From a virus (lineage: Duplodnaviria; Caudoviricetes), in the IMG/VR virus record IMGVR_UViG_3300020450_000008: a DNA stretch of 64,000 nucleotides; one strand, given 5' to 3'. The notes beneath the pieces are model-generated. The model saw nothing but the letters and a program-made list of their open reading frames with translations, had not been told where the DNA came from and ran no database searches. Numbering within the stretch: position 1 is the stretch's first letter; every line of letters starts with the position of its first letter. Shown here in pieces: positions 1 through 64,000 of the stretch. Both the position numbers and the translations under genes were made by a program.

Positions 1-2
1 CT

Positions 3-1361
3 GCTTTTGATCCACCGACTGCTCCTCTTACAGCCATAACAAATACAAAACTTTTACTACCATTTACAGATTCTAAAATCTTTGATGCCTCACAAGGAGT
101 AGGACCACTAGCTGCTGAAGTTCAAACAATTGTTACTATAGGAGACGGTGCAGTAGCATCTACCGGCCAACAACACTTTTCAGAAAACACAATATATTTT
201 GATGGAAGTAACGACTATGTTGATATAAGCCAACCTATTGTAGGACTTGAAGATCATACTCATGAAGCGTGGGTATATCCAACTGCTGGTGATGCAACTT
301 ATAAAGGTTTCTTTGCATCAGCATCTACAGGCAGTGGTGCTGGTATAACAGTAGCAAAAGATAAGGCAATTGGACCACAAGGAGGATCGTCAGATTTAAT
401 AGTATTCAATCCAGTTGTACCTGATAATGAATGGAGCCATGTTGTTTTGCAAAGACAAAGTGGAAATCATTCTCTTTATAGAAACGGAGTACTTCAAGGA
501 AATTCAGCTCAAGCTGTAGATTTTAGTAATACATCTATAAGAATGGGATCGAGATATTACGATAATACAAATAGGATGTTTGGTGGATACATACATGATT
601 TTAGAGTTAGCAAAGGTTTAGCTCGTTATCCTTACATATCAAAACCTGTAACACTGACTCAAACTAATTCTGGTATGGAAAAACCAGATGGTACAACTCC
701 TACAGCAACTGCATCGAATACTAAACTACTTGCATTTACTACTTCAACAATTACAAATGATGCGTCTGCCAGTAATCATACTCTTACATCTGCTGGTTCA
801 TCTGCGGCTGAGGCTGTACGTACTCCAGCAACTGGAATGCATTCAGTGTACATTCCTAATGGTGATACAGATATTATAAGTGCAGCAGCTTCATCTGATC
901 ATCAAATTTATGGTGGCGATTATACTGTAGAGGCATGGTTATATGTGACTTCATTTAATTCTCATGGATATTGGATCTCTAAAGGTGGTAATACTACTAG
1001 AGAATGGGGTTTTGGAGTTACAGCAGCTGGTCTCACTACTTATTGGAATACAACAGGCTCAGGTGGGGCAGGTGATACTAGTTATATAGCACCGGTTACT
1101 AACATAACACATGAATGGTTTCACGTAGCTTTCACTAAATCCAGTAATACATTAACTACTTTTAAAAATGGTAATATTCTAGGTAGTGGAACTTTTACTT
1201 CAATATACGGCGGCAATGGCACGTTGAAAATAGGAAGGTTGATGGATTATACCGGCATCGCACATTCATTCAATGGTTATATAAGCAATTTACGTATAAT
1301 AAAAGGCCAAGCAATATATTCTGCCAACTTTACTCCACCAACAACTGCATTTAAAGCATAA
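3..1361 (+). CDS. LamG/concanavalin A-like domain structural (tail fibre-type) protein, 5' partial
   Basis: Frame 3 is open from the window start (AFDPPTAPLTAITNTKLLLPF...FDGSNDY...HTHEAWVYP); repeated LamG-type motifs (YTVEAWLY, WFHVAFTK, FNGYISNLRIIKG..Y..NFTPPT). Confidence 0.75.
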   Translation, partial: AFDPPTAPLTAITNTKLLLPFTDSKIFDASQGVGPLAAEVQTIVTIGDGAVASTGQQHFSENTIYFDGSNDYVDISQPIVGLEDHTHEAWVYPTAGDATYKGFFASASTGSGAGITVAKDKAIGPQGGSSDLIVFNPVVPDNEWSHVVLQRQSGNHSLYRNGVLQGNSAQAVDFSNTSIRMGSRYYDNTNRMFGGYIHDFRVSKGLARYPYISKPVTLTQTNSGMEKPDGTTPTATASNTKLLAFTTSTITNDASASNHTLTSAGSSAAEAVRTPATGMHSVYIPNGDTDIISAAASSDHQIYGGDYTVEAWLYVTSFNSHGYWISKGGNTTREWGFGVTAAGLTTYWNTTGSGGAGDTSYIAPVTNITHEWFHVAFTKSSNTLTTFKNGNILGSGTFTSIYGGNGTLKIGRLMDYTGIAHSFNGYISNLRIIKGQAIYSANFTPPTTAFKA

Positions 1362-1411
1362 CATTTTTGTAACACAATTAAATTATTTTTAAAAAATCAA
1401 TGATTTAATCG

Positions 1412-1440
1412 TTTACAAATAATGGATTTTTATATATAAT
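1412..1440 (+). promoter_or_regulatory. sigma70/T4 early-type promoter upstream of RNR
   Basis: TTTACA (1412-1417), 17 nt spacer, TATAAT (1435-1440). Confidence 0.7.
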
Positions 1441-1483
1441 AGTACTAAGAATTAATAATCAGTAAATACAGAAGGGACATGCG

Positions 1484-3700
1484 ATGCAAACAACGTTTGT
1501 TGATACAAGGAAGCTTTTGTCCGAAGCTAAGTTTTATGACGGCTATTCGAGATTCAATGATGAGCAAGAAAGATATGAGACTTGGGATGAAGCAGTAGAC
1601 AGAGTAATGAGTATGCACGAAGGGTTTTACTCATCCAAAATGAATAAAATAACAGAGTACGTAGAAGAAGCAAGAGATGCCTATAAACAACAATACGTGT
1701 TAGGTGCACAAAGAGCTCTACAATTCGGTGGAGAGCAAATATTAAAACATCAGATGAGAATGTACAACTGTACTTCTTCTTATGCTGATAGGCCGGAATT
1801 CTTTGGAGAAGTATTTTATATTCTCCTTTGTGGTGCAGGTGCTGGATTCTCAGTACAGAAACATCACGTTAAAAAATTACCAAAGATACAAGCAAGATCA
1901 AAACAACCAAAGACACATGTGGTAGAAGATTCAATTGAGGGTTGGGCTACTGCAGTAGACGTTTTATTATCATCGTATTTTGTAAATGGTGGTAAGTATT
2001 CAGAGTATGCAGGACGAAGAGTATACTTTGATTTGTCACAGATAAGACCAAAGGGTGCAAAAATATCTGGTGGATTTAAAGCGCCAGGACCAGACGGTTT
2101 AAGACTTGCACTTGATAAAATTGAACACTTATTGCAAGCAGAAATTATTGATACTAAAGATCCTAAGAAGTTAAGACCTATTCAGGTGTATGACATTGTC
2201 ATGTATACAGCAGATGCTGTATTAAGTGGCGGTGTACGTAGATCTGCAACTATCTGTCTTTTCTCACCTGATGATGAAGAAATGATGAATGCTAAAACTG
2301 GTAACTGGTTTATGGATAACCCACAAAGAGGAAGATCAAATAACTCGGCGGTTATTGTGAGAGATGAATCTTCACCAGAAGAGTTTAATAAACTTATGCA
2401 AAGTGTTAGACAATTTGGTGAGCCAGGTTTTGTTTTTGTTAACTCAAAAGAACATACAACAAATCCATGTGTTGAGATCGGAATGTTTCCACAGATCAAA
2501 GGAAAGTCTGGTTGGCAAGGATGTAATTTAACGGAGATTAACGGTGGAAAATGCACATCAAAAGAAGAGTTCTTCAAGGCTTGCAGGGCCGCGTCTATTC
2601 TTGGTACTTTACAAGCTGGATATACAGATTTCAAATTTCTTAGTTCGACTAGTAAAAAGATATTTGACAGAGAAGCACTGATAGGTGCATCAATTACAGG
2701 TTGGATGAATAATCCAGATGTTCTATTTGATGCAGAAGTATTGGAGGAAGGAGCTCGAATTGTTAAAGAAGTTAATAGAGAGGTTGCGGAAGCTATTGGA
2801 ATCAATCCTGCGGCCAGGACCACGTGTGTAAAACCTTCAGGAAACGCTTCAGTATTATTACAAACTGGATCAGGTATCCATGCAGAACATTCTGAAATGT
2901 ATATCAGAAATGTACAAATGACAAAAGATTCAGAAGTTACTGCTGCAATTAAAGCTTCTAATCCTTTTATGGTTGAAGACTCTGTATGGTCAGCAACTGG
3001 ATCAGATGTTGTTGTTTCATTTCCTATTCTGCCAAAAGAAGGTTCAATATTTAAAGATGAACTATTAGGCGTAGATCATTTAGAAAAAGTAAAGCTAGCA
3101 CAAAAGCATTGGGTTGAAGCTGGTACAAATATTGAACTATGTGCAGATGAAGGAGTAAGACACAACGTTTCGAATACAATCATAGTTGATGACTGGGATA
3201 AAGTTGAAAAGTATGTTTTTGAAAACAGAAACTCTTTTGCTGGAATCTCATTTCTACCAATGACAGGTGATAAAGACTACAATCAGGCTCCAAACACTGC
3301 AGTTATTTCTGCCAAAGACATGGTAAAGAAATATGATACAGCAGCAATATTTGCATCAGGATTAGTAGTTGATGGTTTAGATGCATTTGATAACTTATGG
3401 AATGCTTGTTCAACAGCTCAAGGTATGGGTGAAGATCTATCTCTTGAAACATCTGACAATGCTATCAAAAAAGATTGGGTAAGAAGGTTTAATTCTTTTG
3501 CTGAAAATTATTTAGATGGCGATCTTAAGCAAGCGGAATATTGTTTAAAAGATTCTTATCTATTACATAAATGGAATAAGATTAATAAAAACTTTAAACC
3601 AATTACTTGGGAAAATGATCTTACTGAAAAGAAATATACCGAAGTTGATACCTTAGGTGCTGCTGCATGTGCTGGTGGTGGATGTGAAATCGACTTCTAA
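1484..3700 (+). CDS. nrdJ: Class II (adenosylcobalamin-dependent, monomeric RTPR-type) ribonucleotide reductase
   Basis: MYNC, LLCGAGAGFSV, DSIEGW, IRPKGAKISGG, SGGVRRSA, NPCVEI finger loop, GCNLTE, TTCVKPSG and C-terminal CAGGGC; no beta subunit adjacent. Confidence 0.85.
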   Translation: MQTTFVDTRKLLSEAKFYDGYSRFNDEQERYETWDEAVDRVMSMHEGFYSSKMNKITEYVEEARDAYKQQYVLGAQRALQFGGEQILKHQMRMYNCTSSYADRPEFFGEVFYILLCGAGAGFSVQKHHVKKLPKIQARSKQPKTHVVEDSIEGWATAVDVLLSSYFVNGGKYSEYAGRRVYFDLSQIRPKGAKISGGFKAPGPDGLRLALDKIEHLLQAEIIDTKDPKKLRPIQVYDIVMYTADAVLSGGVRRSATICLFSPDDEEMMNAKTGNWFMDNPQRGRSNNSAVIVRDESSPEEFNKLMQSVRQFGEPGFVFVNSKEHTTNPCVEIGMFPQIKGKSGWQGCNLTEINGGKCTSKEEFFKACRAASILGTLQAGYTDFKFLSSTSKKIFDREALIGASITGWMNNPDVLFDAEVLEEGARIVKEVNREVAEAIGINPAARTTCVKPSGNASVLLQTGSGIHAEHSEMYIRNVQMTKDSEVTAAIKASNPFMVEDSVWSATGSDVVVSFPILPKEGSIFKDELLGVDHLEKVKLAQKHWVEAGTNIELCADEGVRHNVSNTIIVDDWDKVEKYVFENRNSFAGISFLPMTGDKDYNQAPNTAVISAKDMVKKYDTAAIFASGLVVDGLDAFDNLWNACSTAQGMGEDLSLETSDNAIKKDWVRRFNSFAENYLDGDLKQAEYCLKDSYLLHKWNKINKNFKPITWENDLTEKKYTEVDTLGAAACAGGGCEIDF

Positions 3701-3846
3701 TGTCTATTATAAAAGTATATCTCATTGAGTGTGAGTACTGTGAAGCTGAATCGCACATAACTTCGCAGTACGAACCTCAATACTGTCCTAACTGTTCCAC
3801 AGAAATAAATGCAGAACATATTAAAGACATTGATGAGGAAGATTAA
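3700..3846 (+). CDS. Small zinc-ribbon protein (48 aa)
   Basis: ATG overlaps the RNR stop (TAATG); MSIIKVYLIECEYCEAESHITSQYEPQYCPNCSTEINAEHIKDIDEED with two CxxC; too short for the ORF track. Confidence 0.7.
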   Translation: MSIIKVYLIECEYCEAESHITSQYEPQYCPNCSTEINAEHIKDIDEED

Positions 3847-3860
3847 CGATATATAATATT

Positions 3861-4283
3861 ATGTGGTATTATGAAGATAAGATATTTGATCCTGAAAAAC
3901 ATTCTCATCACAATTATGCTGGATTTGTTTACATCATAACAGATTTATCTAATCAAAAGAAATATGTTGGAAAGAAACTTTTTTGGAAGATTCATAAACT
4001 TAAGCCTTTAAAAGGAAAAGTTAACAAGCGTCATTCTAAAAGAGATTCTGATTGGCAAGATTATTTTGGATCTAATGATGAAGTAAAACTACTTGTAGAA
4101 CAGAGTGGTAAAGAAAGGTTTAAAAGGGAGATAATAAGACTCTGCAAGACTAAAGGTGAAATGACATACTTTGAGATGAAAGAGCAAATTGATAGGAAAG
4201 TTTTATTTGACGATAAATACTATAACGAGTTTATTGGTGGAAAGATACACTCAAAACATCTTAAAGGAATAGAAAATGCATGA
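3861..4283 (+). CDS. GIY-YIG family nuclease (T4 DenA/NrdA.1-like)
   Basis: GFVYIITDLSNQKKYVGKK, WQDYFGS, FKREIIRLC..KGEMTYFE, YYNEFI. Confidence 0.7.
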   Translation: MWYYEDKIFDPEKHSHHNYAGFVYIITDLSNQKKYVGKKLFWKIHKLKPLKGKVNKRHSKRDSDWQDYFGSNDEVKLLVEQSGKERFKREIIRLCKTKGEMTYFEMKEQIDRKVLFDDKYYNEFIGGKIHSKHLKGIENA

Positions 4284-4674
4284 ATATAAAGCTAAAGTAA
4301 TTAAAGTCGTCGATGGAGATACTATTGATGTAGATTTAGATCTTGGTTTCGGTATATGGTTAAGAAATGAAAGAGTAAGACTATACGGTATTGATACTCC
4401 AGAATCAAGAACTAGCGACAAAGAAGAAAAAAAATATGGTAAGGCTGCGGCAGCTTTCTTAAAGAAATGGATAAGTGCCGGTGGTGTAAAAATTAAAACA
4501 CATAAAGACGCAAAAGGAAAGTTTGGTAGAATACTTGGAGAGGTCTGGTGTTTTGATACAAACGTGAATCAAAAGATGATTGAAGAACATCATGCTGTGG
4601 AATATCATGGGCAGTCAAAAGAAGACATTGCAGAACAACATTTAGAAAATAGAAAGAAGGTGATATTGGAATGA
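4276..4674 (+). CDS. Thermonuclease (SNase-like)
   Basis: VIKVVDGDTIDV, RVRLYGIDTPE, KFGRILGEV, VNQKMIEEHHA. Confidence 0.9.
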   Translation: MHEYKAKVIKVVDGDTIDVDLDLGFGIWLRNERVRLYGIDTPESRTSDKEEKKYGKAAAAFLKKWISAGGVKIKTHKDAKGKFGRILGEVWCFDTNVNQKMIEEHHAVEYHGQSKEDIAEQHLENRKKVILE

Positions 4675-4934
4675 GTTATTGGTTGATGGTAGTTATCTTT
4701 GCAGGAGTATATGCAGATGGAACTCAAGAGGCTTATATATTTAAAGAGCCACATTATCATTCATTGAATGAATGTGTTAGCGCAGCAAATGATCCGAAAC
4801 AAATACCAGCATTCGCGAAGAAGCTAGTGACTGAATATGGCAGAATGATGGATATACAAAAGATCGTATGTGCTACTCAAGAAGACGTAATCAAGACATT
4901 TGGTGCTCAGTACGGAGTAGGAGAACCTGCGTAA
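4671..4934 (+). CDS. Hypothetical protein
   Basis: ORF coupled to the upstream gene (ATGA overlap). Confidence 0.65.
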   Translation: MSYWLMVVIFAGVYADGTQEAYIFKEPHYHSLNECVSAANDPKQIPAFAKKLVTEYGRMMDIQKIVCATQEDVIKTFGAQYGVGEPA

Positions 4935-4942
4935 ATTAATTG

Positions 4943-4971
4943 TTTACATTTAATTAAATTTATGTTATAAT
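4943..4971 (+). promoter_or_regulatory. sigma70/T4 early-type promoter
   Basis: TTTACA-17 nt-TATAAT. Confidence 0.7.
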
Positions 4972-4996
4972 AATACTATTATTGAAAGGAGTTATT

Positions 4997-5083
4997 ATGG
5001 AATTTTTTCTAGGTTTAGTTATTGGTGCAGCAGTTGTATACGCTATATGGTGGGTCAGAGATAGGTTTAATAATATACCATGA
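4997..5083 (+). CDS. Small single-TM membrane peptide (28 aa)
   Basis: Strong SD (GAAAGGAG); MEFFLGLVIGAAVVYAIWWVRDRFNNIP; stop overlaps the rnh ATG. Confidence 0.6.
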   Translation: MEFFLGLVIGAAVVYAIWWVRDRFNNIP

Positions 5084-5931
5084 TTTTAATTGATTATAAT
5101 GCAGTGGCTATAGGTAATCTTGTAGTCCAAAGATTAGATGTTGAAGAAAATTTATTAAGACATATGATCTTAAATTCAATTCGTATGTACAGACAAAAGT
5201 TTCAAAACGAATATGGGGAAGTCGTAATCGTTGCTGATGGTCAAGCAAACTGGCGTCGTGATGTATTTCCTCAATACAAATACAAAAGAAGAAAAAGCCG
5301 CGATGAATCAAAGATAGATTGGAATGAAGCTTTTAGAATTATTAATATGGTAAGAGATGAAATAAGAGATCACTTTCCATATAAAGTCATGCACGAACCA
5401 AACTGTGAAGCGGATGATGTTATTGCTAAACTTGCTTTAGAAACTCAAGAGTTTGGAAAGCATGAACCTGTTATGATAATATCAGCTGATCATGATTTCA
5501 TTCAATTACATAAGTACGATAATATTAAACAGTATTCTCCTATGTTGAAGAAATTTGTTAAGGATAAAAATCCAAGGTTATATTCCATGACTCATATATT
5601 TAAAGGCGATGGCGGTGATGGTGTACCCAATGTATTATCAGACGATAATGTATTTGTTGATGATCGTAGACAAACACCCGTTACTAAAAAGAAACTTGAT
5701 ACTTGGCTTGAAGCTGAAGATCTTCAAAAGGTTATGGGTGACACAATCTATAGAAATTATTTACGCAATAAAAAAATGATAGATTTAACAGAAACTCCTG
5801 ATGCTATAAAAGAACAAATTATAAATAGTTTTGAGAATCAAGATCCTGGAAAAAATAAAGGAAAGGTTTTTCCTTATCTTGTTCGAAAAAGATGTAAACG
5901 TTTAGTCGAGTGTGTACAAGAATTTATATGA
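5080..5931 (+). CDS. rnh: T4-type RNase H (5'-3' exonuclease, FEN family)
   Basis: MILIDYN, WRRDVFPQYK..R, EADDVIA, ISADHDFIQL, KGDGGDGVPN, RNKKMIDL. Confidence 0.92.
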   Translation: MILIDYNAVAIGNLVVQRLDVEENLLRHMILNSIRMYRQKFQNEYGEVVIVADGQANWRRDVFPQYKYKRRKSRDESKIDWNEAFRIINMVRDEIRDHFPYKVMHEPNCEADDVIAKLALETQEFGKHEPVMIISADHDFIQLHKYDNIKQYSPMLKKFVKDKNPRLYSMTHIFKGDGGDGVPNVLSDDNVFVDDRRQTPVTKKKLDTWLEAEDLQKVMGDTIYRNYLRNKKMIDLTETPDAIKEQIINSFENQDPGKNKGKVFPYLVRKRCKRLVECVQEFI

Positions 5932-5943
5932 TAAAGGATTGAT

Positions 5944-6366
5944 ATGTATAAGTTAATATTTGAAATAATTGAAGAAACACAAAAAGCCAAATCGAAAGCT
6001 GATAAAATAAAAGTACTAAAAGATAACGAATCATGGGGACTTAAAGACGTATTAAGAGGTTCATATGACTCAACTGTAGTATGGAATCTTCCAGAGGGCA
6101 AACCTCCTTTCACACCTAATCTTCCTCAAAGCACACCTAGTGATTTACAAAGAAAAAATACACAATTTAAGTATTTTGTAAAAGGTGGAGCTGGAGATCA
6201 AATGATGAAACCTAAAAGAGAAAGATTGTTTATCGAGCTTTTAGAATCTATACACCCTAAAGACGCTGATTTAGTAATATCAATGATTGCTAAAAAAAGC
6301 ATTAAAGGAATCAATAGAAAACTTATAGATGAGGCTTTTCCAGGTTTATTAAAAGATTCTCAGTAA
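5944..6366 (+). CDS. Conserved T4-like phage hypothetical protein
   Basis: LPEGKPPF, KRERLFIELLESIHPKDA pattern typical of the gene following rnh in marine T4-like phages. Confidence 0.7.
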   Translation: MYKLIFEIIEETQKAKSKADKIKVLKDNESWGLKDVLRGSYDSTVVWNLPEGKPPFTPNLPQSTPSDLQRKNTQFKYFVKGGAGDQMMKPKRERLFIELLESIHPKDADLVISMIAKKSIKGINRKLIDEAFPGLLKDSQ

Positions 6367-6560
6367 TGTTAACCTTTAACCTTTGGAGAGTATGTATGAC
6401 CCAAGATCAAATAGCAAGACTTCAAAATGATTCTAAAGAATTAGAAACTTTCGCACGACAAATGAAAAAGGAAGGAAGAGTAGATTTGGTCGAAAAAATT
6501 AGAGCTAAGAAACGCCATGTTGACGAACACATTGAAAAATATACGGATAAAGCCGCATAA
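6366..6560 (+). CDS. Hypothetical protein (start may be 6396)
   Basis: ORF in operon; GGAG precedes ATG 6396. Confidence 0.6.
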   Translation: MLTFNLWRVCMTQDQIARLQNDSKELETFARQMKKEGRVDLVEKIRAKKRHVDEHIEKYTDKAA

Positions 6561-6563
6561 AGG

Positions 6564-6592
6564 GTTTACAAACAACAAAAAATTTGATATAA
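6564..6592 (+). promoter_or_regulatory. sigma70/T4 early-type promoter
   Basis: TTTACA-17 nt-TATAAT. Confidence 0.7.
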
Positions 6593-6599
6593 TTATATT

Positions 6600-7175
6600 A
6601 TGAACATATTTATTTTAGATGAAGATCCAGTAATCGCTGCGCGTATGCTTTGTGATAGGCATATACCAAAGATGATTGTTGAATCCGCTCAAATGCTATC
6701 GACGGCTCATCGGCTACTCGATGGTTCGCCCACTAAACGCAGATCTCGATCAGGTAAGACAATACAAACTTACTATGAATTTAAAGATGCGCGTGATGAA
6801 TTGTACTATACTGCAGTTCATAAACATCACCCTTGCACTACTTGGACCATGGCATCAATTGAAAACTATAATTGGCACTATGGGCATTTTGCTGAAATGT
6901 CTAAAGAATTTACATTTCGTAGACAAAAAAATCATGCAACTTGGGAAAAGATTGGTGTAATACTTGCAGCTCCGCCAATAAATATACCGAAGATCAAAAG
7001 AACCGAGTTTGCGCAAGCAATGAGTCATTATCCAGAATGTAAAGTAGAAGGTGATGCAGTGCAAGCTTATCGTAACTATTATCACAGAGCTAAACCATTT
7101 GCCAAATGGGAATGGGGTCGAGAAGCTCCTAACTGGTGGAAAGGATTTCAAGGTGCCGAATTACACGCTACGTAA
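6600..7175 (+). CDS. Pyrimidine dimer DNA glycosylase family (DenV-like)
   Basis: MNIFILDEDP..AA..LCDRHIPKMIVESAQMLSTAH, HHPCT.W, AYRNYY..KPFAKW. Confidence 0.8.
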   Translation: MNIFILDEDPVIAARMLCDRHIPKMIVESAQMLSTAHRLLDGSPTKRRSRSGKTIQTYYEFKDARDELYYTAVHKHHPCTTWTMASIENYNWHYGHFAEMSKEFTFRRQKNHATWEKIGVILAAPPINIPKIKRTEFAQAMSHYPECKVEGDAVQAYRNYYHRAKPFAKWEWGREAPNWWKGFQGAELHAT

Positions 7176-7392
7176 CATCAAAACAAAAGAAAAAATTATT
7201 GTCAATTGTACATATACACAATTGCAAGATAAATTAATGGCTGACTCAGATCTAGTTCAAATGCTAGTGATGCCAGCTATAGTGGGAGGCATTGGAAACT
7301 CTCATGCAAATTCAAAAACTAGTGATGGATGGAAAGATCATCTAAATAGAATCAAACAAGGATCTGGAAAAAATAATACTATAAAGGTGTAA
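7153..7392 (+). CDS. Conserved T4-like hypothetical (MPxY-type, FmdB-like N-terminus)
   Basis: GTG start at 7153: MPNYTLRNIKT...DGWKDHLNRIK. Confidence 0.6.
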   Translation: MPNYTLRNIKTKEKIIVNCTYTQLQDKLMADSDLVQMLVMPAIVGGIGNSHANSKTSDGWKDHLNRIKQGSGKNNTIKV

Positions 7393-7393
7393 A

Positions 7394-7747
7394 ATGGAAA
7401 AAGTGACATTTGAAGATGTTGGCGGTGACATCGTTAAAGAAGATGAAAGATATACTGTCAAAGATAATAAGTTATTAAAAAATTTAGTATTAAGCTCAAC
7501 TAAATTAAATCCTAATATGAGTACTACTGGCCACAAACATCAAGGTCAAGAAGAAGTGTATTTATTTTTAAATGGTACAGGTACTATACAGCTTGATCAA
7601 AAAACTGTCGATGTTCAAAAGGGTGATGTGGTATTAATTCAAGATGGTGTCTTTCATAAAGTAAACGCTAATTCCGATGGACTAGATTTTATTTGTGTAT
7701 TTGATGGTCAAAGGTATGATCATGTTGCGTGTCTTGGTTACGACTAA
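7394..7747 (+). CDS. Cupin domain protein
   Basis: HKHQGQEEVYLFLNGTG, GDVVLIQDGVFHKV cupin metal motifs. Confidence 0.85.
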   Translation: MEKVTFEDVGGDIVKEDERYTVKDNKLLKNLVLSSTKLNPNMSTTGHKHQGQEEVYLFLNGTGTIQLDQKTVDVQKGDVVLIQDGVFHKVNANSDGLDFICVFDGQRYDHVACLGYD

Positions 7748-8061
7748 TGACAATAATGCCGTTGACACAAAAGGTAATTGATGCTTTGAGATGTGTACAT
7801 GATCCTGAAATTCCAAGTATAAGTGTATTAGATCTAGGGCTGATATATGAATTAGATGTTAGTGAAGATGGTGATGTTTATATAAAACATACTCTTACAA
7901 GTATGATGTGTCCTTTTGCTGATCAAATCTGTAAAGATATTGAAGAAGCTCCAAAAGGTGTTGTTGGTGTCAGATCTGTAAAAAGAGAGTTAGTTTATAA
8001 TCCTCCTTTTAGTATGGATATGGTTCCGGAAGATACAAAAATTATTATGGGTTGGGATTGA
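7747..8061 (+). CDS. SufT/DUF59 (MIP18 family) Fe-S cluster assembly protein
   Basis: VIDALRCVHDPEIP.ISVLDLGLIY, TLTSMMCP, VYNPPFSMDM. Confidence 0.85.
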   Translation: MTIMPLTQKVIDALRCVHDPEIPSISVLDLGLIYELDVSEDGDVYIKHTLTSMMCPFADQICKDIEEAPKGVVGVRSVKRELVYNPPFSMDMVPEDTKIIMGWD

Positions 8062-8738
8062 AAAAAAGTAATCAATTAAAAGTAGCTCTTGATGAATTGG
8101 AGCAAATTGAACCTGTAACTGAAAATCAAAAGAAAGCTTTTGAGGCATGGGAAGAAGGACATAATATAGTTCTGTCTGGAAGTGCTGGAACAGGTAAAAC
8201 CTTTATCGCACTATATTTAGCATTTAGTAAGATGCTTAAGTATGAGCAGTACAATAAACTTCTCATAGTCAGATCAATGGTTTCAACAAGAGATGGTGGG
8301 CATCTTCCAGGAACTAAAGAAGAAAAAGAAGAACCTTACAAAGCTCCATATAAATCTATTTGTGGCGAATTATTTGGTTATGATGGTGCTTGGGGAAAAC
8401 TAACAACAACAAAATCAGTAGGATTTGAAACTACATCTTTTATTAGAGGTGTAACTTTTGATAGAACTATACTGATTGTTGATGAAATGCAAAACATGAA
8501 CTTTCATGAACTTGATTCTATAATAACTAGAATAGGAAATGATTGTAAGATTATATTTTGTGGAGATCATAATCAAACTGACTTTACACGTAAAGATGAA
8601 AAAGATGGAATAATTAAATTCATATCTTTAATAGAACAAATGAGATTCTTTAGAGTTATTAACTTTGGTTGGATTGACATTGTTAGATCAGACTTTGTTA
8701 GAGATTATATAATGACAAAGGAGATGATGGGCTTTTGA
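8052..8738 (+). CDS. phoH: PhoH-like ATPase
   Basis: GSAGTGKT, GHLPG, FIRGVTF, IVDEMQN, IFCGDHNQTD, DIVRSDFV. Confidence 0.92.
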   Translation: MGLKKSNQLKVALDELEQIEPVTENQKKAFEAWEEGHNIVLSGSAGTGKTFIALYLAFSKMLKYEQYNKLLIVRSMVSTRDGGHLPGTKEEKEEPYKAPYKSICGELFGYDGAWGKLTTTKSVGFETTSFIRGVTFDRTILIVDEMQNMNFHELDSIITRIGNDCKIIFCGDHNQTDFTRKDEKDGIIKFISLIEQMRFFRVINFGWIDIVRSDFVRDYIMTKEMMGF

Positions 8739-8908
8739 GGAGAGGAAGAAAAAAAGAACCAAGAGAATATGTTGAAATGAGAATGAAACAACTTATGGAA
8801 GAAAGACAAAAGGCAAACGATAAAATGACACGAATGTGGTTATGGAAATGCGCTGAAGAATTAAAATGGGTCTTACAGGTTATTGATGGTACAAAAAAAG
8901 ATAAATGA
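8735..8908 (+). CDS. Hypothetical protein
   Basis: TTG overlapping the phoH stop; MRRGRKKEPREYVEMRMKQLMEERQKA...ELKWVLQVI; fills an otherwise empty gap. Confidence 0.5.
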   Translation: MRRGRKKEPREYVEMRMKQLMEERQKANDKMTRMWLWKCAEELKWVLQVIDGTKKDK

Positions 8909-9098
8909 AAGAATGGATATACTTCAGAACTGGATGGAAAACAATTATCATCTTAAACGTCCAGAAGTTGTAAAGGAACACATAGAATCTGTTTCTAAGT
9001 TTTGGTCAGTTTTATCAGAAGAAGACAGAGATTATATTCAAGGTTGTCAATATGCTATTGAAGAAAATATTGAATGGAAGTCAGATGACAAAAAATAG
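8883..9098 (+). CDS. Hypothetical protein
   Basis: ORF in operon. Confidence 0.6.
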   Translation: MMVQKKINERMDILQNWMENNYHLKRPEVVKEHIESVSKFWSVLSEEDRDYIQGCQYAIEENIEWKSDDKK

Positions 9099-9309
9099 TA
9101 AGATAGTATTTCTGACTGATCTCATAGAACAAAGGTTAAGAAAAGAAAGTGAAATAAAGTTTTATGAAGATCAACTAAAAGAAATACAAGATAAATTATT
9201 CTTTTTGAGAAAAGAGCAGGAACTAACAGTAACTATTATAGATATTTTAGAACAAGAAAAGATAATAGATTTTGAGTATGGTAAGGCAAAACTACTTGAT
9301 AAAGAGTAA
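9085..9309 (+). CDS. Hypothetical coiled-coil protein
   Basis: ORF track 9052..9309; ATG 9085 more likely. Confidence 0.6.
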   Translation: MTKNSKIVFLTDLIEQRLRKESEIKFYEDQLKEIQDKLFFLRKEQELTVTIIDILEQEKIIDFEYGKAKLLDKE

Positions 9310-9337
9310 ATTATATATAATACTAAGGAGAATTTAA

Positions 9338-9586
9338 ATGGTTATCATTTACGGTAGACCAGCATGTGGGTGGTGTGATAAAGCGATTGCCATTTGCAAA
9401 CAATATAGAATAGAATACGAGTATAAAAGTATAAGAAACGAAGATTTTAAGAATGAACTATTTGAAAAAATGCCAAACGCAAGAACCGTTCCTCAGATAT
9501 GGTGGAATGATAAACATATTGGTGGATTTTCAGAACTAGCAGAAGAAATAGATAACACAAGAGGAGGAGTCGAGAATGGCTTTTGA
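9338..9586 (+). CDS. Glutaredoxin (T4 NrdC-like)
   Basis: YGRPACGWC active site, RTVPQI, IGGFSEL; SD AAGGAG. Confidence 0.9.
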   Translation: MVIIYGRPACGWCDKAIAICKQYRIEYEYKSIRNEDFKNELFEKMPNARTVPQIWWNDKHIGGFSELAEEIDNTRGGVENGF

Positions 9587-10454
9587 ATTTGAATTTACGA
9601 AAGATCATTTAGGACCAATCATTCCAGGCAACAATAAAGTTGATGAATGGTATGAAGCATTATGTAATATGCTTCCAAAATATGGAATCACAACAGAAAG
9701 AAGAGTGGCGCACTTTTTAAGTCAATGCGCGCATGAAAGCGCAAACTTTAAAAGATTAGAAGAAAATTTAAATTATTCTGGGAAAGCATTAAAAGCAGTG
9801 TTTGGCAGATATTTTGGAAATCCGCCTAAGAGAGATGCTGATCTATATCATCGTAGACCAGAAACTATTGCTAACTATGTTTATATGGACGAGTTTCGTA
9901 AATATAAGATGGGTAATGTCAATGAAGGAGATGGCTGGTTATTCAGAGGTCGTGGATTAAAACAGCTCACTGGAAGAGATAATTATACCAAGTTCGGTGC
10001 AAGTGTAGGAATGTCTGCTGAAGATGCTGCAGTATATGTGGCAACTAAAGAAGGTGCTATTGAAAGCGCTTGTTGGTTCTGGGATACAAATAATCTAAAT
10101 GAAATTGCTGATACCGATGATGTAAAGCGTATGACTAAAAAGATTAACGGTGGATCTATTGGATTAGCAGATAGACAAAAAAGATATACACATGCGATGG
10201 AAGTATTAGGAATGTCCGCTGAAATGCTTGATACAGAAGATGATGACATTCAAGAAATATTAGATGATATAGGTGTTCTAAGAAAAGGAGCAAAAGGTGA
10301 TGGAGTTAAGATAATGCAGGAAGCATTAGGAATAACTGCTGACGGCGATTTTGGTCCTGGTACTGAAAGAGCGCTGAAAGCTTGGCAAGAAGATAATGGT
10401 CTTACACCAGATGGTATTGCAGGACCAGCAACTTTTGCAAAGTTACTAGATTGA
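9576..10454 (+). CDS. GH19 (chitinase-like) endolysin with C-terminal peptidoglycan-binding domain
   Basis: FLSQCAHES, LEENLNYS, FRGRGLKQLTGRDNY, TKKINGG; C-terminal LRKGAKGDGVK..QEALGITADGDFGPGT..DGIAGPAT. Confidence 0.9.
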   Translation: MAFEFEFTKDHLGPIIPGNNKVDEWYEALCNMLPKYGITTERRVAHFLSQCAHESANFKRLEENLNYSGKALKAVFGRYFGNPPKRDADLYHRRPETIANYVYMDEFRKYKMGNVNEGDGWLFRGRGLKQLTGRDNYTKFGASVGMSAEDAAVYVATKEGAIESACWFWDTNNLNEIADTDDVKRMTKKINGGSIGLADRQKRYTHAMEVLGMSAEMLDTEDDDIQEILDDIGVLRKGAKGDGVKIMQEALGITADGDFGPGTERALKAWQEDNGLTPDGIAGPATFAKLLD

Positions 10455-10536
10455 TCTTTACAGTGTCATATTGTCCAGAATGCGGCGCGGAGCTAGATCA
10501 CAATAATTTTTGTTCAAATTGTAAGGTAAGGAGATC

Positions 10537-10686
10537 ATGGCAAAGTTTAACAGATTTGATCCAAAGAATAAGAAAAAAGGTAGAAACCAAAATAACTCAC
10601 AAAGAAAGCCAAAGATAAAAGCAGTTGATAATGATAAAGTTATGAAGTCATTAGTTAAAACACTTGTCAAACAGACTGTGATATAA
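10537..10686 (+). CDS. Small Lys-rich hypothetical protein
   Basis: SD AAGGAG; MAKFNRFDPKNKKKGRNQ... Confidence 0.55.
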   Translation: MAKFNRFDPKNKKKGRNQNNSQRKPKIKAVDNDKVMKSLVKTLVKQTVI

Positions 10687-10729
10687 ATGTAACACATTTA
10701 AAAAAGTTCATTTTATTTGAAAAAAAACG

Positions 10730-10758
10730 TTTACATTCCTTGTTTTTTATAGTATATT
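10730..10758 (+). promoter_or_regulatory. Strong early-type promoter (operator-associated class)
   Basis: CGTTTACA-17 nt-TATATT then AGTATTATAAGG; same architecture at 36038, 45588 and 52628. Confidence 0.75.
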
Positions 10759-10789
10759 AGTATTATAAGGAATAAACAAGGAAGATATT

Positions 10790-11176
10790 ATGAAAAGAAG
10801 AAATGACCAAATCCCAATGACCTTCCAACAGGAAGTCAACCTGCATGAATATGGCAGTATCTGGGGTCGAAAGAGAACCTCAGAAGAATGGCGTCAAATC
10901 GCTATTCAACGCAAGCGTACGGCCACAGTTGGCCGAAGAAAGCTTGCTTTCCTAAACCAGCCTGGAATGAGGCAACTGGTTCAAGACTTGGAAGAGCAAA
11001 GAGTTGCTCAACCTTGGAATGAGTTTGCTACTAGTATGAGTAGCGCTCTTTCAGTCTGGGGTCAGTGGACTCCAGGTCAATTAGCTGCTGTTAAGAAAAT
11101 GGTAGCTAAATTTAAAAAGTCTATCGAAGGCAAGACAGGCCGATGGGCTGGAATACAGGGGTACATATATGAGTAA
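10790..11176 (+). CDS. Hypothetical early protein
   Basis: First ORF after the early promoter; SD AAGGA. Confidence 0.7.
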   Translation: MKRRNDQIPMTFQQEVNLHEYGSIWGRKRTSEEWRQIAIQRKRTATVGRRKLAFLNQPGMRQLVQDLEEQRVAQPWNEFATSMSSALSVWGQWTPGQLAAVKKMVAKFKKSIEGKTGRWAGIQGYIYE

Positions 11177-11750
11177 TGTTATCCTTACAGATGCTGATGG
11201 TGTTCTACTAAACTGGAGAGATTCATTCGATGCTTGGATGATGAGACAACATGGTATCTTTGCAACTGGTGATGTCAATCAATACGATCAAATTGAAAGA
11301 TATGAAGATCCAGAAATATGGAAAAAAATAGTTGAATTTAACAGTTCAGCAAACATTGGTTGGTTACCACCACTATATGATTCAGTAAAGTATGTTAGAA
11401 AGATATACGAAGAACTTGGAATGAAGTTTACTGTAATAACTTCACTATCTAAAAATCCATACGCACAAAAATTAAGAACACAAAATCTTATCAATATATT
11501 TGGTAAAGACGTATTTGAAGAATTCATTTACCTAGACACAGGTGAAGACAAAGATGTTATCCTTGGACAATATTCAGAATATTATCCAGGAGCATACTGG
11601 ATTGAAGACAAAGTTAAAAACGCCATACATGGTGCTCAAGTTGGTCTACAATCCTTATTAATGAAACATCCTCATATCAAAACAGAAGATACTGAGGGTA
11701 TTCCTAAAATGTCAAACTGGAGAATGGTATATGAAACAATCGGTGGCTGA
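11169..11750 (+). CDS. HAD-superfamily 5'(3')-deoxyribonucleotidase-like phosphatase
   Basis: ILTDADGVL HAD motif I, VITSL motif II, WIEDK motif IV. Confidence 0.8.
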   Translation: MSNVILTDADGVLLNWRDSFDAWMMRQHGIFATGDVNQYDQIERYEDPEIWKKIVEFNSSANIGWLPPLYDSVKYVRKIYEELGMKFTVITSLSKNPYAQKLRTQNLINIFGKDVFEEFIYLDTGEDKDVILGQYSEYYPGAYWIEDKVKNAIHGAQVGLQSLLMKHPHIKTEDTEGIPKMSNWRMVYETIGG

Positions 11751-11946
11751 AATACTTAGTTTAAGATTTCAATTCGAAGAGATAATTCGAAATTTCGATA
11801 TCCCTGAAAACAAGCGAAACGGACATATAAATAGCCTAGAATGGTTTAAAAAATATGGTAACCGAAAAAACAGATTTCGCGATGGATATTCAGAGGCAAT
11901 TGAACTTTGCAATTCTATATTAAAAGGATCAAAAAATCTGACGTAA
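11731..11946 (+). CDS. Hypothetical protein
   Basis: ORF in operon. Confidence 0.55.
   Translation: MKQSVAEILSLRFQFEEIIRNFDIPENKRNGHINSLEWFKKYGNRKNRFRDGYSEAIELCNSILKGSKNLT
11826..11833 (+). promoter_or_regulatory. T4 late promoter
   Basis: TATAAATA upstream of the structural block. Confidence 0.65.
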
Positions 11947-11962
11947 GGTTATCTAGAAATGG

Positions 11963-14900
11963 ATGCTTATGACGAGAAGTATAAAAGATTTATACGGTGA
12001 TCTGCCTAGTGGATTATTTGCAAATGATGAAGATGATGCCTTAGTCAAAGAAGATAATGGTCGATATGTTTATAAAGACTTAAGTAAAGAAGTCTCTCTT
12101 TCTTATAGTCTCTCTGGTGACAACGCCATCAAGGTAAATAAATCGACTTTATCAAAACATAATTCAAGCACTAACTTTTCTCAATCCTTTTATGTCTTTC
12201 CAGACATACAAGATAGCACTCCTGTATTTTCATATAATCATGATTCCACGCCACAAACAATTTTAGATATTGGTAGTTTAAGCACTGGTGTAAGTACAAA
12301 AGGTGGAATGAGGGCGTATCCATTTGATCCATGGCGTTTTAATATTCATGAAAATGGATCGCTATATTGGACTGGAGACTCTTCATCTTTTGTTAGAGCT
12401 GATAGTGCCGGAAAAGGAATTCCTGATCCAAATTTAACTGTCAAACCATATACGATTCAAGCTTTTGTTCATGATAAAAATATTGATGTAAACAAAAATC
12501 AAACACTAGTAAGGTTTGGTGATGACGTAATCTATAGACAAAAAGATTTGACTTGGGGTGGAGTTGATCATGCATTTACTAGTAGAAATAATCAACAAAA
12601 TGTTCCAAATAAGAAAGAAGATTGGGAATATAATGGTTTAACTTTTGATGGTTATGATTTCAAACTTCACAGAGATAATCAAACTTTAGATGCTATAAGA
12701 AATTCAGATTTTGATATTGATGCTGGAGTATTTAGATACAAAGATGTAAGCACCGATAAAGATGCCGCATTTCAGTGTAAAGTATTTTTTCCAAATAATC
12801 CAACAAGTGATGCCACATTATTCAGAGTTGGTAATGGAAGTGGATATGAAACACGTATAGAATACGACGTCAACTATAATGGTCTAGGCCCTAGGCTTGT
12901 AGTAAAATGTATGCAGCTCTCTGCTGAAGTTGACATATCATCATATAGTTTTTTTAATAATACTTATCGTGTAATATCTTGGGATATTAAAATAAATCCT
13001 GCTAGACTCAGAGTATGGATTGATGGAGAAAGCGTTGCTAATCTTTCTTCATCTTCTATTTTGACTGATGGTGTTTGGGCTAAAAACTCTCCAAGTTATA
13101 ATTCGACGTCTCCAATTACAGCCATTTCAGTATCAAGTGCTTCTCAAATCAAAGTTCCAACTAGAGATATTAATTTTGCTGCGTATGAATTTGATGGAGA
13201 TCGGGCTGGTACAAGACCTTTCACATCTTTAGATGCCGATGGTAACATTTTAGCTAATGTTAAGGCAAACGATCGTGACAAATACTTCATGATTGATTCT
13301 AAATTATTTCATAATCAAAACAAAATTTACTATTTTGAAATGGAATATGATGGACCCTCTATAGTTGCAGGAGGTACCAGATACGCTGAAGGTTCAGTTA
13401 GGCCTTTTCTTGCTGATGCAGGTTGGGGATCAAACGATCCTGGAACAACTACAGGCTATCCCTTAGGAGATCCTGGACCAATAGACACTGCTAATAAATA
13501 TTGGCACAATCATTCATCCAATTTGTATTATATAAATCAAGGGACAGCCACAGCTTTGAATGAACAAGTTTATGATTATGTTAACAATACTTATAATGTT
13601 GTTGGTAACGAATATGTGGGATCTACAGGTGATGGATTATCACCTAGAACCGCAACTAGATATACAAATGGCGATTATTATAATGATGCGACTTCTCTAT
13701 TTGCAAGTCAAGAATACTATCAAGGAAGAAATCCTAATAATGGATTTTATTTAACTAACTTACCTATGAAAAGAGGTGATACCCACGGAAGAGTTGGAAA
13801 TAATTTGCTTAGTGCCGGGAACGTAAAAAAGAGAAAATACAGCTTTTTTATTGATACAATAAATGGAGGTCTTTATTCAGTTTTAAATGGAGGATTCTAC
13901 AATTTTTCTCATTCAGATCCTGATAGAGCTTTTAACATTCCTTACAGAAGTTGGTACAATTCAGATTATGATCCACATAATAATATTATTGTAAGACCAC
14001 AATCTCTTGCTAGTCACTACTCGACTCCATATGTACCAGGAACTAATGCAGCACCTGGTTATTATTTAGGTATTCTAGTAAAAGCTTATAGGGCTTATCA
14101 TACCTCGGGTTGGCCTGCTCGTACCTATGGGCCGGCGGCGATGCGAGATGGTTCTTATAGATATGCTAATAATGGATATGATGCTAATGGTAATCAATAT
14201 GGTGATTATCGTGATTATGGTCCCTATGGTAGGTACGCAAGAGTACCTGATCAAAATGTTAAAATTATCTTAAATCCTGCCGATTGGGAGTACGATCCAG
14301 AGGATATACTTGTTAATAAAATTGCTTTAACAAGAGAATATCATCCAACAAAAGGTTTTTTAGATGGTGGAAGTCCATATTCATTTTCAACTGGAGGTTT
14401 AAGTGCTTCTCAAGGCGAATACGCCGCTACTGCAGCATCTCCATGGTATAAACCATTAGGAACTCAAAACTCTGGTGGTATATCAGGAACTTATGATTTA
14501 ATTGATGCATCTGGATATAGAAAATTAAGATACTTTCCTAAAACATTTCCTTCTTTATATTCCAATTCATTAACCATTGGCAGGTCTGCTTTAGAAATAA
14601 ATTTAGAACAGATAAATGGATCAGATTTTGCAAATGATTATGTGGCTAGAACAGGTGGAACGGTTCGATCATGGCCTGGATCATACGCTGGAAATCCAAC
14701 ACTGGCACAATACATAAAAAGCATGGCAGATGGCGATGCATTATTAATAGATCCAGGAACATATACGATACACAGTACTGCAAATGGAGTTGCAAATGCA
14801 AGATATGATGCAGGTCTAGGTAATACTATTGCTGAAACAACACCATTTCAAAATAGTAAGATTCTCATTTGTGGAAACACAAGGGATCCAAGTTCTGTAA

Positions 14901-16723
14901 TAATTAATTACGTTCCTTATGGTGCAGCAGGAAATACAGTAACTCCAGCGGCTGCACCTTATAGTACAACAACACAGCATGTAGGTGCAATATGGGGTCA
15001 TCAGTCAGATGTTAATACAGGTTTGGCCTTTCTTACTCTTAAAAGAGATTTTGAAGATTACTATAAAAGGAAGGTTGCACTATTCTGGTATGCTGATGGC
15101 GGATTCGCTGAAAAAGTCATTTTTGATTTTGGTGGTGATGATACAATAAGACCAGGAGCTTATAACGATAGATTTTGGCTTGCATATGAAAGAGGAATAT
15201 TTGAATATAATGAACCAGTAAAAAATAAAACATTTAAAAATTGCTTCTTTAAAAACTATGGTAATGCTAGTACTGATATAGCTCCTGGTTCTAGTAACAT
15301 AGGTGGCAGGAGTTTTAATTTTGAAAACTGTGCTTTTTCTGTATCAAATGCTATAATAGGATTTGAAACGCAATCCAATATTAATTTTACTGGTTTTAAT
15401 ATAGACAACGCTACTATATCTGGTAATACTGCAAGACTCGATATGTTTAAAGGTTACATAAATGAGTTTGCCATACAATCAAGAGTCGAGATGGATAGTT
15501 CTGAATTTAATTCTTTAAATTTAGGCACAGATGATTCGTCTCAATTGATAGTCTACAATAAGTCTAGAACCACTAATAGTCAATTGTACAGAAAGTTTTT
15601 TATTGAAGCTAACGTAAAATCTAAAGAACTTTTAAGAATGGACGATAGAGGTTACATTTACAGAAATAAAACTGATCAGGTAGGAGTGGTAAACCTACAA
15701 CCAGACGCTTGGAATTATGTAGTTCTAGAATGGAATAACAGTAATAATACTGTCACAATAACAAATAACGCAGCCGATAGCGTTGTACAAAGTAATTTCT
15801 TTGATAGTTTTTATATTTCAGATACACATTTAAAAATAGGTGCCATGGATAGTTTCAACTTTTCTAGAGCGGATTATGATGCAGTGTATTCTTCTGTAGG
15901 AAATTCATTTAAAGATTTTCAAGTAACTGATTCTGATATCAGTACGTTTAAAGATTCTGCTGAACCAGAATTTAATAACAATGCTACATACATGCTAGCA
16001 AAAAATTATTTTAGTAATATTGGTGCTTCTCAAATAAAAGGTCCAACTCCTGATAGTGTCAATGATGATATTACTCTTGCCGAGTTTAGTCCTTATACTG
16101 GCCAGGCAAAAGGATGGTTTCAATATGGAGTAGTTCGCGATGGATATGATTCTGTCAGAATGCACTCTGGATTTAATGATGATTATGTCTTTACATATGA
16201 TAGTAATTTACGTGATAGTGATATTGGAGATTTTGATGTACAAATAGTATTGAGCAATACTGATACTGAAGGTAGTCCTATAAGATGGACATACAAAGAA
16301 GTTTATAATAATAATCCAAGAAGGTTTAGACTAGGCCGTGACAGTACTTATGGTTATAATTATATTTTAAGAAAAATAATAGATTCGTCTGGAATGAGTC
16401 TTGATCACACTGGGTACGTTTCATTTTATCCACAAAAGATAACAATGGCAGATTCTTGGGATCATCCAAAAATGATGATAAGACAAGGTAGTGGTGAAGG
16501 TGGTGTAATATATTCAGTGGCGGTTATGTATGATAGGTTTGGATGTGCAATTGATTTAGGATCATCTACAAATTTTGTAAATGAGTTTATAAAAGTAAAA
16601 GCTTTAGATCCATCATTAAATCCTAAAACTGATTTTGTTTATCCAGATTGGCCACAAGTTAGCAATAGAAGCTATGTAGTAATACAAAATCTATTTGATA
16701 GTGAAGGAGAATTGCCAGTATGA
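11963..16723 (+). CDS. Large virion structural protein (tail fibre/baseplate-associated, 1586 aa)
   Basis: G/S/N/Y-rich, beta-rich; LamG-like segments (WNYVVLEWN), possible beta-helix segment (ALLIDPGTY); under a late promoter. Confidence 0.65.
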   Translation: MLMTRSIKDLYGDLPSGLFANDEDDALVKEDNGRYVYKDLSKEVSLSYSLSGDNAIKVNKSTLSKHNSSTNFSQSFYVFPDIQDSTPVFSYNHDSTPQTILDIGSLSTGVSTKGGMRAYPFDPWRFNIHENGSLYWTGDSSSFVRADSAGKGIPDPNLTVKPYTIQAFVHDKNIDVNKNQTLVRFGDDVIYRQKDLTWGGVDHAFTSRNNQQNVPNKKEDWEYNGLTFDGYDFKLHRDNQTLDAIRNSDFDIDAGVFRYKDVSTDKDAAFQCKVFFPNNPTSDATLFRVGNGSGYETRIEYDVNYNGLGPRLVVKCMQLSAEVDISSYSFFNNTYRVISWDIKINPARLRVWIDGESVANLSSSSILTDGVWAKNSPSYNSTSPITAISVSSASQIKVPTRDINFAAYEFDGDRAGTRPFTSLDADGNILANVKANDRDKYFMIDSKLFHNQNKIYYFEMEYDGPSIVAGGTRYAEGSVRPFLADAGWGSNDPGTTTGYPLGDPGPIDTANKYWHNHSSNLYYINQGTATALNEQVYDYVNNTYNVVGNEYVGSTGDGLSPRTATRYTNGDYYNDATSLFASQEYYQGRNPNNGFYLTNLPMKRGDTHGRVGNNLLSAGNVKKRKYSFFIDTINGGLYSVLNGGFYNFSHSDPDRAFNIPYRSWYNSDYDPHNNIIVRPQSLASHYSTPYVPGTNAAPGYYLGILVKAYRAYHTSGWPARTYGPAAMRDGSYRYANNGYDANGNQYGDYRDYGPYGRYARVPDQNVKIILNPADWEYDPEDILVNKIALTREYHPTKGFLDGGSPYSFSTGGLSASQGEYAATAASPWYKPLGTQNSGGISGTYDLIDASGYRKLRYFPKTFPSLYSNSLTIGRSALEINLEQINGSDFANDYVARTGGTVRSWPGSYAGNPTLAQYIKSMADGDALLIDPGTYTIHSTANGVANARYDAGLGNTIAETTPFQNSKILICGNTRDPSSVIINYVPYGAAGNTVTPAAAPYSTTTQHVGAIWGHQSDVNTGLAFLTLKRDFEDYYKRKVALFWYADGGFAEKVIFDFGGDDTIRPGAYNDRFWLAYERGIFEYNEPVKNKTFKNCFFKNYGNASTDIAPGSSNIGGRSFNFENCAFSVSNAIIGFETQSNINFTGFNIDNATISGNTARLDMFKGYINEFAIQSRVEMDSSEFNSLNLGTDDSSQLIVYNKSRTTNSQLYRKFFIEANVKSKELLRMDDRGYIYRNKTDQVGVVNLQPDAWNYVVLEWNNSNNTVTITNNAADSVVQSNFFDSFYISDTHLKIGAMDSFNFSRADYDAVYSSVGNSFKDFQVTDSDISTFKDSAEPEFNNNATYMLAKNYFSNIGASQIKGPTPDSVNDDITLAEFSPYTGQAKGWFQYGVVRDGYDSVRMHSGFNDDYVFTYDSNLRDSDIGDFDVQIVLSNTDTEGSPIRWTYKEVYNNNPRRFRLGRDSTYGYNYILRKIIDSSGMSLDHTGYVSFYPQKITMADSWDHPKMMIRQGSGEGGVIYSVAVMYDRFGCAIDLGSSTNFVNEFIKVKALDPSLNPKTDFVYPDWPQVSNRSYVVIQNLFDSEGELPV

Positions 16724-19608
16724 CGTATACTTACTCGGATTCAGCAAGAGAAATCATGAAGAATGGTGCTGCATTAGCTAATGTAAGTGGTAGAATATAT
16801 CAGAGAATTCCAGATAAAAATCAATGGAAGTTAGTTGGTGCGACTCATTCAGATGTAACATTTACAAAAGATTCTTTTGGCAACGTATCTCAAACTTTAG
16901 ATTCTTCAGTAGATCTTAATGAAAATCCTATGACCGTTCTTTTGTCTTTAGCTCAGCAAGACAGCGATGGTAATCCAATAAACTGGACCGTAACAGAAGA
17001 CGGTCAGAGAAATGAGATGACTATAATAACTGGTACATCATATAATAAAACAATATCCGTTACTGTTAATGAAGTCGAAAAAGACAGTTTTGGACTTCCT
17101 ACAAACGAGCTTATAGGAATGCAGAATTTGATAAAAGTATATAGTAATGATGATGTAGCTTTTACATATTTTGATTCTAATGAAATACCGTACAGATCTT
17201 ATGATTTTAGAAGTGACACACTGGATGAAAAAAGATTAAACTTTACTATTAAATTTACTAGCATGGATGCGATGATAGCAGAATATAACTCAGTAAAAGT
17301 ATTAGATCTCTTAAGCATAGGTAGTCCTTTAGTACAATTACTTAGAAGAATATCATCAAGTGGTAGTAATGAAACTGACATACAATTTAATAATGATGGA
17401 AGTAGAATGTATTTTCTTGAACCAGCATCAAGTCCACAAGTTTTATATCAGCAACCTTTATTATCTGAATATAATGTTGGGACACTGAATAAGATACAAG
17501 GAACTGCAGATAGATTTGAATTTTCAGAGCAAGAGGTACAATCAGGAAGAGGAATACAATTCAATTCTACAGGCACCAAAGCCTATGTTTTAGAAGATAG
17601 AAATAATTATACTGAATTAGGTCAAAAATTATTTTATCCTGGAAGGGCAAGAATAATAGAATATGATCTTACTGATTCTTTTGATATAAAAACAATAACC
17701 AACAATTCACCAAATTTAAGAAACAGAAACATAGGAACCGAAACATTTTTTGGTGAGGGTGATAGTGGTTCAAATTATCTGTATTCATTACAGCAAAGAT
17801 TTACTCAAGTAGATGGAATTAGTGATACTAGATTACTTACTTTTGCAAATTCCAGTAGGTTGAATAGACTTACAATGGACACAAAAAACGCTGCTAACTC
17901 TGCTAGAGATCAATCAACATTGAAAAAAATATTATTACCAAGATATGTTCAAACATATTCCGAACACGGTGCTCCCAGTCAATCTGAGAAAAACAATGGC
18001 GCTTTTGGACAATATTGGGACGGTAATGCTTTTCCTGGTGATCCTACAGGTATCTATGCCGCAGATGGTGTCACATGGTTAAGCGCAAAAGATCAGGGTT
18101 TAGGCGCCTATCTAGGAAGAGATGGTTGGCCTACATCTTGGGGTGCTTATGGCGGTCTCTTACACTGGGCATATTACTACTATTATTGGTATTGGGCATA
18201 TTACTATCGAAGAACTCCAATAACTCGTTGGGAACATGTAGGAGCTCCAATAAGTGTACACCTATCAAAAGACGGTGAATATCTTTATTACGTTACGCAA
18301 ATAGCAGCAGATAAAGGTCTTCTTGGTCGAGCGAGACTTGGTACTAAATGGGATATAGAATCAATAGATCTTAGTAATAGTTCATACACATCTGCAATTG
18401 ATAGTGATGGAATAGCAAATTTTCAAAGTATCCTCCATACTATAGGAGCCACTAACACGTTACAGTCATCTAGACCATATAAAGATAAAAGCGTTTATTC
18501 AATGACGTTGACCCCTGATTGTAATAAAATTTATTTACTTGATGTCGACACTCATGCGGTTTATCAATATAATATGACGTCTGCTCATGATTTAACAAGT
18601 CTTAATAGAACGACTTTAAGTACAAGTCCATTATCAATAGATCCAAATGGGTTCGATGCTAAATTAGATCTTTCCGCTGTTCCACTTGTAAGTGGTGGTC
18701 CTGCTCTTCAAGCTAAATTGGATAGGATTGTTGAAGGTGCTAACTATCAGTCAAACGTTAAAGACTTTTTAGATCAATCATTAGTAAGATCTATTCAATT
18801 TAATAAAAATGGAACAAAGTTTTATGTGATGAACGATGTGGATATTTTTGAATATGGTTTGTCAACAGGTTATGATTTGTCAACAGCAACTTTTACAAAA
18901 TCAACAAACAGATATAAAGCTATAACTGAACATAAAGCAATGAACACCACAGGACTTGTAAGAGTTCAGGTAATGCAATTTCATACCAGCCCTGTATATA
19001 GTGAAGAGGATAATTACGAAAAAAGCTCATCAAATCTTCAAGATAGCGGTGATAGAGCTGGAACACAAAGAATGTATTATCGTGATAGTGATAATATTCT
19101 TTTAATAACAACTGATGATGTAGTTAACCAATTTACAGCTGATAGCGTCGGGAATGGTACTCAACTATTAGAAACAATTAGAATATTAGGTGATAGTTTT
19201 CAATCTCCTGGTGGGATTGCTTTAAATGATAGCAACAACAGAATTTATATATCTGATGTTAACAAAATTCATAGACTAGATCTCTCTATTCCAGAAAGAA
19301 TTAACACAGCAAGAGATGGTGGTAGTACAATTACAGCAGCAAAAAATATTTCAGGAAATGCTATTGCTATAAAACCAGATGAAACTAAGATATTTACAGT
19401 TGATTCAACTAGGAATATAATGGAATTTGTCAATGATAGTGCAGTATCTGGAATGAGACTGACAAACATATATGAGACAACAGGTGATAATTCAAGTATA
19501 CGAGGATTGATTTGGAATCCTGCTGGATCTCAAGTAACTACTAGTGGCGTTGGATCTAAAATAGAAACTTATAAGTTGAAGAACAGTTATAACATCAAAC
19601 CTATATAA
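16720..19608 (+). CDS. Virion structural protein with beta-propeller repeats
   Basis: Repeats of the type (I/F)QFNxDG(S/T)(R/K)xY and 'IxEYxLSTxYD' (FNNDGSRMY, FNSTGTKAY, FNKNGTKFY, IKPDETKIF, WNPAGSQV). Confidence 0.7.
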   Translation: MTYTYSDSAREIMKNGAALANVSGRIYQRIPDKNQWKLVGATHSDVTFTKDSFGNVSQTLDSSVDLNENPMTVLLSLAQQDSDGNPINWTVTEDGQRNEMTIITGTSYNKTISVTVNEVEKDSFGLPTNELIGMQNLIKVYSNDDVAFTYFDSNEIPYRSYDFRSDTLDEKRLNFTIKFTSMDAMIAEYNSVKVLDLLSIGSPLVQLLRRISSSGSNETDIQFNNDGSRMYFLEPASSPQVLYQQPLLSEYNVGTLNKIQGTADRFEFSEQEVQSGRGIQFNSTGTKAYVLEDRNNYTELGQKLFYPGRARIIEYDLTDSFDIKTITNNSPNLRNRNIGTETFFGEGDSGSNYLYSLQQRFTQVDGISDTRLLTFANSSRLNRLTMDTKNAANSARDQSTLKKILLPRYVQTYSEHGAPSQSEKNNGAFGQYWDGNAFPGDPTGIYAADGVTWLSAKDQGLGAYLGRDGWPTSWGAYGGLLHWAYYYYYWYWAYYYRRTPITRWEHVGAPISVHLSKDGEYLYYVTQIAADKGLLGRARLGTKWDIESIDLSNSSYTSAIDSDGIANFQSILHTIGATNTLQSSRPYKDKSVYSMTLTPDCNKIYLLDVDTHAVYQYNMTSAHDLTSLNRTTLSTSPLSIDPNGFDAKLDLSAVPLVSGGPALQAKLDRIVEGANYQSNVKDFLDQSLVRSIQFNKNGTKFYVMNDVDIFEYGLSTGYDLSTATFTKSTNRYKAITEHKAMNTTGLVRVQVMQFHTSPVYSEEDNYEKSSSNLQDSGDRAGTQRMYYRDSDNILLITTDDVVNQFTADSVGNGTQLLETIRILGDSFQSPGGIALNDSNNRIYISDVNKIHRLDLSIPERINTARDGGSTITAAKNISGNAIAIKPDETKIFTVDSTRNIMEFVNDSAVSGMRLTNIYETTGDNSSIRGLIWNPAGSQVTTSGVGSKIETYKLKNSYNIKPI

Positions 19609-19611
19609 ATA
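19604..19611 (+). promoter_or_regulatory. T4 late promoter
   Basis: TATAAATA upstream of 19634. Confidence 0.7.
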
Positions 19612-19633
19612 GTAAAAATTCAAAGGAACTAAA

Positions 19634-21187
19634 ATGGTTAACTTATCAGATTTAAGAAGACAATCGCTTGATCTTTTACCCAGTGCTGATTCAACAGTTA
19701 GTATAGGTTCTCCTAGTTTAAAATTTAAAGACCTATATCTTTCTGAAAATTCATTGCACTTAGGTGATAAACCTTTTAGTAAGAAAGATATTCTTGATTT
19801 TGATCTTGGCATAGAACCAGAAAACATGACTATTGCTGTCGACATGACTGGAGCGGGAGGTTCACCAGATTGGTTATGGTCATGGGACGTTACGTCAAAT
19901 CTTCCTTATGCCAGACAAAAAATTAGAAATGCCGCGCAGGCAGCCGGAGTTCCTTTATATAAACAAGGAACATATGTAGTTAAGAATTTTGGTGCTCATA
20001 GTCTTAATGGAAATATGACTCAAACACATAAGATATATTTAAAATGGATAGAAGGTGCGGGAACGCAAAATATTCCTTCATGGTCAGTATTTACACTAAT
20101 TGATTCAGATGAAACATTTGATCAAGTAAGAGGAGGAGTACCAACAGATGTCCAACGACTTAATATTTCAGTCCCTGCAGCCTTATCAATCCCTACTGCT
20201 GACTCTGGGCTTACTCCACCTACGGTTACTTATAACATTGGTGCTGCTGGCGGTCTTTACAAGTTTACAGGCATGGCGGGAACGGGAGACAACAGATCTA
20301 TAGGACCAGTTTATGTAGGAGGAACTTATACATTCGCAATGGACAGTACAACAGCGGGTCATCCGATATATCTAAGTACAGAATCAGATGGCGCGTGGTC
20401 AGCAGGAAATTATGCAGGCGAATATCTACACGGTGTTACCAACAGTAGAGCACAAGGGTCTGCTGGAACAACCGCAAATTTAGTATGGACAGTTCCAGAC
20501 AGCGCTGTAGGTCAAACATTTAAATATCGTTGTGGACAACACTCAACGATGAAAGGTAGCATTAGAGTCAAACCTTTACAAGTAGATTCTACAGGTGGAG
20601 GAGTACCAATTTTATTTTTTCAACATGATCAAGAAAAACACGCAGATAGTGCAGAGATAAGAGACATTCCAGGAGCTACCGCTCAGATGTGTATGACATT
20701 TGATGGATCTAAATTTGTTCCACAAGACATGAATGTTTATTTAAACAAAACACCTATAATGAGAGAAGCTGTTAAAGCCCAAGCAAAAGAACAAATAACA
20801 ACAGAAATAAGTACTGGTGCAGTGGCAACACCTACATCAGTTAAGGCAGCAACAACGTTTAATGCTAATTTATCTCAACAAGGTGATCTATCGATTATTG
20901 CAGGAACAGCAAAATGGTACGCCCCATTTAATGCTAAAGTATTTGAAGTTCTTCCAAGACTTGGAACCTCTGCTGATGGAGTAGTTACTATTCAAATACA
21001 ACAAAATGATTCAAATCAATTTGCGTTTGAAATACCTGCTAATCAAACGTCAAAATCATTTCTTGCTGATTCAGATGTATTTTCTATGGCAAGTGGAAAT
21101 TATCTAACAGTAGATGTTACATCAATAGGAACTTCTGCAAAAGGAAAAGATCTCGTAGTACAATTTAAGTATAGAGAATCAGGATAA
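19634..21187 (+). CDS. Tail fibre-like structural protein with cupredoxin-like domain
   Basis: N-terminal LLPSADSTVSIGSPSLKFKDLYLS fibre motif; AGHPIYLS...YRCGQHSTM copper-ligand pattern. Confidence 0.65.
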   Translation: MVNLSDLRRQSLDLLPSADSTVSIGSPSLKFKDLYLSENSLHLGDKPFSKKDILDFDLGIEPENMTIAVDMTGAGGSPDWLWSWDVTSNLPYARQKIRNAAQAAGVPLYKQGTYVVKNFGAHSLNGNMTQTHKIYLKWIEGAGTQNIPSWSVFTLIDSDETFDQVRGGVPTDVQRLNISVPAALSIPTADSGLTPPTVTYNIGAAGGLYKFTGMAGTGDNRSIGPVYVGGTYTFAMDSTTAGHPIYLSTESDGAWSAGNYAGEYLHGVTNSRAQGSAGTTANLVWTVPDSAVGQTFKYRCGQHSTMKGSIRVKPLQVDSTGGGVPILFFQHDQEKHADSAEIRDIPGATAQMCMTFDGSKFVPQDMNVYLNKTPIMREAVKAQAKEQITTEISTGAVATPTSVKAATTFNANLSQQGDLSIIAGTAKWYAPFNAKVFEVLPRLGTSADGVVTIQIQQNDSNQFAFEIPANQTSKSFLADSDVFSMASGNYLTVDVTSIGTSAKGKDLVVQFKYRESG

Positions 21188-21191
21188 ACTA

Positions 21192-21199
21192 TATAAATA
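21192..21199 (+). promoter_or_regulatory. T4 late promoter
   Basis: TATAAATA upstream of 21222. Confidence 0.7.
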
Positions 21200-21221
21200 T
21201 ACAGTAATAACGGAGATATAA

Positions 21222-21470
21222 ATGGCAACAAGTAAAGATTTTACGCTGAAAAAAGAACATTATGTAGATGAAAATGGAGCGTCTGTGTATGAGACTATTA
21301 ATTTAAAAGCAACTTTGACAGATGATGCCGCAATACATATACATGATTCTGATGGTAACTTATTACAAATTCAGCCAACAAAAAATGATGGAGGACTTGA
21401 TTCTGACTGGTCTAGCGTTGATCAGGGAATTGCTTATTATAGAATTGATAATAGCCACGTGGAAGGATAA
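21222..21470 (+). CDS. Small late protein (possible fibre chaperone or structural)
   Basis: Late promoter and SD GGAG; acidic 82 aa. Confidence 0.65.
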   Translation: MATSKDFTLKKEHYVDENGASVYETINLKATLTDDAAIHIHDSDGNLLQIQPTKNDGGLDSDWSSVDQGIAYYRIDNSHVEG

Positions 21471-21473
21471 TAA

Positions 21474-23267
21474 ATGGTTAAGATAAAAAATTATAACGGA
21501 AATGAAGGACATCCAGTTATCATGGAAGATCCACGACCAGGAGTTGATGGAATGTACTTCTGGGGACAGAAAGTAAATAAACAAACACTAGCTCCAGAAT
21601 TTGATAACGTGTTATCAGGTAATCCAATTGGAACTTCATTCGGTAAATTTCAAGATCAGATTGGAATGGGTAATACAAGTTCTGAAGATAAGCACAGAAG
21701 ATCAAGAATGATGCTTAGTAAAAATACCGTTAATGTTTCTGATCCACAAGGCACTAATGGTAACAGTTATTATGAAAATGTTGATCCCAACTCGTCATTC
21801 TTTATAGATGAAAATAATATGAAGGGAACCTACATTTATTATATAACAAGCGGTGGGGTAAAGTCTGTTGTCATGTTTTCTCAATATTATGGTGACATAA
21901 TGCATTCTCACAGGTGGGGTGCTCTTCAAGATACTCAATCACTTATGGACGGTTTACAAAATACTCCATCTACAGAACTTGGCAGTGATGATTGCAGGGG
22001 AGTGTATCCAGTAGGAGTTGAAAATGGTAGACTTGTAGGAATAGGAATGTATCATACCAGTGGATATCAGTATTGGTACCCATCATGGGCTTGGTTTTCA
22101 ATGGGTGCGGCATGGCCAGGTAGTTATGGTGGGGTTACTTGGAATACATCAAATGCAGGTAATAACTATAACTTTCATCATATTGGAACTGGTGCTGATG
22201 GTAAACATCGATGGATGAGAACTCATAAAAGTAATCTAGGTCATGTTTCAATATGGAAAACTGTTTGGTCAGGCACCACACCAACATTAACGCATGTATT
22301 AAACGAAAATTCAAATCCTAGTACTGGTGGAACTCACTACGGTGGTAACTTTAATAACGGTACACAAGGAGTTATATGGCCATCAAAGTTTTATACAGAT
22401 CCAAGAGATTCTAATAAGAAAGTTTGGTACCAACCATATTTTGATACAAACTCTCAGTTTCATCCACAGTTAATTACTTGGGATACATCAAGCGATACTT
22501 TTGCGAGAGAAACTGACATATCCTGTAACGTGTTAAGTCAAACTCATGTCGATTATTCAGGCTTGAATAGTTTAACTGGTTACTATCAATATATGGCAGT
22601 ATACAACGAAACATTCGTATCAGGTGGAAACAGATATCTTTCATTAATGACATTGGCAACTTACACAGTCACTGCGGCTGGATCGCCACAAAAGATCATC
22701 ACTTATGGTATCAACGCTTCAAATCCAAAGACGCTTACCTATCATAGCACTTTGGACGTAGGTGAAACAATATTAAATTGTGTTTGGTTAAATGATAGTA
22801 GAACTATGATGGGTCTGTTGCTATTAAACTCTGCAAAGATATACTCATGGAATAATACAAGTGGTTGGGGTCTTACCACAACTATCGGAGAGTTTTGTTA
22901 CGGAATGGGAAGAGATAGTTTAGATAGGATTTGGTATTCTACCAAGTCATCTAGATTTGGCGCATACAATATTGATCTTCATGTATTATCTCCAACGCTA
23001 CCTGTCACAATTACTGTTACACCAGAACTTGATAAGTACAGCTATGCAGGATCAACTATCAACTCGTATTTAAATATAAGCGCATTAAACGCTTCTGGTA
23101 ATAGAATTGCCGCTACAGTTAAAGTTGCAATTGAAGGAGCATCTATGAAGTTTAGCGATGATACCGTTGTCAAAGAAATAACTACTTCTTCAAGTGGTGA
23201 AACACAGCAGAATATAAAGGTTACGGGAGCAGGTTTTATTAACATTACTGCGAGTGTTGTAGTATAG
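21474..23267 (+). CDS. Virion structural protein (beta-rich)
   Basis: G/S/T/N/Y/W-rich ORF in the late operon; Ig-like C-terminus. Confidence 0.6.
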   Translation: MVKIKNYNGNEGHPVIMEDPRPGVDGMYFWGQKVNKQTLAPEFDNVLSGNPIGTSFGKFQDQIGMGNTSSEDKHRRSRMMLSKNTVNVSDPQGTNGNSYYENVDPNSSFFIDENNMKGTYIYYITSGGVKSVVMFSQYYGDIMHSHRWGALQDTQSLMDGLQNTPSTELGSDDCRGVYPVGVENGRLVGIGMYHTSGYQYWYPSWAWFSMGAAWPGSYGGVTWNTSNAGNNYNFHHIGTGADGKHRWMRTHKSNLGHVSIWKTVWSGTTPTLTHVLNENSNPSTGGTHYGGNFNNGTQGVIWPSKFYTDPRDSNKKVWYQPYFDTNSQFHPQLITWDTSSDTFARETDISCNVLSQTHVDYSGLNSLTGYYQYMAVYNETFVSGGNRYLSLMTLATYTVTAAGSPQKIITYGINASNPKTLTYHSTLDVGETILNCVWLNDSRTMMGLLLLNSAKIYSWNNTSGWGLTTTIGEFCYGMGRDSLDRIWYSTKSSRFGAYNIDLHVLSPTLPVTITVTPELDKYSYAGSTINSYLNISALNASGNRIAATVKVAIEGASMKFSDDTVVKEITTSSSGETQQNIKVTGAGFINITASVVV

Positions 23268-23276
23268 GAGGGTTGA

Positions 23277-24770
23277 ATGCCTTCACCATTTATAATTCAA
23301 AGAGTATTATCACTAAATCTTCAGAACATGGAAGACAGCGCTGGAAGTTTTCCTGGTAATCTTGAAGGTGCTAATCAACAAATTATAATTGGCAATGCTG
23401 ATTCATCATTCATCAATACGATGGATGTACCTTTATTAGTTGGAATGCCTCAAATTAGTCAAGAAGGATTAGATTCTTCTTACTTGAATAATTATTCAAA
23501 ATTAGGTGGTCAAGGAGAATCGATAAAGAAAATATCAATTGGTGATGCTTGGCACGATTCTGGCGCCGTTCTTTATGATAGTGCATCAGTTATTAACAAT
23601 CGTTTTTTAGATTCTGATGTAATTACAGAAAGATTGAATATAACTGCAATATCTACTAAAGGTGACTTGGATGCGGCTAGTCTAACAACATTCTCAACAA
23701 GCACGCACACTCCCTTACACAGAATGACTCTTGATGGACATTCAAGTGGTACTGTAGCCGATACGAGTAGTAGAAATTGGAATAGATCATTGTCTACTGC
23801 AACGATAGGAGGAAAGACCGCTGTCAATAGTAACGTAAGTTATAATTTTGGTTATCTTTCCGGATCAAATGTTAACTGGCCACAGTATTTTACATTGTTT
23901 GCTATTTACTATAATAAAAGCAATGCCGATGATTACTGGTACAATCATACTTCAAGTTCTCATTTCGTAAGGATAACTAATACTTCTACTTCTGGAACAA
24001 CAGCTGGCGATATTGCGGTTGGTGGTTCGAGTACTTATGTTATAACAGGCGCAAAAGTCCCAAAGGACGAATGGACAAGGATCATGATAACTGGTTCTGC
24101 TTCTTCTACATCTACAGGCGCGTATACAAGTTATAAAGTTTACGTCAATGGAGAAGAAGCTGGTTCTACAACTACAACAGGAATGGTTGGATATGCGCTG
24201 AAATCCGGAACTTCATATAACTTTGCATATTCAAGCTACACGACTGGATATTTCTTAGAATTAGGAGTCATATCATCTGTACTAACTAATTCTGAATTGT
24301 CAGAACTTGATGCCCATATGAGACATAGGTTAGATGGATCTACCGCAGCTTTTACTCATGGACTTTCGGATTCAGACAAAACACAGTTTACATACAGTGG
24401 AGATTCATCTTTAGCAGAAATGCCTATGTTCAATAATACAACTGCTGGGACACCACCATCATTTAAAACAATTAACGGAGGAACGAGTCTTAGAGACATT
24501 CGGATAACTAACGATGATACATTAAGAAGACAAACAGTTCCAGCCTTAATAAAAAAAATTATCGTAGATGATTCAGCTGCTTCAACATTTATTGATGAAA
24601 CACCTTTACAATTTGATGGAGATTCTGCAGTTATTAGAGGTAAGTCAAATGATCTTTTTCAAAGAATAACTACGCTAGATGCAAATAATGATCCTAGACT
24701 AGATATTGTTCCATCAGTTGATTCAGGTGATGGTGGTGGTGGAGTAGGTCCTATTCAAACTTGGTTTTAA
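23277..24770 (+). CDS. Virion structural protein with LamG-like domain
   Basis: KDEWTRIMIT, YKVYVNGEEAG, ELGVISSVLTNSEL LamG-like; many Asp-Ser motifs. Confidence 0.6.
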   Translation: MPSPFIIQRVLSLNLQNMEDSAGSFPGNLEGANQQIIIGNADSSFINTMDVPLLVGMPQISQEGLDSSYLNNYSKLGGQGESIKKISIGDAWHDSGAVLYDSASVINNRFLDSDVITERLNITAISTKGDLDAASLTTFSTSTHTPLHRMTLDGHSSGTVADTSSRNWNRSLSTATIGGKTAVNSNVSYNFGYLSGSNVNWPQYFTLFAIYYNKSNADDYWYNHTSSSHFVRITNTSTSGTTAGDIAVGGSSTYVITGAKVPKDEWTRIMITGSASSTSTGAYTSYKVYVNGEEAGSTTTTGMVGYALKSGTSYNFAYSSYTTGYFLELGVISSVLTNSELSELDAHMRHRLDGSTAAFTHGLSDSDKTQFTYSGDSSLAEMPMFNNTTAGTPPSFKTINGGTSLRDIRITNDDTLRRQTVPALIKKIIVDDSAASTFIDETPLQFDGDSAVIRGKSNDLFQRITTLDANNDPRLDIVPSVDSGDGGGGVGPIQTWF

Positions 24771-24777
24771 AAAACAG

Positions 24778-24806
24778 TTTACAAATCATATAAATTATGT
24801 TATAAT
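24778..24806 (+). promoter_or_regulatory. sigma70/T4 early-type promoter of the glycosylation cluster
   Basis: TTTACA-17 nt-TATAAT. Confidence 0.7.
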
Positions 24807-24823
24807 AGTAAAAAGGGTTTGTT

Positions 24824-25597
24824 ATGAAGCAATTGATATATCAAGTGTACGTTGGCAAAAGATCTAAACTTTACGATCATTGTACTAATTCAGTAAAAGA
24901 GTACTGCAAAAAGCATGGCATAGGTCATGTTATACAAAAATTTCCCATATTATCAATTAAACCTGACGTATTTGCTACTAATCGTAGCCGTGAGTCATAT
25001 GAAAAACATGGTGGATTTCTTCCAATATATGAAAAAGAAAATGCATTTGTGTATTTTAAAGATTATGATCAAATAGCAATAATAGATGCTGATGTTTGGA
25101 TAAGACCAGACTCTCCAAATATATTTGATGAATTAACTGAAGAATACGACTTTGGCGGAGTGGTTGAAAGATCTGCACCAATAGAACCATGGTATCAAGA
25201 TAAACTTCGTCAATATTCTAGAATGCAATTTACTAATATAAATGTTGACTGGAAATGGAATGATCTTGGCGCAGAGTTTATCAATATGGGTATAATGGTT
25301 ATGAATAAAAAGATGGAGAAATATCTTAATGGTCAAACTCCAGAACAATTTATTCGAAGATCAGAGTTTAAAGACTTTGTTGATGGTATTGGTAATTGGA
25401 AATGGTCAACAGATCAAGTTTTACTTAATACTTGGATAAAAAGAGAAAAAATGAATGTTAAAAACTTAGATTGGAAATGGAATGGTCTTTATACTGCTAA
25501 TAACAAAATTGATGAATGCCATTTTGTTCATTTCTTTTTAAAGGACAAACTTCCAAATAGAGGCGAAGATGTAGAAACTTTGATGAAAAATGTCTAG
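24824..25597 (+). CDS. Glycosyltransferase (GT-A fold, GT8/GT34-like)
   Basis: YDQIAIIDADVW DxD motif, FINMGIMV, DQVLLN, WNGLY, FVHF. Confidence 0.8.
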   Translation: MKQLIYQVYVGKRSKLYDHCTNSVKEYCKKHGIGHVIQKFPILSIKPDVFATNRSRESYEKHGGFLPIYEKENAFVYFKDYDQIAIIDADVWIRPDSPNIFDELTEEYDFGGVVERSAPIEPWYQDKLRQYSRMQFTNINVDWKWNDLGAEFINMGIMVMNKKMEKYLNGQTPEQFIRRSEFKDFVDGIGNWKWSTDQVLLNTWIKREKMNVKNLDWKWNGLYTANNKIDECHFVHFFLKDKLPNRGEDVETLMKNV

Positions 25598-26036
25598 AAA
25601 TCTTATTTCACATAGAGGTAATATTACTGGTCCTCAACCAACATTTGAAAATAAAATTAGATATATTAATAACGCATTGAAAAAAGGCTATGAAGTTGAG
25701 ATAGATGTTTGGTATGTTGATGGACAATGGTATCTTGGTCATGATGAACCACAAGAAAGAATCAATACAAGTTTTTTTCAAAGAAGAGGATTTTGGGTAC
25801 ATGCCAAAAGCATTGATGCATTTTTAAATTTACAAAAAATTTACGGAGTAAATTATTTTTTCCATCAAAAAGATGATTATACTTTAACAAGTATCGGTTG
25901 GTGTTGGGCTTATCCAGGTAAACAAGTCATACCAGGTTTCAATACAATTGCTGTTTTACCAGAGATATATAATACTGATGTAAAGAACTTTGCTGGCATA
26001 TGTTCTGATTTTATAGAAAATTATAAAGATGATTAA
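25590..26036 (+). CDS. Glycerophosphodiester phosphodiesterase-like (PLC-like) protein
   Basis: ISHRGN, ENKI..I..A...GYEVEIDVW, YLGHD, WVHAK, GICSD. Confidence 0.75.
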   Translation: MSRNLISHRGNITGPQPTFENKIRYINNALKKGYEVEIDVWYVDGQWYLGHDEPQERINTSFFQRRGFWVHAKSIDAFLNLQKIYGVNYFFHQKDDYTLTSIGWCWAYPGKQVIPGFNTIAVLPEIYNTDVKNFAGICSDFIENYKDD

Positions 26037-27381
26037 ATTAGTTTTATTTGATTTAGATGGCGTTTTAATAGATGCAAAAAAATTACACTATGATGCTTTA
26101 AACTTAGCACTCGGCAAAACCTATAGTATATCAGAAGAAGAACATACAAATATATATGATGGTCGAAAGACTCGAGAAAAGTTAGATATGCTCACCAAAC
26201 AAAAAGGTCTTCCAGCTGAGCTTCATGATCAGATATATGAAAAGAAACAAAATCTAACAATAAAATTAATATCTGATTTAAAACCTATTCCTGAAATAGT
26301 AAAACTTTTTAAAGAACTTGAATGGCAAGGATATAAGATTGGTGTATGTTCTAATTCTATAAGAAGAACCGTACTTACTGCACTAGCTAAAACAGAACTT
26401 ATGGAATATTGTAGCTTAACGCTATCAAATGAAGATGTAAAAAATTCAAAGCCACATCCAGAAATGTATTGGAAAGCAATGTCAATGATGGGTGCTTTGC
26501 CAGAAGAAACTCTTATTGTAGAAGATAGTCCACCCGGATTATTGTCAGCTCAAAGATCAAGAGCTAATTATGTTAGAGTTGATAATCCTTATGATGTAAC
26601 ATGCCGAAAAATATTTGCTAATTTGAAAGGAAAACAATTGAATAATAAATGGAAAGATGAAAAACTAAACGTATTGATTCCAATGGCAGGTGCTGGAAAA
26701 AGGTTTTCTGAAGTTGGTTATACTTTTCCAAAACCTCTAATACAAGTTCATGATAAACCTATGATACAAGTCGTCGTTGAAAACTTAGGCCTTGATGCAA
26801 ATTATCATTTTGTAGTTCAAAAAGAACATAGAGAGAAATATAATTTAGATACAATGCTTGGAATTATCGCACCAGGTTGTAAGGTCATAGAAGTTGATGG
26901 TATAACTGAAGGTGCAGCGTGTACGGCTTTATTAGCAAAAGAGTATATTAATAATGATATGCCTTTATTTTTTGCTAACAGCGATCAGTACTGTTCTTGG
27001 AACTCTATGGAATTCATGTATAATATGCAAGAAACTGAAGCCGATGGTGGAATAGTTACCTTTCATGCTACACATCCAAAATGGTCATTTGCCAAATCAG
27101 ATGCAAATGGCATCGTAACAGAAGTGGCAGAAAAAAATCCTATATCTACAGATGCAACGGTTGGATTTTACTATTGGAAACATGGATCTGATTTTGTAAA
27201 ATATGCAGAGCAAATGATTGAAAAGGATATTAGAGTAAATAATGAATTTTATGTATGCCCAGTTTATAATCAAGCAATTGAAGATGGAAAGGTAATAAGA
27301 ACAAAACAAATTCAAAGCATGTGGGGCCTTGGTACTCCAGAAGATTTAGAATACTTTTTAAAGCAAGGAGTAACAGTATGA
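26029..27381 (+). CDS. HAD phosphatase / nucleotidyltransferase fusion (BcbF/BcbE-like capsule biosynthesis protein)
   Basis: LFDLDGVL, SKPHPE, IVEDS (HAD) followed by LIPMAGAGKRF..GY..PKPLI, GAACT, ANSDQ, LGTPEDL. Confidence 0.85.
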   Translation: MIKLVLFDLDGVLIDAKKLHYDALNLALGKTYSISEEEHTNIYDGRKTREKLDMLTKQKGLPAELHDQIYEKKQNLTIKLISDLKPIPEIVKLFKELEWQGYKIGVCSNSIRRTVLTALAKTELMEYCSLTLSNEDVKNSKPHPEMYWKAMSMMGALPEETLIVEDSPPGLLSAQRSRANYVRVDNPYDVTCRKIFANLKGKQLNNKWKDEKLNVLIPMAGAGKRFSEVGYTFPKPLIQVHDKPMIQVVVENLGLDANYHFVVQKEHREKYNLDTMLGIIAPGCKVIEVDGITEGAACTALLAKEYINNDMPLFFANSDQYCSWNSMEFMYNMQETEADGGIVTFHATHPKWSFAKSDANGIVTEVAEKNPISTDATVGFYYWKHGSDFVKYAEQMIEKDIRVNNEFYVCPVYNQAIEDGKVIRTKQIQSMWGLGTPEDLEYFLKQGVTV

Positions 27382-28199
27382 GTAAATCATGCATAATGTC
27401 TCCTTTATATCATAGAGATCTAGATATTGGAGCAAATTTTATAAGACAATATAATAAACATTTTGATGACGATAATTTGTGGTTAATATTTTCTGATAAG
27501 CAAGAAACTTTTGATATGTATGAAAAAGTACGTGATGGTAATTTAAAATATAACGCTGCTGTTTGTACAGAAAAATTAGACGTATCTAAAAAACCTATAT
27601 CTCAAAAAAAGATATGGGGAGCAAAAGAAGTATTTTCAAATACTGATTGCAAATATGTTGGTGTTGTAGATATTGATTCTTTGTTTGTTGCACATAAAGA
27701 TTTAGATAAATTGTTTGAGGAAAGAGTAAATCGTAAAATAGTATATGCCAGTAGATCTACAAATCATAGTATTATTAATAACGTTGGTAGAGATATGGCT
27801 CAAAGATTCTTTAATAAAGAGGATGTAGAAAAATTAGATAAAATAACACATGGGTTTACACAATATTTTTGGTTTAATGATGTTCCAATATATGAAAGAG
27901 AAACCTTTTATGAATGGTTAAAATATATTGATTATGAGAATAAAAAAGATAGATTACTTTATACAACTTTTGATTATATGATTTATATGTACTATCTTTT
28001 AGTAACAGAACAATGGACACTTGAGGTAATACCAAATGCTGTTACTACTGACAAAGGTAGTTTTTTAGAAACTCAGCACATGCAAGATAAGAACAATTTT
28101 AAAAGAGTATTTGAGATGATGAAACCCATGTGGATAAAAGATCCTATTGAAGACGAATCTATGCCAGATGTTTTTATGAGAGTTCATGTAAATAGATGA
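27378..28199 (+). CDS. Putative glycosyltransferase-like protein
   Basis: YVGVVDIDSLF DxD motif; cluster context. Confidence 0.55.
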   Translation: MSKSCIMSPLYHRDLDIGANFIRQYNKHFDDDNLWLIFSDKQETFDMYEKVRDGNLKYNAAVCTEKLDVSKKPISQKKIWGAKEVFSNTDCKYVGVVDIDSLFVAHKDLDKLFEERVNRKIVYASRSTNHSIINNVGRDMAQRFFNKEDVEKLDKITHGFTQYFWFNDVPIYERETFYEWLKYIDYENKKDRLLYTTFDYMIYMYYLLVTEQWTLEVIPNAVTTDKGSFLETQHMQDKNNFKRVFEMMKPMWIKDPIEDESMPDVFMRVHVNR

Positions 28200-28957
28200 A
28201 AAATGTAATATTTCAGTTTTATGTTCCATTTAATGGAATTGGAAAGAATATATTAAAAGACCACTTTCCAGATAAGATGCCTGACTGGGCTCGATACAGT
28301 ACAGAATATTTTAGAGAATACGCAAAAAGACATAATGCAGATTATTATTTTTTTAATGAAAGGTTTGTAAACTCAACTTCAAATTTCTTTGAAATATGCA
28401 GACTATACAAAGATGAGCTTTTTGATAATTATGATAAGTTATTGTATTGCGATGTTGATGTCATGCCAAAAAATATGGATATGAATGTATTTGATATCGA
28501 TATTGTTGATGTTGCAGGTTGGTCTGAGTGGAGACATCCAGATGTTATAATGCCAATCAATTGGTCAGCTGGTGGAGGATTAGCACAAAGGTTTGCAGAT
28601 TTTGGAGCACCTATCGTAAATTCAAAGAATGGAATACGAATGATAAACTCTGGTGTTATGTTATGGAGTAAAGAAGCAAGACTTAAAGCAAGAGAAAACT
28701 TTATCGATCATGAAAAATATTTCCATCATAAAAATGCTTTACTAGATCCTATATGGACTCATCATGGTCATAGCTCACACTGTTTAGATCAGCCATTTTT
28801 AAATTGCAATTGGAACAAACTTAAATTTGATGTAAAAGAACTTGATATTATATGGAATAGATTTCCAACAAAAGATGAAAATAGAGAATGTGTCTTTGCT
28901 CATTACGTAGGAGAACATAGATTTAACATACCAAAGATGTTTAAGGAAATGAATTGA
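28196..28957 (+). CDS. Glycosyltransferase (GT8/GT34-like)
   Basis: YDKLLYCDVDV, INSGVML, DQPFLN, FAHY. Confidence 0.8.
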   Translation: MKNVIFQFYVPFNGIGKNILKDHFPDKMPDWARYSTEYFREYAKRHNADYYFFNERFVNSTSNFFEICRLYKDELFDNYDKLLYCDVDVMPKNMDMNVFDIDIVDVAGWSEWRHPDVIMPINWSAGGGLAQRFADFGAPIVNSKNGIRMINSGVMLWSKEARLKARENFIDHEKYFHHKNALLDPIWTHHGHSSHCLDQPFLNCNWNKLKFDVKELDIIWNRFPTKDENRECVFAHYVGEHRFNIPKMFKEMN

Positions 28958-29691
28958 GATCTGCTGTTTGTATATCAGGACTTCCAAGATCAGGTATTCC
29001 TTCTAGAGATTTAAGAATAAATTACAATAACTTGAAACAAAACTTTCCTGATTCTGATTTCTACCTATCAACATGGATAGGGCAAGAAGATGTCATGAAA
29101 AAACATTTTAATGATTTTAATGTATGGTATCAACCAGAACCTAAATTAGATTATCACCCTTTTGCAGATATGGAAATGACCTTTCATACGGCTAAACTTG
29201 AAAAAACAATAAAGCAAAGTAGAAATAACAAAACATTTAGAGAAACATCATCTCACCAAACAAAACAAATAATTGCACATGCTCGTTTATTGTCAAATAT
29301 AACTGAAAAATATGATGTAATAATAAGAACTCGTTTTGATACGTTTACTAGTCCTAAAGCCAATTTTAATATTTTTATAGAAGACTCTTTTAAAAATAAA
29401 AGAGCAATAGGATTTGCATGTTTAAAAGAAGACTGGCCAAATTTTCATAGTTTAAGAGAAATGGATCCAAAGACAGAATATGTCAAACATTTTCTCTTTG
29501 ATCAACTTATTATTCATCATATAGATAATATTAATGTAGCAAATATATATGAACTTTCTGAAAATAAAAAGTTATTTGCTGCTGAATTTGGTTGGTGGCA
29601 GGTTCTTTCACAAAATAGTGGAAGCAATCACAGATGTTTTTCTGGCTGGGCCAATCCAGACAAATCAGTTTTACCACATTTTTTAATATGA
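28954..29691 (+). CDS. Putative glycosyltransferase-like protein
   Basis: AVCISGLPR N-terminus, YDVIIRTRFD; typical of viral glyco clusters. Confidence 0.55.
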   Translation: MRSAVCISGLPRSGIPSRDLRINYNNLKQNFPDSDFYLSTWIGQEDVMKKHFNDFNVWYQPEPKLDYHPFADMEMTFHTAKLEKTIKQSRNNKTFRETSSHQTKQIIAHARLLSNITEKYDVIIRTRFDTFTSPKANFNIFIEDSFKNKRAIGFACLKEDWPNFHSLREMDPKTEYVKHFLFDQLIIHHIDNINVANIYELSENKKLFAAEFGWWQVLSQNSGSNHRCFSGWANPDKSVLPHFLI

Positions 29692-30395
29692 AAACAGCAA
29701 TATTTCAATACTACAAAGCAAAAGATAAAGTTCCTGACTCAGTAAGAATAGTTACGTCAAGGTTTAAGAAGTACGCAGATGCTATAGGTGCTGATTATAT
29801 TTTTGATGATGAGTGTAATAATACTGGAAATGTTTACTTTGAAAATTTAAGAGTTGTATATGATGAAATGTTTGATCAATATGATAAGATATTATATGCA
29901 GATACTGATATTGTAGTAGAAAATTTTGAAGAAAATATATTTGATGAAAACATAAAAGAAATAGGAATGGTTCCAGAGATAGTTTTAAGTGGAATGTGCG
30001 ATCTGCCTTTTCATACCTTTCCGCACATTGAATTAGAATATAGATCATGGGCATCACAATTTAGTATTCCAATATATAAACCAACATTAGGACCTGGATC
30101 TTACCTCATGCTTAACAGTGGAATTATTGTTTGGACTAAAAAAGGAAGAGAAAAAGCTAAAAAAAGATTTATGGATTGGCAGCAATGGCATAACACAGTG
30201 ACTCACAGACATTTGAAGTTAGACCAGCCATATATAAATGGACAGGTACAAAAGCACTTACAATATACAGAACTTCCATCTAAGTGGAACATGTATCCAA
30301 GAACTAGATTTAAATCTGGCTTAGAACCTAAAGAAATAAATTTTGTACATTACACAGGTGGTAAAAAAGAATGGATTGGAGATCTTTATGAATAA
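29688..30395 (+). CDS. Glycosyltransferase (GT8/GT34-like)
   Basis: YDKILYADTD, LNSGII, DQPYIN, FVHYTG. Confidence 0.8.
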   Translation: MKTAIFQYYKAKDKVPDSVRIVTSRFKKYADAIGADYIFDDECNNTGNVYFENLRVVYDEMFDQYDKILYADTDIVVENFEENIFDENIKEIGMVPEIVLSGMCDLPFHTFPHIELEYRSWASQFSIPIYKPTLGPGSYLMLNSGIIVWTKKGREKAKKRFMDWQQWHNTVTHRHLKLDQPYINGQVQKHLQYTELPSKWNMYPRTRFKSGLEPKEINFVHYTGGKKEWIGDLYE

Positions 30396-30960
30396 AATTA
30401 ATTTAGGATGCGGATGGGAATGTAGAGATGGTTGGTTAAACGTTGACAATACTCAAAAGCCACAAAAAGAAAACTATCCAATTGAATTTATGGATGTTAC
30501 TAAAACATGGCCATATGAAGATAATTATTTTGATTATGCCCTTAGTGAGCATATGATAGAACATATAAGAGATAAAGATAATTTATTCATGTTAAAAGAA
30601 GCATTAAGAACTTTAAAACCAGGTGGTGTGATTAGAATAACATGTCCTGATAGATCATTTTATGAAAATTTAGTTAAACTAGGAGATCATCATCCTTTTG
30701 TTGTAAACTATAGTCAAAAAATATTTAACAGAAAAACTGAGCTTGGCATGGCTCAAAAAATCATGATGAGAACATTAAATGAACAAGGACATGTATGGAT
30801 TCCAACAGAAGAGATGTTAGTCAACCAATTAAAGAAAGCTGGTTTTAAAAAAGTAAAGTCTTGTAAATATGGTATCAGCGAACATAGTGAATTAAATGGT
30901 ATAGAGCTAAATGATGGTGTTCGTAACTACGAATCACTTTGTGTGGAAGGAACTAAATAA
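30388..30960 (+). CDS. SAM-dependent methyltransferase (type 11-like)
   Basis: INLGCG, WLNVD, SEHMIEH, LKPGGVIRITCPD. Confidence 0.85.
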   Translation: MNKINLGCGWECRDGWLNVDNTQKPQKENYPIEFMDVTKTWPYEDNYFDYALSEHMIEHIRDKDNLFMLKEALRTLKPGGVIRITCPDRSFYENLVKLGDHHPFVVNYSQKIFNRKTELGMAQKIMMRTLNEQGHVWIPTEEMLVNQLKKAGFKKVKSCKYGISEHSELNGIELNDGVRNYESLCVEGTK

Positions 30961-31577
30961 TGAAACTTAATTCAATATTCATACAAAATGGCTGTGATAA
31001 AGGCACTAAACATACGTATTCCAAAGTATATGAAAAAGACATGGAAAAGGTTAGAAATGAAAAAATAAATCTATGCGAGATCGGAATATTTAAAGGTGCA
31101 AGTGTTGCTGCATGGCTAGACTACTTTCCAAATGCTACAATATATGGAGTAGATACTTTTCAAAGAATCAATCCTGAAGATATTGAGGTATTACAAAATC
31201 CTAGAGTAAAATGGTTGGCTGCAGATTCTTTAAAAGCTGGTGTTGGAATAAAGATACAGAAAGAATGGGGAGATGTAAAGTTTGACTTTATGATTGATGA
31301 TGGACTACATACACCAGAAGCAAACGCATTAACCTTTCAAAATTTTAGTCCCTTTTTAAAAGAACATGGTATTTACTATGTAGAAGATGCCTGGCCTTTA
31401 GACATCATGACTATGGATGAGATGGATATAGATTGGATAAAAAGTAGGAGTGATAGATACAATATGCTAAAGATGAATACATTCTTTAGTTCTATAAAAG
31501 ATTTTAAATATAAAAGATTTGATTTAAGAAAAGACAGAGGAATACCAGATAGTTATATTTTTAGGATGCAAAGATGA
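30960..31577 (+). CDS. SAM-dependent (sugar O-)methyltransferase
   Basis: DKGTKHTY, LCEIGIFKGAS..W..YFP, FDFMIDDGLH, GIYYVED. Confidence 0.8.
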   Translation: MKLNSIFIQNGCDKGTKHTYSKVYEKDMEKVRNEKINLCEIGIFKGASVAAWLDYFPNATIYGVDTFQRINPEDIEVLQNPRVKWLAADSLKAGVGIKIQKEWGDVKFDFMIDDGLHTPEANALTFQNFSPFLKEHGIYYVEDAWPLDIMTMDEMDIDWIKSRSDRYNMLKMNTFFSSIKDFKYKRFDLRKDRGIPDSYIFRMQR

Positions 31578-32266
31578 GAGCTTATGCAATTGTAATTAAA
31601 GACAATGAAGTATCTGAAAAAGGTTATGAAAAATTAACTGAAAGTTATATGGAAGTTGATAATGAATTTCCTTTAAAAAGATTTGATGCAGTTACTCCCG
31701 CTACGGTAGATAATGTTCTAGATAATACAGAATTAAAATGGAACTATCCTTGGCAGGGTGAAGTTATTGACTTTGCAACTGGATTAACTAAAAAAGCATA
31801 TGAAACAAAAAATCAAAAAGCCAGAATAGCATGCGCACTAAGTCACTATCTTTTATGGGAACAATGTGTGATGTTAGATAAGCCAATTTTAATATTAGAA
31901 CATGATTCAGTTTTTATAAAAAAGATTGATTTTTCTCCTGAAGATACAGGATACGATATTATAGGAATAAACAATCCACTTGGCTGTACAAGAAAGTCTA
32001 AAGTATTTCATGATAAAATACTCGAGAATAATCGATTCTTTCAACTAGCACCTTATGTTGATGGTGATATGAAAATTCCACAAGGGCTTGCAGGTAATTC
32101 AGCTTATATAGTTAAACCTGAAGGTGCACACGATCTTATAAGATTAGTTGTTAAACATGGACTGTGGCCTAATGATGCTATAATGTGTCGTCAATTAATA
32201 GACGTAGCGGTAACTAGAAAATTTTATACAAGAGTCCAAGGACTTCCATCAACTACTACAAAATGA
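31574..32266 (+). CDS. Glycosyltransferase family 25-like
   Basis: RFDAV, ACALSHYLLW, ILILEHD, NSAYIV. Confidence 0.8.
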   Translation: MRAYAIVIKDNEVSEKGYEKLTESYMEVDNEFPLKRFDAVTPATVDNVLDNTELKWNYPWQGEVIDFATGLTKKAYETKNQKARIACALSHYLLWEQCVMLDKPILILEHDSVFIKKIDFSPEDTGYDIIGINNPLGCTRKSKVFHDKILENNRFFQLAPYVDGDMKIPQGLAGNSAYIVKPEGAHDLIRLVVKHGLWPNDAIMCRQLIDVAVTRKFYTRVQGLPSTTTK

Positions 32267-32877
32267 TAGAAAAATATATTCCAAAATTTTTAAGTTGTTT
32301 ATATCATGAAAGAATTAAAGATGTTATTCCTGGTCAGGAACTTATTGACATGTTTCATTCAAATCAAATCAATAGTATATATGAAATTTTAAAAGCGGCT
32401 GATGCGTTAAAGATGCAAGGTATGCCTACAAAAACTCTATATATTGGATCTTGGATGGGATTTAAAACTAAACTCTTTTCAGAATATTTTCAACTTAGTA
32501 TCACAGAACTTGAACTTGATGAGAGATGTAAAGCTGTAAGCGAAATATGGAATTCAGATAATAAAAATTATAATGGTCATATACAAGGAGATGCAAATCA
32601 ATTAGATAAAGAGTTTTATAAAGATTTTAAAACAGTTATTAACCCAAGTTGTGAACATATGAATGATGAATGGTATTATAACCTTCCTGATGGAACTTTT
32701 GTAATATTACAAAGTAATGATTTTGATATACCACAACATACAAATTTTATAAAAAATATTGAGGAAATGAAAAATAAGTATAAAATGCGTGATATATATT
32801 CGTGTACACTGCAGTGTACTGTTTATCAGCGATTCACATTAGCTGGAATCAAAACGGCAGAGTCGATCCTGCCTTAA
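32263..32877 (+). CDS. Class I SAM-dependent methyltransferase-like protein
   Basis: LYIGSWMG, ELDERC, VINPSCEHM, LQSND, YQRFTLAG. Confidence 0.65.
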   Translation: MIEKYIPKFLSCLYHERIKDVIPGQELIDMFHSNQINSIYEILKAADALKMQGMPTKTLYIGSWMGFKTKLFSEYFQLSITELELDERCKAVSEIWNSDNKNYNGHIQGDANQLDKEFYKDFKTVINPSCEHMNDEWYYNLPDGTFVILQSNDFDIPQHTNFIKNIEEMKNKYKMRDIYSCTLQCTVYQRFTLAGIKTAESILP

Positions 32878-32904
32878 CACCCTCGAAACCTAACGGAGAA
32901 ATAA

Positions 32905-33924
32905 ATGAGAAATTTACTACTAGCAATACTTTCAGTATTGTTCCTAGCTACAGGAGCATTTGCTGGAGGAGATAAATTAAAAGTCGGATTCATATATGTT
33001 GGACCAGTCGGCGATCACGGTTGGACTTACATGCATGATCAAGGACGTCTATCAGTTGAAGAAGCTTTTGGAGATAAAGTGGAAACAACATATATTGAAA
33101 GCGTTCCTGAAGGAGCAGATGCTGAAAGAGCCATAACTCAATTAGCTTTATCTGGCCATGATATTATATTTGCAACGTCATTTGGATATATGGAACAAAT
33201 GTTAAATGTTGCAAAGAAGTTTCCAAACGTAAAGTTTGAACACGCAACTGGATATAAGACAGCACCTAATATGTCTGTGTATTCTTCTAAGTTCTATGAA
33301 GGTAGATATATCCAAGGAGTTATAGCAGGTATGATGAGTAAGAAAGGAAAAGCAGGTTATATTGCTTCATTTCCAATTCCAGAAGTTATTCGTGGAATTA
33401 ACTCATTCTATCTTGGAGCAACATCTATCAATCCTGATTTTGATCTAGATATTGTATGGGTCAATACCTGGTACGATCCTGCAAAAGAAGGAGATGCTGC
33501 AAGTGTGTTAATATCTCAAGGAGCTGACATTATAACACAACATACTGATTCGACTGCACCGTTACAAATAGCACAATCAAAAGGTATATTAGGATTTGGT
33601 CAAGCTTCTGATATGATTAAGTTTGCTCCCGATACTCAAATGACTGCTATTATCGATGACTGGGGTCCTTACTATGTTGCTAGAGTAAAGGCTGTTCTCG
33701 ATGGAACCTGGGAGTCTGCAGACACCTGGGGCGGAATGGATACTGGTATGGTTAAAATGGCGCCATATACTAATCTTCCTGAAAATATAAAACATGCCGC
33801 AGCTAAAATTGCTATCGAAATTAGAGATGGTAAATTTGATCCATTTGGTGGAAAGTTTTCTGTAGGCGAACTTCTTGGAATGAATCAATATCTTGAAGGT
33901 ATTGATGCTCAAGTACCAAATTAA
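32905..33924 (+). CDS. BMP/PnrA-family ABC transporter substrate-binding protein (nucleoside/purine-type)
   Basis: Signal peptide (..GAFA|G), KVGFIYVGPVGDHGW, IFATSFGY, GYIASFPIPEV.RGIN, WYDP.KE, ADIITQHTDS. Confidence 0.92.
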   Translation: MRNLLLAILSVLFLATGAFAGGDKLKVGFIYVGPVGDHGWTYMHDQGRLSVEEAFGDKVETTYIESVPEGADAERAITQLALSGHDIIFATSFGYMEQMLNVAKKFPNVKFEHATGYKTAPNMSVYSSKFYEGRYIQGVIAGMMSKKGKAGYIASFPIPEVIRGINSFYLGATSINPDFDLDIVWVNTWYDPAKEGDAASVLISQGADIITQHTDSTAPLQIAQSKGILGFGQASDMIKFAPDTQMTAIIDDWGPYYVARVKAVLDGTWESADTWGGMDTGMVKMAPYTNLPENIKHAAAKIAIEIRDGKFDPFGGKFSVGELLGMNQYLEGIDAQVPN

Positions 33925-33927
33925 TGG

Positions 33928-33956
33928 TTTACATAGCACTTTAACTGTGATATAAT
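33928..33956 (+). promoter_or_regulatory. sigma70/T4 early-type promoter
   Basis: TTTACA-17 nt-TATAAT. Confidence 0.7.
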
Positions 33957-33962
33957 TATAAT

Positions 33963-33986
33963 AGTGGCGGTTGAAAGATCGCCACT
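33963..33986 (+). other. GC-rich 5'-leader hairpin with GAAA tetraloop
   Basis: AGTGGCG-GTT-GAAA-GAT-CGCCACT, starting at the predicted +1. Confidence 0.6.
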
Positions 33987-34004
33987 TACATAAGGAACTA
34001 TATA

Positions 34005-34667
34005 ATGATGAAAGCTTTTGTTTTAACAATCAAAGACATAGAGCAGTCTCAGCAAGCCGCTCATAGGTGTATAAAATCTGGAAAGACACATGGTATTGAT
34101 GTTCAAAAACATTACGGTTTTACACCAAAAGATAATCCCTTACAAATATTAGAAGAAAAAAGTTTACCACTAACTAGGTTTAAAGAAAAGTGGTCTAGAC
34201 TTGATAATGTTGTTGCTGCCTTTTTAGGCCACAGATCACTATGGGAAATATGCGCTGAAGGTAAAGATAATTTTTTGATACTTGAACATGACGCTGTATT
34301 TGATTCTTCTATAAATGCTCACTTATTATATACTCAAGATCATGATATTGTATCGGTGGGTGCGCCTTCCTATGGAAAGTTTAATACACCTATGCAACTG
34401 GGAATAGGACCTTTGGTTTCAAAGCCATACTTTCCTGGAGCTCATGCTTATATATTAACACCTAAAGGAGCAAAAGAAGCATTAAGAGTATCAATGACCG
34501 AAGCGGGTCCTACAGATGTTTTCTTTAATTTAAATAACTTTCCTAATCTAAAAGAATTTTACCCTTGGCCTGTAAGAGCAAATGATAATTTTACAACTAT
34601 ACAAAGACAAGAAGGCTGTTTGGCAAAACATAATTGGAAAGATGGGATAGCATATGAAATCGTTTAA
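34005..34667 (+). CDS. Glycosyltransferase family 25-like
   Basis: AAFLGHRSLW, FLILEHDA, GAHAYIL. Confidence 0.8.
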   Translation: MMKAFVLTIKDIEQSQQAAHRCIKSGKTHGIDVQKHYGFTPKDNPLQILEEKSLPLTRFKEKWSRLDNVVAAFLGHRSLWEICAEGKDNFLILEHDAVFDSSINAHLLYTQDHDIVSVGAPSYGKFNTPMQLGIGPLVSKPYFPGAHAYILTPKGAKEALRVSMTEAGPTDVFFNLNNFPNLKEFYPWPVRANDNFTTIQRQEGCLAKHNWKDGIAYEIV

Positions 34668-35328
34668 ACATGCATTTTTAACAGGATGTGATGAAGCAAA
34701 TGAGTGGATGATTCCTTGGTTTGTAAGTAACTATATGGAACATAATGACGTACCACTTTTGTTTGCAGACTTTGGTGTGAGTAGCGAATTCTTAGATTAT
34801 GCTCATGAAACATTTAATGAAGTTTTAGATCTATCAGAAAAAACTGAAGAAAAAGGTTGGTTTAAAAAGCCAAGGGCTATGATAATGGCATCCAAAAAAT
34901 GTGACTACACTTGCTGGATAGATACTGATTTTCAAATAGTTGATGAAATACAAACAGTATTTAATTATGTAGAAGAAGGTAGATTAGCAATGGTGGAAGA
35001 TAAACCTTGGACAAAAAGAAGAAGTTTATCTATCCCTTGGTATAATTCAGGTATTGTTGCATTCAAAGATTGTCCACAAATATTAGAAAAATGGGCTGAA
35101 AGAGTAAGACAAAATCCAATTGTAGGTGATCAAGAGGTATTACATAGTATGATGGATAGTCCACTTACTCAAAGAATATATATTTCAGATGTTCCAAATG
35201 AATACAACTGGTTGCGATTACAATTAGAACATGACAACCAGGATAGTAAAAGAAAAAAAGCTATTCATTGGACAGGACAAAAAGGTAAAGAGAGAATTAA
35301 AAATATGGTAAGAAAATGGGAGAAGTAG
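34654..35328 (+). CDS. Glycosyltransferase (GT8-like)
   Basis: CWIDTD, YNSGIV, GDQEVLH, YNWLR, IHWTG.KG. Confidence 0.75.
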   Translation: MKSFKHAFLTGCDEANEWMIPWFVSNYMEHNDVPLLFADFGVSSEFLDYAHETFNEVLDLSEKTEEKGWFKKPRAMIMASKKCDYTCWIDTDFQIVDEIQTVFNYVEEGRLAMVEDKPWTKRRSLSIPWYNSGIVAFKDCPQILEKWAERVRQNPIVGDQEVLHSMMDSPLTQRIYISDVPNEYNWLRLQLEHDNQDSKRKKAIHWTGQKGKERIKNMVRKWEK

Positions 35329-35990
35329 CACACCTTATAGGAAATGGAAAAAGTTCTGGATTTTACAGTCCAGCACCAGGTTTGAAAATTACTTGTAATT
35401 TACCACCATTTGAAGTTCCAAACACTTATACAACTGTGATGGTTGATTTTAAAATGATGAATGCAATTCATAAAGGTTCAATACAGGTTCCTGGTGATTG
35501 GGTTCTTGGCGCAAGACCACATAAATGGATGGAAATGCGTAATGATTTTTATATTAAATATTCTAAGCAGATAAAAGAATTTTATTTAGTTCTACCAAAG
35601 TACGCGCCTAACTATACTGATTTTAACTGTGGTCACATGGCAACTCATTGGGTGGCAAATAAATTACAAAGAAAAGAGATTCATATGTATGGATTTGATT
35701 CTATATTTGAATTTGATACGACTAGTATGTCAGATACATTTATGGCATCTGTTAGAGATAATATGAATACTGAAAAATTAACAACAAATTGGCGGCCAAT
35801 ATGGCATGGTATATTTAATGAGTTTCCTAATACACAGTTTATACTATATCATGATATTGGTAAATCTCAGATTCCTCTACCACCGAACGTTGAAGTCCGG
35901 ACGTCTAATAAAGGAAAAACGGCTATTCGTAAAAAGAATGACCCTCCAAAACCTTTTAGTAGAGAAGAAATAGTCAATTCTTCTGTGTAA
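35316..35990 (+). CDS. GT29/sialyltransferase-like or MAF-like hypothetical protein
   Basis: AHLIGNGKS, IHMYGFD pattern of the GT29/DUF115 fold. Confidence 0.5.
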   Translation: MGEVAHLIGNGKSSGFYSPAPGLKITCNLPPFEVPNTYTTVMVDFKMMNAIHKGSIQVPGDWVLGARPHKWMEMRNDFYIKYSKQIKEFYLVLPKYAPNYTDFNCGHMATHWVANKLQRKEIHMYGFDSIFEFDTTSMSDTFMASVRDNMNTEKLTTNWRPIWHGIFNEFPNTQFILYHDIGKSQIPLPPNVEVRTSNKGKTAIRKKNDPPKPFSREEIVNSSV

Positions 35991-36037
35991 CATTTATGTA
36001 ACAGCATAAATTATTTCACTTTTATTGAAAATAATCG

Positions 36038-36066
36038 TTTACATTTATTCTTTTTTATAGTATATT
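36038..36066 (+). promoter_or_regulatory. Strong early-type promoter (operator-associated class)
   Basis: CGTTTACA-17 nt-TATATT, then AGTTATATAAGG. Confidence 0.75.
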
Positions 36067-36097
36067 AGTTATATAAGGTAATTAATAAGGAAGATAA

Positions 36098-36469
36098 ATG
36101 ATTTCATCAGAAAGAAAATACAACAAATTCTCAAAGACTTTGTCACCTAAGCTAGCTTCATGGTTAGCTGACGATCACACTTACATTTCAGATACTAAGA
36201 GCAAGTTAGCAGCTCGTGCCAAGAGGCGTCAAGATGCTTTAGCTGATTGGGATCTTCATTTAGTTACTTTCAACAAGATGTTCATCGAATGGGCAGTTGA
36301 AAATTCTGTTAGTGATGAACTTGGTGAAAAGATCTCATTCGCAGTGAGTGACTCTCAGTTAGAACCAATCACTAAAGATTACAGAGTTGATTGGAGATTG
36401 AAGAAAGAATTTCCTGAAGTTGATTGGGAAGTTAAGACCAAAGAATATTTAGATGGAGGATTATATTAA
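36098..36469 (+). CDS. Hypothetical early protein
   Basis: SD AAGGA; first ORF after the promoter. Confidence 0.7.
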   Translation: MISSERKYNKFSKTLSPKLASWLADDHTYISDTKSKLAARAKRRQDALADWDLHLVTFNKMFIEWAVENSVSDELGEKISFAVSDSQLEPITKDYRVDWRLKKEFPEVDWEVKTKEYLDGGLY

Positions 36470-36651
36470 TGTTATATTATGATGTATTTAATGAAAAAGT
36501 TGGAACAATAAGTAGCTTTACTTCTCTCGAAGAAGCACAAAAGTCAGCTAAAAAATATGCAAAGCAAATGAATCATTACTTTGTTATATTCAAGAGATTC
36601 CCTAACGGTTCTCAAGGACTTGTTAAGTGGGTCTTCCCGAGGAAAAAATAA
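36469..36651 (+). CDS. Hypothetical protein
   Basis: TAATG coupling. Confidence 0.6.
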   Translation: MLYYDVFNEKVGTISSFTSLEEAQKSAKKYAKQMNHYFVIFKRFPNGSQGLVKWVFPRKK

Positions 36652-36773
36652 TGATTAGAGAATATCTTTCATATGTTGTTCTTGCAGTCTTTGCGTTTGG
36701 CTGGATGGATATAGGATTTGGTCCACAATGGACTTGGTGGTATTTAATTGCATATTTAGGCGGTGGAGTTTAA
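36651..36773 (+). CDS. Small membrane protein (40 aa)
   Basis: TAATG coupling; MIREYLSYVVLAVFAFGWMDIGFGPQWTWWYLIAYLGGGV. Confidence 0.55.
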   Translation: MIREYLSYVVLAVFAFGWMDIGFGPQWTWWYLIAYLGGGV

Positions 36774-36877
36774 TGGATAGAAACCCTACAGAATTTGAAG
36801 CGTTATTAGTTATAATGGTAAGTTCAGTTGTAATAACAGTCGTATTGAATGCAGTAGTCTATGCTTTTATCGGTTAA
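36773..36877 (+). CDS. Small membrane protein (34 aa)
   Basis: TAATG coupling; MDRNPTEFEALLVIMVSSVVITVVLNAVVYAFIG. Confidence 0.5.
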   Translation: MDRNPTEFEALLVIMVSSVVITVVLNAVVYAFIG

Positions 36878-37268
36878 TAAAGTTCCAAAGAAACTTGGTT
36901 CAGATACTTTAAACAAAGTATTGGACTTTGCTGAAAAATATCTAAAGTTAAATCCAAAATTAGATATTCATATTGACTTTATAAAAACTAAAAAGTTTCT
37001 AGGTCAATATGAAGGCATTGATGAACATGGTGAAACACACTTTATAGATATAAATGAAACTCAAAGTCAAGAAGACATTATTAGATCTATATTTCATGAG
37101 TTAGTTCATGTAAGACAGACTGATGATGGAGATCTATCATTAGATGGAAATAGTTGGAAAGGCTTTTTGTATAGAACTAAAGAAATGGAAGTAGACTATG
37201 ATCATCTTCCATGGGAAAAAGAAGCGGCTGAATTAGAAGAAACAATGTGGAGAACTTGGAATGCCTGA
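36861..37268 (+). CDS. Zn metallopeptidase-like protein (HExxH)
   Basis: IFHELVHVRQ, YDHLPWEKEA. Confidence 0.75.
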   Translation: MLLSVNKVPKKLGSDTLNKVLDFAEKYLKLNPKLDIHIDFIKTKKFLGQYEGIDEHGETHFIDINETQSQEDIIRSIFHELVHVRQTDDGDLSLDGNSWKGFLYRTKEMEVDYDHLPWEKEAAELEETMWRTWNA

Positions 37269-37989
37269 AACATTTATGGAGTTTGATTCTTCCTGGCATA
37301 AAGAATATAAATCAGAAGAAGACTTTCAATGCTGGGATGCTTATCCAGAATACCGATGGTTGTTTAATAAGCTTGAAGTTTCTATGAAACTAGGATATGA
37401 TTGTGGGCCTGCAGGAGTTCCTATAACTAAAGCTGGTAACTATATTATACGACCAACATATAATTTATATGGTATGGGCATAGGTGCGCATAAGAAGTAT
37501 CTAGACCCTGATAAGCATGGTGACGATATGGTTCATCACAAACATATTCCTCCTGGATATTTTTGGTGTGAATGGATTACTGGAAAACATCATAGTATTG
37601 ATTTTATGAAACAAGACGACAAATGGGTTCCTTTTAGCGCAATGATAGGTCATCATTATGGAGAAGACAATCTTGTAAAATTTAAAGAATGGGAAGTCAT
37701 AGAACCGGAATTTGAGTTACCAGATTGGCTTCATTCTGTAGAAACTGAAAGATATTTAAATATTGAAAGCAAAGATGATAAGATCATAGAAGTACATCTA
37801 AGAAGTGGTAATGATCATATATGGAATCTTAATGTAGGTTCTAAAGTATATCCAGTATGGGAAGGTGATGATTATAAAGAACTTGAACACCTTGAATTTG
37901 TAGGAAATATGCATTCAGAATCATTTAAATATCAGGCTGATGGGCATTTATCTGATTTAAGATTAGGTTACTATATAGATTCTGTATAA
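37261..37989 (+). CDS. Conserved phage hypothetical (possible ATP-grasp-like fold)
   Basis: YIIRPTYNLYGMG, YFWCEW..GKHHSIDF, IIEVHLR. Confidence 0.55.
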   Translation: MPETFMEFDSSWHKEYKSEEDFQCWDAYPEYRWLFNKLEVSMKLGYDCGPAGVPITKAGNYIIRPTYNLYGMGIGAHKKYLDPDKHGDDMVHHKHIPPGYFWCEWITGKHHSIDFMKQDDKWVPFSAMIGHHYGEDNLVKFKEWEVIEPEFELPDWLHSVETERYLNIESKDDKIIEVHLRSGNDHIWNLNVGSKVYPVWEGDDYKELEHLEFVGNMHSESFKYQADGHLSDLRLGYYIDSV

Positions 37990-37992
37990 ATA
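37985..37992 (+). promoter_or_regulatory. T4 late promoter
   Basis: TATAAATA 5 nt before ATG 37998. Confidence 0.65.
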
Positions 37993-37997
37993 GACTT

Positions 37998-38519
37998 ATG
38001 TTAACATTTAAAACATATTTAAGAGAATCATATACTAATTGGAAACATGAAGAGCCAGTAAAGTATTCTAAGCATCTCGAAAAAACATTTGGTAAACCAG
38101 ATGAAATTACCGATAGTCAAACTATTTGGTATAATAAAGATGGTTTTAAAAGAATAGTCGTTAAAGACGAATATATTCTACACGCTTCACCTGCTCCACA
38201 TTATGACTTTGTATATTGTTACGTTGATTTACAAGTGCCAGAAGAAATGGCAACAGATCTTGCTAAATCAAGTGGCAGTATCATGATTGACTTCTTAAAA
38301 GGGGAAGTTGGAGCAAGATGCTCTTCTACTACAGCCAATGCAACTACAATAAACTATTGTTTAGATGTTGTATCAGGTAGAGTCAAGCCTTCAAAAGCTG
38401 AGTATGAAAAAAGAATACTTGGAATGAAGAAGATGTTTTCTACTGGCAAAAAGTATGAACTTGATTGGTGGCCTGACGAAACAAGTGACGCTGATCCTAA
38501 GAATCCATACTACAAATGA
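37998..38519 (+). CDS. Late protein, candidate capsid internal protein
   Basis: N-terminus MLTFKTYLRE resembles the T4 capsid-targeting sequence. Confidence 0.6.
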   Translation: MLTFKTYLRESYTNWKHEEPVKYSKHLEKTFGKPDEITDSQTIWYNKDGFKRIVVKDEYILHASPAPHYDFVYCYVDLQVPEEMATDLAKSSGSIMIDFLKGEVGARCSSTTANATTINYCLDVVSGRVKPSKAEYEKRILGMKKMFSTGKKYELDWWPDETSDADPKNPYYK

Positions 38520-38836
38520 TTTTCAAATTCAAGCAGTTTATTGACCTAGAAGAAAACTCTAAGTGTCCTCCAGGATACAAATATGATCCTGAGTTAAAGA
38601 TGTGTATCGATAAAAATTACAAAAGATCAGTAATGTATAGACCATACTTTGGTAGATACTTAAGTACACAGCAGCCAAAACAAGAACAACCACCAAAGAA
38701 AAATGGTAATGGAAATGGAAATGGCAGTCCAAAAAATGGCAATGGCAATAATGGCAATGGAAATGGTGGGAACGGCAACGGGAACGGTGGTGGTAATGGC
38801 GGAGGAGCCGGCGGCGGAAATGGCGCAGGTGCTTAA
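38516..38836 (+). CDS. Late protein with Asn-Gly low-complexity tail, candidate capsid internal protein
   Basis: [14 protein letters not shown]-terminus; [12 protein letters not shown]; (NG)n tail. Confidence 0.6.
38701..38833 (+). repeat. Degenerate (AAY GGN)n coding repeat (Asn-Gly/Gly runs)
   Basis: aatggtaatggaaatggaaatggc...ggcaatggcaataatggcaatggaaatggtggg... Confidence 0.8.
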
Positions 38837-38841
38837 ATGAT

Positions 38842-39339
38842 ATGCATGAAGAACTTCCAGAAATAAGTCTCGCAGGAGCGAACAATAAAGGTTATATACT
38901 TTCAACCGTTGAAGATGTTATCAACTGGTCAAGAACAGGCAGTCTTTATTGGATGACATTCGGTCTAGCATGTTGTGCTGTTGAAATGATGCATGCTTCG
39001 ACTCCGAGATATGATCTTGAAAGATTTGGATCTATTCCAAGAGGTAGTCCTAGACAATCAGATCTCATGATTGTTGCTGGAACTCTTACAAATAAAATGG
39101 CACCAGCTTTAAGAAAAGTTTACGATCAAATGCCTGAGCCAAGATATGTAATATCAATGGGAAGTTGTGCAAATGGTGGTGGGTATTACCATTATTCTTA
39201 TTCTGTAGTAAGAGGCTGTGATAGAATAATTCCAGTGGATATATATGTTCCAGGTTGCCCACCAAGTGCAGAAGCTTTATTATATGGAATATTACAGCTA
39301 CAAAAAAAGATTAGAAGAACTGGAACCATAAAGCGATGA
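38842..39339 (+). CDS. nuoB: NADH-quinone oxidoreductase subunit B (complex I PSST/Nqo6)
   Basis: [87 protein letters not shown]. Confidence 0.97.
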
Positions 39340-40571
39340 TAAATTATTTAGCATTTATAGCTGCTATCGCTATAGCAACAGTTGCAGCATATTATTCAAT
39401 TATTGGATTGATGACAATTTTTGCAGCTGCTGCAATACCTATTGCTGTGATGGGTGGTGTACTTGAAGCTGGAAAGCTTATAACTGCCTCATGGTTATAT
39501 AATAACCGAAAAATAATTCCTTTCTTTTTAAAATCATATCTTATAACTGCCGTTGTAGTTCTTATGTTTATTACAAGCATGGGAATCTTTGGATTCTTAT
39601 CAAAAGCACATATTGAACAAACAGCAGAATCAGAAGAGAATGTCGCTAAGATGGAACAGATCGATAAAAAGATTGTTCGTCTTACAGATACAATTATGGC
39701 ATCTGAACAAGCAATAATTAAGATTGAAACCAAAGATGAAAATAAGAATGAACAAATAAACTTTCAGATTCAAACTGAAGAAGAAAGAATCGTAAAAGTT
39801 AGAGATCAGTATCAAAAATTAGTTGATGAACAAGATAAGATAATTAATAGTGCATCTGACAATTTAGATTTACTGGAGCAATTTGTAAAGGATAAAGACA
39901 CTCGATCTTTGCAAGCCTTAGTAGGAACTAAAGTTGATGGTGTATATGGTCCAGGAACTGCGGCAAGAGTAAATGAATATAGAGAAAAAGAAGAATCTAA
40001 AGTAGATCAAATTATTGCTGATGCAAGAAAAAGGATAACTAATCTTAGAGAAAGAGAACTTACTGAAATCTCTAAGAGTAATGAACTTATTGATAGACTA
40101 CGAAATAATATTAATACAGATGAACTGGATGAAGTTGCTACTAACAGGATCAAAAATTTACAAAACACTATAATCGAATCAGAAGAATCAATAACTAATC
40201 TTAATGTTGAAAAGTTTAAGTTAGAAGCAGAAGAAAGAAAATTAGAGGCTGAAGTCGGTCCAATTAAATACATTGCTGAACTAGTATATAGTGGAGAAGC
40301 AGATAGAGATGTATTAGAAGATGCTGTACGATGGGTAATACTAATTATCATATTTGTATTTGATCCATTGGCCGTTTTATTATTGATTGCTGCCAATATT
40401 GGTTGGGAAAAAGAAAGAGAAGAAAAAATTAAAAAGATTGGAAGATCCGAAAACAGAGTTGCTAAAGACGGAAAACTAGTTGATGCAGTAAAAATAGATG
40501 AAGAAGAAAAAGTACCCCCACAGAAAAAGTTAACTGTAAAAGCTGGTACAGAATGGTTTACTGATAAATAG
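39336..40571 (+). CDS. Conserved membrane-anchored coiled-coil protein
   Basis: Three N-terminal TM helices, long coiled coil with an internal VDGVYGPGT (PG-binding-like) motif, C-terminal TM ([12 protein letters not shown]). Confidence 0.7.
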
Positions 40572-40594
40572 AACTAGGTAAAACGGAGTAACTC

Positions 40595-41398
40595 ATGATA
40601 TCAGAAATGTCATTCCAAGAAAGAGCAACATTGTTTGCAACACTATCATCTATAGCATATATGGATAAAAAAGGTGCTAAAAAGGCAGCAAAGAAAATAG
40701 GATTTACCACTGTTGAGTTTTACAATAGAGATGGAGCTCAAGCATATCGATTTATGAATTCAGAAGACTTGGTGATTGCATGTAGAGGAACACAACCTAC
40801 TGAATGGAATGATATAAAAGCTGATCTAAGAGCCATACCAGTTTATGCCGAAACTATAGGTTTGGTTCATAAAGGTTTTAAAAAAGAAGTTGACGATCTG
40901 TGGCCTATGGTGTTAGAAGATCTTGAGAGAAAAGTAAATCAAGACAAAAAAGTATGGTTTACAGGACATAGTTTAGGAGCCGCAATGACAACTATTATGG
41001 CTAGTCGTTGTCAAGATGTTCATCATAATGTTTGTGAAGTGTATACCTATGGATCGCCAAGAGTTGGCTGGGGAAGATATGTTAGAAGTTTAAAGGTTAC
41101 ACATCATAGGTTTGTAAATAACAATGATATAGTAACTCGAGTTCCTTTATGGATTATGGGTTATAGACATCATGGAAGAAGACATTACTTTAATAGAAAA
41201 GGACAACTTAGCTTCTCTGATATAAGAGATAGAATTTTAGGAATGTGGGACGGTTGGAAAAGAGGAAGAATTGATTCTATAGCAGATCATGACATAGGTC
41301 AATATATTGTCCATTGCGAAGATATACCAGCTCATAAAGAAATAAGACACAAAATGGGTGTATGGTCTAAGTTTAAAAAGCGGTCTACAAGAAAGTAA
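40595..41398 (+). CDS. Lipase class 3 (alpha/beta hydrolase)
   Basis: VIACRGT, VHKGF, FTGHSLGAA nucleophile elbow, YTYGSPRVG, RFVNNNDIVTRVP, DH. Confidence 0.92.
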   Translation: MISEMSFQERATLFATLSSIAYMDKKGAKKAAKKIGFTTVEFYNRDGAQAYRFMNSEDLVIACRGTQPTEWNDIKADLRAIPVYAETIGLVHKGFKKEVDDLWPMVLEDLERKVNQDKKVWFTGHSLGAAMTTIMASRCQDVHHNVCEVYTYGSPRVGWGRYVRSLKVTHHRFVNNNDIVTRVPLWIMGYRHHGRRHYFNRKGQLSFSDIRDRILGMWDGWKRGRIDSIADHDIGQYIVHCEDIPAHKEIRHKMGVWSKFKKRSTRK

Positions 41399-41580
41399 TG
41401 AAAGAATTGGTTTTTATATTAATGGTTATGAATGGCGATCAACTTGAAGGTGAGATAGTTTATCCAAACATGGATAAATGTAAATGGTATGCTGAAAAAA
41501 TTAATAAACAACAAACAAGTTTAATTCTTAATTATTCAGCATGGTGCAAACCAGTAGTAAGAGATAAGGTGGAAGAATAA
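41398..41580 (+). CDS. Hypothetical protein
   Basis: TAATG coupling; two Cys. Confidence 0.6.
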   Translation: MKELVFILMVMNGDQLEGEIVYPNMDKCKWYAEKINKQQTSLILNYSAWCKPVVRDKVEE

Positions 41581-41681
41581 TGCCTTGGCCACAAAAGAAT
41601 AAACCGAGAACCGGAAGAAGAAAGATTGGATCGACAAAAAGAGCTAATAGAAGAAAAAATAGAAAACAAGGAAAAAAGTAG
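41580..41681 (+). CDS. Very basic small peptide (33 aa)
   Basis: TAATG coupling; MPWPQKNKPRTGRRKIGSTKRANRRKNRKQGKK. Confidence 0.5.
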   Translation: MPWPQKNKPRTGRRKIGSTKRANRRKNRKQGKK

Positions 41682-41710
41682 TTTACAACCTGTGAAAAAT
41701 ATGGTATAAT
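41682..41710 (+). promoter_or_regulatory. sigma70/T4 early-type promoter
   Basis: TTTACA-17 nt-TATAAT. Confidence 0.7.
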
Positions 41711-41715
41711 AAATT

Positions 41716-42294
41716 ATGAATTACCGAGGAGAAGGAAGTATGTTAAGAAAATTTGACAACACGTGGTTCGCATGGAAATGGAGAATCGTAGGAGCTTTTG
41801 TTGGAATAATAATGGCGGCTCCTTTATATATTATGATGGCCAATGCTGCAACTGAATTGGCTCATGTATGGCATGTAGAACAGCAAAAAGTACTAGTAAA
41901 TCAGTATGTGAATGAAAGAAAATGTGAAATAAAAAAGATTCCAGTATATGGTGAACATTATCATCAACATGGACAAGGATCATCCGCAGGTGATCTATTA
42001 GGGGCTATGGTATTAGGTGGTATATTTGGTCATGCATTTTCTGGTAATAATGATGGTGCAGCTGCTGGAGCTGTATTAGGAGCATTGATACAAAATGATA
42101 AAGCGAATAATCAGCAGTCTGGAAGATTTATTGCAGGTTATGAAGATAGAGAAGTATGTAATTATGTTAACGTTCCAAGAAAAGTTGAAAAAAATAAATA
42201 TATTATTCATTGGAAACAGTATAATAAAAGAGGTCATTTCTATAGCGATAAAAAATACAGAGTTGGCGAAACAATTTATGTTAATGTTAATTAG
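41716..42294 (+). CDS. Glycine-zipper 2TM domain protein
   Basis: GAMVLGGIFGHAFSGNNDGAAAGAVLGALI; the start may be 41740 (SD GGAAGGA). Confidence 0.7.
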   Translation: MNYRGEGSMLRKFDNTWFAWKWRIVGAFVGIIMAAPLYIMMANAATELAHVWHVEQQKVLVNQYVNERKCEIKKIPVYGEHYHQHGQGSSAGDLLGAMVLGGIFGHAFSGNNDGAAAGAVLGALIQNDKANNQQSGRFIAGYEDREVCNYVNVPRKVEKNKYIIHWKQYNKRGHFYSDKKYRVGETIYVNVN

Positions 42295-42302
42295 GAGGGA
42301 TC

Positions 42303-42563
42303 ATGCAAATAGGAAACGTAACTAATCAATATATTAACACTTATAATAATACAGCACAAGTTCAGGTAGCCAATCAGCAGCAAGAAACAAGAGCGGCAGA
42401 AAAGCTATCAGAACAACAGTTGATGGAATACAATCAACAGATGTATAGAGAGCAACAAAGATGGCTCGCTTATATAATGATGATGCAGTTCTTTGCAAGA
42501 GAGAATATGTGGTCATTATTGAATCAAATGAGAATACAAAGGACACTTGATTTAACTGCTTAA
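42303..42563 (+). CDS. Gln-rich hypothetical protein
   Basis: SD AGGAGG. Confidence 0.65.
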   Translation: MQIGNVTNQYINTYNNTAQVQVANQQQETRAAEKLSEQQLMEYNQQMYREQQRWLAYIMMMQFFARENMWSLLNQMRIQRTLDLTA

Positions 42564-42580
42564 TTTGGAGGTTTTATATT

Positions 42581-42697
42581 ATGAAAAGCATTAAAGAAAT
42601 GTGGGATAGATCCTACGGCGAAGGAACTAAGTTCGATTTAGATTATGGTAAGTTAGTAATTATAGGACTACTAATTTATGTTGCATTTTTTAAATAG
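42581..42697 (+). CDS. Small membrane protein (38 aa)
   Basis: SD GGAGG; MKSIKEMWDRSYGEGTKFDLDYGKLVIIGLLIYVAFFK. Confidence 0.6.
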   Translation: MKSIKEMWDRSYGEGTKFDLDYGKLVIIGLLIYVAFFK

Positions 42698-42701
42698 GAA
42701 T

Positions 42702-42728
42702 GAAGGAGATACTGGCCAGGTCTCCTTC
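42702..42728. other. Intergenic inverted repeat / hairpin
   Basis: GAAGGAGA-TACTGGCCAGG-TCTCCTTC. Confidence 0.6.
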
Positions 42729-42745
42729 GGCAAATAGGAGAGATT

Positions 42746-42916
42746 ATGAGCTACACAGAGTACGGATATAGAGGAGTAGAAGAATTGAAAAAATTACATG
42801 ATGAAATAAGTTTATTGAAAAAACAAATTGCCGAAGAAACGAAAGAAAAGTACGGATTGATGAAGAGAATAACCGAACTTTTAGAAGAAATAGAAATACT
42901 AAAAGAAAGTAAATAA
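42746..42916 (+). CDS. Small coiled-coil protein (56 aa)
   Basis: SD AGGAG; MSYTEYGYRGVEELKKLHDEISLLKKQIAEE... Confidence 0.6.
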   Translation: MSYTEYGYRGVEELKKLHDEISLLKKQIAEETKEKYGLMKRITELLEEIEILKESK

Positions 42917-42942
42917 CAACAAATATAAGAAAGTATGGAAAA

Positions 42943-43392
42943 ATGGGTATGGGCATGCACGGAAATAATCATCCTCAGGGAAAGAGGACAGTCATTCTTA
43001 TGGTCGTCTTATGTCTATTTCTACACTTTCTTCTTATTCCTATTTGGATGGGATTAGTATTTGCTAATGCGCATGAATCAAATTCTTTTTTAAAAGGACC
43101 TATGTACACTAAAGTTGTTACCTGTGATACATTTGACAATATAACACAAAAAATGGTACTAGTTAATCAGTTTCCTTTCCTTTGGGCTGATGGGAATAGT
43201 TTAAGACCAGATGGAAACCCGTTAGACTCTACATTCATAATAGCATATGATAATAAAGAAAAAAAATGGACTATATTGGAAACATTTACAGGACCAACTG
43301 GAGCACTTATAGCATGTATATTAGGTGAAGGCAATAAAAAAATTAATATTAATCCTGAAATATTATTACCAATACCAGGAACAGACTTATGA
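42943..43392 (+). CDS. Hypothetical exported/membrane protein
   Basis: Hydrophobic segment followed by AHE; two Cys. Confidence 0.6.
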   Translation: MGMGMHGNNHPQGKRTVILMVVLCLFLHFLLIPIWMGLVFANAHESNSFLKGPMYTKVVTCDTFDNITQKMVLVNQFPFLWADGNSLRPDGNPLDSTFIIAYDNKEKKWTILETFTGPTGALIACILGEGNKKININPEILLPIPGTDL

Positions 43393-43616
43393 TAGATTAT
43401 CCAGATGGATTTTCAAATGAATGGCGCGAATATACAATGAAAGATAAAGATTTTCCAGAAACTATTATATATACAGATAAGGAGCGAATAGCTTGTACGG
43501 GCGAAGCTAATGATCACCCTCGAGTATATTATACTGTTCCGGAAGTAGGTTTTGTAGTATGCGGGTATTGTGACATTAAATTTGCAAGGAAAAAGCCTGA
43601 TGAACTCAGTGGATAG
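43389..43616 (+). CDS. zf-CHCC zinc-finger protein (NDUFS6/NUMM-like)
   Basis: IACTGEANDHPRVYY...VVCGYCDIKF: C...H...CxxC pattern with HPRVY. Confidence 0.85.
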   Translation: MIDYPDGFSNEWREYTMKDKDFPETIIYTDKERIACTGEANDHPRVYYTVPEVGFVVCGYCDIKFARKKPDELSG

Positions 43617-43779
43617 ACACACTCACTCAGCTCTGTTAAGAGAGATAAGGAGTTCAAATGTCCCAGAAGAAGTTAAAAAATGGATGTACTACAGATTAAA
43701 AGAATTAGAAACCGGAAAACACGTTTCTCCAGACTTTCCAAAATATACAAACGGCGAATATAAAAATGGTAAAGATTAA
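43600..43779 (+). CDS. Hypothetical protein
   Basis: ORF track 43570..43779; ATG 43600. Confidence 0.5.
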   Translation: MNSVDRHTHSALLREIRSSNVPEEVKKWMYYRLKELETGKHVSPDFPKYTNGEYKNGKD

Positions 43780-43969
43780 AGCAGTCGAAGCTCCTCTTAT
43801 TATGGAAGATGGACCTATAATGCAAAATATTAGAAAAGGCCCTATCAAAGTTGCAAAATTCTTACAGGGGCCAAGTTGGAGGAAGGCTCAAGAAAGAAAC
43901 AAATTGATAAAGCTTAATTGGAAAGAAACAAAAGGTATTCCTGGTAACAAGGCAATTAAAAGAATATGA
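43766..43969 (+). CDS. Hypothetical protein
   Basis: ORF in operon. Confidence 0.55.
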   Translation: MVKIKAVEAPLIMEDGPIMQNIRKGPIKVAKFLQGPSWRKAQERNKLIKLNWKETKGIPGNKAIKRI

Positions 43970-44172
43970 CTGGATTTGAAATATTTACAATTATATGTTT
44001 TATCGCTACTATAGTGATTGTGCCTGTTTATATGTGGTTACTATACAATATTAAAAACTCTTGGACATCTAATTCACATGATACTCAAGGTGGTAGTATG
44101 ACAATACTTGAAGGAGATGATCAGCCAAAAGTAACTTGGATGGATCCCTTAATTAAAAAAATCAAGAAGTAA
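43966..44172 (+). CDS. Hypothetical membrane protein
   Basis: N-terminal TM helix. Confidence 0.6.
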   Translation: MTGFEIFTIICFIATIVIVPVYMWLLYNIKNSWTSNSHDTQGGSMTILEGDDQPKVTWMDPLIKKIKK

Positions 44173-44900
44173 TGACAACCTTTATATCCGCTCCGTTCGG
44201 AAACTATCTTAAATTTAAGAATGCTGTAAGTGTGACTGGTACTTGGACATATAAACCGAGACCAGGACTATTCAAACAAGTTGTAAAGACATTAAGATAT
44301 ACTAGAAATGGTTGGCGTAATAAAATAGGTTTAAGAAATCGTGGAATAGAGTATGGCATACAAAAAACTAACTTTAATGAAGTTTTAAGTATTGCTGCGA
44401 TAAGTGAACACGATTGGATAAATTTAGAATCAATAGTTCCACAAAGCCAAAGTGTTGAGTTAAATATTAGTTGTCCTAATCTTGATACTCATCAAGATAC
44501 TACAATGTTCAATGGATTTGATTTATGGCCAACTAAACATAGGAAATGGTGTATTGTTAAAGTTCCACCAACCGCATCATTTGCACTACTAGATAGTATA
44601 GTGAGACAAGGATTTACACAGATTCATGCCAGTAATACATTACCGACTGAAAAAGGTGGTTTAAGTGGAGCCATATTGCTACCACATACTCGAAGAATAA
44701 TTAAACACCTGAAAACTGAATATGGCCATGTAGAAGTTATTGCTGGTGGTGGAATCAAAGAAGCATGGCATGCTGAATTTTATAAAGATTTAGGTGCAGA
44801 TCATTTTAGTATCGGCACCGCTTGTTTTAATCCCTTTAAAGTATGGAGAACAGTGAATGAGATTAATGGAGACCCTTCGTTCGGAGTACATCAAACCTAG
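44172..44900 (+). CDS. Dihydroorotate dehydrogenase-like flavoprotein (short form)
   Basis: ISAPFG, RNKIGLRNRG, ELNISCPN (catalytic Cys), VKVPP, ASNTL..GGLSG, IAGGGI, GADHFSIGT. Confidence 0.8.
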   Translation: MTTFISAPFGNYLKFKNAVSVTGTWTYKPRPGLFKQVVKTLRYTRNGWRNKIGLRNRGIEYGIQKTNFNEVLSIAAISEHDWINLESIVPQSQSVELNISCPNLDTHQDTTMFNGFDLWPTKHRKWCIVKVPPTASFALLDSIVRQGFTQIHASNTLPTEKGGLSGAILLPHTRRIIKHLKTEYGHVEVIAGGGIKEAWHAEFYKDLGADHFSIGTACFNPFKVWRTVNEINGDPSFGVHQT

Positions 44901-45030
44901 AAACTGGTTTGCAGATATAAATAAAAATGATAAGAAAGATCCAGAACCCGCTCGTTATTATGAATGGATGTTGTGGAAATTAAGACAAGAAAGAAAAAAA
45001 GATGTATGTTCTTCCACAAGAAACGACTAA
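44866..45030 (+). CDS. Hypothetical protein
   Basis: METLRSEYIKPRNWF...YYEWMLWKLRQE; fills the gap. Confidence 0.45.
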   Translation: METLRSEYIKPRNWFADINKNDKKDPEPARYYEWMLWKLRQERKKDVCSSTRND

Positions 45031-45235
45031 GATGAGACCACTTCAAGAGTGGACTGGTATTGTAGGTAAATGTGTTAATGGACATGTTCTTACACCAAGT
45101 CATCAGATCAGTTGCTTAGGTTGGGCCTTTTGTCCAGATTGTGCAGATATGGCAAAAGATGGATACTACGATATATATTTTGTACCAGACAAGGATTGGA
45201 ACCCAAGAGTAAAAGATTGGAATCCAGAAGAATAA
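45002..45235 (+). CDS. Hypothetical protein, Cys/His metal-binding pattern
   Basis: CVNGH...CLGWAFCPDC. Confidence 0.55.
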   Translation: MYVLPQETTKMRPLQEWTGIVGKCVNGHVLTPSHQISCLGWAFCPDCADMAKDGYYDIYFVPDKDWNPRVKDWNPEE

Positions 45236-45248
45236 TAGGAGAATAACG

Positions 45249-45512
45249 ATGGCGAATCAGATATTTGATTTCGGCTTTACTGCTGTAGATGAAGATGAGC
45301 TGGAAGCAGTTCAAACCGTAACTATTAAACAAAAAGATACAGAAAAGACAGCAAAAGAACTTCAGTCGAAGATTGATGATTTATATAATGCTATTACACC
45401 TCTTTTAAACAATCTAAAGAAGAATCCAGAGAAAGAATACATTCTATGGCCAGATCGTTTAAACAAAGTAGAACAGTTTGAGGATTATCTTACAGCGATA
45501 TATCAAAAATAA
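45249..45512 (+). CDS. Conserved T4-like hypothetical protein
   Basis: FDFGFTAVDEDEL...NLKKNPEKEYILWPDR; SD AGGAG. Confidence 0.7.
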   Translation: MANQIFDFGFTAVDEDELEAVQTVTIKQKDTEKTAKELQSKIDDLYNAITPLLNNLKKNPEKEYILWPDRLNKVEQFEDYLTAIYQK

Positions 45513-45513
45513 C

Positions 45514-45531
45514 TGTTACATTTTTGTAACA
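45514..45531. promoter_or_regulatory. Palindromic operator-like site TGTTAC-N6-GTAACA
   Basis: Perfect copy here; variants at 1357-1374, 10677-10694, 35986-36003 and 52564-52581, each upstream of a TTTACA promoter. Confidence 0.65.
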
Positions 45532-45587
45532 CATTTCCCTATTTTTAAATAAAAGTGAATTATTTTCAATAAAAGTGAAAATAAACG

Positions 45588-45616
45588 TTTACATTTGCGT
45601 TCTTTTATGTTAGATT
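45588..45616 (+). promoter_or_regulatory. Strong early-type promoter (operator-associated class)
   Basis: CGTTTACA-17 nt-TAGATT, then AGTATCATAAGG. Confidence 0.75.
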
Positions 45617-45650
45617 AGTATCATAAGGAATAATTAATAAGGAAGAATAA

Positions 45651-45917
45651 ATGTATAACTTTTCAACAGGAAATGAATTCTCAGGTAAGAACGTGGGAAT
45701 ACTTTTAGAAGCTGGTTATGAACCAGGTCATGGTTTTGTAACTTTTAAACAAGCTGTTAAACTTCCAGGTCTATCTGGAAAGAAGTTAAAAGGCATCAAA
45801 AAAGCCGCTTCATTAGTTCGATTTGTAAAGCAAGTCGATAAGGTAACAGGTAAAGAGGAGAAAAAGCCTCGATACTATTCAGTCTTTGATATAAATGAAG
45901 TTTTGGAGAGAAAATAA
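45651..45917 (+). CDS. ArdC-like N-terminal ssDNA-binding domain protein
   Basis: YNFSTGNEFSGKN..IL, GFVTFKQA, YYSVFD. Confidence 0.6.
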   Translation: MYNFSTGNEFSGKNVGILLEAGYEPGHGFVTFKQAVKLPGLSGKKLKGIKKAASLVRFVKQVDKVTGKEEKKPRYYSVFDINEVLERK

Positions 45918-45919
45918 TT

Positions 45920-46108
45920 ATGAAAGATTTAGTGAATGACATAGTAACCTTAGACAGAGTTATAAGACTCTTAGGCAGAGGTGAATTTGAAATAGCTCAT
46001 CATGAAGTTAAAGACTTACTTGAAGCTAAAAAAGCAACTCTAGGTAACGTAAAATCAGAACCTAGTGCAATCGTTAAAAGAATGAGGGAATTAAATGCTA
46101 ACACTTAA
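45920..46108 (+). CDS. Hypothetical early protein
   Basis: ORF in operon. Confidence 0.6.
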   Translation: MKDLVNDIVTLDRVIRLLGRGEFEIAHHEVKDLLEAKKATLGNVKSEPSAIVKRMRELNANT

Positions 46109-46490
46109 AGAAACAATGACATTTATGGCTGAATCGCCATATTCAGGTGACGCTCAAGGAAATCTATTTAAATCATCTTGGGCTGTCAATCCAGGCTTTG
46201 CAAAGCTTCAAGAAAAGCTTGATGAGTTGATACCTGGATCAGGTAAAGTTCCTCATAGTAAATCTAAGAACAAAGCTCTCGAAAAGTTTCGAGTTGCTTC
46301 AAATTTAGTTTACGATCTTTTTAATAACGGTCTTGGAAATAGAAGATCACAGTTCCAAGGTTTCTTTGGTTGGGCGCCTTACACACGAGGCGGAATGACT
46401 AACTCTCAGTTTGAAGAAGCTGAAAGAAAGCTTGAGCCAGTTATAAGTCGAATAATAATTGATGCAGCAAAAGAACAAGGAATAAGTTAA
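46095..46490 (+). CDS. Hypothetical early protein
   Basis: ORF in operon; YDLFNNGLGN motif. Confidence 0.7.
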   Translation: MLTLKETMTFMAESPYSGDAQGNLFKSSWAVNPGFAKLQEKLDELIPGSGKVPHSKSKNKALEKFRVASNLVYDLFNNGLGNRRSQFQGFFGWAPYTRGGMTNSQFEEAERKLEPVISRIIIDAAKEQGIS

Positions 46491-46795
46491 TGAATTTTGC
46501 AAATGATGATGAAAGAAAAGCTTACTTAAGAAAGCTTATTAAAAGAAACTCAACTCTTGGAGAAGCAAGAAGAAAAGCTAAGATCGCCCGTAAAGTTGCT
46601 CTAAAAGAAAAAAATAGAGACAATGGTCTACCTGAATACGCTAAAGATAATAATTCTGCTAATATAAATTATTATACAGACCAAAGAAAGTACGCTAATC
46701 GTTATTATGGCGAGACTATGAGAGAAACTACTAAGCTTGATGACAAGTATAAGAGCGAGTTAGCCGAAGATCTTTTTGATACAGTTGAGGAGTAA
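46490..46795 (+). CDS. Hypothetical protein
   Basis: TAATG coupling. Confidence 0.65.
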   Translation: MNFANDDERKAYLRKLIKRNSTLGEARRKAKIARKVALKEKNRDNGLPEYAKDNNSANINYYTDQRKYANRYYGETMRETTKLDDKYKSELAEDLFDTVEE

Positions 46796-46797
46796 TT

Positions 46798-47037
46798 ATG
46801 AGTAGTGATCCAAGAGAACCTGCAAGAGAGCAGGCTGAAGAAGCCTATCACGGTTTTATAAATTTTACAAAGTACTTTGCATATATAGCTTTAGCTGGCG
46901 TTGTTTTTGTTAGCAGCTGTAACTTCGGTGTAGATGGTACTGGAAGTAAGAGTGATCCAAGTTACTATGAAGACTACAAAGAGCGAATGGAAGAAATGAA
47001 AGAAGAAATAAAGAAGAGAAAGTATGGTGAAACTTAG
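46798..47037 (+). CDS. Single-TM protein resembling aa3-type cytochrome c oxidase subunit IV
   Basis: EQAEEAYHGFINFTKYFAYIALAGVVFV resembles the 'xxTYxGFxxxTKW + TM' pattern of alphaproteobacterial CtaH/CoxIV. Confidence 0.45.
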   Translation: MSSDPREPAREQAEEAYHGFINFTKYFAYIALAGVVFVSSCNFGVDGTGSKSDPSYYEDYKERMEEMKEEIKKRKYGET

Positions 47038-47470
47038 AGAACTAGACATACTTGAAGCTGATATCTTAAAAGAAGATCCAGTTCGTCCACATATTTCAAA
47101 GGCTGATAGACTTTCTGATGGAAGACAAGTTTTTGTTTTAGAGGATAACGATAAGATAACAGCTGTTATTTGTGTTGCATATACTAACGCTATTCCAAAA
47201 GATGAATTTGAGCTCGCTGCTTACAATGCATTCGATGGAAGTTGTGCAATATTTTATACGGTATGGTCATATGAAAAAGGTGCAGGTCGTGAAATCATTC
47301 AAAAAGTTTCTGATCATTTGATGCGAAGAGGTTGGATTAAAAGATATGTAACTTTAAGTCCACTTACTGAAATGGCAGAAAAGTTTCATTTAAGAAACGG
47401 CGCTGAACTAATTTATAGAGGTAAGTACTGTCAAAACTTTGAATATTTTATGGAGTCAGAAAATGCCTAA
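47024..47470 (+). CDS. Conserved hypothetical, possible GNAT fold
   Basis: DPVRPHI, AIFYTVWSYEKGAGREII, VTLSPLTEMAEKFHLRNGA. Confidence 0.55.
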   Translation: MVKLRELDILEADILKEDPVRPHISKADRLSDGRQVFVLEDNDKITAVICVAYTNAIPKDEFELAAYNAFDGSCAIFYTVWSYEKGAGREIIQKVSDHLMRRGWIKRYVTLSPLTEMAEKFHLRNGAELIYRGKYCQNFEYFMESENA

Positions 47471-47741
47471 GCCTTTAAATAAACTGCAACAACTCATGGT
47501 TATTACTATGGAAGAGTGTGGTGAACTTACACAAGAGTGTAGTAAGATTATAAGAAAATATAAAAAATTTAATCAGCTACCTGAAGAAGATATTGATAAG
47601 TTAAAAAAAGAAGCTGCTGATGTGTATGCTATGATTCAACTTATGATACATAACCAATTATTTGACTATGTTGAATTGGAGGTTAACGCAAAGAAGAAAC
47701 ATGAAAAACTAGCAAAATGGAGTACATTATTAAATGAGTGA
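47463..47741 (+). CDS. MazG-like NTP pyrophosphohydrolase
   Basis: MEECGELTQECSK...LKKEAADV (EExxE...ExxD). Confidence 0.75.
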   Translation: MPKPLNKLQQLMVITMEECGELTQECSKIIRKYKKFNQLPEEDIDKLKKEAADVYAMIQLMIHNQLFDYVELEVNAKKKHEKLAKWSTLLNE

Positions 47742-47991
47742 TCAACCATACCACAATAAAGGATTTGGCGTAGCATTTCTATGGATAATCTTAGTTGTGT
47801 TTATATTACCAGTAGTCGCCATGATGACATTAGACGATACTTTTGAAAGGTTCTTACAGAAATATGGAGATCCCTTTACTACCGAGTGTTGGGAAAATTC
47901 TAAACATGAAAAGGTTTGTAAAGGTGAAGTCGAATGCAAGTTTGGCCGTAACTTTTGTATTGATGAAGTATACAGGTGGAGAGCTAAGTGA
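47734..47991 (+). CDS. Hypothetical membrane protein with Cys-rich C-terminus
   Basis: TM helix and four Cys (CWEN, VCKG, CKFGRNFC). Confidence 0.6.
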   Translation: MSDQPYHNKGFGVAFLWIILVVFILPVVAMMTLDDTFERFLQKYGDPFTTECWENSKHEKVCKGEVECKFGRNFCIDEVYRWRAK

Positions 47992-48803
47992 GAATCATAG
48001 CTGGCCCATGCCAACATGAGTCATACGAACAATCATTAGAAATAGCCAAACATTGTAAGAAGTGGTGTGACCACTTTGGATTTGAATATTATTTTAAAGC
48101 TTCTTATGATAAGGCTAACAGAACATCAATGCATTCAGAAAGAGGCAGAGGATTGAAGAAAACTCTTTTTGATTTGTCTAAAATTAAAAAAGAAATTGGT
48201 GTCTCTATCTTGACTGATGTACACGATAGAGAACAACTTAGAACTATTAGAGCTTTCTTTGATCATGTTGTTGATGTTATACAAATACCCGCATTTCTTT
48301 CCAGACAAACAGATCTTATTGTTGATGCCTCTCTAAGTGGTAAAATAATAAATATTAAAAAGGGGCAGTTTATGGCTCCTTGGGATATTAAAGGGATCTT
48401 GAGTAAGACGAAAGGTGCAAAAGATGTTTGGATTACCGAGCGAGGGACTTCTTTCGGATATAATCGTCTTGTCGTCGACTTTGTCGGTATGGTATCTATT
48501 CTGCGCGATCTTGGGAACGCCTGTGTCTTCGACGCTACTCACTCAGTCCAGAGACCTGGAGGAGGTGGTGATAAGAGCGACGGCGATCGTGGGTACGTTC
48601 CTAGCCTTTTGCGGGCCGCAGCTGCTATTGGTGTTGAGTCGTTTTTCTTAGAGGTGCATCCAGATCCTGATAGTGCTCCAAGTGACGGGCCAAACATGGT
48701 TCCATTAGACGCTTTTTATGATATGCTTAATATGATAAACAGAACAAGTTGGAGGAACATTGCAGAAGAATACGGGAAAAGACATCCATTTCGGTCTCTT
48801 TGA
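47988..48803 (+). CDS. kdsA: KDO8P synthase (2-dehydro-3-deoxyphosphooctonate aldolase)
   Basis: IAGPC..ES, FKASYDKANRTS, LTDVH, QIPAFLSRQTDL, NIKKGQF, ERGTSFGY..LVVD, FDATHSVQ.PGG, FLEVHPDP..A.SDG. Confidence 0.95.
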   Translation: MRIIAGPCQHESYEQSLEIAKHCKKWCDHFGFEYYFKASYDKANRTSMHSERGRGLKKTLFDLSKIKKEIGVSILTDVHDREQLRTIRAFFDHVVDVIQIPAFLSRQTDLIVDASLSGKIINIKKGQFMAPWDIKGILSKTKGAKDVWITERGTSFGYNRLVVDFVGMVSILRDLGNACVFDATHSVQRPGGGGDKSDGDRGYVPSLLRAAAAIGVESFFLEVHPDPDSAPSDGPNMVPLDAFYDMLNMINRTSWRNIAEEYGKRHPFRSL

Positions 48804-48954
48804 GAAAAAATGCAGGAAATGCGGTCATAAATCTCATTGTGATGCCGAATGTATGGAATGTTATAACGATATATGCACAGGGTGTAGTTGTGAAAAATGC
48901 GATCCTGATTGCATATTGGCTCTGGGGGGTGGAGTCGAACCACCACGTCATTAG
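48760..48954 (+). CDS. Cys-rich metallothionein-like small protein
   Basis: KKCRKCGHKSHCDAECMECYNDICTGCSCEKCDPDC: 10 Cys in about 35 aa; overlaps the kdsA end and the antisense tRNA. Confidence 0.5.
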   Translation: MQKNTGKDIHFGLFEKKCRKCGHKSHCDAECMECYNDICTGCSCEKCDPDCILALGGGVEPPRH

Positions 48955-49001
48955 ACAACGTATAAACAGTACGCCGCGTCTACCAATTCCGCCACCCCAG
49001 A
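48917..49001 (-). tRNA. Atypical tRNA-Asn(GTT)-like gene with long variable arm and U37; CCA encoded
   Basis: Minus strand: TCTGGGG TG GCGGAATTGGTAGACGC G GCGTA-CTGTTTA-TACGT TGTCTAATGACGT GGTGG-TTCGACT-CCACC CCCCAGA G CCA; complete cloverleaf of 85 nt. Confidence 0.88.
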
Positions 49002-49006
49002 TTAAA

Positions 49007-49834
49007 TTATGCGGCTTTCGCTTGTCTCCACTCTTGAGCTTTTTCGACTGCTGCTATCATTCTTGTCATGCCGATTCCTCCGCCAACTCTTGGAAAGAAA
49101 TCCATAGCTAAGAAGTCTTTAAGCTCTTGTTCAACTCTATCTTTTCCAAATAACTTGTAAAGAAGTTCAGCGTACTTACCTTCACTGATTGTATGAAATG
49201 TATGAGACATTTGTTCTTTATCTGTACTTCTTTCGGCTGATCCAATTGTTTCCATACCGTTTAATATTACATCAATCTTTTTACTTGTCAGTTCATTGTC
49301 GTGTCTTGACATATTCCAAAATGGTGATGTAAATTCTGGAAAGTTTGTAATCATTCCCCAGCCAATCTCGTCTTCATGCTCATTTTCGATCTCTTCAACT
49401 TCAAACTGATCTTGCCACTCTTTGTATGTTCTAATATCAAGTTCTGGAAATCCAAGATATTCACATAGTTCAAGTTCCATTGCTTTGAGATCATCTACGT
49501 CTCCTGGAAACTCAAATTCAAACATTGGGAATATAGTCTCATGACGACCTTCTACTGGTCTTGGTTCTTGTCTGTAGGAAGTGGAGACACAAAAAAACCC
49601 GTTCTCTGACGGGTTAGTTAACAACTCATATTCGAGCCACATCTGGCCCGTTTGCGGTAACGGCCATATATTACCATTGTATTGATATGTAGCCACTGTT
49701 TCTGGATCTTCGCAAGCTGCCAGTATACTCAGTCTATTTTGAGTATGAACTTCATGAAAGCCTTTAGATAAAAAAAAGGACCTTAAAAGGTCCACTGTTT
49801 TTGTAAATTTTTGCGGTTTGATAAGCGATGTCAT
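49007..49834 (-). CDS. Class IIb aminoacyl-tRNA synthetase paralogue (Asp/Asn/Lys family catalytic domain only; asparagine synthetase A-like/EpmA-like architecture)
   Basis: Motif 1 region (LLRSFFLSKGFHEVHT), motif 2 (SYRQEP..GRH..FPMFEFE), ETIGSAER, motif 3 (GGGIGMTRM); no N-terminal OB-fold; ATG 49834 preferred over ORF start 49861. Confidence 0.85.
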   Translation of the reverse strand: MTSLIKPQKFTKTVDLLRSFFLSKGFHEVHTQNRLSILAACEDPETVATYQYNGNIWPLPQTGQMWLEYELLTNPSENGFFCVSTSYRQEPRPVEGRHETIFPMFEFEFPGDVDDLKAMELELCEYLGFPELDIRTYKEWQDQFEVEEIENEHEDEIGWGMITNFPEFTSPFWNMSRHDNELTSKKIDVILNGMETIGSAERSTDKEQMSHTFHTISEGKYAELLYKLFGKDRVEQELKDFLAMDFFPRVGGGIGMTRMIAAVEKAQEWRQAKAA

Positions 49835-49896
49835 TTTTCTTTCTTTCTGTAAATGTTGCACAATTGTAGTATATATAAGATTTTTTTAAAAAAACG

Positions 49897-49925
49897 TTTA
49901 CAAATGAAAAAAAATATGATAGAAT
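49897..49925 (+). promoter_or_regulatory. sigma70/T4 early-type promoter, divergent from the aaRS-tRNA unit
   Basis: TTTACA-17 nt-TAGAAT. Confidence 0.7.
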
Positions 49926-49932
49926 AGATATT

Positions 49933-50271
49933 ATGACAATGCATTTAGTGAGAGGTATGACGTCCCTCAGTACAAAAAGACGCAAAATGAAAAAGAAACC
50001 TGGTTGGAATAAAGCCTTATCAGAGCATGAAAAGTTCTTAAAAAAGATGGGTGTAGAGGATCGTCCCAAGTCAAACTTTAGATCCGATATTCCTGATTAT
50101 ACAACTCGTAAAACAGCTCCAACATCAAATAATATTGGCAATGGAATTAAAAAAAACATAAATACATATACTGGAGATCAGATAATTGGTATCAGTGCTA
50201 TGCATAAATCTAATTTGGTTCCAGTGTCGAATAAAAAGAATGCAATTGATATGGCAAAAATGAGGAGATAA
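49933..50271 (+). CDS. Conserved T4-like hypothetical protein
   Basis: MTMHLVRG..., YTGDQIIGISAMHKSNLVPV. Confidence 0.7.
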   Translation: MTMHLVRGMTSLSTKRRKMKKKPGWNKALSEHEKFLKKMGVEDRPKSNFRSDIPDYTTRKTAPTSNNIGNGIKKNINTYTGDQIIGISAMHKSNLVPVSNKKNAIDMAKMRR

Positions 50272-50540
50272 TGTTTACGATAGAATATGACCATGATGAG
50301 ACTGTCACGACTGTCTTGGATAATGATGGAAAGCATGAAGATCTTCAGTTGATTATAGGCGATAAATCCGTATATATAAGACAATATAATCCGGGAAAAA
50401 AGACTTATGATTTAATTGAAATATCACCTTTCATGTTTCAAGAACTTATGAAATCAATGGAATACCCAGAAGGTTCTTATTTAACTACCGGAAGATTTCT
50501 ACCAGACAGGACGACACCGAATGGAACGAAAATATATTGA
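50271..50540 (+). CDS. Conserved hypothetical protein
   Basis: MFTIEYDHDETVTTVLD..., VYIRQY, MEYPEGSY. Confidence 0.65.
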   Translation: MFTIEYDHDETVTTVLDNDGKHEDLQLIIGDKSVYIRQYNPGKKTYDLIEISPFMFQELMKSMEYPEGSYLTTGRFLPDRTTPNGTKIY

Positions 50541-51321
50541 CGTCTTAAACGACGGAAAATTAAATATGTGGATAGATATATCTACGTACTGCAATGCATC
50601 TTGTCCAGAATGCCATAGAACAGATATTGAAAATGGCGGCCTAGGAAAAGTCCAATGGCTTCCTCTTGTTCAATGGACTTTTGAAGAATTTAAAAAATCC
50701 TATCCGCCATCTTTTGTTAGTAAAACTAATAGATGGGAATTTTGTGGTACATGGGGAGATCCTGTAATGAATAAGGATTTATTGGATATATGCCAATACG
50801 TCTCTGATAATACTCCAGTTGATGGTGCTGTTGAAATCGATACAAATGGTAGTATAAGACCTTTAAGCTGGTGGGAAAAACTAGGAAAGATAGGCAAAAT
50901 AAAAGTTGATTTTGCTATTGAAGGTATTACTCAGGAAATGCATTCTTTATATAGAAGAAGAACCGATCTAGCAAAAATATTGGCTAATATGAAACGCTTT
51001 ACGGACGCTGGTGGTATTGCAACTGGATTCTGTGTTATACACAAACACAATCAAGATCACCTTCTTGAAATAGAAAATTTATGTAAAGCTTATGGCGCTG
51101 TATTTGTAGACTTTATAGAATCTAATAGATTTAATAAGTCTCCTTTATTTCATTTTTTTAACGAAGAAGATAAAATTGAAGTCCTAGAAAAACCTACTAA
51201 CTATCAATTTCCTGGAGAAGTTAATCATTATGGAAAAACAATACAACAAAAAAATAATACCACAGAGTGGCAGTTACTAGCCCGGCAGGTAGAAAATATC
51301 AAAGAAGAACCAGATATATGA
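50521..51321 (+). CDS. Radical SAM protein
   Basis: CNASCPEC CxxxCxxC, FCGTWGDP, EIDTNG. Confidence 0.9.
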   Translation: MERKYIDVLNDGKLNMWIDISTYCNASCPECHRTDIENGGLGKVQWLPLVQWTFEEFKKSYPPSFVSKTNRWEFCGTWGDPVMNKDLLDICQYVSDNTPVDGAVEIDTNGSIRPLSWWEKLGKIGKIKVDFAIEGITQEMHSLYRRRTDLAKILANMKRFTDAGGIATGFCVIHKHNQDHLLEIENLCKAYGAVFVDFIESNRFNKSPLFHFFNEEDKIEVLEKPTNYQFPGEVNHYGKTIQQKNNTTEWQLLARQVENIKEEPDI

Positions 51322-51334
51322 ATAAGGAGTAAAA

Positions 51335-51664
51335 ATGAGTATTGATATAAAGTGCGAGTGGTTGAGTCAAGATAAAATCTTAGTCAATCCAGATGGTCAA
51401 GTATTTCCTTGTTGTTACCTCGCAAATAAATATTATAGAATAGCTCAACAAAAATGGGATATGAAATTTGCATATCGCGAAGAACAAACTGATGATATAA
51501 TCTTCAATTACAAAGAAAATGAAAAAGATCTGAATATAAAAAATAAAACAATGGAAGAAGTTCTTTCTCATAATTGGTATACAAAAGATCTTCCTGAATC
51601 TTGGAAGACCAGAGAAACTGCTAACGATATATGTGTAAAATTTTGTGATCATGGAAATGAGTAG
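51335..51664 (+). CDS. Stand-alone SPASM/twitch Fe-S domain protein
   Basis: C(EW)...VNPDGQVFPCCYL...ICVKFC. Confidence 0.75.
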   Translation: MSIDIKCEWLSQDKILVNPDGQVFPCCYLANKYYRIAQQKWDMKFAYREEQTDDIIFNYKENEKDLNIKNKTMEEVLSHNWYTKDLPESWKTRETANDICVKFCDHGNE

Positions 51665-52526
51665 AATTATATTTTCTGTCTATATTGATCCCAATGAAAT
51701 ATACAATGGTGATCCTTTAGATTTTAAATCAGCGCAGTTATCAAAACACTTAAAGGCCTTAAAATACAAACAAGAAGAATACGCTAAAATATGCGATGCT
51801 GATTATAGGATATATGAGTTAGATGACGCCTATAGGTTATTTCTGGACAAGCTTGATGATCTCGAAGTATTTGAGACTCAATATCAATGTATTCAACATT
51901 ATAAACATTATCTTATGAATGAGTTATCAAATTCGTATGATGAAGTTCTTTACTTAGATTTAGATGTCTTTATTAATACTAAAGAGAATATATTTGAGAC
52001 CTTTAATCTTTCAAATGGTATTGGCATTTATGGATATTTAGATGATAAACCTGAAGATCAAAAAAATATAAAAGAAGGTTGGCTTTCATATATTCCAAAA
52101 CATACAAGTGTATCTGTTAAAACTGCTGCGATGATGTCTCTTTGTGCAAATTTAAAGTGTACATTTCCTAATTATGTTTTTAATACTGCAATAATGCTTG
52201 TAAATAAAAAATATTGTAATAAGATTAATTATATGAACGAACTAAAACATATAAAAGAAACAATAGATGATTTGAAAGAAAATGATGATTGGTGGGCAGA
52301 CTATATTAGAAATTATTTTTCAATCAATAATGAAACGGCACTATCATATCTGGTCCATAAGAATGGTGTTAAATGGCAATCAATAGGACCAGAATGGCAT
52401 TATCCTTATAATAGTAGGAATCAAGCATATGATATACCTGAAGATTCTAAATTTATTCATGTAATTAATAAAGATTTTGTCAAAGTATTTTCTAAATTTA
52501 ATTACTGGGAGTGGTGTTACATATGA
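51645..52526 (+). CDS. Glycosyltransferase-like protein (GT-A)
   Basis: YDEVLYLDLDV, FNTAIML, NETALSY, FIHVINK. Confidence 0.7.
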   Translation: MIMEMSRIIFSVYIDPNEIYNGDPLDFKSAQLSKHLKALKYKQEEYAKICDADYRIYELDDAYRLFLDKLDDLEVFETQYQCIQHYKHYLMNELSNSYDEVLYLDLDVFINTKENIFETFNLSNGIGIYGYLDDKPEDQKNIKEGWLSYIPKHTSVSVKTAAMMSLCANLKCTFPNYVFNTAIMLVNKKYCNKINYMNELKHIKETIDDLKENDDWWADYIRNYFSINNETALSYLVHKNGVKWQSIGPEWHYPYNSRNQAYDIPEDSKFIHVINKDFVKVFSKFNYWEWCYI

Positions 52527-52627
52527 TAGAAACTTTGGTAACCTTATGGTTGATAGAAATAACTGTTACATTTTTGTCACACGTTAAATAAAAAAATAAA
52601 AAAAATCACTTTTATTGAAAATAATCG

Positions 52628-52656
52628 TTTACATTCTCTCTTTTTTATGGTAGATT
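52628..52656 (+). promoter_or_regulatory. Strong early-type promoter (operator-associated class)
   Basis: CGTTTACA-17 nt-TAGATT, then AATAGTATAAGG. Confidence 0.75.
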
Positions 52657-52688
52657 AATAGTATAAGGTAAATAAAAAAGGAAGATAA

Positions 52689-52865
52689 ATGAAAGATATT
52701 TTTGATTATAACAATGTAATAGGCATCCTGATTGGTATGTCTACTGCGCAAAAAGAAACTCTAGCTGAAAAGCTTGTAGACAGATTTCCTTCAACCACTT
52801 ATGATTTTGCATCTGAACTAATGATCAAGTTGCAGGACAAAGAAGCTGAAGAAGGAGTACTATAA
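52689..52865 (+). CDS. Hypothetical early protein (58 aa)
   Basis: SD AAGGAAG; MKDIFDYNNVIGILIGMSTAQKETLAEKLVDRFP... Confidence 0.65.
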   Translation: MKDIFDYNNVIGILIGMSTAQKETLAEKLVDRFPSTTYDFASELMIKLQDKEAEEGVL

Positions 52866-53086
52866 TGATAGCTATGACAAATACAAAAGGTTTAACATAT
52901 GCAGCAATCATGCTGAAAGTTAAAGATCTTCAAGAGTTAATAACTACTTACAATGCAATTATGGCTGGTCAACTTAACATTGATGAAGATTTGATTAGCA
53001 ATAAAATATTAAAAATGGCTGATGAGTTAGGAATCGATCATGACGAACTTGCCGATCTTGCAACCGCAAACTTTGGAGTTCAGTAA
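52865..53086 (+). CDS. Hypothetical early protein
   Basis: TAATG coupling. Confidence 0.65.
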   Translation: MIAMTNTKGLTYAAIMLKVKDLQELITTYNAIMAGQLNIDEDLISNKILKMADELGIDHDELADLATANFGVQ

Positions 53087-53286
53087 TGAAAGAGATGACA
53101 AACTTAGAATTCATGTTCAGAGAAGAACCAGCAAAACTAGCAGCTGAATTAATATCACTTCTTAATGAAAGAGATCAAGTTGATTTTGTTGAGAGACTTG
53201 TTGAAGGTGTTCCAAATAGAGCAAAGGAAATTGCTAAAATGATAAACATCGAAATACGTAATCAAACACCGATGTTTATGGATTAA
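53086..53286 (+). CDS. Hypothetical early protein
   Basis: TAATG coupling; weak resemblance to 52689..52865 (AE.L..LVDRF / VERLVE). Confidence 0.65.
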   Translation: MKEMTNLEFMFREEPAKLAAELISLLNERDQVDFVERLVEGVPNRAKEIAKMINIEIRNQTPMFMD

Positions 53287-53579
53287 TGATGAGTGTATAT
53301 CCTAAAATAGAAGAAGTACATCCAAACAGATTGGTATCATATTACTGTATGTCAAACTATTTGTACTATGAAAAAGAAAAGAATGTTCTTACCGATGGCG
53401 ATTACGATGGTCTTTGTAAAAGAATACTAAAAGAATGGTCAAACATAGAACATCAACACAAAAACAAAATATCAAAAGAAGCTCTTGAAGCTGGTACTGG
53501 TTTCAGAATGCGTTATACAAATTTAATTATGGATGCAGCTAATCATTGGCTGAAGATGTGGGAGAAAGAAAATGGCTAA
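53286..53579 (+). CDS. Stand-alone NAD-dependent DNA ligase subdomain Ia-like protein
   Basis: YLYYEKEKNVLTDGDYDGLCKRI matches the LigA YY.......D.EYD motif. Confidence 0.7.
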   Translation: MMSVYPKIEEVHPNRLVSYYCMSNYLYYEKEKNVLTDGDYDGLCKRILKEWSNIEHQHKNKISKEALEAGTGFRMRYTNLIMDAANHWLKMWEKENG

Positions 53580-54687
53580 GAGAAAAAAGAATAAAGTAAT
53601 TTCAAGACGTTCGAGTACTGGTATTACAGCAGCACCAACAAAATCATTTCATTGGTTTGCAGATTATCTTAGAATGGAAGTTGACAAGAAAGAAATAGGT
53701 CAAACTATCAAAGGATATTTTAAAGCTAATACAACAAAGGCTGAATATAAAATAATACAACAGGCTCCTGATTGGGCATTTAGTTCAAAAACATATTTTG
53801 CTGCTATGATCGCTTGGAAAGCATTAGGATATGAATATGATGCTGGTGGTAATGAAGCTGAAAACTATGAAAGAAATAAAGAAGAGTTTATCAGACTTGG
53901 AAATAAAAGAATTGAGGAAAAGAAAAATGAGTCAAAAGATAAAAAGCCAAAAAGATCAATTCAAGAAATTATTGCCGAAAAAACTAGCGACCTTATTTCT
54001 GAAGTGGAAGAAGTTCTTGACGGATATCACGAAAAAGGACATGAAGAGTCAATGAACTATTCCTTGTATAAGGAACTTAGTTTACGAGTTGCTCCAAACA
54101 ATATGGCCAAAGCCGTATTTGATTATTACACTCCAATCAAAGATGAAATAAAAGAATTGGTTGAAGATAAACCAGAAGATCTTGTTGAGGCATATTCATA
54201 TATGAATACTAGTCAGCGAAAAAAGTACCTCCAATTTCTTGAATATATAGTATCGGATGTTGAAAAATACATGGCGTCAAAGAAAGCTGTTAGAAAGGTA
54301 AAAATCGCAAAGCCGAAGAGTGCACTTAAACAGATTGCTAAAATACAGTATTTAAAAGAGTCAATGGAAGACAAACTTACTTCAATTAATCCTGCCGCGA
54401 TTGTTGGAGCACATAGACTCTACACATATAATATTAAATATAAAAAGCTAACAGAGTTGGTTAGTAATGGGAAAGGTTTTGAAATCAGTGGATCTACAAT
54501 TAAAAATCTTGATAACGATCTCAGTCGCTCTATTTCCTTACGTAAGCCTGTGGATGTATTACCTATGGTACTTAAAAAGACCCCGCCACAAATCAGGGCG
54601 GTATGGAATGAGCTCACCACTAAGACAGCGAGCGCTAATGGTCGAATAAACAAAGAAACAATCTTATTAAGGGCAATGGATAAATGA
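53572..54687 (+). CDS. Conserved T4-like hypothetical protein upstream of gp33
   Basis: C-terminal SINPAAIVGA..LYTYN..., SISLRKP..L, GRINKETILL. Confidence 0.7.
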   Translation: MAKRKKNKVISRRSSTGITAAPTKSFHWFADYLRMEVDKKEIGQTIKGYFKANTTKAEYKIIQQAPDWAFSSKTYFAAMIAWKALGYEYDAGGNEAENYERNKEEFIRLGNKRIEEKKNESKDKKPKRSIQEIIAEKTSDLISEVEEVLDGYHEKGHEESMNYSLYKELSLRVAPNNMAKAVFDYYTPIKDEIKELVEDKPEDLVEAYSYMNTSQRKKYLQFLEYIVSDVEKYMASKKAVRKVKIAKPKSALKQIAKIQYLKESMEDKLTSINPAAIVGAHRLYTYNIKYKKLTELVSNGKGFEISGSTIKNLDNDLSRSISLRKPVDVLPMVLKKTPPQIRAVWNELTTKTASANGRINKETILLRAMDK

Positions 54688-54920
54688 GTACAAAAGAACC
54701 GGAATTCATGAATAGATCTAAGTTTACTAAACTTATAGAAGCTCAGGTCTTGGAAAGAAAACTTGGCTATATAGATGCTATAGTCGAAGTATGTGAGATA
54801 ACAAATATAGATCCAGAGGATGTGAAAAAATTTATCTCACCAGTAGTCAAAGAGAAGCTTGAAGCAGAGGCAATGAAATTAAACTATTTGCCAAAACAAA
54901 ATGAGCTTGTTTTTGAATAA
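54684..54920 (+). CDS. gp33: Late transcription co-activator gp33
   Basis: KFTKLIE, YIDAIVEVCE, ISPVVKEKLEAEAMKLNYL; synteny with gp32. Confidence 0.85.
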   Translation: MSTKEPEFMNRSKFTKLIEAQVLERKLGYIDAIVEVCEITNIDPEDVKKFISPVVKEKLEAEAMKLNYLPKQNELVFE

Positions 54921-54925
54921 ATATA

Positions 54926-54954
54926 TGTACAAATAAGTGAAAATAGTATATAAT
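54926..54954 (+). promoter_or_regulatory. Promoter of gene 32
   Basis: TGTACA-17 nt-TATAAT followed by an A/T-rich unstructured leader and SD AAGGAG. Confidence 0.6.
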
Positions 54955-54995
54955 AATAATATAATACAGCAATATTACAGTAATAAGGAGAAAAT

Positions 54996-55931
54996 ATGTC
55001 TTTTGCTAATTTAAAAAGGAACAGAAGTTCCATCGATAATCTCGTCAAAGCTGCTGAAGCAGTAGGCGGAAATACTCAAAAACAAAACTTTGGTGACGAT
55101 CGAATGTGGAAACCAACTGTTGATAAATCCAACAATGGTTATGCCGTAATTCGTTTCCTCCCTGCCAACGAGGGTTCTGAACTTCCTTGGAATCGATATT
55201 GGGATCATGGTTTTAAAGGTCCAACAGGTAGATGGTATATTGAAAAGTCTTTAACATCTATTGGACAAAATGATCCAGTTGGAGAATTAAATTCTAGACT
55301 TTGGAATACGGGTCTGGAGTCTGATAAAGCAAAAGCTCGAACTCAAAAAAGAAGACTACATTATGTATCAAACATATTGGTAGTCAATGATCCTGGAAAC
55401 CCATCTAATGATGGTAAAGTCTTCATCTATCAATATGGTAAAAAAATATTTGATAAAATTATGGATGCAATGCAACCAGAGTTTGAAGATGAAGCTCCAC
55501 TTAATCCATTTGATTTTTGGGAAGGTGCTAACTTTAAACTTAAAATCAGAGATGTAGAAGGTTATCGTAATTATGATAAATCAGAGTTTGATAGACAAAC
55601 ACCTCTATCAGAAGATGATACCTATCTTGAAGAAGTGTATAATAAAATGCACAAGCTTGAAGAGTTTACCGATCCTAAATCATATAAAACATATGATGAG
55701 CTTAAAACAAAACTTGCCAGTGTTCTAGGTGAAGATGCTTTTGGTGGTGCTTCTACAATGAGAGATGAAGTAAAACTAGGTAATAGTTCTCCTCCTCCAT
55801 CAATGAAAACCGAAGAGGTTTTAGATGATGCGATTCCTGATTTTAATGAAACAGCAGAAGATACTTCATCTAAAAAGAAAGATGAAGATGACACAATGTC
55901 ATATTTTGCTAACCTAGTTAACGACGATTAA
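54996..55931 (+). CDS. gp32: Single-stranded DNA-binding protein gp32
   Basis: DDRMWKPTVDKSNNGYAVIRFLP, HGFKGPTGRWYIE, YGKKIFDKI, NPFDFWEGANFKLKIR, YRNYDKSEF, acidic tail. Confidence 0.97.
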   Translation: MSFANLKRNRSSIDNLVKAAEAVGGNTQKQNFGDDRMWKPTVDKSNNGYAVIRFLPANEGSELPWNRYWDHGFKGPTGRWYIEKSLTSIGQNDPVGELNSRLWNTGLESDKAKARTQKRRLHYVSNILVVNDPGNPSNDGKVFIYQYGKKIFDKIMDAMQPEFEDEAPLNPFDFWEGANFKLKIRDVEGYRNYDKSEFDRQTPLSEDDTYLEEVYNKMHKLEEFTDPKSYKTYDELKTKLASVLGEDAFGGASTMRDEVKLGNSSPPPSMKTEEVLDDAIPDFNETAEDTSSKKKDEDDTMSYFANLVNDD

Positions 55932-58264
55932 ATAGGTACAACCTTATCTAAACTATTATCAACCGTGGTTATTCCAGATGCGTTTACCACGGTTGTGTTA
56001 TTTACAGAGTTATCAGCACGAGCATCCATAACAGTTGTCGGCGCTGCAATAAAATCTCCACTGCCTTTATTACCAGCAAGCATAATGCTATTCTCCATTT
56101 CTTGTAAAAAAGGATTGTTAGGTGTAGATGGTAAAGTCATGTTTGCGGTTGGTGATAAATTATTTTGACCTTCTATCATTCTTCTCGGTACAATTGTACC
56201 CTGCCCTGTAATTGTCATATCACTCATGTTTGGTGTGACTGCTGTCATATCAGGAAAAAGATTGGTACGCAAAATAGCCTGTGATATAGTACTCTGATTG
56301 TAAAGATCTTTTGGAGTTAAATTCATTTTTTGACCGATATTCTCAATTACACTATAATTTCCATTATTCAATTGATAAGAAACATTTTTGTTTCTTAATT
56401 TAGTCACAACCTCATTCAACATATTATTGGTGGATTGTTCAGAAAAATCATTCTTATACTTAGGAGAATTACTTACATTATTGATTTCTGTCTGTATGGC
56501 ATTTGAAATAGCTTTTACTGCGTTTAGTTGATTTTTTTCTTTCTCATTTGGAGTAAACTGGTTATCAGCTTTCTCAACAGAATCAGTTCGTGGCGAGTTA
56601 TTAAAAGGAACATTAGGTAAACTACCATTGTTAGCAATTGGATTTGGTGAAGACTGATCTATTCTTTCTCCTTCTATTCTTGCTATTTGCCCAGAAATTA
56701 AATTTGCAGATCCAGAACTTATCTTTGGAATTGGTGCGGGCGAATCTCCTGTAATGGGTGACATCATTGTTCCACCAATTGATGGTTCAATTCGTTCGAT
56801 ATTTATTTCAGGAAGTTTAGATCTTTCATTAACATTAGATAAACCCTCAATTATATTTTTGACTTCTGGTGCTTGTTCTATATCGATCTTTCCACCGATA
56901 TCATCACCATTTACAACAATTACTTCAATTGGAGCTTTATTATCAATCTCCACTTTTGCCAATGATTGGCTTGCTAATCTTGCTGACGTTTCATCAAATA
57001 TCATCTTCTCTTGTTCTGATCTTTCTTTTTGTGCCCTTTCAGTAGATATTTTTTCCATGACCGCTCTTTGTCTTGCCTCACTTAAACTACCTTCTTGACT
57101 TCTGTCACCTGGAAAATTTGGACCTTGTAGTCCACTCATAGTACCATCAGCTAAAGGAGTGGCGCTACTTAAATAACTAAGAGGTGCTAAAAGAGAACCT
57201 GTACCAAATCTTAAAACATTACCTGCTACATTTTTTGCTGCGTTAAATACTCTGTTTCTTACACTTGAATTATTTGCTCTGTTGCTAGTCCTATTTGAGG
57301 TATTATTAGGATTAGGATTAGTGTTATTGTTGGTTCTTCCAAAACGTTCATTACCTGATCTAATTTGATTGTTTCTTACCGTTGGCCTGTTTCTGCCTGT
57401 AATTATATTTCTAGCTCCTCTAAATCCTCTACCCAATAAATTACCAAAAGGACGAAGAAGACGCCCAGCTATATTAAGCGAACCAAAAACAGCTACTGCA
57501 TTAAAAAGCAAATCCTTTAATCTATCCATTAAAGTTTTATTATCTTGTTGTGCAGAATCTTTTGAAGCATCACGACTTTCTTGATCATCTGTTACTGATA
57601 CAGGTGTTACAATTGGACTTCTTCTGTTATCTCTTCTTCTTTCTAAATTATCTAAATTTTGTCTTCTTTCTCTCTTTTGATCTTCCATATATGCATTTTT
57701 AAACGCGTTGAGCGTTGATAATATTTCTTTTTGTGTATTAAGCTGTTCTTGAGAAAGAGCTACTAAAGCCTTCATATCTTTACTCTCAAAGAGTCTTCCT
57801 ATAAGTTTAAAAGGAGTCTTTATAATTGCGCCAATACCTTTAGTTATACCACCTAGTATTCTTCCTGGTAGTTCAATTATACTTCTTAAAGCACCAGTAA
57901 ATCCATCTTTAAGATCTTTAATAAGACCTAATGGAAAAAGAAATGGCGCCGCTATTGTACCAGCAATTTTCCCAAGTACACTACCTGTTCTTTTAGCTAT
58001 ACCTTCGCCGCTACTACCGGTAGTTTTAATTCCATTAGTTTCAAGTCTTTTTAATACTTCAACCATTTCTTCAAGACGGTCATGAATAGTTAATAATATT
58101 TCATCAGAAGCTTCAATATTACTTGCAACCTTTTCAAGTTTTGTATCAACAGTTTCGTTATTAGAAGCTTCTTGAGCAGCAACACTAGGCAATAATAGTC
58201 CTCTATCAAGCCTTTGTCCTTGATTACCTCTTCTTAATTCATTTGAAGCGTCTTCTATTGCCAT
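55928..58264 (-). CDS. gp29-like baseplate hub / tail length protein
   Basis: Long helical, low-complexity protein downstream of gp51; C-terminal AAPTTVMDARADNSVNNTT typical of T4-like tape-measure/hub proteins. Confidence 0.6.
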   Translation of the reverse strand: MAIEDASNELRRGNQGQRLDRGLLLPSVAAQEASNNETVDTKLEKVASNIEASDEILLTIHDRLEEMVEVLKRLETNGIKTTGSSGEGIAKRTGSVLGKIAGTIAAPFLFPLGLIKDLKDGFTGALRSIIELPGRILGGITKGIGAIIKTPFKLIGRLFESKDMKALVALSQEQLNTQKEILSTLNAFKNAYMEDQKRERRQNLDNLERRRDNRRSPIVTPVSVTDDQESRDASKDSAQQDNKTLMDRLKDLLFNAVAVFGSLNIAGRLLRPFGNLLGRGFRGARNIITGRNRPTVRNNQIRSGNERFGRTNNNTNPNPNNTSNRTSNRANNSSVRNRVFNAAKNVAGNVLRFGTGSLLAPLSYLSSATPLADGTMSGLQGPNFPGDRSQEGSLSEARQRAVMEKISTERAQKERSEQEKMIFDETSARLASQSLAKVEIDNKAPIEVIVVNGDDIGGKIDIEQAPEVKNIIEGLSNVNERSKLPEINIERIEPSIGGTMMSPITGDSPAPIPKISSGSANLISGQIARIEGERIDQSSPNPIANNGSLPNVPFNNSPRTDSVEKADNQFTPNEKEKNQLNAVKAISNAIQTEINNVSNSPKYKNDFSEQSTNNMLNEVVTKLRNKNVSYQLNNGNYSVIENIGQKMNLTPKDLYNQSTISQAILRTNLFPDMTAVTPNMSDMTITGQGTIVPRRMIEGQNNLSPTANMTLPSTPNNPFLQEMENSIMLAGNKGSGDFIAAPTTVMDARADNSVNNTTVVNASGITTVDNSLDKVVPI

Positions 58265-58452
58265 TATCTTCTACCTTGTTTTTGTCTTATCTTATCGTTT
58301 TCTTCTTTAATATATTGTACTAACATCGAAACGTAAACTTCTCTTTCCCATGGCATCATATTTTCAAGTTCTGTTAAAGAATATTTATGGTGTTGCATTA
58401 GTGCGAAATTGGTCTTATAATGATTCAATAAAGAGTCATTAGAAGACCACAC
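58264..58452 (-). CDS. gp51: Baseplate hub assembly catalyst gp51
   Basis: YKTNFALMQHHKYSLTELENMMPWEREVYV. Confidence 0.9.
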   Translation of the reverse strand: MWSSNDSLLNHYKTNFALMQHHKYSLTELENMMPWEREVYVSMLVQYIKEENDKIRQKQGRR

Positions 58453-59159
58453 TAAAAAAAATCAGAAATATTCCTCACTTTCACCACGTTTTCTTCTCCA
58501 CATTGAGTACATTTAAATGCATGATCAATCTCAACACTTGGCATCTTTTCTACATACTCTCTTAATTTACCAAATTGATCATTAGTCATTGATTCTATAA
58601 AACTCATAAGTTGTTCTCTTGGTTCATCTTTCACAGATATTTTCTCGCTTTCAGTGTTTATATAAACTATACAATCAGCAATCAATTCTATAATCGTTTC
58701 AACTTCTGAGCTTTGATTAATTATTTTGTTGTTTTGTATCATTTTTTGATACTTAGGCCACTCCATCTCAACAGATATAGTATCGCTTAATTCGATTATA
58801 TTTGTATCGACTTCAGGTTTATTTACTTCAATATTGTCTATATTGATAGCTGCAGGATTCTTATGCTCACACTTCTTACAAGATATTTGTAAGTTAACAA
58901 CTTCACCAACAGATTTTGCTCTTATCTTTGTGAACATGTATTCAACATCATATAACTTTAAATTTTGTATATCAATGCTTTCAGTACATGCTTTGATAGT
59001 GTCAGCTACAGCATTCAATGACGCGGTTTGATCATTTGATTCAAATGCCATCATTAACACTTTTTCTTCTTTTACAAGATATGGTCTGAACTTTACTTCC
59101 TGTCCTGTGGAAGGAATTGTCATTTCATACTTTGGTTTATCATTGAGTCTTGGTATCAT
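58452..59159 (-). CDS. gp26: Baseplate hub subunit gp26
   Basis: PSTGQEVKFRPYLVKEEKVL, DVEYMFTKIRAKSVGE, CxxC motifs. Confidence 0.92.
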   Translation of the reverse strand: MIPRLNDKPKYEMTIPSTGQEVKFRPYLVKEEKVLMMAFESNDQTASLNAVADTIKACTESIDIQNLKLYDVEYMFTKIRAKSVGEVVNLQISCKKCEHKNPAAINIDNIEVNKPEVDTNIIELSDTISVEMEWPKYQKMIQNNKIINQSSEVETIIELIADCIVYINTESEKISVKDEPREQLMSFIESMTNDQFGKLREYVEKMPSVEIDHAFKCTQCGEENVVKVRNISDFF

Positions 59160-59170
59160 TATCTACTCCA

Positions 59171-59704
59171 CTAAATTTTTATTTCTTCCCAATCTGTATA
59201 TGATAATTGAACGTTATATTGCGCAAATGTGTCATTCGCCTGATCAGCCATTTCAATAGGATTCAATGTTGTTGGGAATGCTTCTTTGATTTTACACTTA
59301 TAGTTTACATTTCCTTGTTGATCAAGTTGGTTTATTATAACGTCTCTTTCATAATCTTCTTTATAACTAATTTTATGTCTGTTATAGTTTATTGCTGATG
59401 CTGCCCATGTTTCAAAATATCTTTTTGCTGCAAAGTTGTTTGTAAGTAAAAATGTTATTGATATATCATCAACTGCATATCCGTCTATCATTTTTTCAAA
59501 TTTTATTCCTATTTCACGAGGTGAAGTGGTTATTTGTTTTCCAGGTAAGTTTACTGTTTGACAGAATACATTCAGTGATTGTTTAAAATCAATATCAAAA
59601 TCACCACCATTTATATTCATAGGTAATTCCACCATGAATTTATTAGGTTTAGCTATTCCACCTGCATCATTTACTCTGGATCTAAATTCACTTATGCTTA
59701 ACAT
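59171..59704 (-). CDS. gp54: Baseplate tail-tube initiator gp54 (gp19-like fold)
   Basis: GIAKPNKF.V, FCQTVNLPG, KRYFETW, EAFP...E.A. Confidence 0.8.
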   Translation of the reverse strand: MLSISEFRSRVNDAGGIAKPNKFMVELPMNINGGDFDIDFKQSLNVFCQTVNLPGKQITTSPREIGIKFEKMIDGYAVDDISITFLLTNNFAAKRYFETWAASAINYNRHKISYKEDYERDVIINQLDQQGNVNYKCKIKEAFPTTLNPIEMADQANDTFAQYNVQLSYTDWEEIKI

Positions 59705-60255
59705 TAGTTAACTCTCTTTCTTGAATCTCTATACACCTGAGCAGCAGTTGCTTTTCTAAAATCTGCTGTCGGCAAAAATGTAGCAATTTCCCACTCTGGT
59801 CTTTCAACTAATGCAAACTGACTTCGTACATGATTATTCAAATATCTGTGTATGGTTGGTTCTATATATTTTCGAGCTATAGACATATTGCCACCTAATA
59901 ATCCATCTAATAATTTTGCTCTTAAAACAGGTGGTAAGTAATGCAGGTTCATACCCATAAATCCACCTGGACGACCGCCTGTAATAATTACTAAAGGAAA
60001 TGCGTCGTAGTATGGAAGTGTCAATCTGTATTTTGGATCATATTGAAACATATACATTTGACCTAATGGACCATCAACATCTGTTTCAGCTTTTACAGAA
60101 GTTTTTATTTCTGGTTCATCGAATATATTTGACCTACTAATCTTTCCAAGGGCAGCAGCTTTCTTTCGAAACCACTCAATTGATTGTTTCGTTCTTGGAG
60201 TTACACCAGCTCTAAAAGCCTCGATCTCTAGTTTCTGAAATATATTTACAGCCAT
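59704..60255 (-). CDS. gp2: DNA end protector gp2
   Basis: GQMYMFQYDPKY..LPYYD.FPLV, F.GMNLHYLPP..RA.LL, EWEIA.FLP..F. Confidence 0.9.
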   Translation of the reverse strand: MAVNIFQKLEIEAFRAGVTPRTKQSIEWFRKKAAALGKISRSNIFDEPEIKTSVKAETDVDGPLGQMYMFQYDPKYRLTLPYYDAFPLVIITGGRPGGFMGMNLHYLPPVLRAKLLDGLLGGNMSIARKYIEPTIHRYLNNHVRSQFALVERPEWEIATFLPTADFRKATAAQVYRDSRKRVN

Positions 60256-60260
60256 GCGAC

Positions 60261-60268
60261 TATTTATA
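60261..60268 (-). promoter_or_regulatory. T4 late promoter for gp2
   Basis: TATAAATA on the minus strand, 5 nt before the gp2 ATG. Confidence 0.7.
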
Positions 60269-60749
60269 TCCTTTTAAGTGGTTTTAACTTCTTCATTTTC
60301 TTCCACTTAGGTAATATGCCCATTTCATGTAATGTGTCTTCTGTCCATATTTGAAACTCCCAGCCACGATCCTTTGCCATTTCATTGGCCGCTTTCCACT
60401 TATTCATATTTTTAACGTAAGTCATTCCTTCATTGACGTATCTTCTTGTTTTATTACCAGCAGGTATTTTTGGTGGTTGAGTTTCTTTCTTTGGTTTTAT
60501 TTCTACTAATACTGTTTTACCATCTTTAAAATTTATTTTTAGGTCAATAAAGTACTTATGATACTTTTTATCGATATCATAGTAATATGGAACTACAGTC
60601 TCTTCACTTGACCATGATTTTATCTTTGGGTTCTTATCACACCATGCAAAACATTTAGCCTCCCACATTGATCTATAAATAATATTATCAAGGTCGCCTT
60701 TGTATTTACTTGGGTTCGAAACTCTATATTTCCCTTGGTATAACTTCAT
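60264..60749 (-). CDS. gp4: Head completion nuclease gp4 (TnsA-like)
   Basis: YQGKY..NP.KYKGD..IIYRS.WE, WSSE, HKYFID, VEIKP, N..KW.AA, FQIWTE; ATG 60749 preferred over ORF start 60770. Confidence 0.92.
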   Translation of the reverse strand: MKLYQGKYRVSNPSKYKGDLDNIIYRSMWEAKCFAWCDKNPKIKSWSSEETVVPYYYDIDKKYHKYFIDLKINFKDGKTVLVEIKPKKETQPPKIPAGNKTRRYVNEGMTYVKNMNKWKAANEMAKDRGWEFQIWTEDTLHEMGILPKWKKMKKLKPLKRI

Positions 60750-60758
60750 TAAAATCCA

Positions 60759-60792
60759 TATAAATAACAATTAATAGTTTTAAGTATTTATA
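60759..60792. promoter_or_regulatory. Divergent, face-to-face T4 late promoters
   Basis: TATAAATA on + at 60759-60766 (gp48) and on - at 60785-60792 (gp4). Confidence 0.7.
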
Positions 60793-60801
60793 GGATAAAC
60801 A

Positions 60802-61881
60802 ATGGTACTCTCATATCCAGGCGATCGATCACTTGAAAGGCAACGCACTAGGCTGAAATATCCACTTTCTCAAAATGTCAACGAATACGGAGGAAGAATC
60901 GAGTTTTCAACTTTTGACGTAAAGCCACCTGATATAGGTGATTTAGGATCTCAAGTATATAAAGCAACTGGAGTTAAAGCTGTTGTTGATACTACAACTA
61001 AGGTTAGTGGAGCCATAAGAGAAGGATTTGGTCGTCCAGGTGGAATAGGGTCCAGTCTGGCTTTTACGGCTTTTGGGCTTTTAGAACGTTTTAAGGATGC
61101 AAATAAAACTGAACCTGATCTAGGTGTAAATAATGTTGGTGATGCAATCAACTCAGCTGCCAGATTTAAAACAAAGAACATAAGAACTGGAGAAAGTTGT
61201 AGCTTATACATGCCACAATCTATAGTTGTTGATGATACATTTGAATATGAAAATATAAATTTTAGAACATTTGGTTCTGTTCTTGCAGCTTCAGTCGCTG
61301 CGGGTCAAGGTGCAGTGGCTGGTTTAAAAGAAGCAACCGCAGATGGACTATACTCAATATATCAGGCATTTCGTGGAAATGCCATGAATGAAGATATTAA
61401 TAGAGCTGCTGTGGCAAGAATAGGCAATTTATTACCAGGAGTTGCTGGAGCAGCGATACGAGAAGGATTACAAACAACCCCTAATCCAAACATAAGAGCT
61501 TTATTTAGAAGTGTTGGTCTTAGACAGTTTAAATTTACATTTAAGATGAAACCAAAAACGCGGGAAGAAGCTCAAGAAATAACAAAAATAATACAGTTTT
61601 TTAGAAAGGCCGCTTATCCAGAGGCTATAGCTGCCAGTAATATAAAAATTGCGTATAAGTTTCCTCAAAAGTTTAAAATTAAGCTTGTATATGAAGATGA
61701 AGAAAGAAGAAAAGAAGTTGGAGTTAAACTAAAATTTTGTTATCTTAGAAATGTACAAACTAATTTCAATCCAAATGCAATGGCCTTTATGGAAGATGGA
61801 GAGTTTCAAGAAATTGATTTAGATCTCAATTTTACAGAAGAACAAACATTAGACAGAGATGATGTTATGGAGGGTTATTGA
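60802..61881 (+). CDS. gp48: Baseplate tail-tube cap gp48
   Basis: LKYP, CSLYMPQ, NPN...LF..VGLRQFKFTFKM.PK..EEA..I..II.FF, YKFP.KF, L.FTE. Confidence 0.88.
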   Translation: MVLSYPGDRSLERQRTRLKYPLSQNVNEYGGRIEFSTFDVKPPDIGDLGSQVYKATGVKAVVDTTTKVSGAIREGFGRPGGIGSSLAFTAFGLLERFKDANKTEPDLGVNNVGDAINSAARFKTKNIRTGESCSLYMPQSIVVDDTFEYENINFRTFGSVLAASVAAGQGAVAGLKEATADGLYSIYQAFRGNAMNEDINRAAVARIGNLLPGVAGAAIREGLQTTPNPNIRALFRSVGLRQFKFTFKMKPKTREEAQEITKIIQFFRKAAYPEAIAASNIKIAYKFPQKFKIKLVYEDEERRKEVGVKLKFCYLRNVQTNFNPNAMAFMEDGEFQEIDLDLNFTEEQTLDRDDVMEGY

Positions 61882-62600
61882 TGTATTTTAGAAATTTTGA
61901 AGTAGTACCATATTTTTTTGGAAATGAAAAAACAGTTAGTGTTGTTCAAAATCTTTCAACTTATGTTAATTTGATCGATCAAATAAAAGATCAAACTTCT
62001 TTATATGAAAACTATTTCATATTAGATGGAGAAAGGCCTGATGTACTTTCATATAAACTTTATGGTACAAGCGAATACTACTGGACATTTTATATTTTAA
62101 ACGATACCATAAGAAGACAGGGCTGGCCTCTTTCGTATTTTGAATTAACTGAACTTGTGAAGAAGCGATACCCAAACAGAACTTTAGTTATAAGAGAACA
62201 TTTAGGAACAAAATTTCAAGTGGGTGAAACAGTAACTGGATCTACATCTGGAGCTACTGGAAAAATACTTAGAAGAAATTTAGATTTAGGCCAGATTGTT
62301 GTAGAACCAACTAATACTAATACATTCCAAGCTGAAGTAATTACCAATACTATTAATGGTGTAACAAATAGTTCTACTGTTACCTCAACATCATTAGAAT
62401 ATCTATCAGCACATCACTATGAAACAACTGCAGGCGAGAGAGTTGATATAGATCCACTTATAGGACCAGGTGGTGCTTCACTTAACGAGATAACATACTT
62501 AAACAGATATGAAACTGAAAATGAAAATCTTAAAAAGATAAAAATTTTTAATAGAGGAAATATAAGTCAAGTAGTAACTCAGTTCCAATCACAACTGTGA
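61878..62600 (+). CDS. gp53: Baseplate wedge subunit gp53
   Basis: MYFRNF, Y.ILDGERPD.LSYKLYG..YYW...LN, HHYE, NE.LKKIKI. Confidence 0.9.
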   Translation: MMYFRNFEVVPYFFGNEKTVSVVQNLSTYVNLIDQIKDQTSLYENYFILDGERPDVLSYKLYGTSEYYWTFYILNDTIRRQGWPLSYFELTELVKKRYPNRTLVIREHLGTKFQVGETVTGSTSGATGKILRRNLDLGQIVVEPTNTNTFQAEVITNTINGVTNSSTVTSTSLEYLSAHHYETTAGERVDIDPLIGPGGASLNEITYLNRYETENENLKKIKIFNRGNISQVVTQFQSQL

Positions 62601-62607
62601 GTTGAAT

Positions 62608-64000
62608 ATGTCGAATGGAAGATCAAAAAAAGATTATTTCTCAACACCTTTTAGTTATTACTTTAGTAATATAAAAGTAACAGCCGATAGATTTGCAGGA
62701 AACGAATATAATTTAGAAAGAATTGTTTCTGAATTTAGTATTTATGAGCATGTTGATAAACCATTTTTAACAGCTGAAATGGTATTAGTTGATGCTGATC
62801 CTAATATTAATTTACTTAACGAAATTCATTTTATGGGAACTGAAACTGTTTCTGTTGAGATTCTTACGCAAGAAGATTCAGGATTCAAATTAAAGAAAGA
62901 CTTTATAGTTACAGAGGTAACACAATCTATAAAAAGCAATGATGCAAATGAAATTGTTTTAATTAAATTAATAGAAGATGTTGGCTACCTATCTTCTTTG
63001 ATGCGAGTTTCAAGATCATATACAGGTAAAAAGATTGACATAATAGAGCAATTAGTGAAACTAACTGGGAGGGGATTAGCAAAACAGAAAAAAGATACTT
63101 TTAATTTAACAGAAGATAAGCTCACAAGAGTTTTAGTTCCTAACATGACTCCACTTGAAGCTGCAAACTGGCTAAAAGATAGTTTACATACTGATGAGGG
63201 TATGCCTTTCTTTTTATATTCAACGATATCTGAAAATGACTTATATTTAACTGAATTGAATAAAATGCTAACACAGGATACGATGTTTAGAGAAAAGTTT
63301 GTTTACTCACAAGCATATGACCACCAATCATTTTTAAATATGCACAGTGTTACAAATCGTGACAAACCTATGGGTTATGCGGATGCTGCTTTTACTATCA
63401 TGAACTACGAGGTTTCAAACACTGATGATACTCTTACTCTTGCTAGAAAAGGATATACAACAGCCGAATATAATTTTGTTGACACTACATTAGGTCAAAA
63501 TACTAAAATCGATTATAGAATGAGTGACACTTATAGACAGCTTATGAATAAAGGTATATTACATGGAACTACTCAGTTTCCTACATACGATTTTAAAGCT
63601 GAATTTGCTGATAAAAGAATTGAAGATTATACAACAAGAGAAATCACGCACTTCTCAACTTCAAGGCAATATAATGATTATACTGAAGTTGAAGGTTATC
63701 ATGAAGGAAGGCAAAAAAACAGACATGAACAAAAAATAATATCCAAAAGTTTAAGATGGTGGTTGTTAAAACAAAGTATAGATATTACAGTTCCTGGAAC
63801 TAATTTTTTTAGAGCAAATCAAAATGCATCAATAGGTAATAAGATACATCTTTCCTTTGTTGGTAACATGCCAGCAGATTATACAACTGATGATAATAAT
63901 TTACTTGATAGAAAAAAATCAGGAGAGTATTTGATATATGCAGCCCGTCATCAGTTTTCTGGAAATTTTTATACAGTTAATTTAACTTGTGCCAAATTAG
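62608..64000 (+). CDS. gp27-like baseplate hub protein, 3' partial
   Basis: ATG 62608 and open to the window end; EFSIYE.VDKPF.TA, VPN.TPLEA.NWL, ITVPG, SGEYLI.A.RH. Confidence 0.7.
   Translation, partial: MSNGRSKKDYFSTPFSYYFSNIKVTADRFAGNEYNLERIVSEFSIYEHVDKPFLTAEMVLVDADPNINLLNEIHFMGTETVSVEILTQEDSGFKLKKDFIVTEVTQSIKSNDANEIVLIKLIEDVGYLSSLMRVSRSYTGKKIDIIEQLVKLTGRGLAKQKKDTFNLTEDKLTRVLVPNMTPLEAANWLKDSLHTDEGMPFFLYSTISENDLYLTELNKMLTQDTMFREKFVYSQAYDHQSFLNMHSVTNRDKPMGYADAAFTIMNYEVSNTDDTLTLARKGYTTAEYNFVDTTLGQNTKIDYRMSDTYRQLMNKGILHGTTQFPTYDFKAEFADKRIEDYTTREITHFSTSRQYNDYTEVEGYHEGRQKNRHEQKIISKSLRWWLLKQSIDITVPGTNFFRANQNASIGNKIHLSFVGNMPADYTTDDNNLLDRKKSGEYLIYAARHQFSGNFYTVNLTCAKL

Follow-up and report, generated by a model that had tools for sequence, protein, structure and literature searches.

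The Locus and Its Viral Context

The window considered here, i.e., the whole stretch of 64,000 nucleotides held in the IMG/VR record IMGVR_UViG_3300020450_000008, represents a T4-like myovirus with genes for a gp32-type SSB (376 bits), a baseplate hub, and a tail tube. A gp2-like end protector, a gp48-like tube cap, baseplate wedge proteins, an endolysin, and a class II ribonucleotide reductase are encoded there as well, and the G+C content stays at 34% throughout. This genome harbors nuoB, a gene for a subunit of respiratory complex I (Table 1), which is found outside any nuo operon and is flanked by phage genes. The stop of the upstream ORF at 38836 and the start of nuoB at 38842 confirm the 5-nt spacer of the original prediction. 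The phage type of the flanking genes, claimed there too, is borne out by the downstream product, whose best cultured match is found in the Pelagibacter myophage Mosig (63%). When NuoA, C, D, E, F, and G of the closest cellular genome were used as tblastn queries, no homologues were returned elsewhere in the 64-kb window. The gene was also described as an orphan, which holds insofar as there is no other nuo gene in the 64 kb but not for complex I-type genes in a broader sense, a second one (zf-CHCC/NDUFS6-like, see below) being located 4 kb downstream.

Table 1. Features of the nuoB locus and its surroundings (positions in the 64-kb window).
Feature	Position	Strand	Remarks
Sigma-70-type promoter-like site	36038..36066	+	TTTACA, 17 nt, TATATT; consensus match only
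TATAAATA, T4 late-promoter-like motif	37985..37992	+	850 nt upstream of nuoB, directly before ORF 37998
106-aa Gly/Asn-rich phage ORF	38516..38836	+	Ends 5 nt 5' of nuoB
nuoB	38842..39339	+	165-aa NuoB/Nqo6/NDUFS7-type subunit; profile and structure matches
411-aa membrane/coiled-coil phage protein	39336..40571	+	Start overlaps nuoB stop (ATGA at 39336)
75-aa zf-CHCC protein	43389..43616	+	PF10276, 42 bits (cut-off 27); 4 kb downstream of nuoB, next transcription unit

The 106-aa ORF preceding nuoB is retained in most variants of the phage; in the variant L001, other genes replace it. The C-terminal half of its product is a Gly/Asn repeat, which is length-polymorphic, since the contig of one sequencing run skips 113 nt within it (38695–38809) and the variants differ in length. 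The 411-aa product of the gene following nuoB comprises N-terminal membrane helices, a long coiled coil, and a peptidoglycan-binding-like stretch, and it is common to the pelagimyophage Mosig and to jumbo phages of Xanthomonas, Stenotrophomonas, and Salicola. This downstream gene is present also in relatives whose locus lacks nuoB (L146 and L147, 73% identity of the downstream gene). Hence, it indicates where nuoB was inserted rather than being a partner of it, and nuoB itself is dispensable, as the close relatives possess the locus without it. In L001 (94% amino acid identity of NuoB), the upstream genes are different and nuoB again directly precedes the same downstream gene position. Overall, nuoB is an accessory gene of one phage sub-lineage, residing in a variable region.

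The gene run containing nuoB is headed by the sigma-70-type promoter-like site, and there is no terminator-like site on the + strand between this site and nuoB. The 29-nt motif of the site is kept 5' of nuoB in L003, L005, and also in L001, where the intervening genes are different. The assignment of nuoB to a late operon is not supported: its sole basis is a single TATAAATA situated 850 nt upstream, and this motif shows no excess in the window over shuffled sequences (10 found vs. 11.9 expected). In L001, the motif ATAAATA sits just 5' of nuoB. With an unenriched late-type motif 850 nt away and a conserved sigma-70-type site at the head of the unit, transcription of nuoB may be early, late, or both.

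As for the expression data, contigs of RNA-labelled libraries cover nuoB together with its upstream junction, the three libraries whose contigs span this junction possibly being DNA. In the true metatranscriptome, the peak of depth at 38970–39276 stems mostly from contigs 90–95% alike, i.e., from nuoB of other organisms. The same run includes contigs identical to the phage-specific flanks at 38273–38546, 41437–41616, and 42404–42559, which may also represent DNA carry-over. The RNA shares are small.

Features of the Phage-Encoded NuoB

In complex I, NuoB bears the Fe–S cluster N2, the last electron donor to quinone. The predicted presence of a near full-length, host-like NuoB at this locus is corroborated by the agreement of the ORF, the profile scores, and the alignment to a complex I chain of known structure. 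Thus, the protein matches the full domain of Pfam PF01058 (Oxidored_q6; 101 bits at a cut-off of 27, profile positions 1–128) as well as NCBIfam NF005012 (268 bits, cut-off 116) and TIGR01957 (245 bits, cut-off 143); no PHROG family matches it. Its best match among the solved structures is the complex I chain 8qby_B (NuoB/Nqo6, 311 bits) of Paracoccus denitrificans, to which residues 14–165 of the phage protein align gap-free over 152 residues (24–175 of the chain); the identity to the Paracoccus subunit amounts to 86%. The next structure matches are mitochondrial NDUFS7 chains (~278 bits).

The four ligands of the N2 cluster, C44 and C45 (tandem CC), C109 (GSC), and C139 (GCPP), are all present, as the original prediction had it, and are invariant in the alignment with cellular NuoBs. 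The segments CCAVEMMH and PRxSPRQSD are intact, the latter being identical in 8qby_B, and there is no difference between phage and host NuoB at the catalytic and cluster residues. R67 of the phage protein is the equivalent of Paracoccus NDUFS7-Arg77 (alignment offset +10). This arginine lies within 4 Å of the partially inserted ubiquinone headgroup in Paracoccus, and its equivalent shifts position on opening of the mammalian complex I (PMC11522691).

Overall, the phage copy has all N2 ligands and quinone-site residues in common with the cellular NuoB/Nqo6/NDUFS7 (PSST; e.g., PDB 8QBY chain B) but differs in being virus-encoded, in its location outside a nuo operon, in five lineage-specific substitutions (see below), and in its N-terminus, which is ~10 residues shorter than that of the 175–177-aa cellular forms. 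The missing N-terminal stretch is variable among hosts. A related peculiarity of the database records is the “MEERGxGxG” start of many cellular NuoBs called as 184-aa proteins: it falls in the 31-nt overlap with nuoA (L002:6001-6031), and the “MEERG” start is missing in the 175-residue Paracoccus chain of 8qby. Judging from these sequences, this N-terminus is probably a systematically over-extended gene call.

Recurrence and Selection

The identical NuoB protein is recorded in 63 blocks of the assembly collection. In all six places listed, which come from six assemblies including Tara Oceans, the same phage genes are found on both sides of nuoB, and the contigs bearing it reach 178.6 kb among these places. 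The possibility of a chimeric assembly, named in the original prediction as a ground for refuting it, is excluded by these records. At the same time, none of the eight NuoB matches among the GenBank “phage” records exceeds 57% identity to the window protein, and the one inspected was rejected as a phage gene, being part of a cellular nuoA-B-CD-E-F operon labelled as phage.

The comparison of the window nuoB with that of L001 yielded 87% identity for DNA and 94% for protein, with dN 0.047, dS 0.63, and dN/dS 0.075 as computed over the 153-codon core. Two further phage variants differ from the window nuoB synonymously only (dS 0.05 and 0.08). In L005 and L008, the protein is 100% identical to that of the window while the flanking proteins (window 37261–41398) are 88–95% identical. 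NuoB is the slowest-evolving gene of its neighborhood. Between phage and host, nuoB is 77% identical in DNA and 94% in protein, the synonymous sites being saturated, and no copy has a disrupted reading frame. Such a combination of divergent DNA with a conserved protein, at a dN/dS of 0.07, shows that the gene is old in the phage and is under strong purifying selection. A ratio near 1, another observation that was to count against the prediction, is thus far from the value of about 0.07 found between the phage variants. The G+C content of the phage nuoB (37.8%) lies between those of the host nuoB (43.4%) and of the phage (33.8%), i.e., it is partly ameliorated towards the phage value.

Five core positions (S21, E24, A52, T54, and S64) are fixed differently in the phage, i.e., in 5/5 phage variants as compared with 113 host-clade sequences. 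None of the substitutions is at an N2 ligand. A52, T54, and S64 are found within 13 residues, after the tandem cysteines and before R67, next to the quinone cavity. The same five positions, however, vary among ordinary alphaproteobacterial NuoBs as well, so the substitutions are no proof of an altered function. The near invariance of the C-terminal two thirds of NuoB across alphaproteobacteria by itself confines most changes to residues 21–64. Since the fixed differences are only five and spare the ligands, the interfaces with the host subunits should fit.

Origin of the Gene and the Probable Host

The search of 5.8 billion proteins revealed hundreds of cellular NuoBs of 177–184 aa with 92–94% identity to the phage protein, along with a handful of shorter forms (165–170 aa, 94–97%). 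In the maximum likelihood tree, the window protein and the short forms constitute a clade (100/99) nested in a clade of cellular NuoBs (100/99), and this cellular clade stands apart from Pelagibacteraceae. The same union of the phage (V1) and cellular (H1) forms was recovered in a second tree with a branch support of 100. Hence, the phylogenetic check proposed along with the original prediction turned out positive: the phage copies nest in an alphaproteobacterial cellular clade, and a donor clade was found. Viral genes on both sides, nesting in a cellular clade, and purifying selection likewise speak for an auxiliary metabolic gene; nuoB is a genuine phage-carried, host-derived respiratory gene.

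In one cellular member of the donor clade, which comprises relatives of the assembly GCA_902537215.1, the gene belongs to a nuoA-B-C-D-E-F-G operon; the contig is 214 kb long and the genome 2.1 Mb. In the tree of concatenated NuoC and NuoD, the donor-clade genome occupies a long branch inside a set of Paracoccaceae and Roseobacteraceae; the starred set in this tree is made up only of these two families and unlabelled rows. The genomes of the donor's family are mostly of 3–5 Mb, and the best nucleotide matches to the phage nuoB come from its few 2.1–2.6-Mb members. No member of the donor clade was encountered among 400 sampled alphaproteobacterial species (best match 87%); one of these genomes is flagged as unpublished and underlies none of the claims made here. 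On the strength of the NuoC and NuoD tree and of the genome-size pattern in the family, the donor is a streamlined, AT-rich Rhodobacterales (roseobacter-type) lineage and not SAR11. Its genome size and G+C content allow for a guess that it belongs to a known pelagic roseobacter group such as NAC11-7. A small-genome Rhodobacterales bacterium is therefore the probable host, as deduced from the donor only; the structural kin of the phage, which are pelagimyophage-like (see the Mosig match above), count against this deduction.

NuoB in Other Viral Contigs

A second lineage of NuoB in IMG/VR (L012–L015) is represented by proteins of 168 aa, ~77–80% identical to the window protein, whose genes display a dN of 0 at a dS of 0.52 within the lineage. 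The free tree placed L012–L015 elsewhere, on a very long branch. An independent acquisition of nuoB by this lineage was considered and set aside: a single clade of V1 and V2 is compatible with the AU test (p 0.52).

One member of this lineage, L015, is a 43.5-kb IMG/VR viral record (IMGVR_UViG_3300020463_002732) with a CheckV completeness of ~12%. It contains, in one run (L015:8819-14566), an uncharacterized 373-aa gene and nuoB, directly followed by the genes for SufB (265 bits), a complete cytochrome b (216 bits), and DHODH (198 bits). Genes for a primase, a Dam methylase, and DnaB precede nuoB there, and the DNA polymerase III alpha gene is located on the opposite strand. The same record harbors a 7Fe-type ferredoxin gene directly before another zf-CHCC gene (L107:916-1698); no real match to its cytochrome b was obtained among GenBank phages. 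In another viral contig (L016:1-4476, IMGVR_UViG_2788500184_000009; G+C 41%), a partial NuoB at the contig edge is followed by a Fer4+DUF3470 ferredoxin (of the 7Fe type, as in L015), a radical-SAM-like gene, and a glutaredoxin. Such gene orders do not correspond to cellular operons and lend support to a theme of redox processes and respiration.

The zf-CHCC Gene and Other Neighbors

The 75-aa protein encoded downstream of nuoB possesses the four ligands of a zf-CHCC domain (C36, H43, C58, and C61) and matches 8qby_R, the zf-CHCC subunit of Paracoccus complex I (E 2e-5), and the yeast NUMM/NDUFS6 chains (E 5e-5). By these matches, it is homologous to the NDUFS6-type zinc subunit found in alphaproteobacterial and mitochondrial complex I. 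The domain and its four ligands are common to this subunit (8QBY chain R; NUMM/NDUFS6) and the phage protein, but the latter is only 33% identical to the homologue of the host clade and represents a phage family found mostly without nuoB. Its best PDB matches are two uncharacterized proteins, 2jrr and 2jvm, which stand alone, so a role outside complex I is possible. In Paracoccus, the zf-CHCC subunit binds NDUFS1 and NDUFS8 and stabilizes the NADH-oxidizing module, making no contact with NDUFS7 (PMC11522691).

Homologues of the phage zf-CHCC protein (54–78% identity) were found in 28 marine viral contigs of IMG/VR (L117–L144), in none of which NuoB is encoded within 8 kb of the zf-CHCC gene; five of these records, searched whole, contained no match to PF01058. 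The zf-CHCC gene is thus not specific to nuoB-carrying phages. It is an older and more widespread phage gene, linked to nuoB thematically rather than genetically. Neither a PHROG family nor a GenBank phage protein matches its product, and it represents a common, unstudied phage gene in its own right.

Two further ORFs of the window deserve mention. A 242-aa protein of the DHO_dh family (44172–44900; 47 bits, short, class-1-like) is encoded 0.6 kb downstream of the zf-CHCC gene and is kept in all close variants. It was discarded as a nuoB-linked gene on account of its weak class-1-like match and the lack of BLAST similarity to the class-2-type DHODH of the other lineage. The ORF at 46798–47037 has no PHROG match.

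Proposed Role of the Phage NuoB

With moderate confidence, nuoB is regarded here as a phage auxiliary metabolic gene, kept as a competent NuoB, the product of which is built into the host complex I and sustains respiration. According to this scenario, the gene was captured from a small-genome, AT-rich Rhodobacterales bacterium, the probable host. During the infection, the phage NuoB would receive its [4Fe-4S] cluster from the host machinery, join NuoD, NuoC, and NuoI in the quinone module, and dock on NuoH and NuoA, so that any complex I assembled or repaired from then on would include the phage subunit. In this way, NADH oxidation and quinone reduction would go on and the proton-motive force would be maintained while the expression of the host genes declines; the zinc protein of the NDUFS6 type, encoded 4 kb downstream of nuoB, may aid the same task. 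Expression of the gene, insertion of the cluster, assembly into complex I, and the benefit to the phage are steps that we infer. The replacement of a labile subunit or a tuning of quinone reduction, as the original prediction had it, is likewise putative. A single subunit of the quinone module enters complex I only via new assembly or subunit exchange. Still, incorporation into complex I is the simplest reading, since it alone explains why the cluster, quinone-site, and interface residues have been kept at a dN/dS of 0.07, and the saturation of the synonymous sites suggests that this preservation has been long-lasting.

The phage subunit could, instead of maintaining complex I, change its behavior, either by entering the complex or by titrating NuoD, NuoC, or NuoI. 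The phage-specific residues near the quinone cavity would then affect quinone kinetics, reverse electron transfer, ROS output, or the resting state, or would throttle the enzyme. This takeover of the enzyme seems rather unlikely, although three of the five phage-fixed substitutions (A52, T54, and S64) speak for it by their position after the tandem cysteines and before the counterpart of the mobile NDUFS7-Arg77 (PMC11522691). T54 stands where all cellular sequences compared have a hydrophobic residue (I, L, or M), and with a length of 0.37, the stem of the phage clade is long relative to the internal branches of the host. On the other hand, A52 occurs in a SAR11 sequence, position 64 is occupied by A, T, or V elsewhere, and the retention of all ligands and invariant residues at a dN/dS of 0.07 is more than a mere blocker needs. 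Relatives of NuoB serve as hydrogenase small subunits, and it is conceivable, if improbable, that the phage NuoB functions outside complex I as a free-standing [4Fe-4S] electron-transfer protein partnered by redox proteins of the phage or of the host, e.g., ferredoxin, Fe–S assembly proteins, or the DHO_dh-like enzyme. In viral contigs, NuoB is always an orphan, and other viral NuoBs adjoin ferredoxin, SufB, glutaredoxin, and DHODH instead of nuo genes, as such a function would have it. However, the 94% identity to the host subunit preserves surfaces relevant only inside complex I; the window lacks homologues of ferredoxin, SufB, and cytochrome b, and its DHO_dh-like gene, with its weak class-1-like match, is unrelated by BLAST to the DHODH of the other lineage. 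Hence, a free-standing redox role is less likely than a role in complex I, be it maintenance or a changed behavior.

As to contamination with host DNA, chimerism of the contig, or a recent acquisition that drifts without function, artefacts of this kind are common, as exemplified by the mislabelled cellular nuo operon among the GenBank “phage” matches (all at most 57% identical). Yet the same phage junctions occur on both sides in 6/6 places listed, on contigs of up to 178.6 kb, and the upstream junction is also spanned by contigs from other sequencing runs. Together with the saturation of the synonymous sites vs. the host, the dN/dS of 0.07, and the frame intact in all copies, this leaves an artefact or a passenger gene effectively excluded, its probability being minute.

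Relation to Known Systems and Significance

Auxiliary metabolic genes of photosynthetic electron transport are textbook cyanophage biology. The products of psbA and psbD (the photosystem II core proteins D1 and D2) are considered to become part of the host complex in infected cells, and the rapid damage-and-replacement cycle of D1 explains the benefit to the cyanophage. Like nuoB, these are host-derived genes for a core subunit of a membrane energy-converting complex under purifying selection. The incorporation of the phage protein has been shown for D1, whereas for NuoB we infer it. NuoB is not known as a fast-turnover subunit, so the analogy drawn with psbA in the original prediction is weak at this point.

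The closest described cases are the genes for single NDH-1 subunits carried by cyanophages, i.e., ndhI, ndhP (P-TIM68), and ndhD (S-SCSM2R) (PMC12801897); psbA is a looser parallel. In those cases, too, a T4-like marine phage carries one subunit of a complex I-type NAD(P)H:quinone oxidoreductase without the operon, and the genes are read as auxiliary metabolic genes sustaining electron flow in the infected cell (PMC12801897). The difference is that the cyanophage genes belong to the photosynthetic NDH-1, whereas the phage NuoB is the NdhK-equivalent of the respiratory, NADH-oxidizing complex I of a heterotrophic alphaproteobacterium. A literature search found no paper naming a phage nuoB or a phage homologue of NDUFS6, and the pelagimyophage survey mentions neither NADH nor nuo in its text and the supplements consulted.

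A respiratory-chain equivalent of the photosynthesis genes is essentially undocumented in phages of heterotrophic bacterioplankton, and the phage nuoB represents a clean, recurrent, and selected case of it, from an uncultured phage seen in many ocean metagenomes and with an identifiable donor lineage. Few phages of streamlined roseobacters are known, and nuoB provides a concrete host prediction. The five diagnostic residues let mass spectrometry distinguish the viral NuoB from that of the host, and Paracoccus offers a tractable heterologous system. Phages of marine heterotrophs may support or retune the respiration of their hosts, as cyanophages do with photosynthesis genes. With the NDUFS6-like gene, and with NuoB encoded near SufB, cytochrome b, DHODH, and ferredoxin, the question of whether such phages keep respiration going or reshape it is now testable.

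A wider generalization is put forward tentatively, as a possibility falling short of the probable: phages of marine heterotrophs may carry a respiratory maintenance kit made up of a virus-adapted NuoB with an altered quinone-side loop and an NDUFS6-type subunit and, elsewhere, of SufB, ferredoxin, cytochrome b, and a quinone-linked DHODH, with which the quinone end of complex I and the quinone pool would be rebuilt or retuned. If this is true, a measurable share of ocean respiration would proceed via virus-encoded subunits.

Follow-up and report, generated by a model that had tools for sequence, protein, structure and literature searches.

A phage cassette joining a class IIb synthetase core without an anticodon-binding domain to a non-canonical tRNA(GUU)

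Several described systems resemble the locus studied here, in which a phage gene for a class IIb synthetase core is followed by a tRNA gene with a GUU anticodon. AsnRS (PDB 8H53, 2XGT, 9SH8, 1X54) gives the best fold match to the phage protein, at 21–23% identity, as well as the best profile match, and has motifs 2 and 3 and the ATP/Mg residues in common with its family, but it carries an N-terminal OB-fold anticodon-binding domain that the phage core, about 30 amino acids shorter, lacks. Archaeal asparagine synthetase (AS-AR or ‘AsnRS2’, PDB 3P8T) consists solely of a class IIb core, about 290 amino acids long and without an anticodon domain, and EpmA/GenX/PoxA (PDB 3A5Y) is a domain-less class IIb core as well, which passes an activated amino acid to a macromolecule but has a LysRS-type pocket and uses a protein as the acceptor. 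To our knowledge, these two known domain-less relatives charge no tRNA, and we know of no linkage of AS-AR to a tRNA gene. For the tRNA, a parallel is found in phage T5. The PARIS nuclease AriB cleaves E. coli tRNA-Asn(GUU), its targets having U36-A37-A38-U39 in common, and it is neutralised by T5 tRNA variants, tRNA-Lys, tRNA-Thr and tRNA-Asn among them (bioRxiv 10.1101/2025.02.04.636281). The T5 variant resembles the tRNA described below in being a phage tRNA-Asn(GUU) with an altered anticodon-loop and stem context, but T5 has no synthetase of its own and its tRNAs depend on host enzymes.

The DNA analysed here is a 64,000-nucleotide stretch of a viral genome, which we call the window. The window phage is a novel marine T4-like myovirus, and no cultured phage exceeds 32% identity to its baseplate tail-tube cap. 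Placing it as near kin of the cultured cyanomyoviruses proved wrong, as neither megablast with 24 kb nor tblastn with a 597-aa ORF gave a match, and the alphaproteobacterial host hinted at in the preliminary description was not established, the comparisons with cultured phages yielding no close match. From position 1 to about 55,900, the synthetase-core gene (49007–49834, minus strand) is the sole credible minus-strand gene among ORFs of at least 110 aa, in agreement with the lone minus-strand island amid about 55 kb of plus-strand genes that had been noted from the letters of the window. Its TAA stop codon (49009–49007) is followed on the same strand by the 5-nt spacer TTTAA (49002–49006) and then, from position 49001, by an 85-nt tRNA(GUU) with an encoded CCA (48917–49001), exactly the spacing that had been described.

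Upstream of the synthetase-core gene, a promoter-like site (TTTAAA-16 nt-TACAAT, 49863–49890, minus strand) was recognised by its match to the consensus, and by the same measure a divergent promoter-like site for the plus-strand neighbour lies at 49897–49925. We found no terminator downstream of the cassette tRNA, and the two terminator-like hairpins detected are both inside the synthetase-core gene. Two RNA-library contigs span the gene/tRNA junction (X19, 48917–49069; X18, 48883–49018), but their support for transcription is weak because DNA carry-over is possible. The neighbouring ‘kdsA’ gene (47988–48803) belongs to the DAHP_synth_1/KDO8P-synthase family (E 1e-49).

The ORF enclosing the synthetase-core gene extends over 49007–49861 on the minus strand, and its homologues align from the residue encoded at the ATG at 49834, suggesting that translation most likely starts there and gives a product of 275 amino acids. 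In the Pfam search, residues 11–271 matched the class II D/K/N core, PF00152 (E 1.9e-14, 53.9 bits against a cut-off of 25), and no second domain was found; the core begins at residue 11 and the OB-fold anticodon-binding domain is absent. Motif 2 (YRQE...GRH..F.MFEFE) and motif 3 (GGGIGMTR) can both be read in the protein, so that the earlier reading of a class II protein of about 275 amino acids without an OB-fold is confirmed. The AF2 model (pLDDT 96.7) has the antiparallel-sheet fold and matches all class IIb cores (fold Z 22–26), and in the structure alignment it covers only the catalytic domains of known synthetases.

The protein belongs to PHROG 29758, which carries no function label (E 5.9e-144, residues 1–264 on profile positions 1–266 of 267). 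This family is very abundant in ocean metagenomes, where 8000 of the 8000 scored candidates matched at E ≤ 0.001 and 441 clusters at 50% identity were obtained at E ≤ 1e-10. Among species-representative cellular genomes it occurs on only six MAG contigs, none of them with the special tRNA (0/6). At least one of these MAG contigs (L086) also appears as a viral record (L067). In P-SSM2 and P-SSM7 the gene is annotated as a ‘tRNA ligase’ (T4-GC194), and the open literature that we searched names it only in this way (‘tRNA ligase, T4-GC 194’), with no functional study of the gene and tRNA as a pair.

The tRNA was called by both ARAGORN and Rfam RF00005 (46.1 bits), and its structure was further supported by covariation and by model R1, which scores 101 bits on the cassette tRNA and 60–74 bits on phage tRNA-Leu genes. 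It combines features of two tRNA types. The acceptor end and anticodon (U1-A72, G73, GUU) are those of bacterial tRNA-Asn, which differs in having an ordinary type I body with a 4–5-nt variable loop and A37, whereas the cassette tRNA has a long arm and U37. The D arm and the variable arm resemble those of the type II bacterial tRNA-Leu, with a tRNA-Leu-like D loop, a 3-bp D stem and a 13-nt variable region that forms a GTC-TAAT-GAC stem-loop, but tRNA-Leu has A73 where every cassette tRNA copy has G73. The anticodon loop, CUGUUUA, is unusual for its U37 and leads into the run U36-U37-A38-U39; an ordinary phage tRNA-Asn from another locus (L098) has the loop CUGUUAA. When 24 related tRNAs were aligned, all cloverleaf cells were standard pairs and 17 of the 23 pairs showed compensatory changes, values matched by none of 500 shuffles. 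The cassette tRNA is thus under selection. Across 47 distinct copies, U1, A72, G73, G34, U35, U36, G18, G19 and the T loop are invariant (47/47) and CCA is encoded in 45, while position 37 is U in 41, C in three, A in two and G in one (a purine in 3/47) and position 33 is C or A, instead of U, in five. Three copies have a 5-nt variable loop. The arm ranges from 5 nt (L064, L066, L077) to about 35 nt (L030) among otherwise conserved tRNAs, and we therefore rejected it as an identity element. The preliminary description had proposed that the enzyme charges or modifies its partner tRNA through this long arm; a pairing of enzyme and tRNA is still our best reading, but recognition through the arm is not supported.

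The pairing is a recurrent feature of these phages. Of 85 phage loci, 69 have the special tRNA immediately 3’ of the synthetase-core gene, those of P-SSM2, P-SSM5 and P-SSM7 among them, with a spacer of 4–12 nt in most related loci. When positions 46000–53000 of the window were compared by blastn with all fetched loci, two otherwise unrelated contigs (L006, 90% nucleotide identity, and L008, 85%) had only 48917–49838 in common with the window, a minus-strand segment whose limits are the final base of CCA and a point 4 nt upstream of the ATG, whereas the syntenic contigs L007 and L009 had the whole 46.5–52 kb region in common with it. The genes flanking the cassette are not alike between P-SSM2, P-SSM7 and the window. 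Since unrelated contigs have exactly the gene and the tRNA in common, the pair moves as a unit: the gene and tRNA form a cassette that is transferred jointly between phages. The coupling of a domain-less class IIb core with a non-canonical tRNA(GUU), first proposed from this one locus, therefore holds well beyond it. The preliminary description had also named, as grounds for refuting its proposal, homologues that usually occur without the tRNA. Close relatives mostly have it, as the 69 of 85 loci show, but the special tRNA is not nearby in the remaining 16 phage loci or in any of the distant relatives (huge phages and the six MAG contigs). One record with such a tRNA-less locus has only an ordinary 76-nt tRNA-Asn, elsewhere in the record, and in another, of 201 kb and about 57% complete, no tRNA-Asn was found. 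The relatives without the special tRNA retain every active-site residue, implying that the enzyme does not need the tRNA in cis.

To compare the active site with those of known synthetases, we aligned the pockets of 56 family members, 24 AsnRS, 25 archaeal-type AspRS and one LysRS. R88, E90, H98, F102, D188, E195, R202 and R258 are invariant in 92 of 92 locus proteins, and the family enzyme is predicted to be competent for adenylate formation. Q61, Q64, L67, E68, M104, E106 and G198 are equally invariant (92/92). The family residue is that of AsnRS at columns 63 (G; P in AspRS), 104 (M; S in AspRS), 106 (E; D in AspRS) and 198 (G; S or T in AspRS), and at column 67 the family has L where AspRS has K and AsnRS a residue other than Lys. 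At columns 64 and 202, Q64 and R202 agree with both AsnRS and AspRS, whereas LysRS has E at each, and at column 108 the family has E108 and LysRS Tyr. Judged by these alignments, the pocket resembles that of AsnRS in those columns that set AsnRS apart from AspRS, LysRS and archaeal asparagine synthetase. The pair that binds aspartate in AspRS, the Lys of QSPQxxK and the Asp of the motif 2 strand, is replaced by Leu67 and Glu106. AspRS-like charging with Asp followed by GatCAB was judged unlikely because the family lacks this Lys/Asp pair. Four residues that are invariant in AsnRS and AspRS are replaced in the family: the motif 1 Pro by Gln32, the Glu before the adenine-stacking Phe by Ile101, the His of the PHGG motif by Arg249 and the motif 3 Glu by Thr257.

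Whole folds and profiles were compared as well. Fold Z of the AF2 model was 26.2–24.9 for AsnRS, 25.2 for archaeal-type AspRS, 23.5 for AS-AR and 23.4 for GenX, and the family profile scored 57.6, 53.7, 32.1 and 27.5 bits, respectively. The curated models were all far from their cut-offs: TIGR00457 (AsnRS) gave 13.9 bits against 342.6, TIGR00458 and NF001750 (AspRS) 18.6 and 14.8 bits against 368 and 443, NF005055 (AS-AR) 20.1 bits (E 2.7e-4) against 389, and TIGR00462 (EpmA/GenX) 13.1 bits against 286.9. In a tree of limited sampling, with AsnRS from genomes of one bacterial phylum and AspRS from one archaeal phylum, the family falls outside AsnRS and AspRS, as a clade of its own (support 100) with a long branch. 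The family thus appears from its phylogeny to be a separate, deep class IIb lineage and not a branch within AsnRS, although AsnRS is its best match in both fold and profile.

On a slight balance of probability, we take the phage protein to act as a minimal AsnRS-like enzyme and to attach asparagine to the cassette tRNA. Enzyme and tRNA would be made as one transcript, probably starting at the promoter-like site near 49890, from which RNase P would release the tRNA 5 nt past the stop codon with its CCA end already encoded. Asn would be activated to Asn-AMP in the AsnRS-type pocket (Q61, Q64, L67, E68, M104, E106, R202) and then passed to A76 of the cassette tRNA. Recognition would have to be at the acceptor end (U1-A72, G73) because the protein has no anticodon-binding domain, and it would be the decoding of AAY codons, rather than the enzyme, that maintains the GUU anticodon. 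The phage would gain a self-contained additional source of Asn-tRNA(GUU), one that can pass from phage to phage.

Several observations count against charging with asparagine. We know of no tRNA that is charged by a class IIb enzyme lacking an anticodon-binding domain. The active site is intact in the tRNA-less relatives; the family has a long branch of its own, has replaced invariant residues and scores far below the cut-offs of the curated models; and U37 (41/47) and the non-U33 copies (5/47) are odd for a decoding tRNA. Moreover, GUU and G73 are identity elements for AsnRS and for non-discriminating AspRS, so either of these enzymes in the host could charge the cassette tRNA, and in that case the phage enzyme would have no necessary role. 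A more far-reaching form of the asparagine-charging reading is tentative and, in our view, somewhat doubtful. It would make the protein the first natural class IIb synthetase to charge a tRNA without an anticodon-binding domain. Its partner would be a chimeric tRNA, leucine-type in body but asparagine in identity, of which the enzyme would read nothing but the acceptor end (U1-A72, G73) and whose U37 loop and body would evade host tRNA-cutting defences or tRNA shortage, the whole being a self-contained, horizontally mobile charging-and-decoding cassette.

The relaxed decoding positions could also mean that the enzyme charges the cassette tRNA for a donor role outside the ribosome, in the modification of the cell envelope, a peptide or a small molecule, or that the tRNA is mainly a decoy or replacement resisting a host tRNA-cutting defence. 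Its two most conserved decoding positions have indeed given way (U33 to C or A in 5/47; position 37 mostly U and not a purine), and where AriB, which cuts tRNA-Asn(GUU) and is neutralised by the T5 variants, targets U36-A37-A38-U39, the cassette tRNA has UUAU. However, GUU is kept in 47/47 copies and nothing in the elbow (G18, G19, T loop) departs from the canonical form, both fitting use on the ribosome; no transferase travels with the cassette, as its neighbours differ from phage to phage; and a PADLOC search matched no defence family, with no host tRNA nuclease identified. The link to kdsA that the preliminary description had raised in this context gets no support from the changing gene neighbourhoods. 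We regard these roles as unlikely.

We consider it quite unlikely that the enzyme is a tRNA-independent asparagine synthetase like AS-AR or AsnA (Asp + NH3 + ATP to Asn), with the tRNA-Asn travelling along only because both serve Asn supply. AS-AR has the same architecture, a core of about 270–290 amino acids without an anticodon domain, and matches closely in fold (Z 23.5) and weakly in profile (32.1 bits); homologues without a nearby tRNA retain the active site, and one relative (L091) is flanked by genes of pyrimidine synthesis, which use intermediates derived from aspartate. However, AS-AR holds the carboxylate with an AspRS-type Lys/Asp pair, having SMIL(H/Y)KQ and an AspRS-type Asp in the 3P8T alignment, where the phage family has QTGQxxLE and Glu with Q61/Q64, L67 and E106 invariant. 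A Thermoproteota homologue also has SMIL(H/Y)KQ and the motif 2 strand Asp, and this signature is absent from the phage family. NF005055 gives 20 bits where its cut-off is 389, and a purely metabolic enzyme would not need exact joint transfer with a tRNA. The earlier alternative of free Asn synthesis is weakened accordingly by the missing signature and the missing aspartate-binding pair. That the enzyme instead aminoacylates a protein or other non-tRNA acceptor, as EpmA lysylates EF-P, while host enzymes charge the tRNA, is improbable: EpmA/GenX is domain-less and a good fold match (Z 23.4) and homologues exist without the tRNA, but the LysRS/EpmA pocket positions differ (Q64 and R202 against Glu and Glu, E108 against Tyr), TIGR00462 gives 13 bits against a cut-off of 287, and the genes next to it include no conserved candidate for an acceptor protein.

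If the enzyme charges its tRNA with asparagine, as we favour, a class IIb synthetase can work by acceptor-end recognition alone, phages bring means of charging besides tRNAs, and the cassette is a compact natural enzyme–tRNA pair of about 920 bp that would be of interest for genetic-code engineering. A study of marine Synechococcus has reportedly found that loss of tRNA expression bears on the outcome of phage infection. In some infections the outcome is settled by tRNA supply and tRNA-cutting defences, PARIS being one example (bioRxiv 10.1101/2025.02.04.636281). The cassette is present in cultured systems, the phages P-SSM2, P-SSM5 and P-SSM7 on Prochlorococcus NATL1A/NATL2A.

The coupling between the synthetase-core gene and its tRNA is real, conserved and mobile; its best reading, which we hold with modest confidence, is that a minimal AsnRS-like enzyme has a chimeric tRNA-Asn as its partner. 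The open reading frame with a GTG start spans 49007-49861 on the minus strand; the ATG at 49834 is the most likely start, giving a 275-aa product, and the homologue alignments begin at that residue. Pfam PF00152 (class II D/K/N synthetase core) is the sole match of this protein and fills residues 11-271, thereby leaving no space for an anticodon-binding domain. A 5-nt spacer separates the stop codon (49009-49007, minus strand) from an 85-nt tRNA (48917-49001, minus strand) with anticodon GUU, G73 and an encoded CCA, the sole tRNA within the 64-kb window. Among ORFs of ≥110 aa, the synthetase core is the only credible minus-strand gene from position 1 to ~55.9 kb, and its neighbor is a KDO8P/DAHP synthase family gene (47988-48803, assigned by family match). 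The preliminary description of the cassette was thus correct in all these details. A promoter-like site, TTTAAA-16-TACAAT, lies upstream of the gene (49890-49863, minus strand), and a search for a terminator downstream of the tRNA found none. Convergent with the cassette is a 64-aa Cys-rich ORF with several CxxC motifs (48760-48954, plus strand), whose final 38 nt run antisense to the tRNA gene; this ORF is conserved in both syntenic contigs (87% aa in L007, 77% aa in L009) and had no match in a Pfam search. Two genes from the cassette, a radical SAM protein (PF04055; 50521-51321, plus strand) and then a separate 109-aa SPASM iron-sulfur ORF (PF13186; 51335-51664, plus strand) look like a split radical SAM/SPASM enzyme.

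To examine the linkage, we compared related loci and contigs (L-numbers). In 69 of the 85 phage loci, the cassette-type tRNA immediately follows the 3' end of the gene, mostly with a gap of 4-12 nt from the stop; ARAGORN alone overlooked or misnamed many long-arm copies. On the protein tree, this tRNA is found throughout both main clades and is absent at several separate points, a pattern consistent with loss or relocation. L007 and L009 align with the window across 46.5-52 kb. The only segment that L006 (90% nt; 2497-3418) and L008 (85% nt; 2497-3472) have in common with the window is 48917-49838, from the last base of the CCA to 4 nt ahead of the ATG. This exact gene-plus-tRNA segment in unrelated contigs, together with the differing cassette neighborhoods of P-SSM2, P-SSM7 and the window, indicates that gene and tRNA are inherited and transferred as a single unit. 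RNA-library contigs also cross the gene/tRNA junction, but DNA carry-over is possible and they are no proof of a joint transcript. The homology with L006 and L008 breaks off precisely at the final A of the CCA, where the mature tRNA has its 3' end, and this border could reflect tRNA-end-directed recombination or transfer via processed RNA. ARAGORN also reported permuted tmRNA-like genes near the synthetase gene in related viral contigs (L018, L063 and L085, ~2028-2414, minus strand; L072, 3386-3703, plus strand), with the tag peptides ANDNRAPAMALAA and ADENLALAA.

The expected co-occurrence of gene and tRNA held in most phage loci; in the loci that lack the tRNA, the synthetase core retains all key residues. 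In whole-record searches, one tRNA-less record contained only an ordinary tRNA-Asn distant from its synthetase gene, an ordinary tRNA-Asn was also present in a 484-kb huge phage, and a 201-kb record that is about 57% complete had none. These loci speak against the pair being obligatory, and the enzyme may have ordinary tRNA-Asn as a further substrate or may work independently of tRNA. Nor is any class IIb enzyme without an anticodon-binding domain known to charge a tRNA.

Free asparagine synthesis, another of the proposed functions, is less likely. To compare amino-acid pockets, we used an alignment of 56 family members, 24 AsnRS, 25 archaeal-type AspRS, 2 bacterial AspRS, 1 LysRS and 2 Thermoproteota cores (L162, stand-alone; L163, ending at a contig edge). 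The archaeal asparagine synthetase AS-AR (PDB 3P8T) and its Thermoproteota homologue carry SMIL(H/Y)KQ and the AspRS-type Asp, whereas the phage family lacks both. The family shares G63, M104, E106 and G198 with AsnRS (P, S, D and S/T in AspRS, respectively); column 67 is L, as in eukaryotic AsnRS (otherwise G/A in AsnRS, K in AspRS), and P171 (A in AsnRS) is the sole AspRS-like column of the six. It differs from LysRS at Q64 and R202, both as in the Asp/Asn enzymes. The ATP/Mg/adenylate residues R88, E90, H98, F102, D188, E195, R202 and R258 are invariant in 92/92 locus proteins; several other residues, fixed across AsnRS and AspRS alike, are exchanged in the family, which also weighs against an obligatory pair. 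Judged from these residues, the pocket looks asparagine-type and the enzyme catalytically competent.

The tRNA has the acceptor stem UCUGGGG/CCCCAGA with U1-A72 as the first pair, a 3-bp D stem with the loop AAUUGGUAGA, the anticodon loop CUGUUUA (GUU followed by U37), and the hairpin GUC-UAAU-GAC as variable region. Pairing of the cloverleaf is 100% among 24 related copies, with compensatory changes in 17/23 pairs, values matched by none of 500 shuffles. Across 47 distinct copies, U1, A72, G73, G34, U35, U36, G18, G19 and the T loop never vary, and 45 of these copies encode CCA (the exceptions are P-SSM2 and P-SSM7); at position 33, 42 copies carry U, 3 carry C and 2 carry A, whereas the counts at position 37 are 41 U, 3 C, 2 A and 1 G. 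The second-best scores of a covariance model of these tRNAs fell on phage tRNA-Leu genes (60-74 bits), suggesting a leucine-type body that carries a bacterial tRNA-Asn acceptor end and anticodon. The ordinary phage tRNA-Asn of the related record L098, in contrast, combines a variable loop of 5 nt with the normal anticodon loop, CUGUUAA. Recognition through the long variable arm, as suggested earlier, is not supported because the arm varies from a 5-nt loop (L064, L066, L077) to a ~10-bp stem (L030).

The AF2 model of the protein is confident (pLDDT 96.7) and in the VIA structure comparison matches all class IIb cores with small gaps in Z (AsnRS, 26.2-24.9; archaeal-type AspRS, 25.2; AS-AR, 23.5; the EF-P lysyl transferase GenX, 23.4; LysRS, about 23). 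The family profile scores AsnRS at 57.6, archaeal-type AspRS at 53.7, AS-AR at 32.1 and GenX at 27.5 bits, and all curated NCBIfam models stay far under their cut-offs against the protein. In the catalytic-domain tree, which sampled AsnRS from genomes of one bacterial phylum and AspRS from one archaeal phylum, the family forms a single clade with a support of 100, and its long stem lies outside AsnRS and AspRS. A recently truncated AsnRS was rejected on account of this distinct lineage.

The window represents a novel marine T4-like myovirus lineage, with genes for ribonucleotide reductase, a baseplate wedge tail fiber connector and a baseplate tail-tube cap. A comparison with ~50,000 phage records, cultured or deposited, gave no DNA-level relative of it, and its structural genes are ≤32% identical to any cultured phage (tail-tube cap, ≤32% to the best match, Phage C48C1, and 24% to Pelagibacter phage HTVC008M). 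In the window ORFs, 6.5% of residues are Asn, with AAT:AAC at 3:1. The PARIS nuclease AriB cleaves E. coli tRNA-Asn(GUU), its targets have U36-A37-A38-U39 in common, and T5 tRNA variants, tRNA-Asn included, neutralise it (bioRxiv 10.1101/2025.02.04.636281). The cassette tRNA differs from these targets, with UUAU at the same positions, and by analogy escape from AriB-like tRNA cutting is one possible benefit, which we regard as a lead.

The protein belongs to PHROG 29758 (E 6e-144), which has no functional annotation, and its orthologues in P-SSM2, P-SSM5 and P-SSM7 (71-73% identity) are labeled 'tRNA ligase' in GenBank. In the literature searched, the sole mention of the gene is a table row, 'T4-GC 194 tRNA ligase', and there is no characterisation of the enzyme-tRNA pair. 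Marine metagenomes are rich in the family: all 8000 scored candidates were matches, forming 664 50%-identity clusters at E ≤ 0.001 and 441 at E ≤ 1e-10, and among the matches listed most full-length members have ~260-300 aa. Cellular genomes are almost devoid of it: the species-representative genomes gave six MAG contigs, and at least one of these doubles as a viral record. In a contig from a Chitinophagales MAG (L091, 1927-5175), a member with no tRNA nearby is flanked by dihydroorotate dehydrogenase on one side and by a PyrE-PyrF-like fusion (PF00156 + PF00215) on the other. In the huge phage LR756501 (L004, 3937-5499), a family B DNA polymerase is followed by the family member and a RimK-like ATP-grasp protein, and a five-gene tRNA-Leu cluster lies ~100 kb from the member.

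Follow-up and report, generated by a model that had tools for sequence, protein, structure and literature searches.

Several synthetases or synthetase paralogues work with one atypical tRNA or tRNA site, namely PylRS with tRNAPyl, SepRS with tRNACys, and GluQRS (YadB), the last of which lacks an anticodon-binding domain. These systems are cellular and their chemistry is proven. Class IIb cores without an anticodon-binding domain are represented by AsnA, archaeal asparagine synthetase A (AS-AR, about 290 aa), and EpmA/PoxA; to our knowledge, none of them charges a tRNA and none is paired with a tRNA gene. We analysed a 64,000-nucleotide stretch of DNA (the window) from a marine T4-like myovirus, in which a synthetase-like gene, here called X, is followed by a chimeric tRNA gene, here called the hybrid tRNA. 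Unlike the PylRS, SepRS, and GluQRS systems, the X-tRNA pair is a mobile phage cassette, its protein is of class IIb, and the partnership proposed here is drawn from genetic linkage. Phage tRNAs with altered anticodon loops, which have been proposed to evade host tRNA-targeting defences (PMC10264068), resemble the hybrid tRNA in being phage-encoded and in having an anticodon loop off the host consensus; they differ from it in having a normal body and no private synthetase-like gene. The cyanophage X gene was found in the literature only as a table entry, "tRNA ligase, T4-GC 194" (PMC3037559), and our literature search found no description of the hybrid tRNA, the X-tRNA cassette, or the function of X. 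GenBank entries for cultured cyanophages carry annotations of the cassette, which apparently has never been studied. The features of the locus are summarized in Table 1.

Table 1. Positions in the window of gene X, the hybrid tRNA, and associated elements.
Feature	Coordinates	Strand	Evidence
Gene X, 275-aa class IIb aminoacyl-tRNA-synthetase catalytic core without anticodon-binding domain	49007..49834	-	Pfam PF00152
Hybrid tRNA(GUU), 85 nt, CCA encoded	48917..49001	-	ARAGORN, Rfam tRNA model, family covariance model R1, covariation
D arm GCGGAAUUGGUAGACGC, tRNA-Leu-type, 3-bp stem and 11-nt loop	48976..48992	-	Identity to phage tRNA-Leu
Anticodon loop C32 U33 G34 U35 U36 U37 A38	48963..48969	-	Read from sequence
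Variable region UGUCUAAUGACGU, 13 nt, GUC/GAC stem and UAAU loop	48945..48957	-	Read from sequence
X-tRNA cassette	48917..49838	-	Only stretch common to the window and L002, L004, L005, L006, L007; flanks unrelated
Promoter-like site TTTAAA-16-TACAAT upstream of X	49863..49890	-	Consensus scan only, not evidence of function

ARAGORN called a tRNA-Asn(gtt) at 48917–49001 on the minus strand, in agreement with the initial annotation, and this was its sole call within the window. When the region was scanned with permissive filters, the Rfam tRNA model matched the gene end to end with 46.1 bits (E 1e-8; gathering score, 29). The Rfam scan of the whole window at the gathering score returned no tRNA, for which the speed filters, not absence, are probably responsible. 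From its 5′ end, the tRNA consists of UCUGGGG (positions 1–7), UG, the D arm GCGGAAUUGGUAGACGC, G, the anticodon stem-loop GCGUA-CUGUUUA-UACGU, the variable region UGUCUAAUGACGU, the T arm GGUGG-UUCGACU-CCACC, CCCCAGA (positions 66–72), G73, and an encoded CCA. The acceptor stem gives U1-A72 and contains C2-G71. In plus-strand numbering, the anticodon GUU occupies 48965–48967, with G34 at 48967 and U37 at 48964. The elements of an L-shaped, EF-Tu-compatible tRNA (U8, A14, G18G19, the GUUCGA T loop, and CCA) are all retained.

Like canonical bacterial and phage tRNA-Asn, of which an example is found on a related phage contig (L099:1501–1576), the hybrid tRNA has GUU, U1-A72, G73, and CCA, and the first three had correctly been listed as Asn identity elements. 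The canonical tRNA-Asn is a type I molecule of 74–76 nt with a 4-bp D stem, a 4–5 nt variable loop, and the anticodon loop CUGUUAA (A37), whereas the hybrid tRNA has a Leu-type D arm, a 13-nt arm, and U37, and in its family U37 predominates and U33 is not fixed. The earlier reading of the variable region as a GTC-TAAT-GAC stem-loop and of the anticodon loop as CUGUUUA was likewise correct. Positions 8–27 matched a phage tRNA-Leu(GAG) at 20/20, tRNA-Leu(CAA) at 19/20, and a CPR tRNA-Leu(UAA) at 18/20, compared with 11–14/20 for three tRNA-Asn and two tRNA-Ser genes (13/20 for the tRNA-Ser D arms). In one homologous locus (L032), the D arm of the hybrid tRNA is the D arm of that phage's own tRNA-Leu(UAA). 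Because the Leu-like match over positions 8–27 far exceeds the match to tRNA-Asn or tRNA-Ser, "chimeric" is a fair label. The variable hairpin is also similar to that of type II tRNA-Leu. The hybrid tRNA differs from tRNA-Leu in having G73 (A73 in tRNA-Leu), U1-A72 (G1-C72), and the GUU anticodon. It shares G73 and a long variable arm with type II tRNA-Ser and differs from it in U1-A72 and C2-G71 (G1-C72 and G2-C71 in tRNA-Ser), in its D arm, and in an arm that is not constant across the family. Of the Leu/Ser-type (type II) scaffold originally described, the Leu body and the 13-nt arm thus stand for the window copy, but the long arm is not a constant trait, since it ranges from 6 to 38 nt in the family.

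We collected homologues by way of X and by way of the tRNA. Of the 163 relatives of X in IMG/VR, the loci of 80 were taken and combined with those of the cultured cyanophages P-SSM2, P-SSM5, and P-SSM7 to give 83 loci. The covariance model R1, built from 35 copies, was used together with ARAGORN to find the tRNA in the window and these loci, and scored the window copy at 99.6 bits (E about 1e-23). The covariation set comprised 67 full-length copies (the window and 66 loci; one more copy is cut by a contig end) with 47 distinct sequences. Among these 47 homologues, standard pairs filled 99.6% of the stem cells, two-sided (compensatory) changes were present in 15 of the 20 base pairs, and the covariation score was 0.609, against 0.187 for shuffles and 0.06–0.16 for slid controls. 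Together with the R1 score of the window copy, these values lie well outside chance expectation. Stem pairing is therefore kept by compensatory changes, which excludes a decaying gene or pseudogene and bears out the earlier argument from well-paired stems. These results indicate that the hybrid tRNA is a functional RNA under purifying selection. An assembly error at U37 was also ruled out: an independent contig from another sample covers 48930–49386 with zero differences, U37 included, and most homologues have the same loop. A contig from a metatranscriptome library covers 48883–49018 and is a close variant with the same loop, which records presence in an RNA library and is not proof of transcription.

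The X-derived set (n = 67) is unbiased for the anticodon, whereas a second, pattern-derived set was selected by a Leu-type D arm followed by GUU. In the X-derived set, U1-A72, G73, and GUU were each present in 67/67 copies. CCA was encoded in 64/67, the exceptions being P-SSM2, P-SSM5, and P-SSM7. Position 37 was U in 60, C in 4, A in 2, and G in 1 of the X-derived copies, and U in 39, A in 10, C in 2, and G in 2 of the 53 pattern-derived copies, a distribution that looks like relaxed constraint and not selection for U. U33 is nearly universal in elongator tRNAs. Position 33 was U in 61, A in 3, and C in 3 copies of the X-derived set and was not U in 10/53 of the pattern-derived set, so that about 9–19% of members depart from U33. 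The variable region of the X-derived copies measured 6 nt (type I) in 3, 13–17 nt in 36, and 28–38 nt in 28, with a GCAA loop frequent in the long arms. An arm that varies in length to this extent cannot be a fixed recognition handle. In three distant members of the pattern-derived set (L200, L225, and L246), A1-U72 replaces U1-A72 and CCA is unencoded; the tRNAs of L200 and L225 lie 285–388 nt downstream of an X that is 52–55% identical.

The tRNA begins 5 nt past the stop of gene X on the same strand, and the two genes form the sole minus-strand island within a plus-strand gene array. The initial annotation did not mention X, which is the decisive context of the tRNA. The hybrid tRNA lies directly 3′ of X and on the same strand in 67 of the 83 loci, including those of P-SSM2, P-SSM5, and P-SSM7; the other 16 related loci have X without the adjacent tRNA. 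Linkage in the opposite direction was examined by a pattern scan of IMG/VR DNA (Leu-type D arm, then GUU), with the matches checked by R1, which gave 56 hybrid tRNAs. In three of these, the DNA available on the upstream side was shorter than about 300 nt, and they were left out of the count; of the remaining 53, 51 had X just upstream on the same strand, and 2 had room for X but lacked it. The hybrid tRNA thus almost never occurs without X. When the records of loci without the adjacent tRNA were searched for a copy elsewhere, the top matches were ordinary tRNA-Leu genes and one canonical tRNA-Asn. The 146-kb contig of one related phage (contig of L040; L099:1501–1660) has X without an adjacent hybrid tRNA; elsewhere it carries a canonical tRNA-Asn of type I, with the loop CUGUUAA, and after it a tRNA-Asp.

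The blastn matches between positions 46000–52000 of the window and the five loci named in Table 1 for the cassette stop at 48914–48917 and 49838–49847, whereas L001 and L003 share the whole neighbourhood with the window. Since the DNA shared with the five loci is limited to X and the tRNA amid unrelated DNA, the pair is a discrete, mobile cassette. Megablast of the 47–51 kb part of the window against GenBank phages gave no match. The cassette is flanked in the window by a KdsA/DAHP-synthase-family gene (47988–48803, plus strand; Pfam E 1e-49) and a radical SAM gene (50521–51321, plus strand), which are not cassette parts in other phages.

We compared X with known synthetases and synthetase-like proteins. 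The ORF tool placed its start at GTG 49861, which gives a 284-aa ORF, whereas homologues begin at ATG 49834, the likely start. The class II D/K/N synthetase domain (Pfam PF00152; E 1.2e-14) spans residues 18–280 of the 284-aa ORF, and this nearly complete coverage therefore leaves no room for an N-terminal OB-fold anticodon-binding domain. The nearest solved folds to the AlphaFold model of X (pLDDT 80) were AsnRS, followed by archaeal/eukaryotic AspRS and archaeal asparagine synthetase A; in the fold search, the AS-AR structures 3rex and 1nnh matched at a TM score of about 0.62 over the whole length, and 3rl6 was also matched. X keeps the class II motif 2 arginine (R97) with the RH pair, and motif 3 as GGGIGMTR. 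Its residues L76, E115, and R211 correspond to K198, D233 (E in E. coli AsnRS), and R489 of AspRS, respectively, in a mapping that came partly from weak, partial hhalign alignments (probability ≤16%) against single E. coli AsnS, AspS, and AsnA sequences. We infer from the residues that the amino-acid pocket is probably of the Asn type rather than the Asp type.

No match to the asnS model was obtained with X, whose best NCBIfam match reached 27.8 bits against a cut-off of 353. The models for non-discriminating AspRS and asparagine synthetase A gave 20–28 bits (cut-offs, 353–389), and NF005055 (AS-AR) gave 20 bits against a cut-off of 389, so X is not a member of the latter by sequence. A phmmer search of X against PDB sequences gave no match, and the X-family profile gave weak AspRS matches. 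The family has its own invariant motifs, LSILAACEDP and WPLPQTGQMW. X corresponds to PHROG 29758 ("unknown function"), and its relatives are named "amino acid--tRNA ligase-related protein", "transposase", or hypothetical at NCBI. Judged by its sequence, X belongs to no characterised family. Like AS-AR, AsnA, and EpmA/PoxA, it is a core of 275–284 aa with motifs 2 and 3 and without an anticodon-binding domain. Unlike AsnA and EpmA, to whose E. coli versions it is 18–20% identical, it has the invariant motifs given above; unlike AsnRS, it lacks the OB-fold anticodon-binding domain and scores below the family cut-off, although AsnRS structures are its nearest folds.

X is distributed well beyond the cassette. 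A phmmer search of 1.8 billion representatives returned 664 matches, and the best 150 of the 664 were mostly 260–370 aa long. X without the hybrid tRNA was found in huge phages, a podovirus-like Tara contig, and many bacteria. A scan of species genomes with a 12-sequence alignment gave 362 relatives, mainly in Patescibacteria/CPR, Rickettsiales, Flavobacteriia, and Aureispira/Saprospiraceae. In five X-bearing cellular genomes outside Saprospiraceae (three CPR and two Rickettsiales-type), no asnS scored above the family cut-off, and gatB was present in all five. The tRNA-Asn of two CPR genomes was not picked up by BLAST when a tRNA-Asn gene served as the query. Among 80 cellular loci, no conserved neighbour of X was common to more than 13; the commonest in Patescibacteria (loci among L122–L191, counted among these 80) were Dus and the DNA polymerase III tau subunit, in 13 loci each, and SerRS, in 8. 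On a metagenome contig of 2 kb, one 375-aa relative of X (52% identical; L107:278–802) adjoins a gene that encodes a protein of the eIF4E family, a setting that suggests a eukaryotic virus or a eukaryote.

Aureispira/Saprospiraceae encode X as a fusion with dihydroorotate dehydrogenase (PyrD), beside a PyrE-PyrF fusion; on another contig, the fusion partner of X is OMP decarboxylase (PyrF), and PyrE and PyrD lie beside it. The pyr-fused relatives (L102:4001–5986, L106:544–2310, and genomes G009–G013) are 49–58% identical to X. In five Aureispira/Saprospiraceae genomes with the PyrD-X fusion, no match to aspartate carbamoyltransferase was obtained (control, 14/14), AsnRS was above the cut-off in 4/5 and in the fifth was divided between two contig ends, and AsnB, often together with AsnA, was present. 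In these bacteria, X is not the AsnRS, nor is it the only asparagine synthetase. Its gene fusions make it look like a pyrimidine-pathway enzyme, and it may act in a PyrB-independent route to dihydroorotate. The window contains no pyr genes, and neither do the 3-kb flanks of the phage X loci. No one known activity would account for X in the phage cassette, in the CPR-type bacteria, and in the Saprospiraceae pyr fusions alike.

We tentatively favour, at somewhat less than an even chance, the reading that the hybrid tRNA is the dedicated substrate of X, which would recognise it at the acceptor end and charge it. The 5-nt gap suggests that X and the tRNA are probably made as one transcript, from which the tRNA would be excised by normal tRNA processing. 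X would then aminoacylate the CCA end, with Asn rather than Asp as the presumed amino acid, and would read only U1-A72 and G73; on this proposal, the variable arm is free to span 6–38 nt because X recognises only the acceptor end. Class II enzymes approach tRNA from the variable-loop side, and a long arm would therefore face a full-length host AsnRS or AspRS. These two enzymes would probably be kept off in this way, as LeuRS and SerRS of the host would be by the Leu-type body, the long arm, G73, and C2-G71. The charged tRNA would most likely read AAU and AAC codons on the ribosome; AAT makes up 4.8% of the codons of the phage, which makes it the fourth most common, and AAC 1.5%.

The dependence of the tRNA on X but not of X on the tRNA, the fixed acceptor end, and the free variable arm fit an enzyme that touches the acceptor arm alone, and so does the bare catalytic core of X. 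The five CPR and Rickettsiales-type genomes without an asnS above the cut-off also count for a dedicated pair. Several observations count against it. AsnA, archaeal asparagine synthetase A, and EpmA, the described class IIb cores of this reduced form, are not known to charge a tRNA. X occurs without the hybrid tRNA in 16/83 loci, in huge phages, and in bacteria, and in Saprospiraceae PyrD-X coexists with AsnRS; X therefore has a role independent of the hybrid tRNA, which may be metabolic. GUU never varies in the X-derived set, even though X lacks a domain to read it, and a relaxed U33 with a purine rare at position 37 is odd for an efficient decoder; poor decoding, which the initial annotation had considered, is possible.

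A host-charged tRNA would account for the fixed bases in another way. The invariant positions are the published identity sets of AsnRS (anticodon and G73) and GatCAB (U1-A72) (PMC9976931), and the hybrid tRNA could thus be an extra tRNA-Asn charged by host AsnRS, or by non-discriminating AspRS with GatCAB, while X is a separate metabolic enzyme, asparagine-synthetase-like or of the pyrimidine pathway, and the cassette serves a phage rich in AAT as an "Asn economy" module. The high rank of AAT among the codons, the fusion or adjacency of X to PyrD, PyrE, and PyrF in two lineages, the wide occurrence of X without the hybrid tRNA, and the related phage contig that has a canonical tRNA-Asn elsewhere and no hybrid tRNA beside X all agree with this. 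We nevertheless consider it decidedly unlikely: it gives no reason for the near-absence of the tRNA without X (51/53), it leaves unaccounted for the Leu-type body and the 6–38 nt arm, which would face a full-length class IIb enzyme, and X, with 20 bits, falls far below the cut-off of the model for archaeal asparagine synthetase A. Dependence on X is preserved if the tRNA works outside normal decoding, as an Asn/Asp donor or cofactor (compare Glu-tRNA in haem synthesis), as an anticodon-loop substrate of X (compare GluQRS on Q34), or as a decoy for GUU-reading host factors. A, C, or G takes the place of U33 in 6/67 and 10/53 members, and position 37 may be U, C, A, or G while G34-U35-U36 is fixed; a fixed GUU with loose positions 33 and 37 fits three-base recognition by a protein better than ribosome tuning. 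X is moreover tied to pyrimidine enzymes, and Dus, a tRNA dihydrouridine synthase, adjoins X in 13/80 loci (CPR genomes). However, no transferase or second enzyme is conserved beside the cassette, whose flanks are unrelated between phages, the elements of a normal EF-Tu-compatible tRNA are retained, and the large majority of members have the standard U33, so we regard a role outside decoding as unlikely.

It was also suggested from the outset that the loop serves evasion, and such a role, in which the U37 loop (hence without t6A) and the body mainly provide escape from host anticodon nucleases or anti-phage tRNases, could be combined with the other readings. It has a parallel in the proposal made for other phage tRNAs (PMC10264068), and most members lack the near-universal purine at position 37. 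This position varies, however, being A in 2/67 and 10/53 members, and the link to X would be left unexplained. We know of no nuclease targeting tRNA-Asn in the hosts, and as the main explanation we judge escape very improbable. Charging with Leu or Ser by host enzymes, which would recode AAY codons as the initial annotation had considered, or descent into a decaying tRNA-Leu pseudogene, would be in keeping with the Leu-type D arm and the long variable arm but is scarcely credible. G73, which stands in place of A73, is a listed antideterminant for LeuRS and C2-G71 is one for SerRS (review, PMC9976931); together with the 6–38 nt range of the arm, these bring Ser/Leu recoding close to refutation. 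Because AAT accounts for 4.8% of codons, AAY recoding would moreover alter most proteins, and the compensatory changes in 15/20 pairs exclude decay.

Returning to a hybrid tRNA dedicated to X, a stronger form would be a mobile orthogonal pair, in which a core-only X reads the acceptor end and the Leu-type body and long arm bar all host synthetases. The gain would be private decoding of AAY codons or a private activated Asn/Asp carrier for chemistry related to the putative pyrimidine-pathway role of X in bacteria. This stronger form seems to us possible but not especially likely. A phage tRNA together with a synthetase paralogue is of a kind already known; the locus would be very interesting if the pair is orthogonal. 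If X charges the tRNA, no class IIb synthetase before it would have been shown to function in the absence of an anticodon-binding domain. The cassette would then be a natural orthogonal synthetase/tRNA pair in abundant ocean phages, including cultured Prochlorococcus phages, it would show how a Leu body can acquire a new tRNA identity through an Asn acceptor end and anticodon, and it would offer phages a new means of commandeering a single codon family. Charging by the host would still leave three features to be explained: a tRNA-Asn of type II whose family keeps neither U33 nor a purine at position 37 constant, the almost complete dependence of this tRNA on X, and an uncharacterised X family of thousands of homologues, with CPR and Rickettsiales members and PyrD/PyrF fusions.

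A 64-aa cysteine-rich ORF (10 Cys with CxxC-type spacing; window 48760–48954, plus strand) overlaps the end of the kdsA-like gene and, in antisense orientation, reaches into the 3′ portion of the tRNA gene. The ORF had no Pfam match and is conserved in L001 and L003 with 77–86% amino acid identity. In several phage contigs, ARAGORN called permuted tmRNA genes (tags ANDNRAPAMALAA and ADENLALAA) directly beside X, at about 2543–2930 on the minus strand in L014, L057, and L066, and on the plus strand at 3895–4212 in L067 and 3886–4206 in L079; in the last two, the tmRNA occupies the usual place of the hybrid tRNA. The P-SSM2 record (L081; AY939844.2) puts tRNA-Asn PSSM2_199 at 164094–164179, inside a CDS. 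ARAGORN and the covariance model placed this tRNA at 3822–3911 of the locus, which corresponds to about 162082–162171 of the record and lies right after the "tRNA ligase" gene, and the deposited tRNA-Asn coordinates thus look shifted by about 2 kb.
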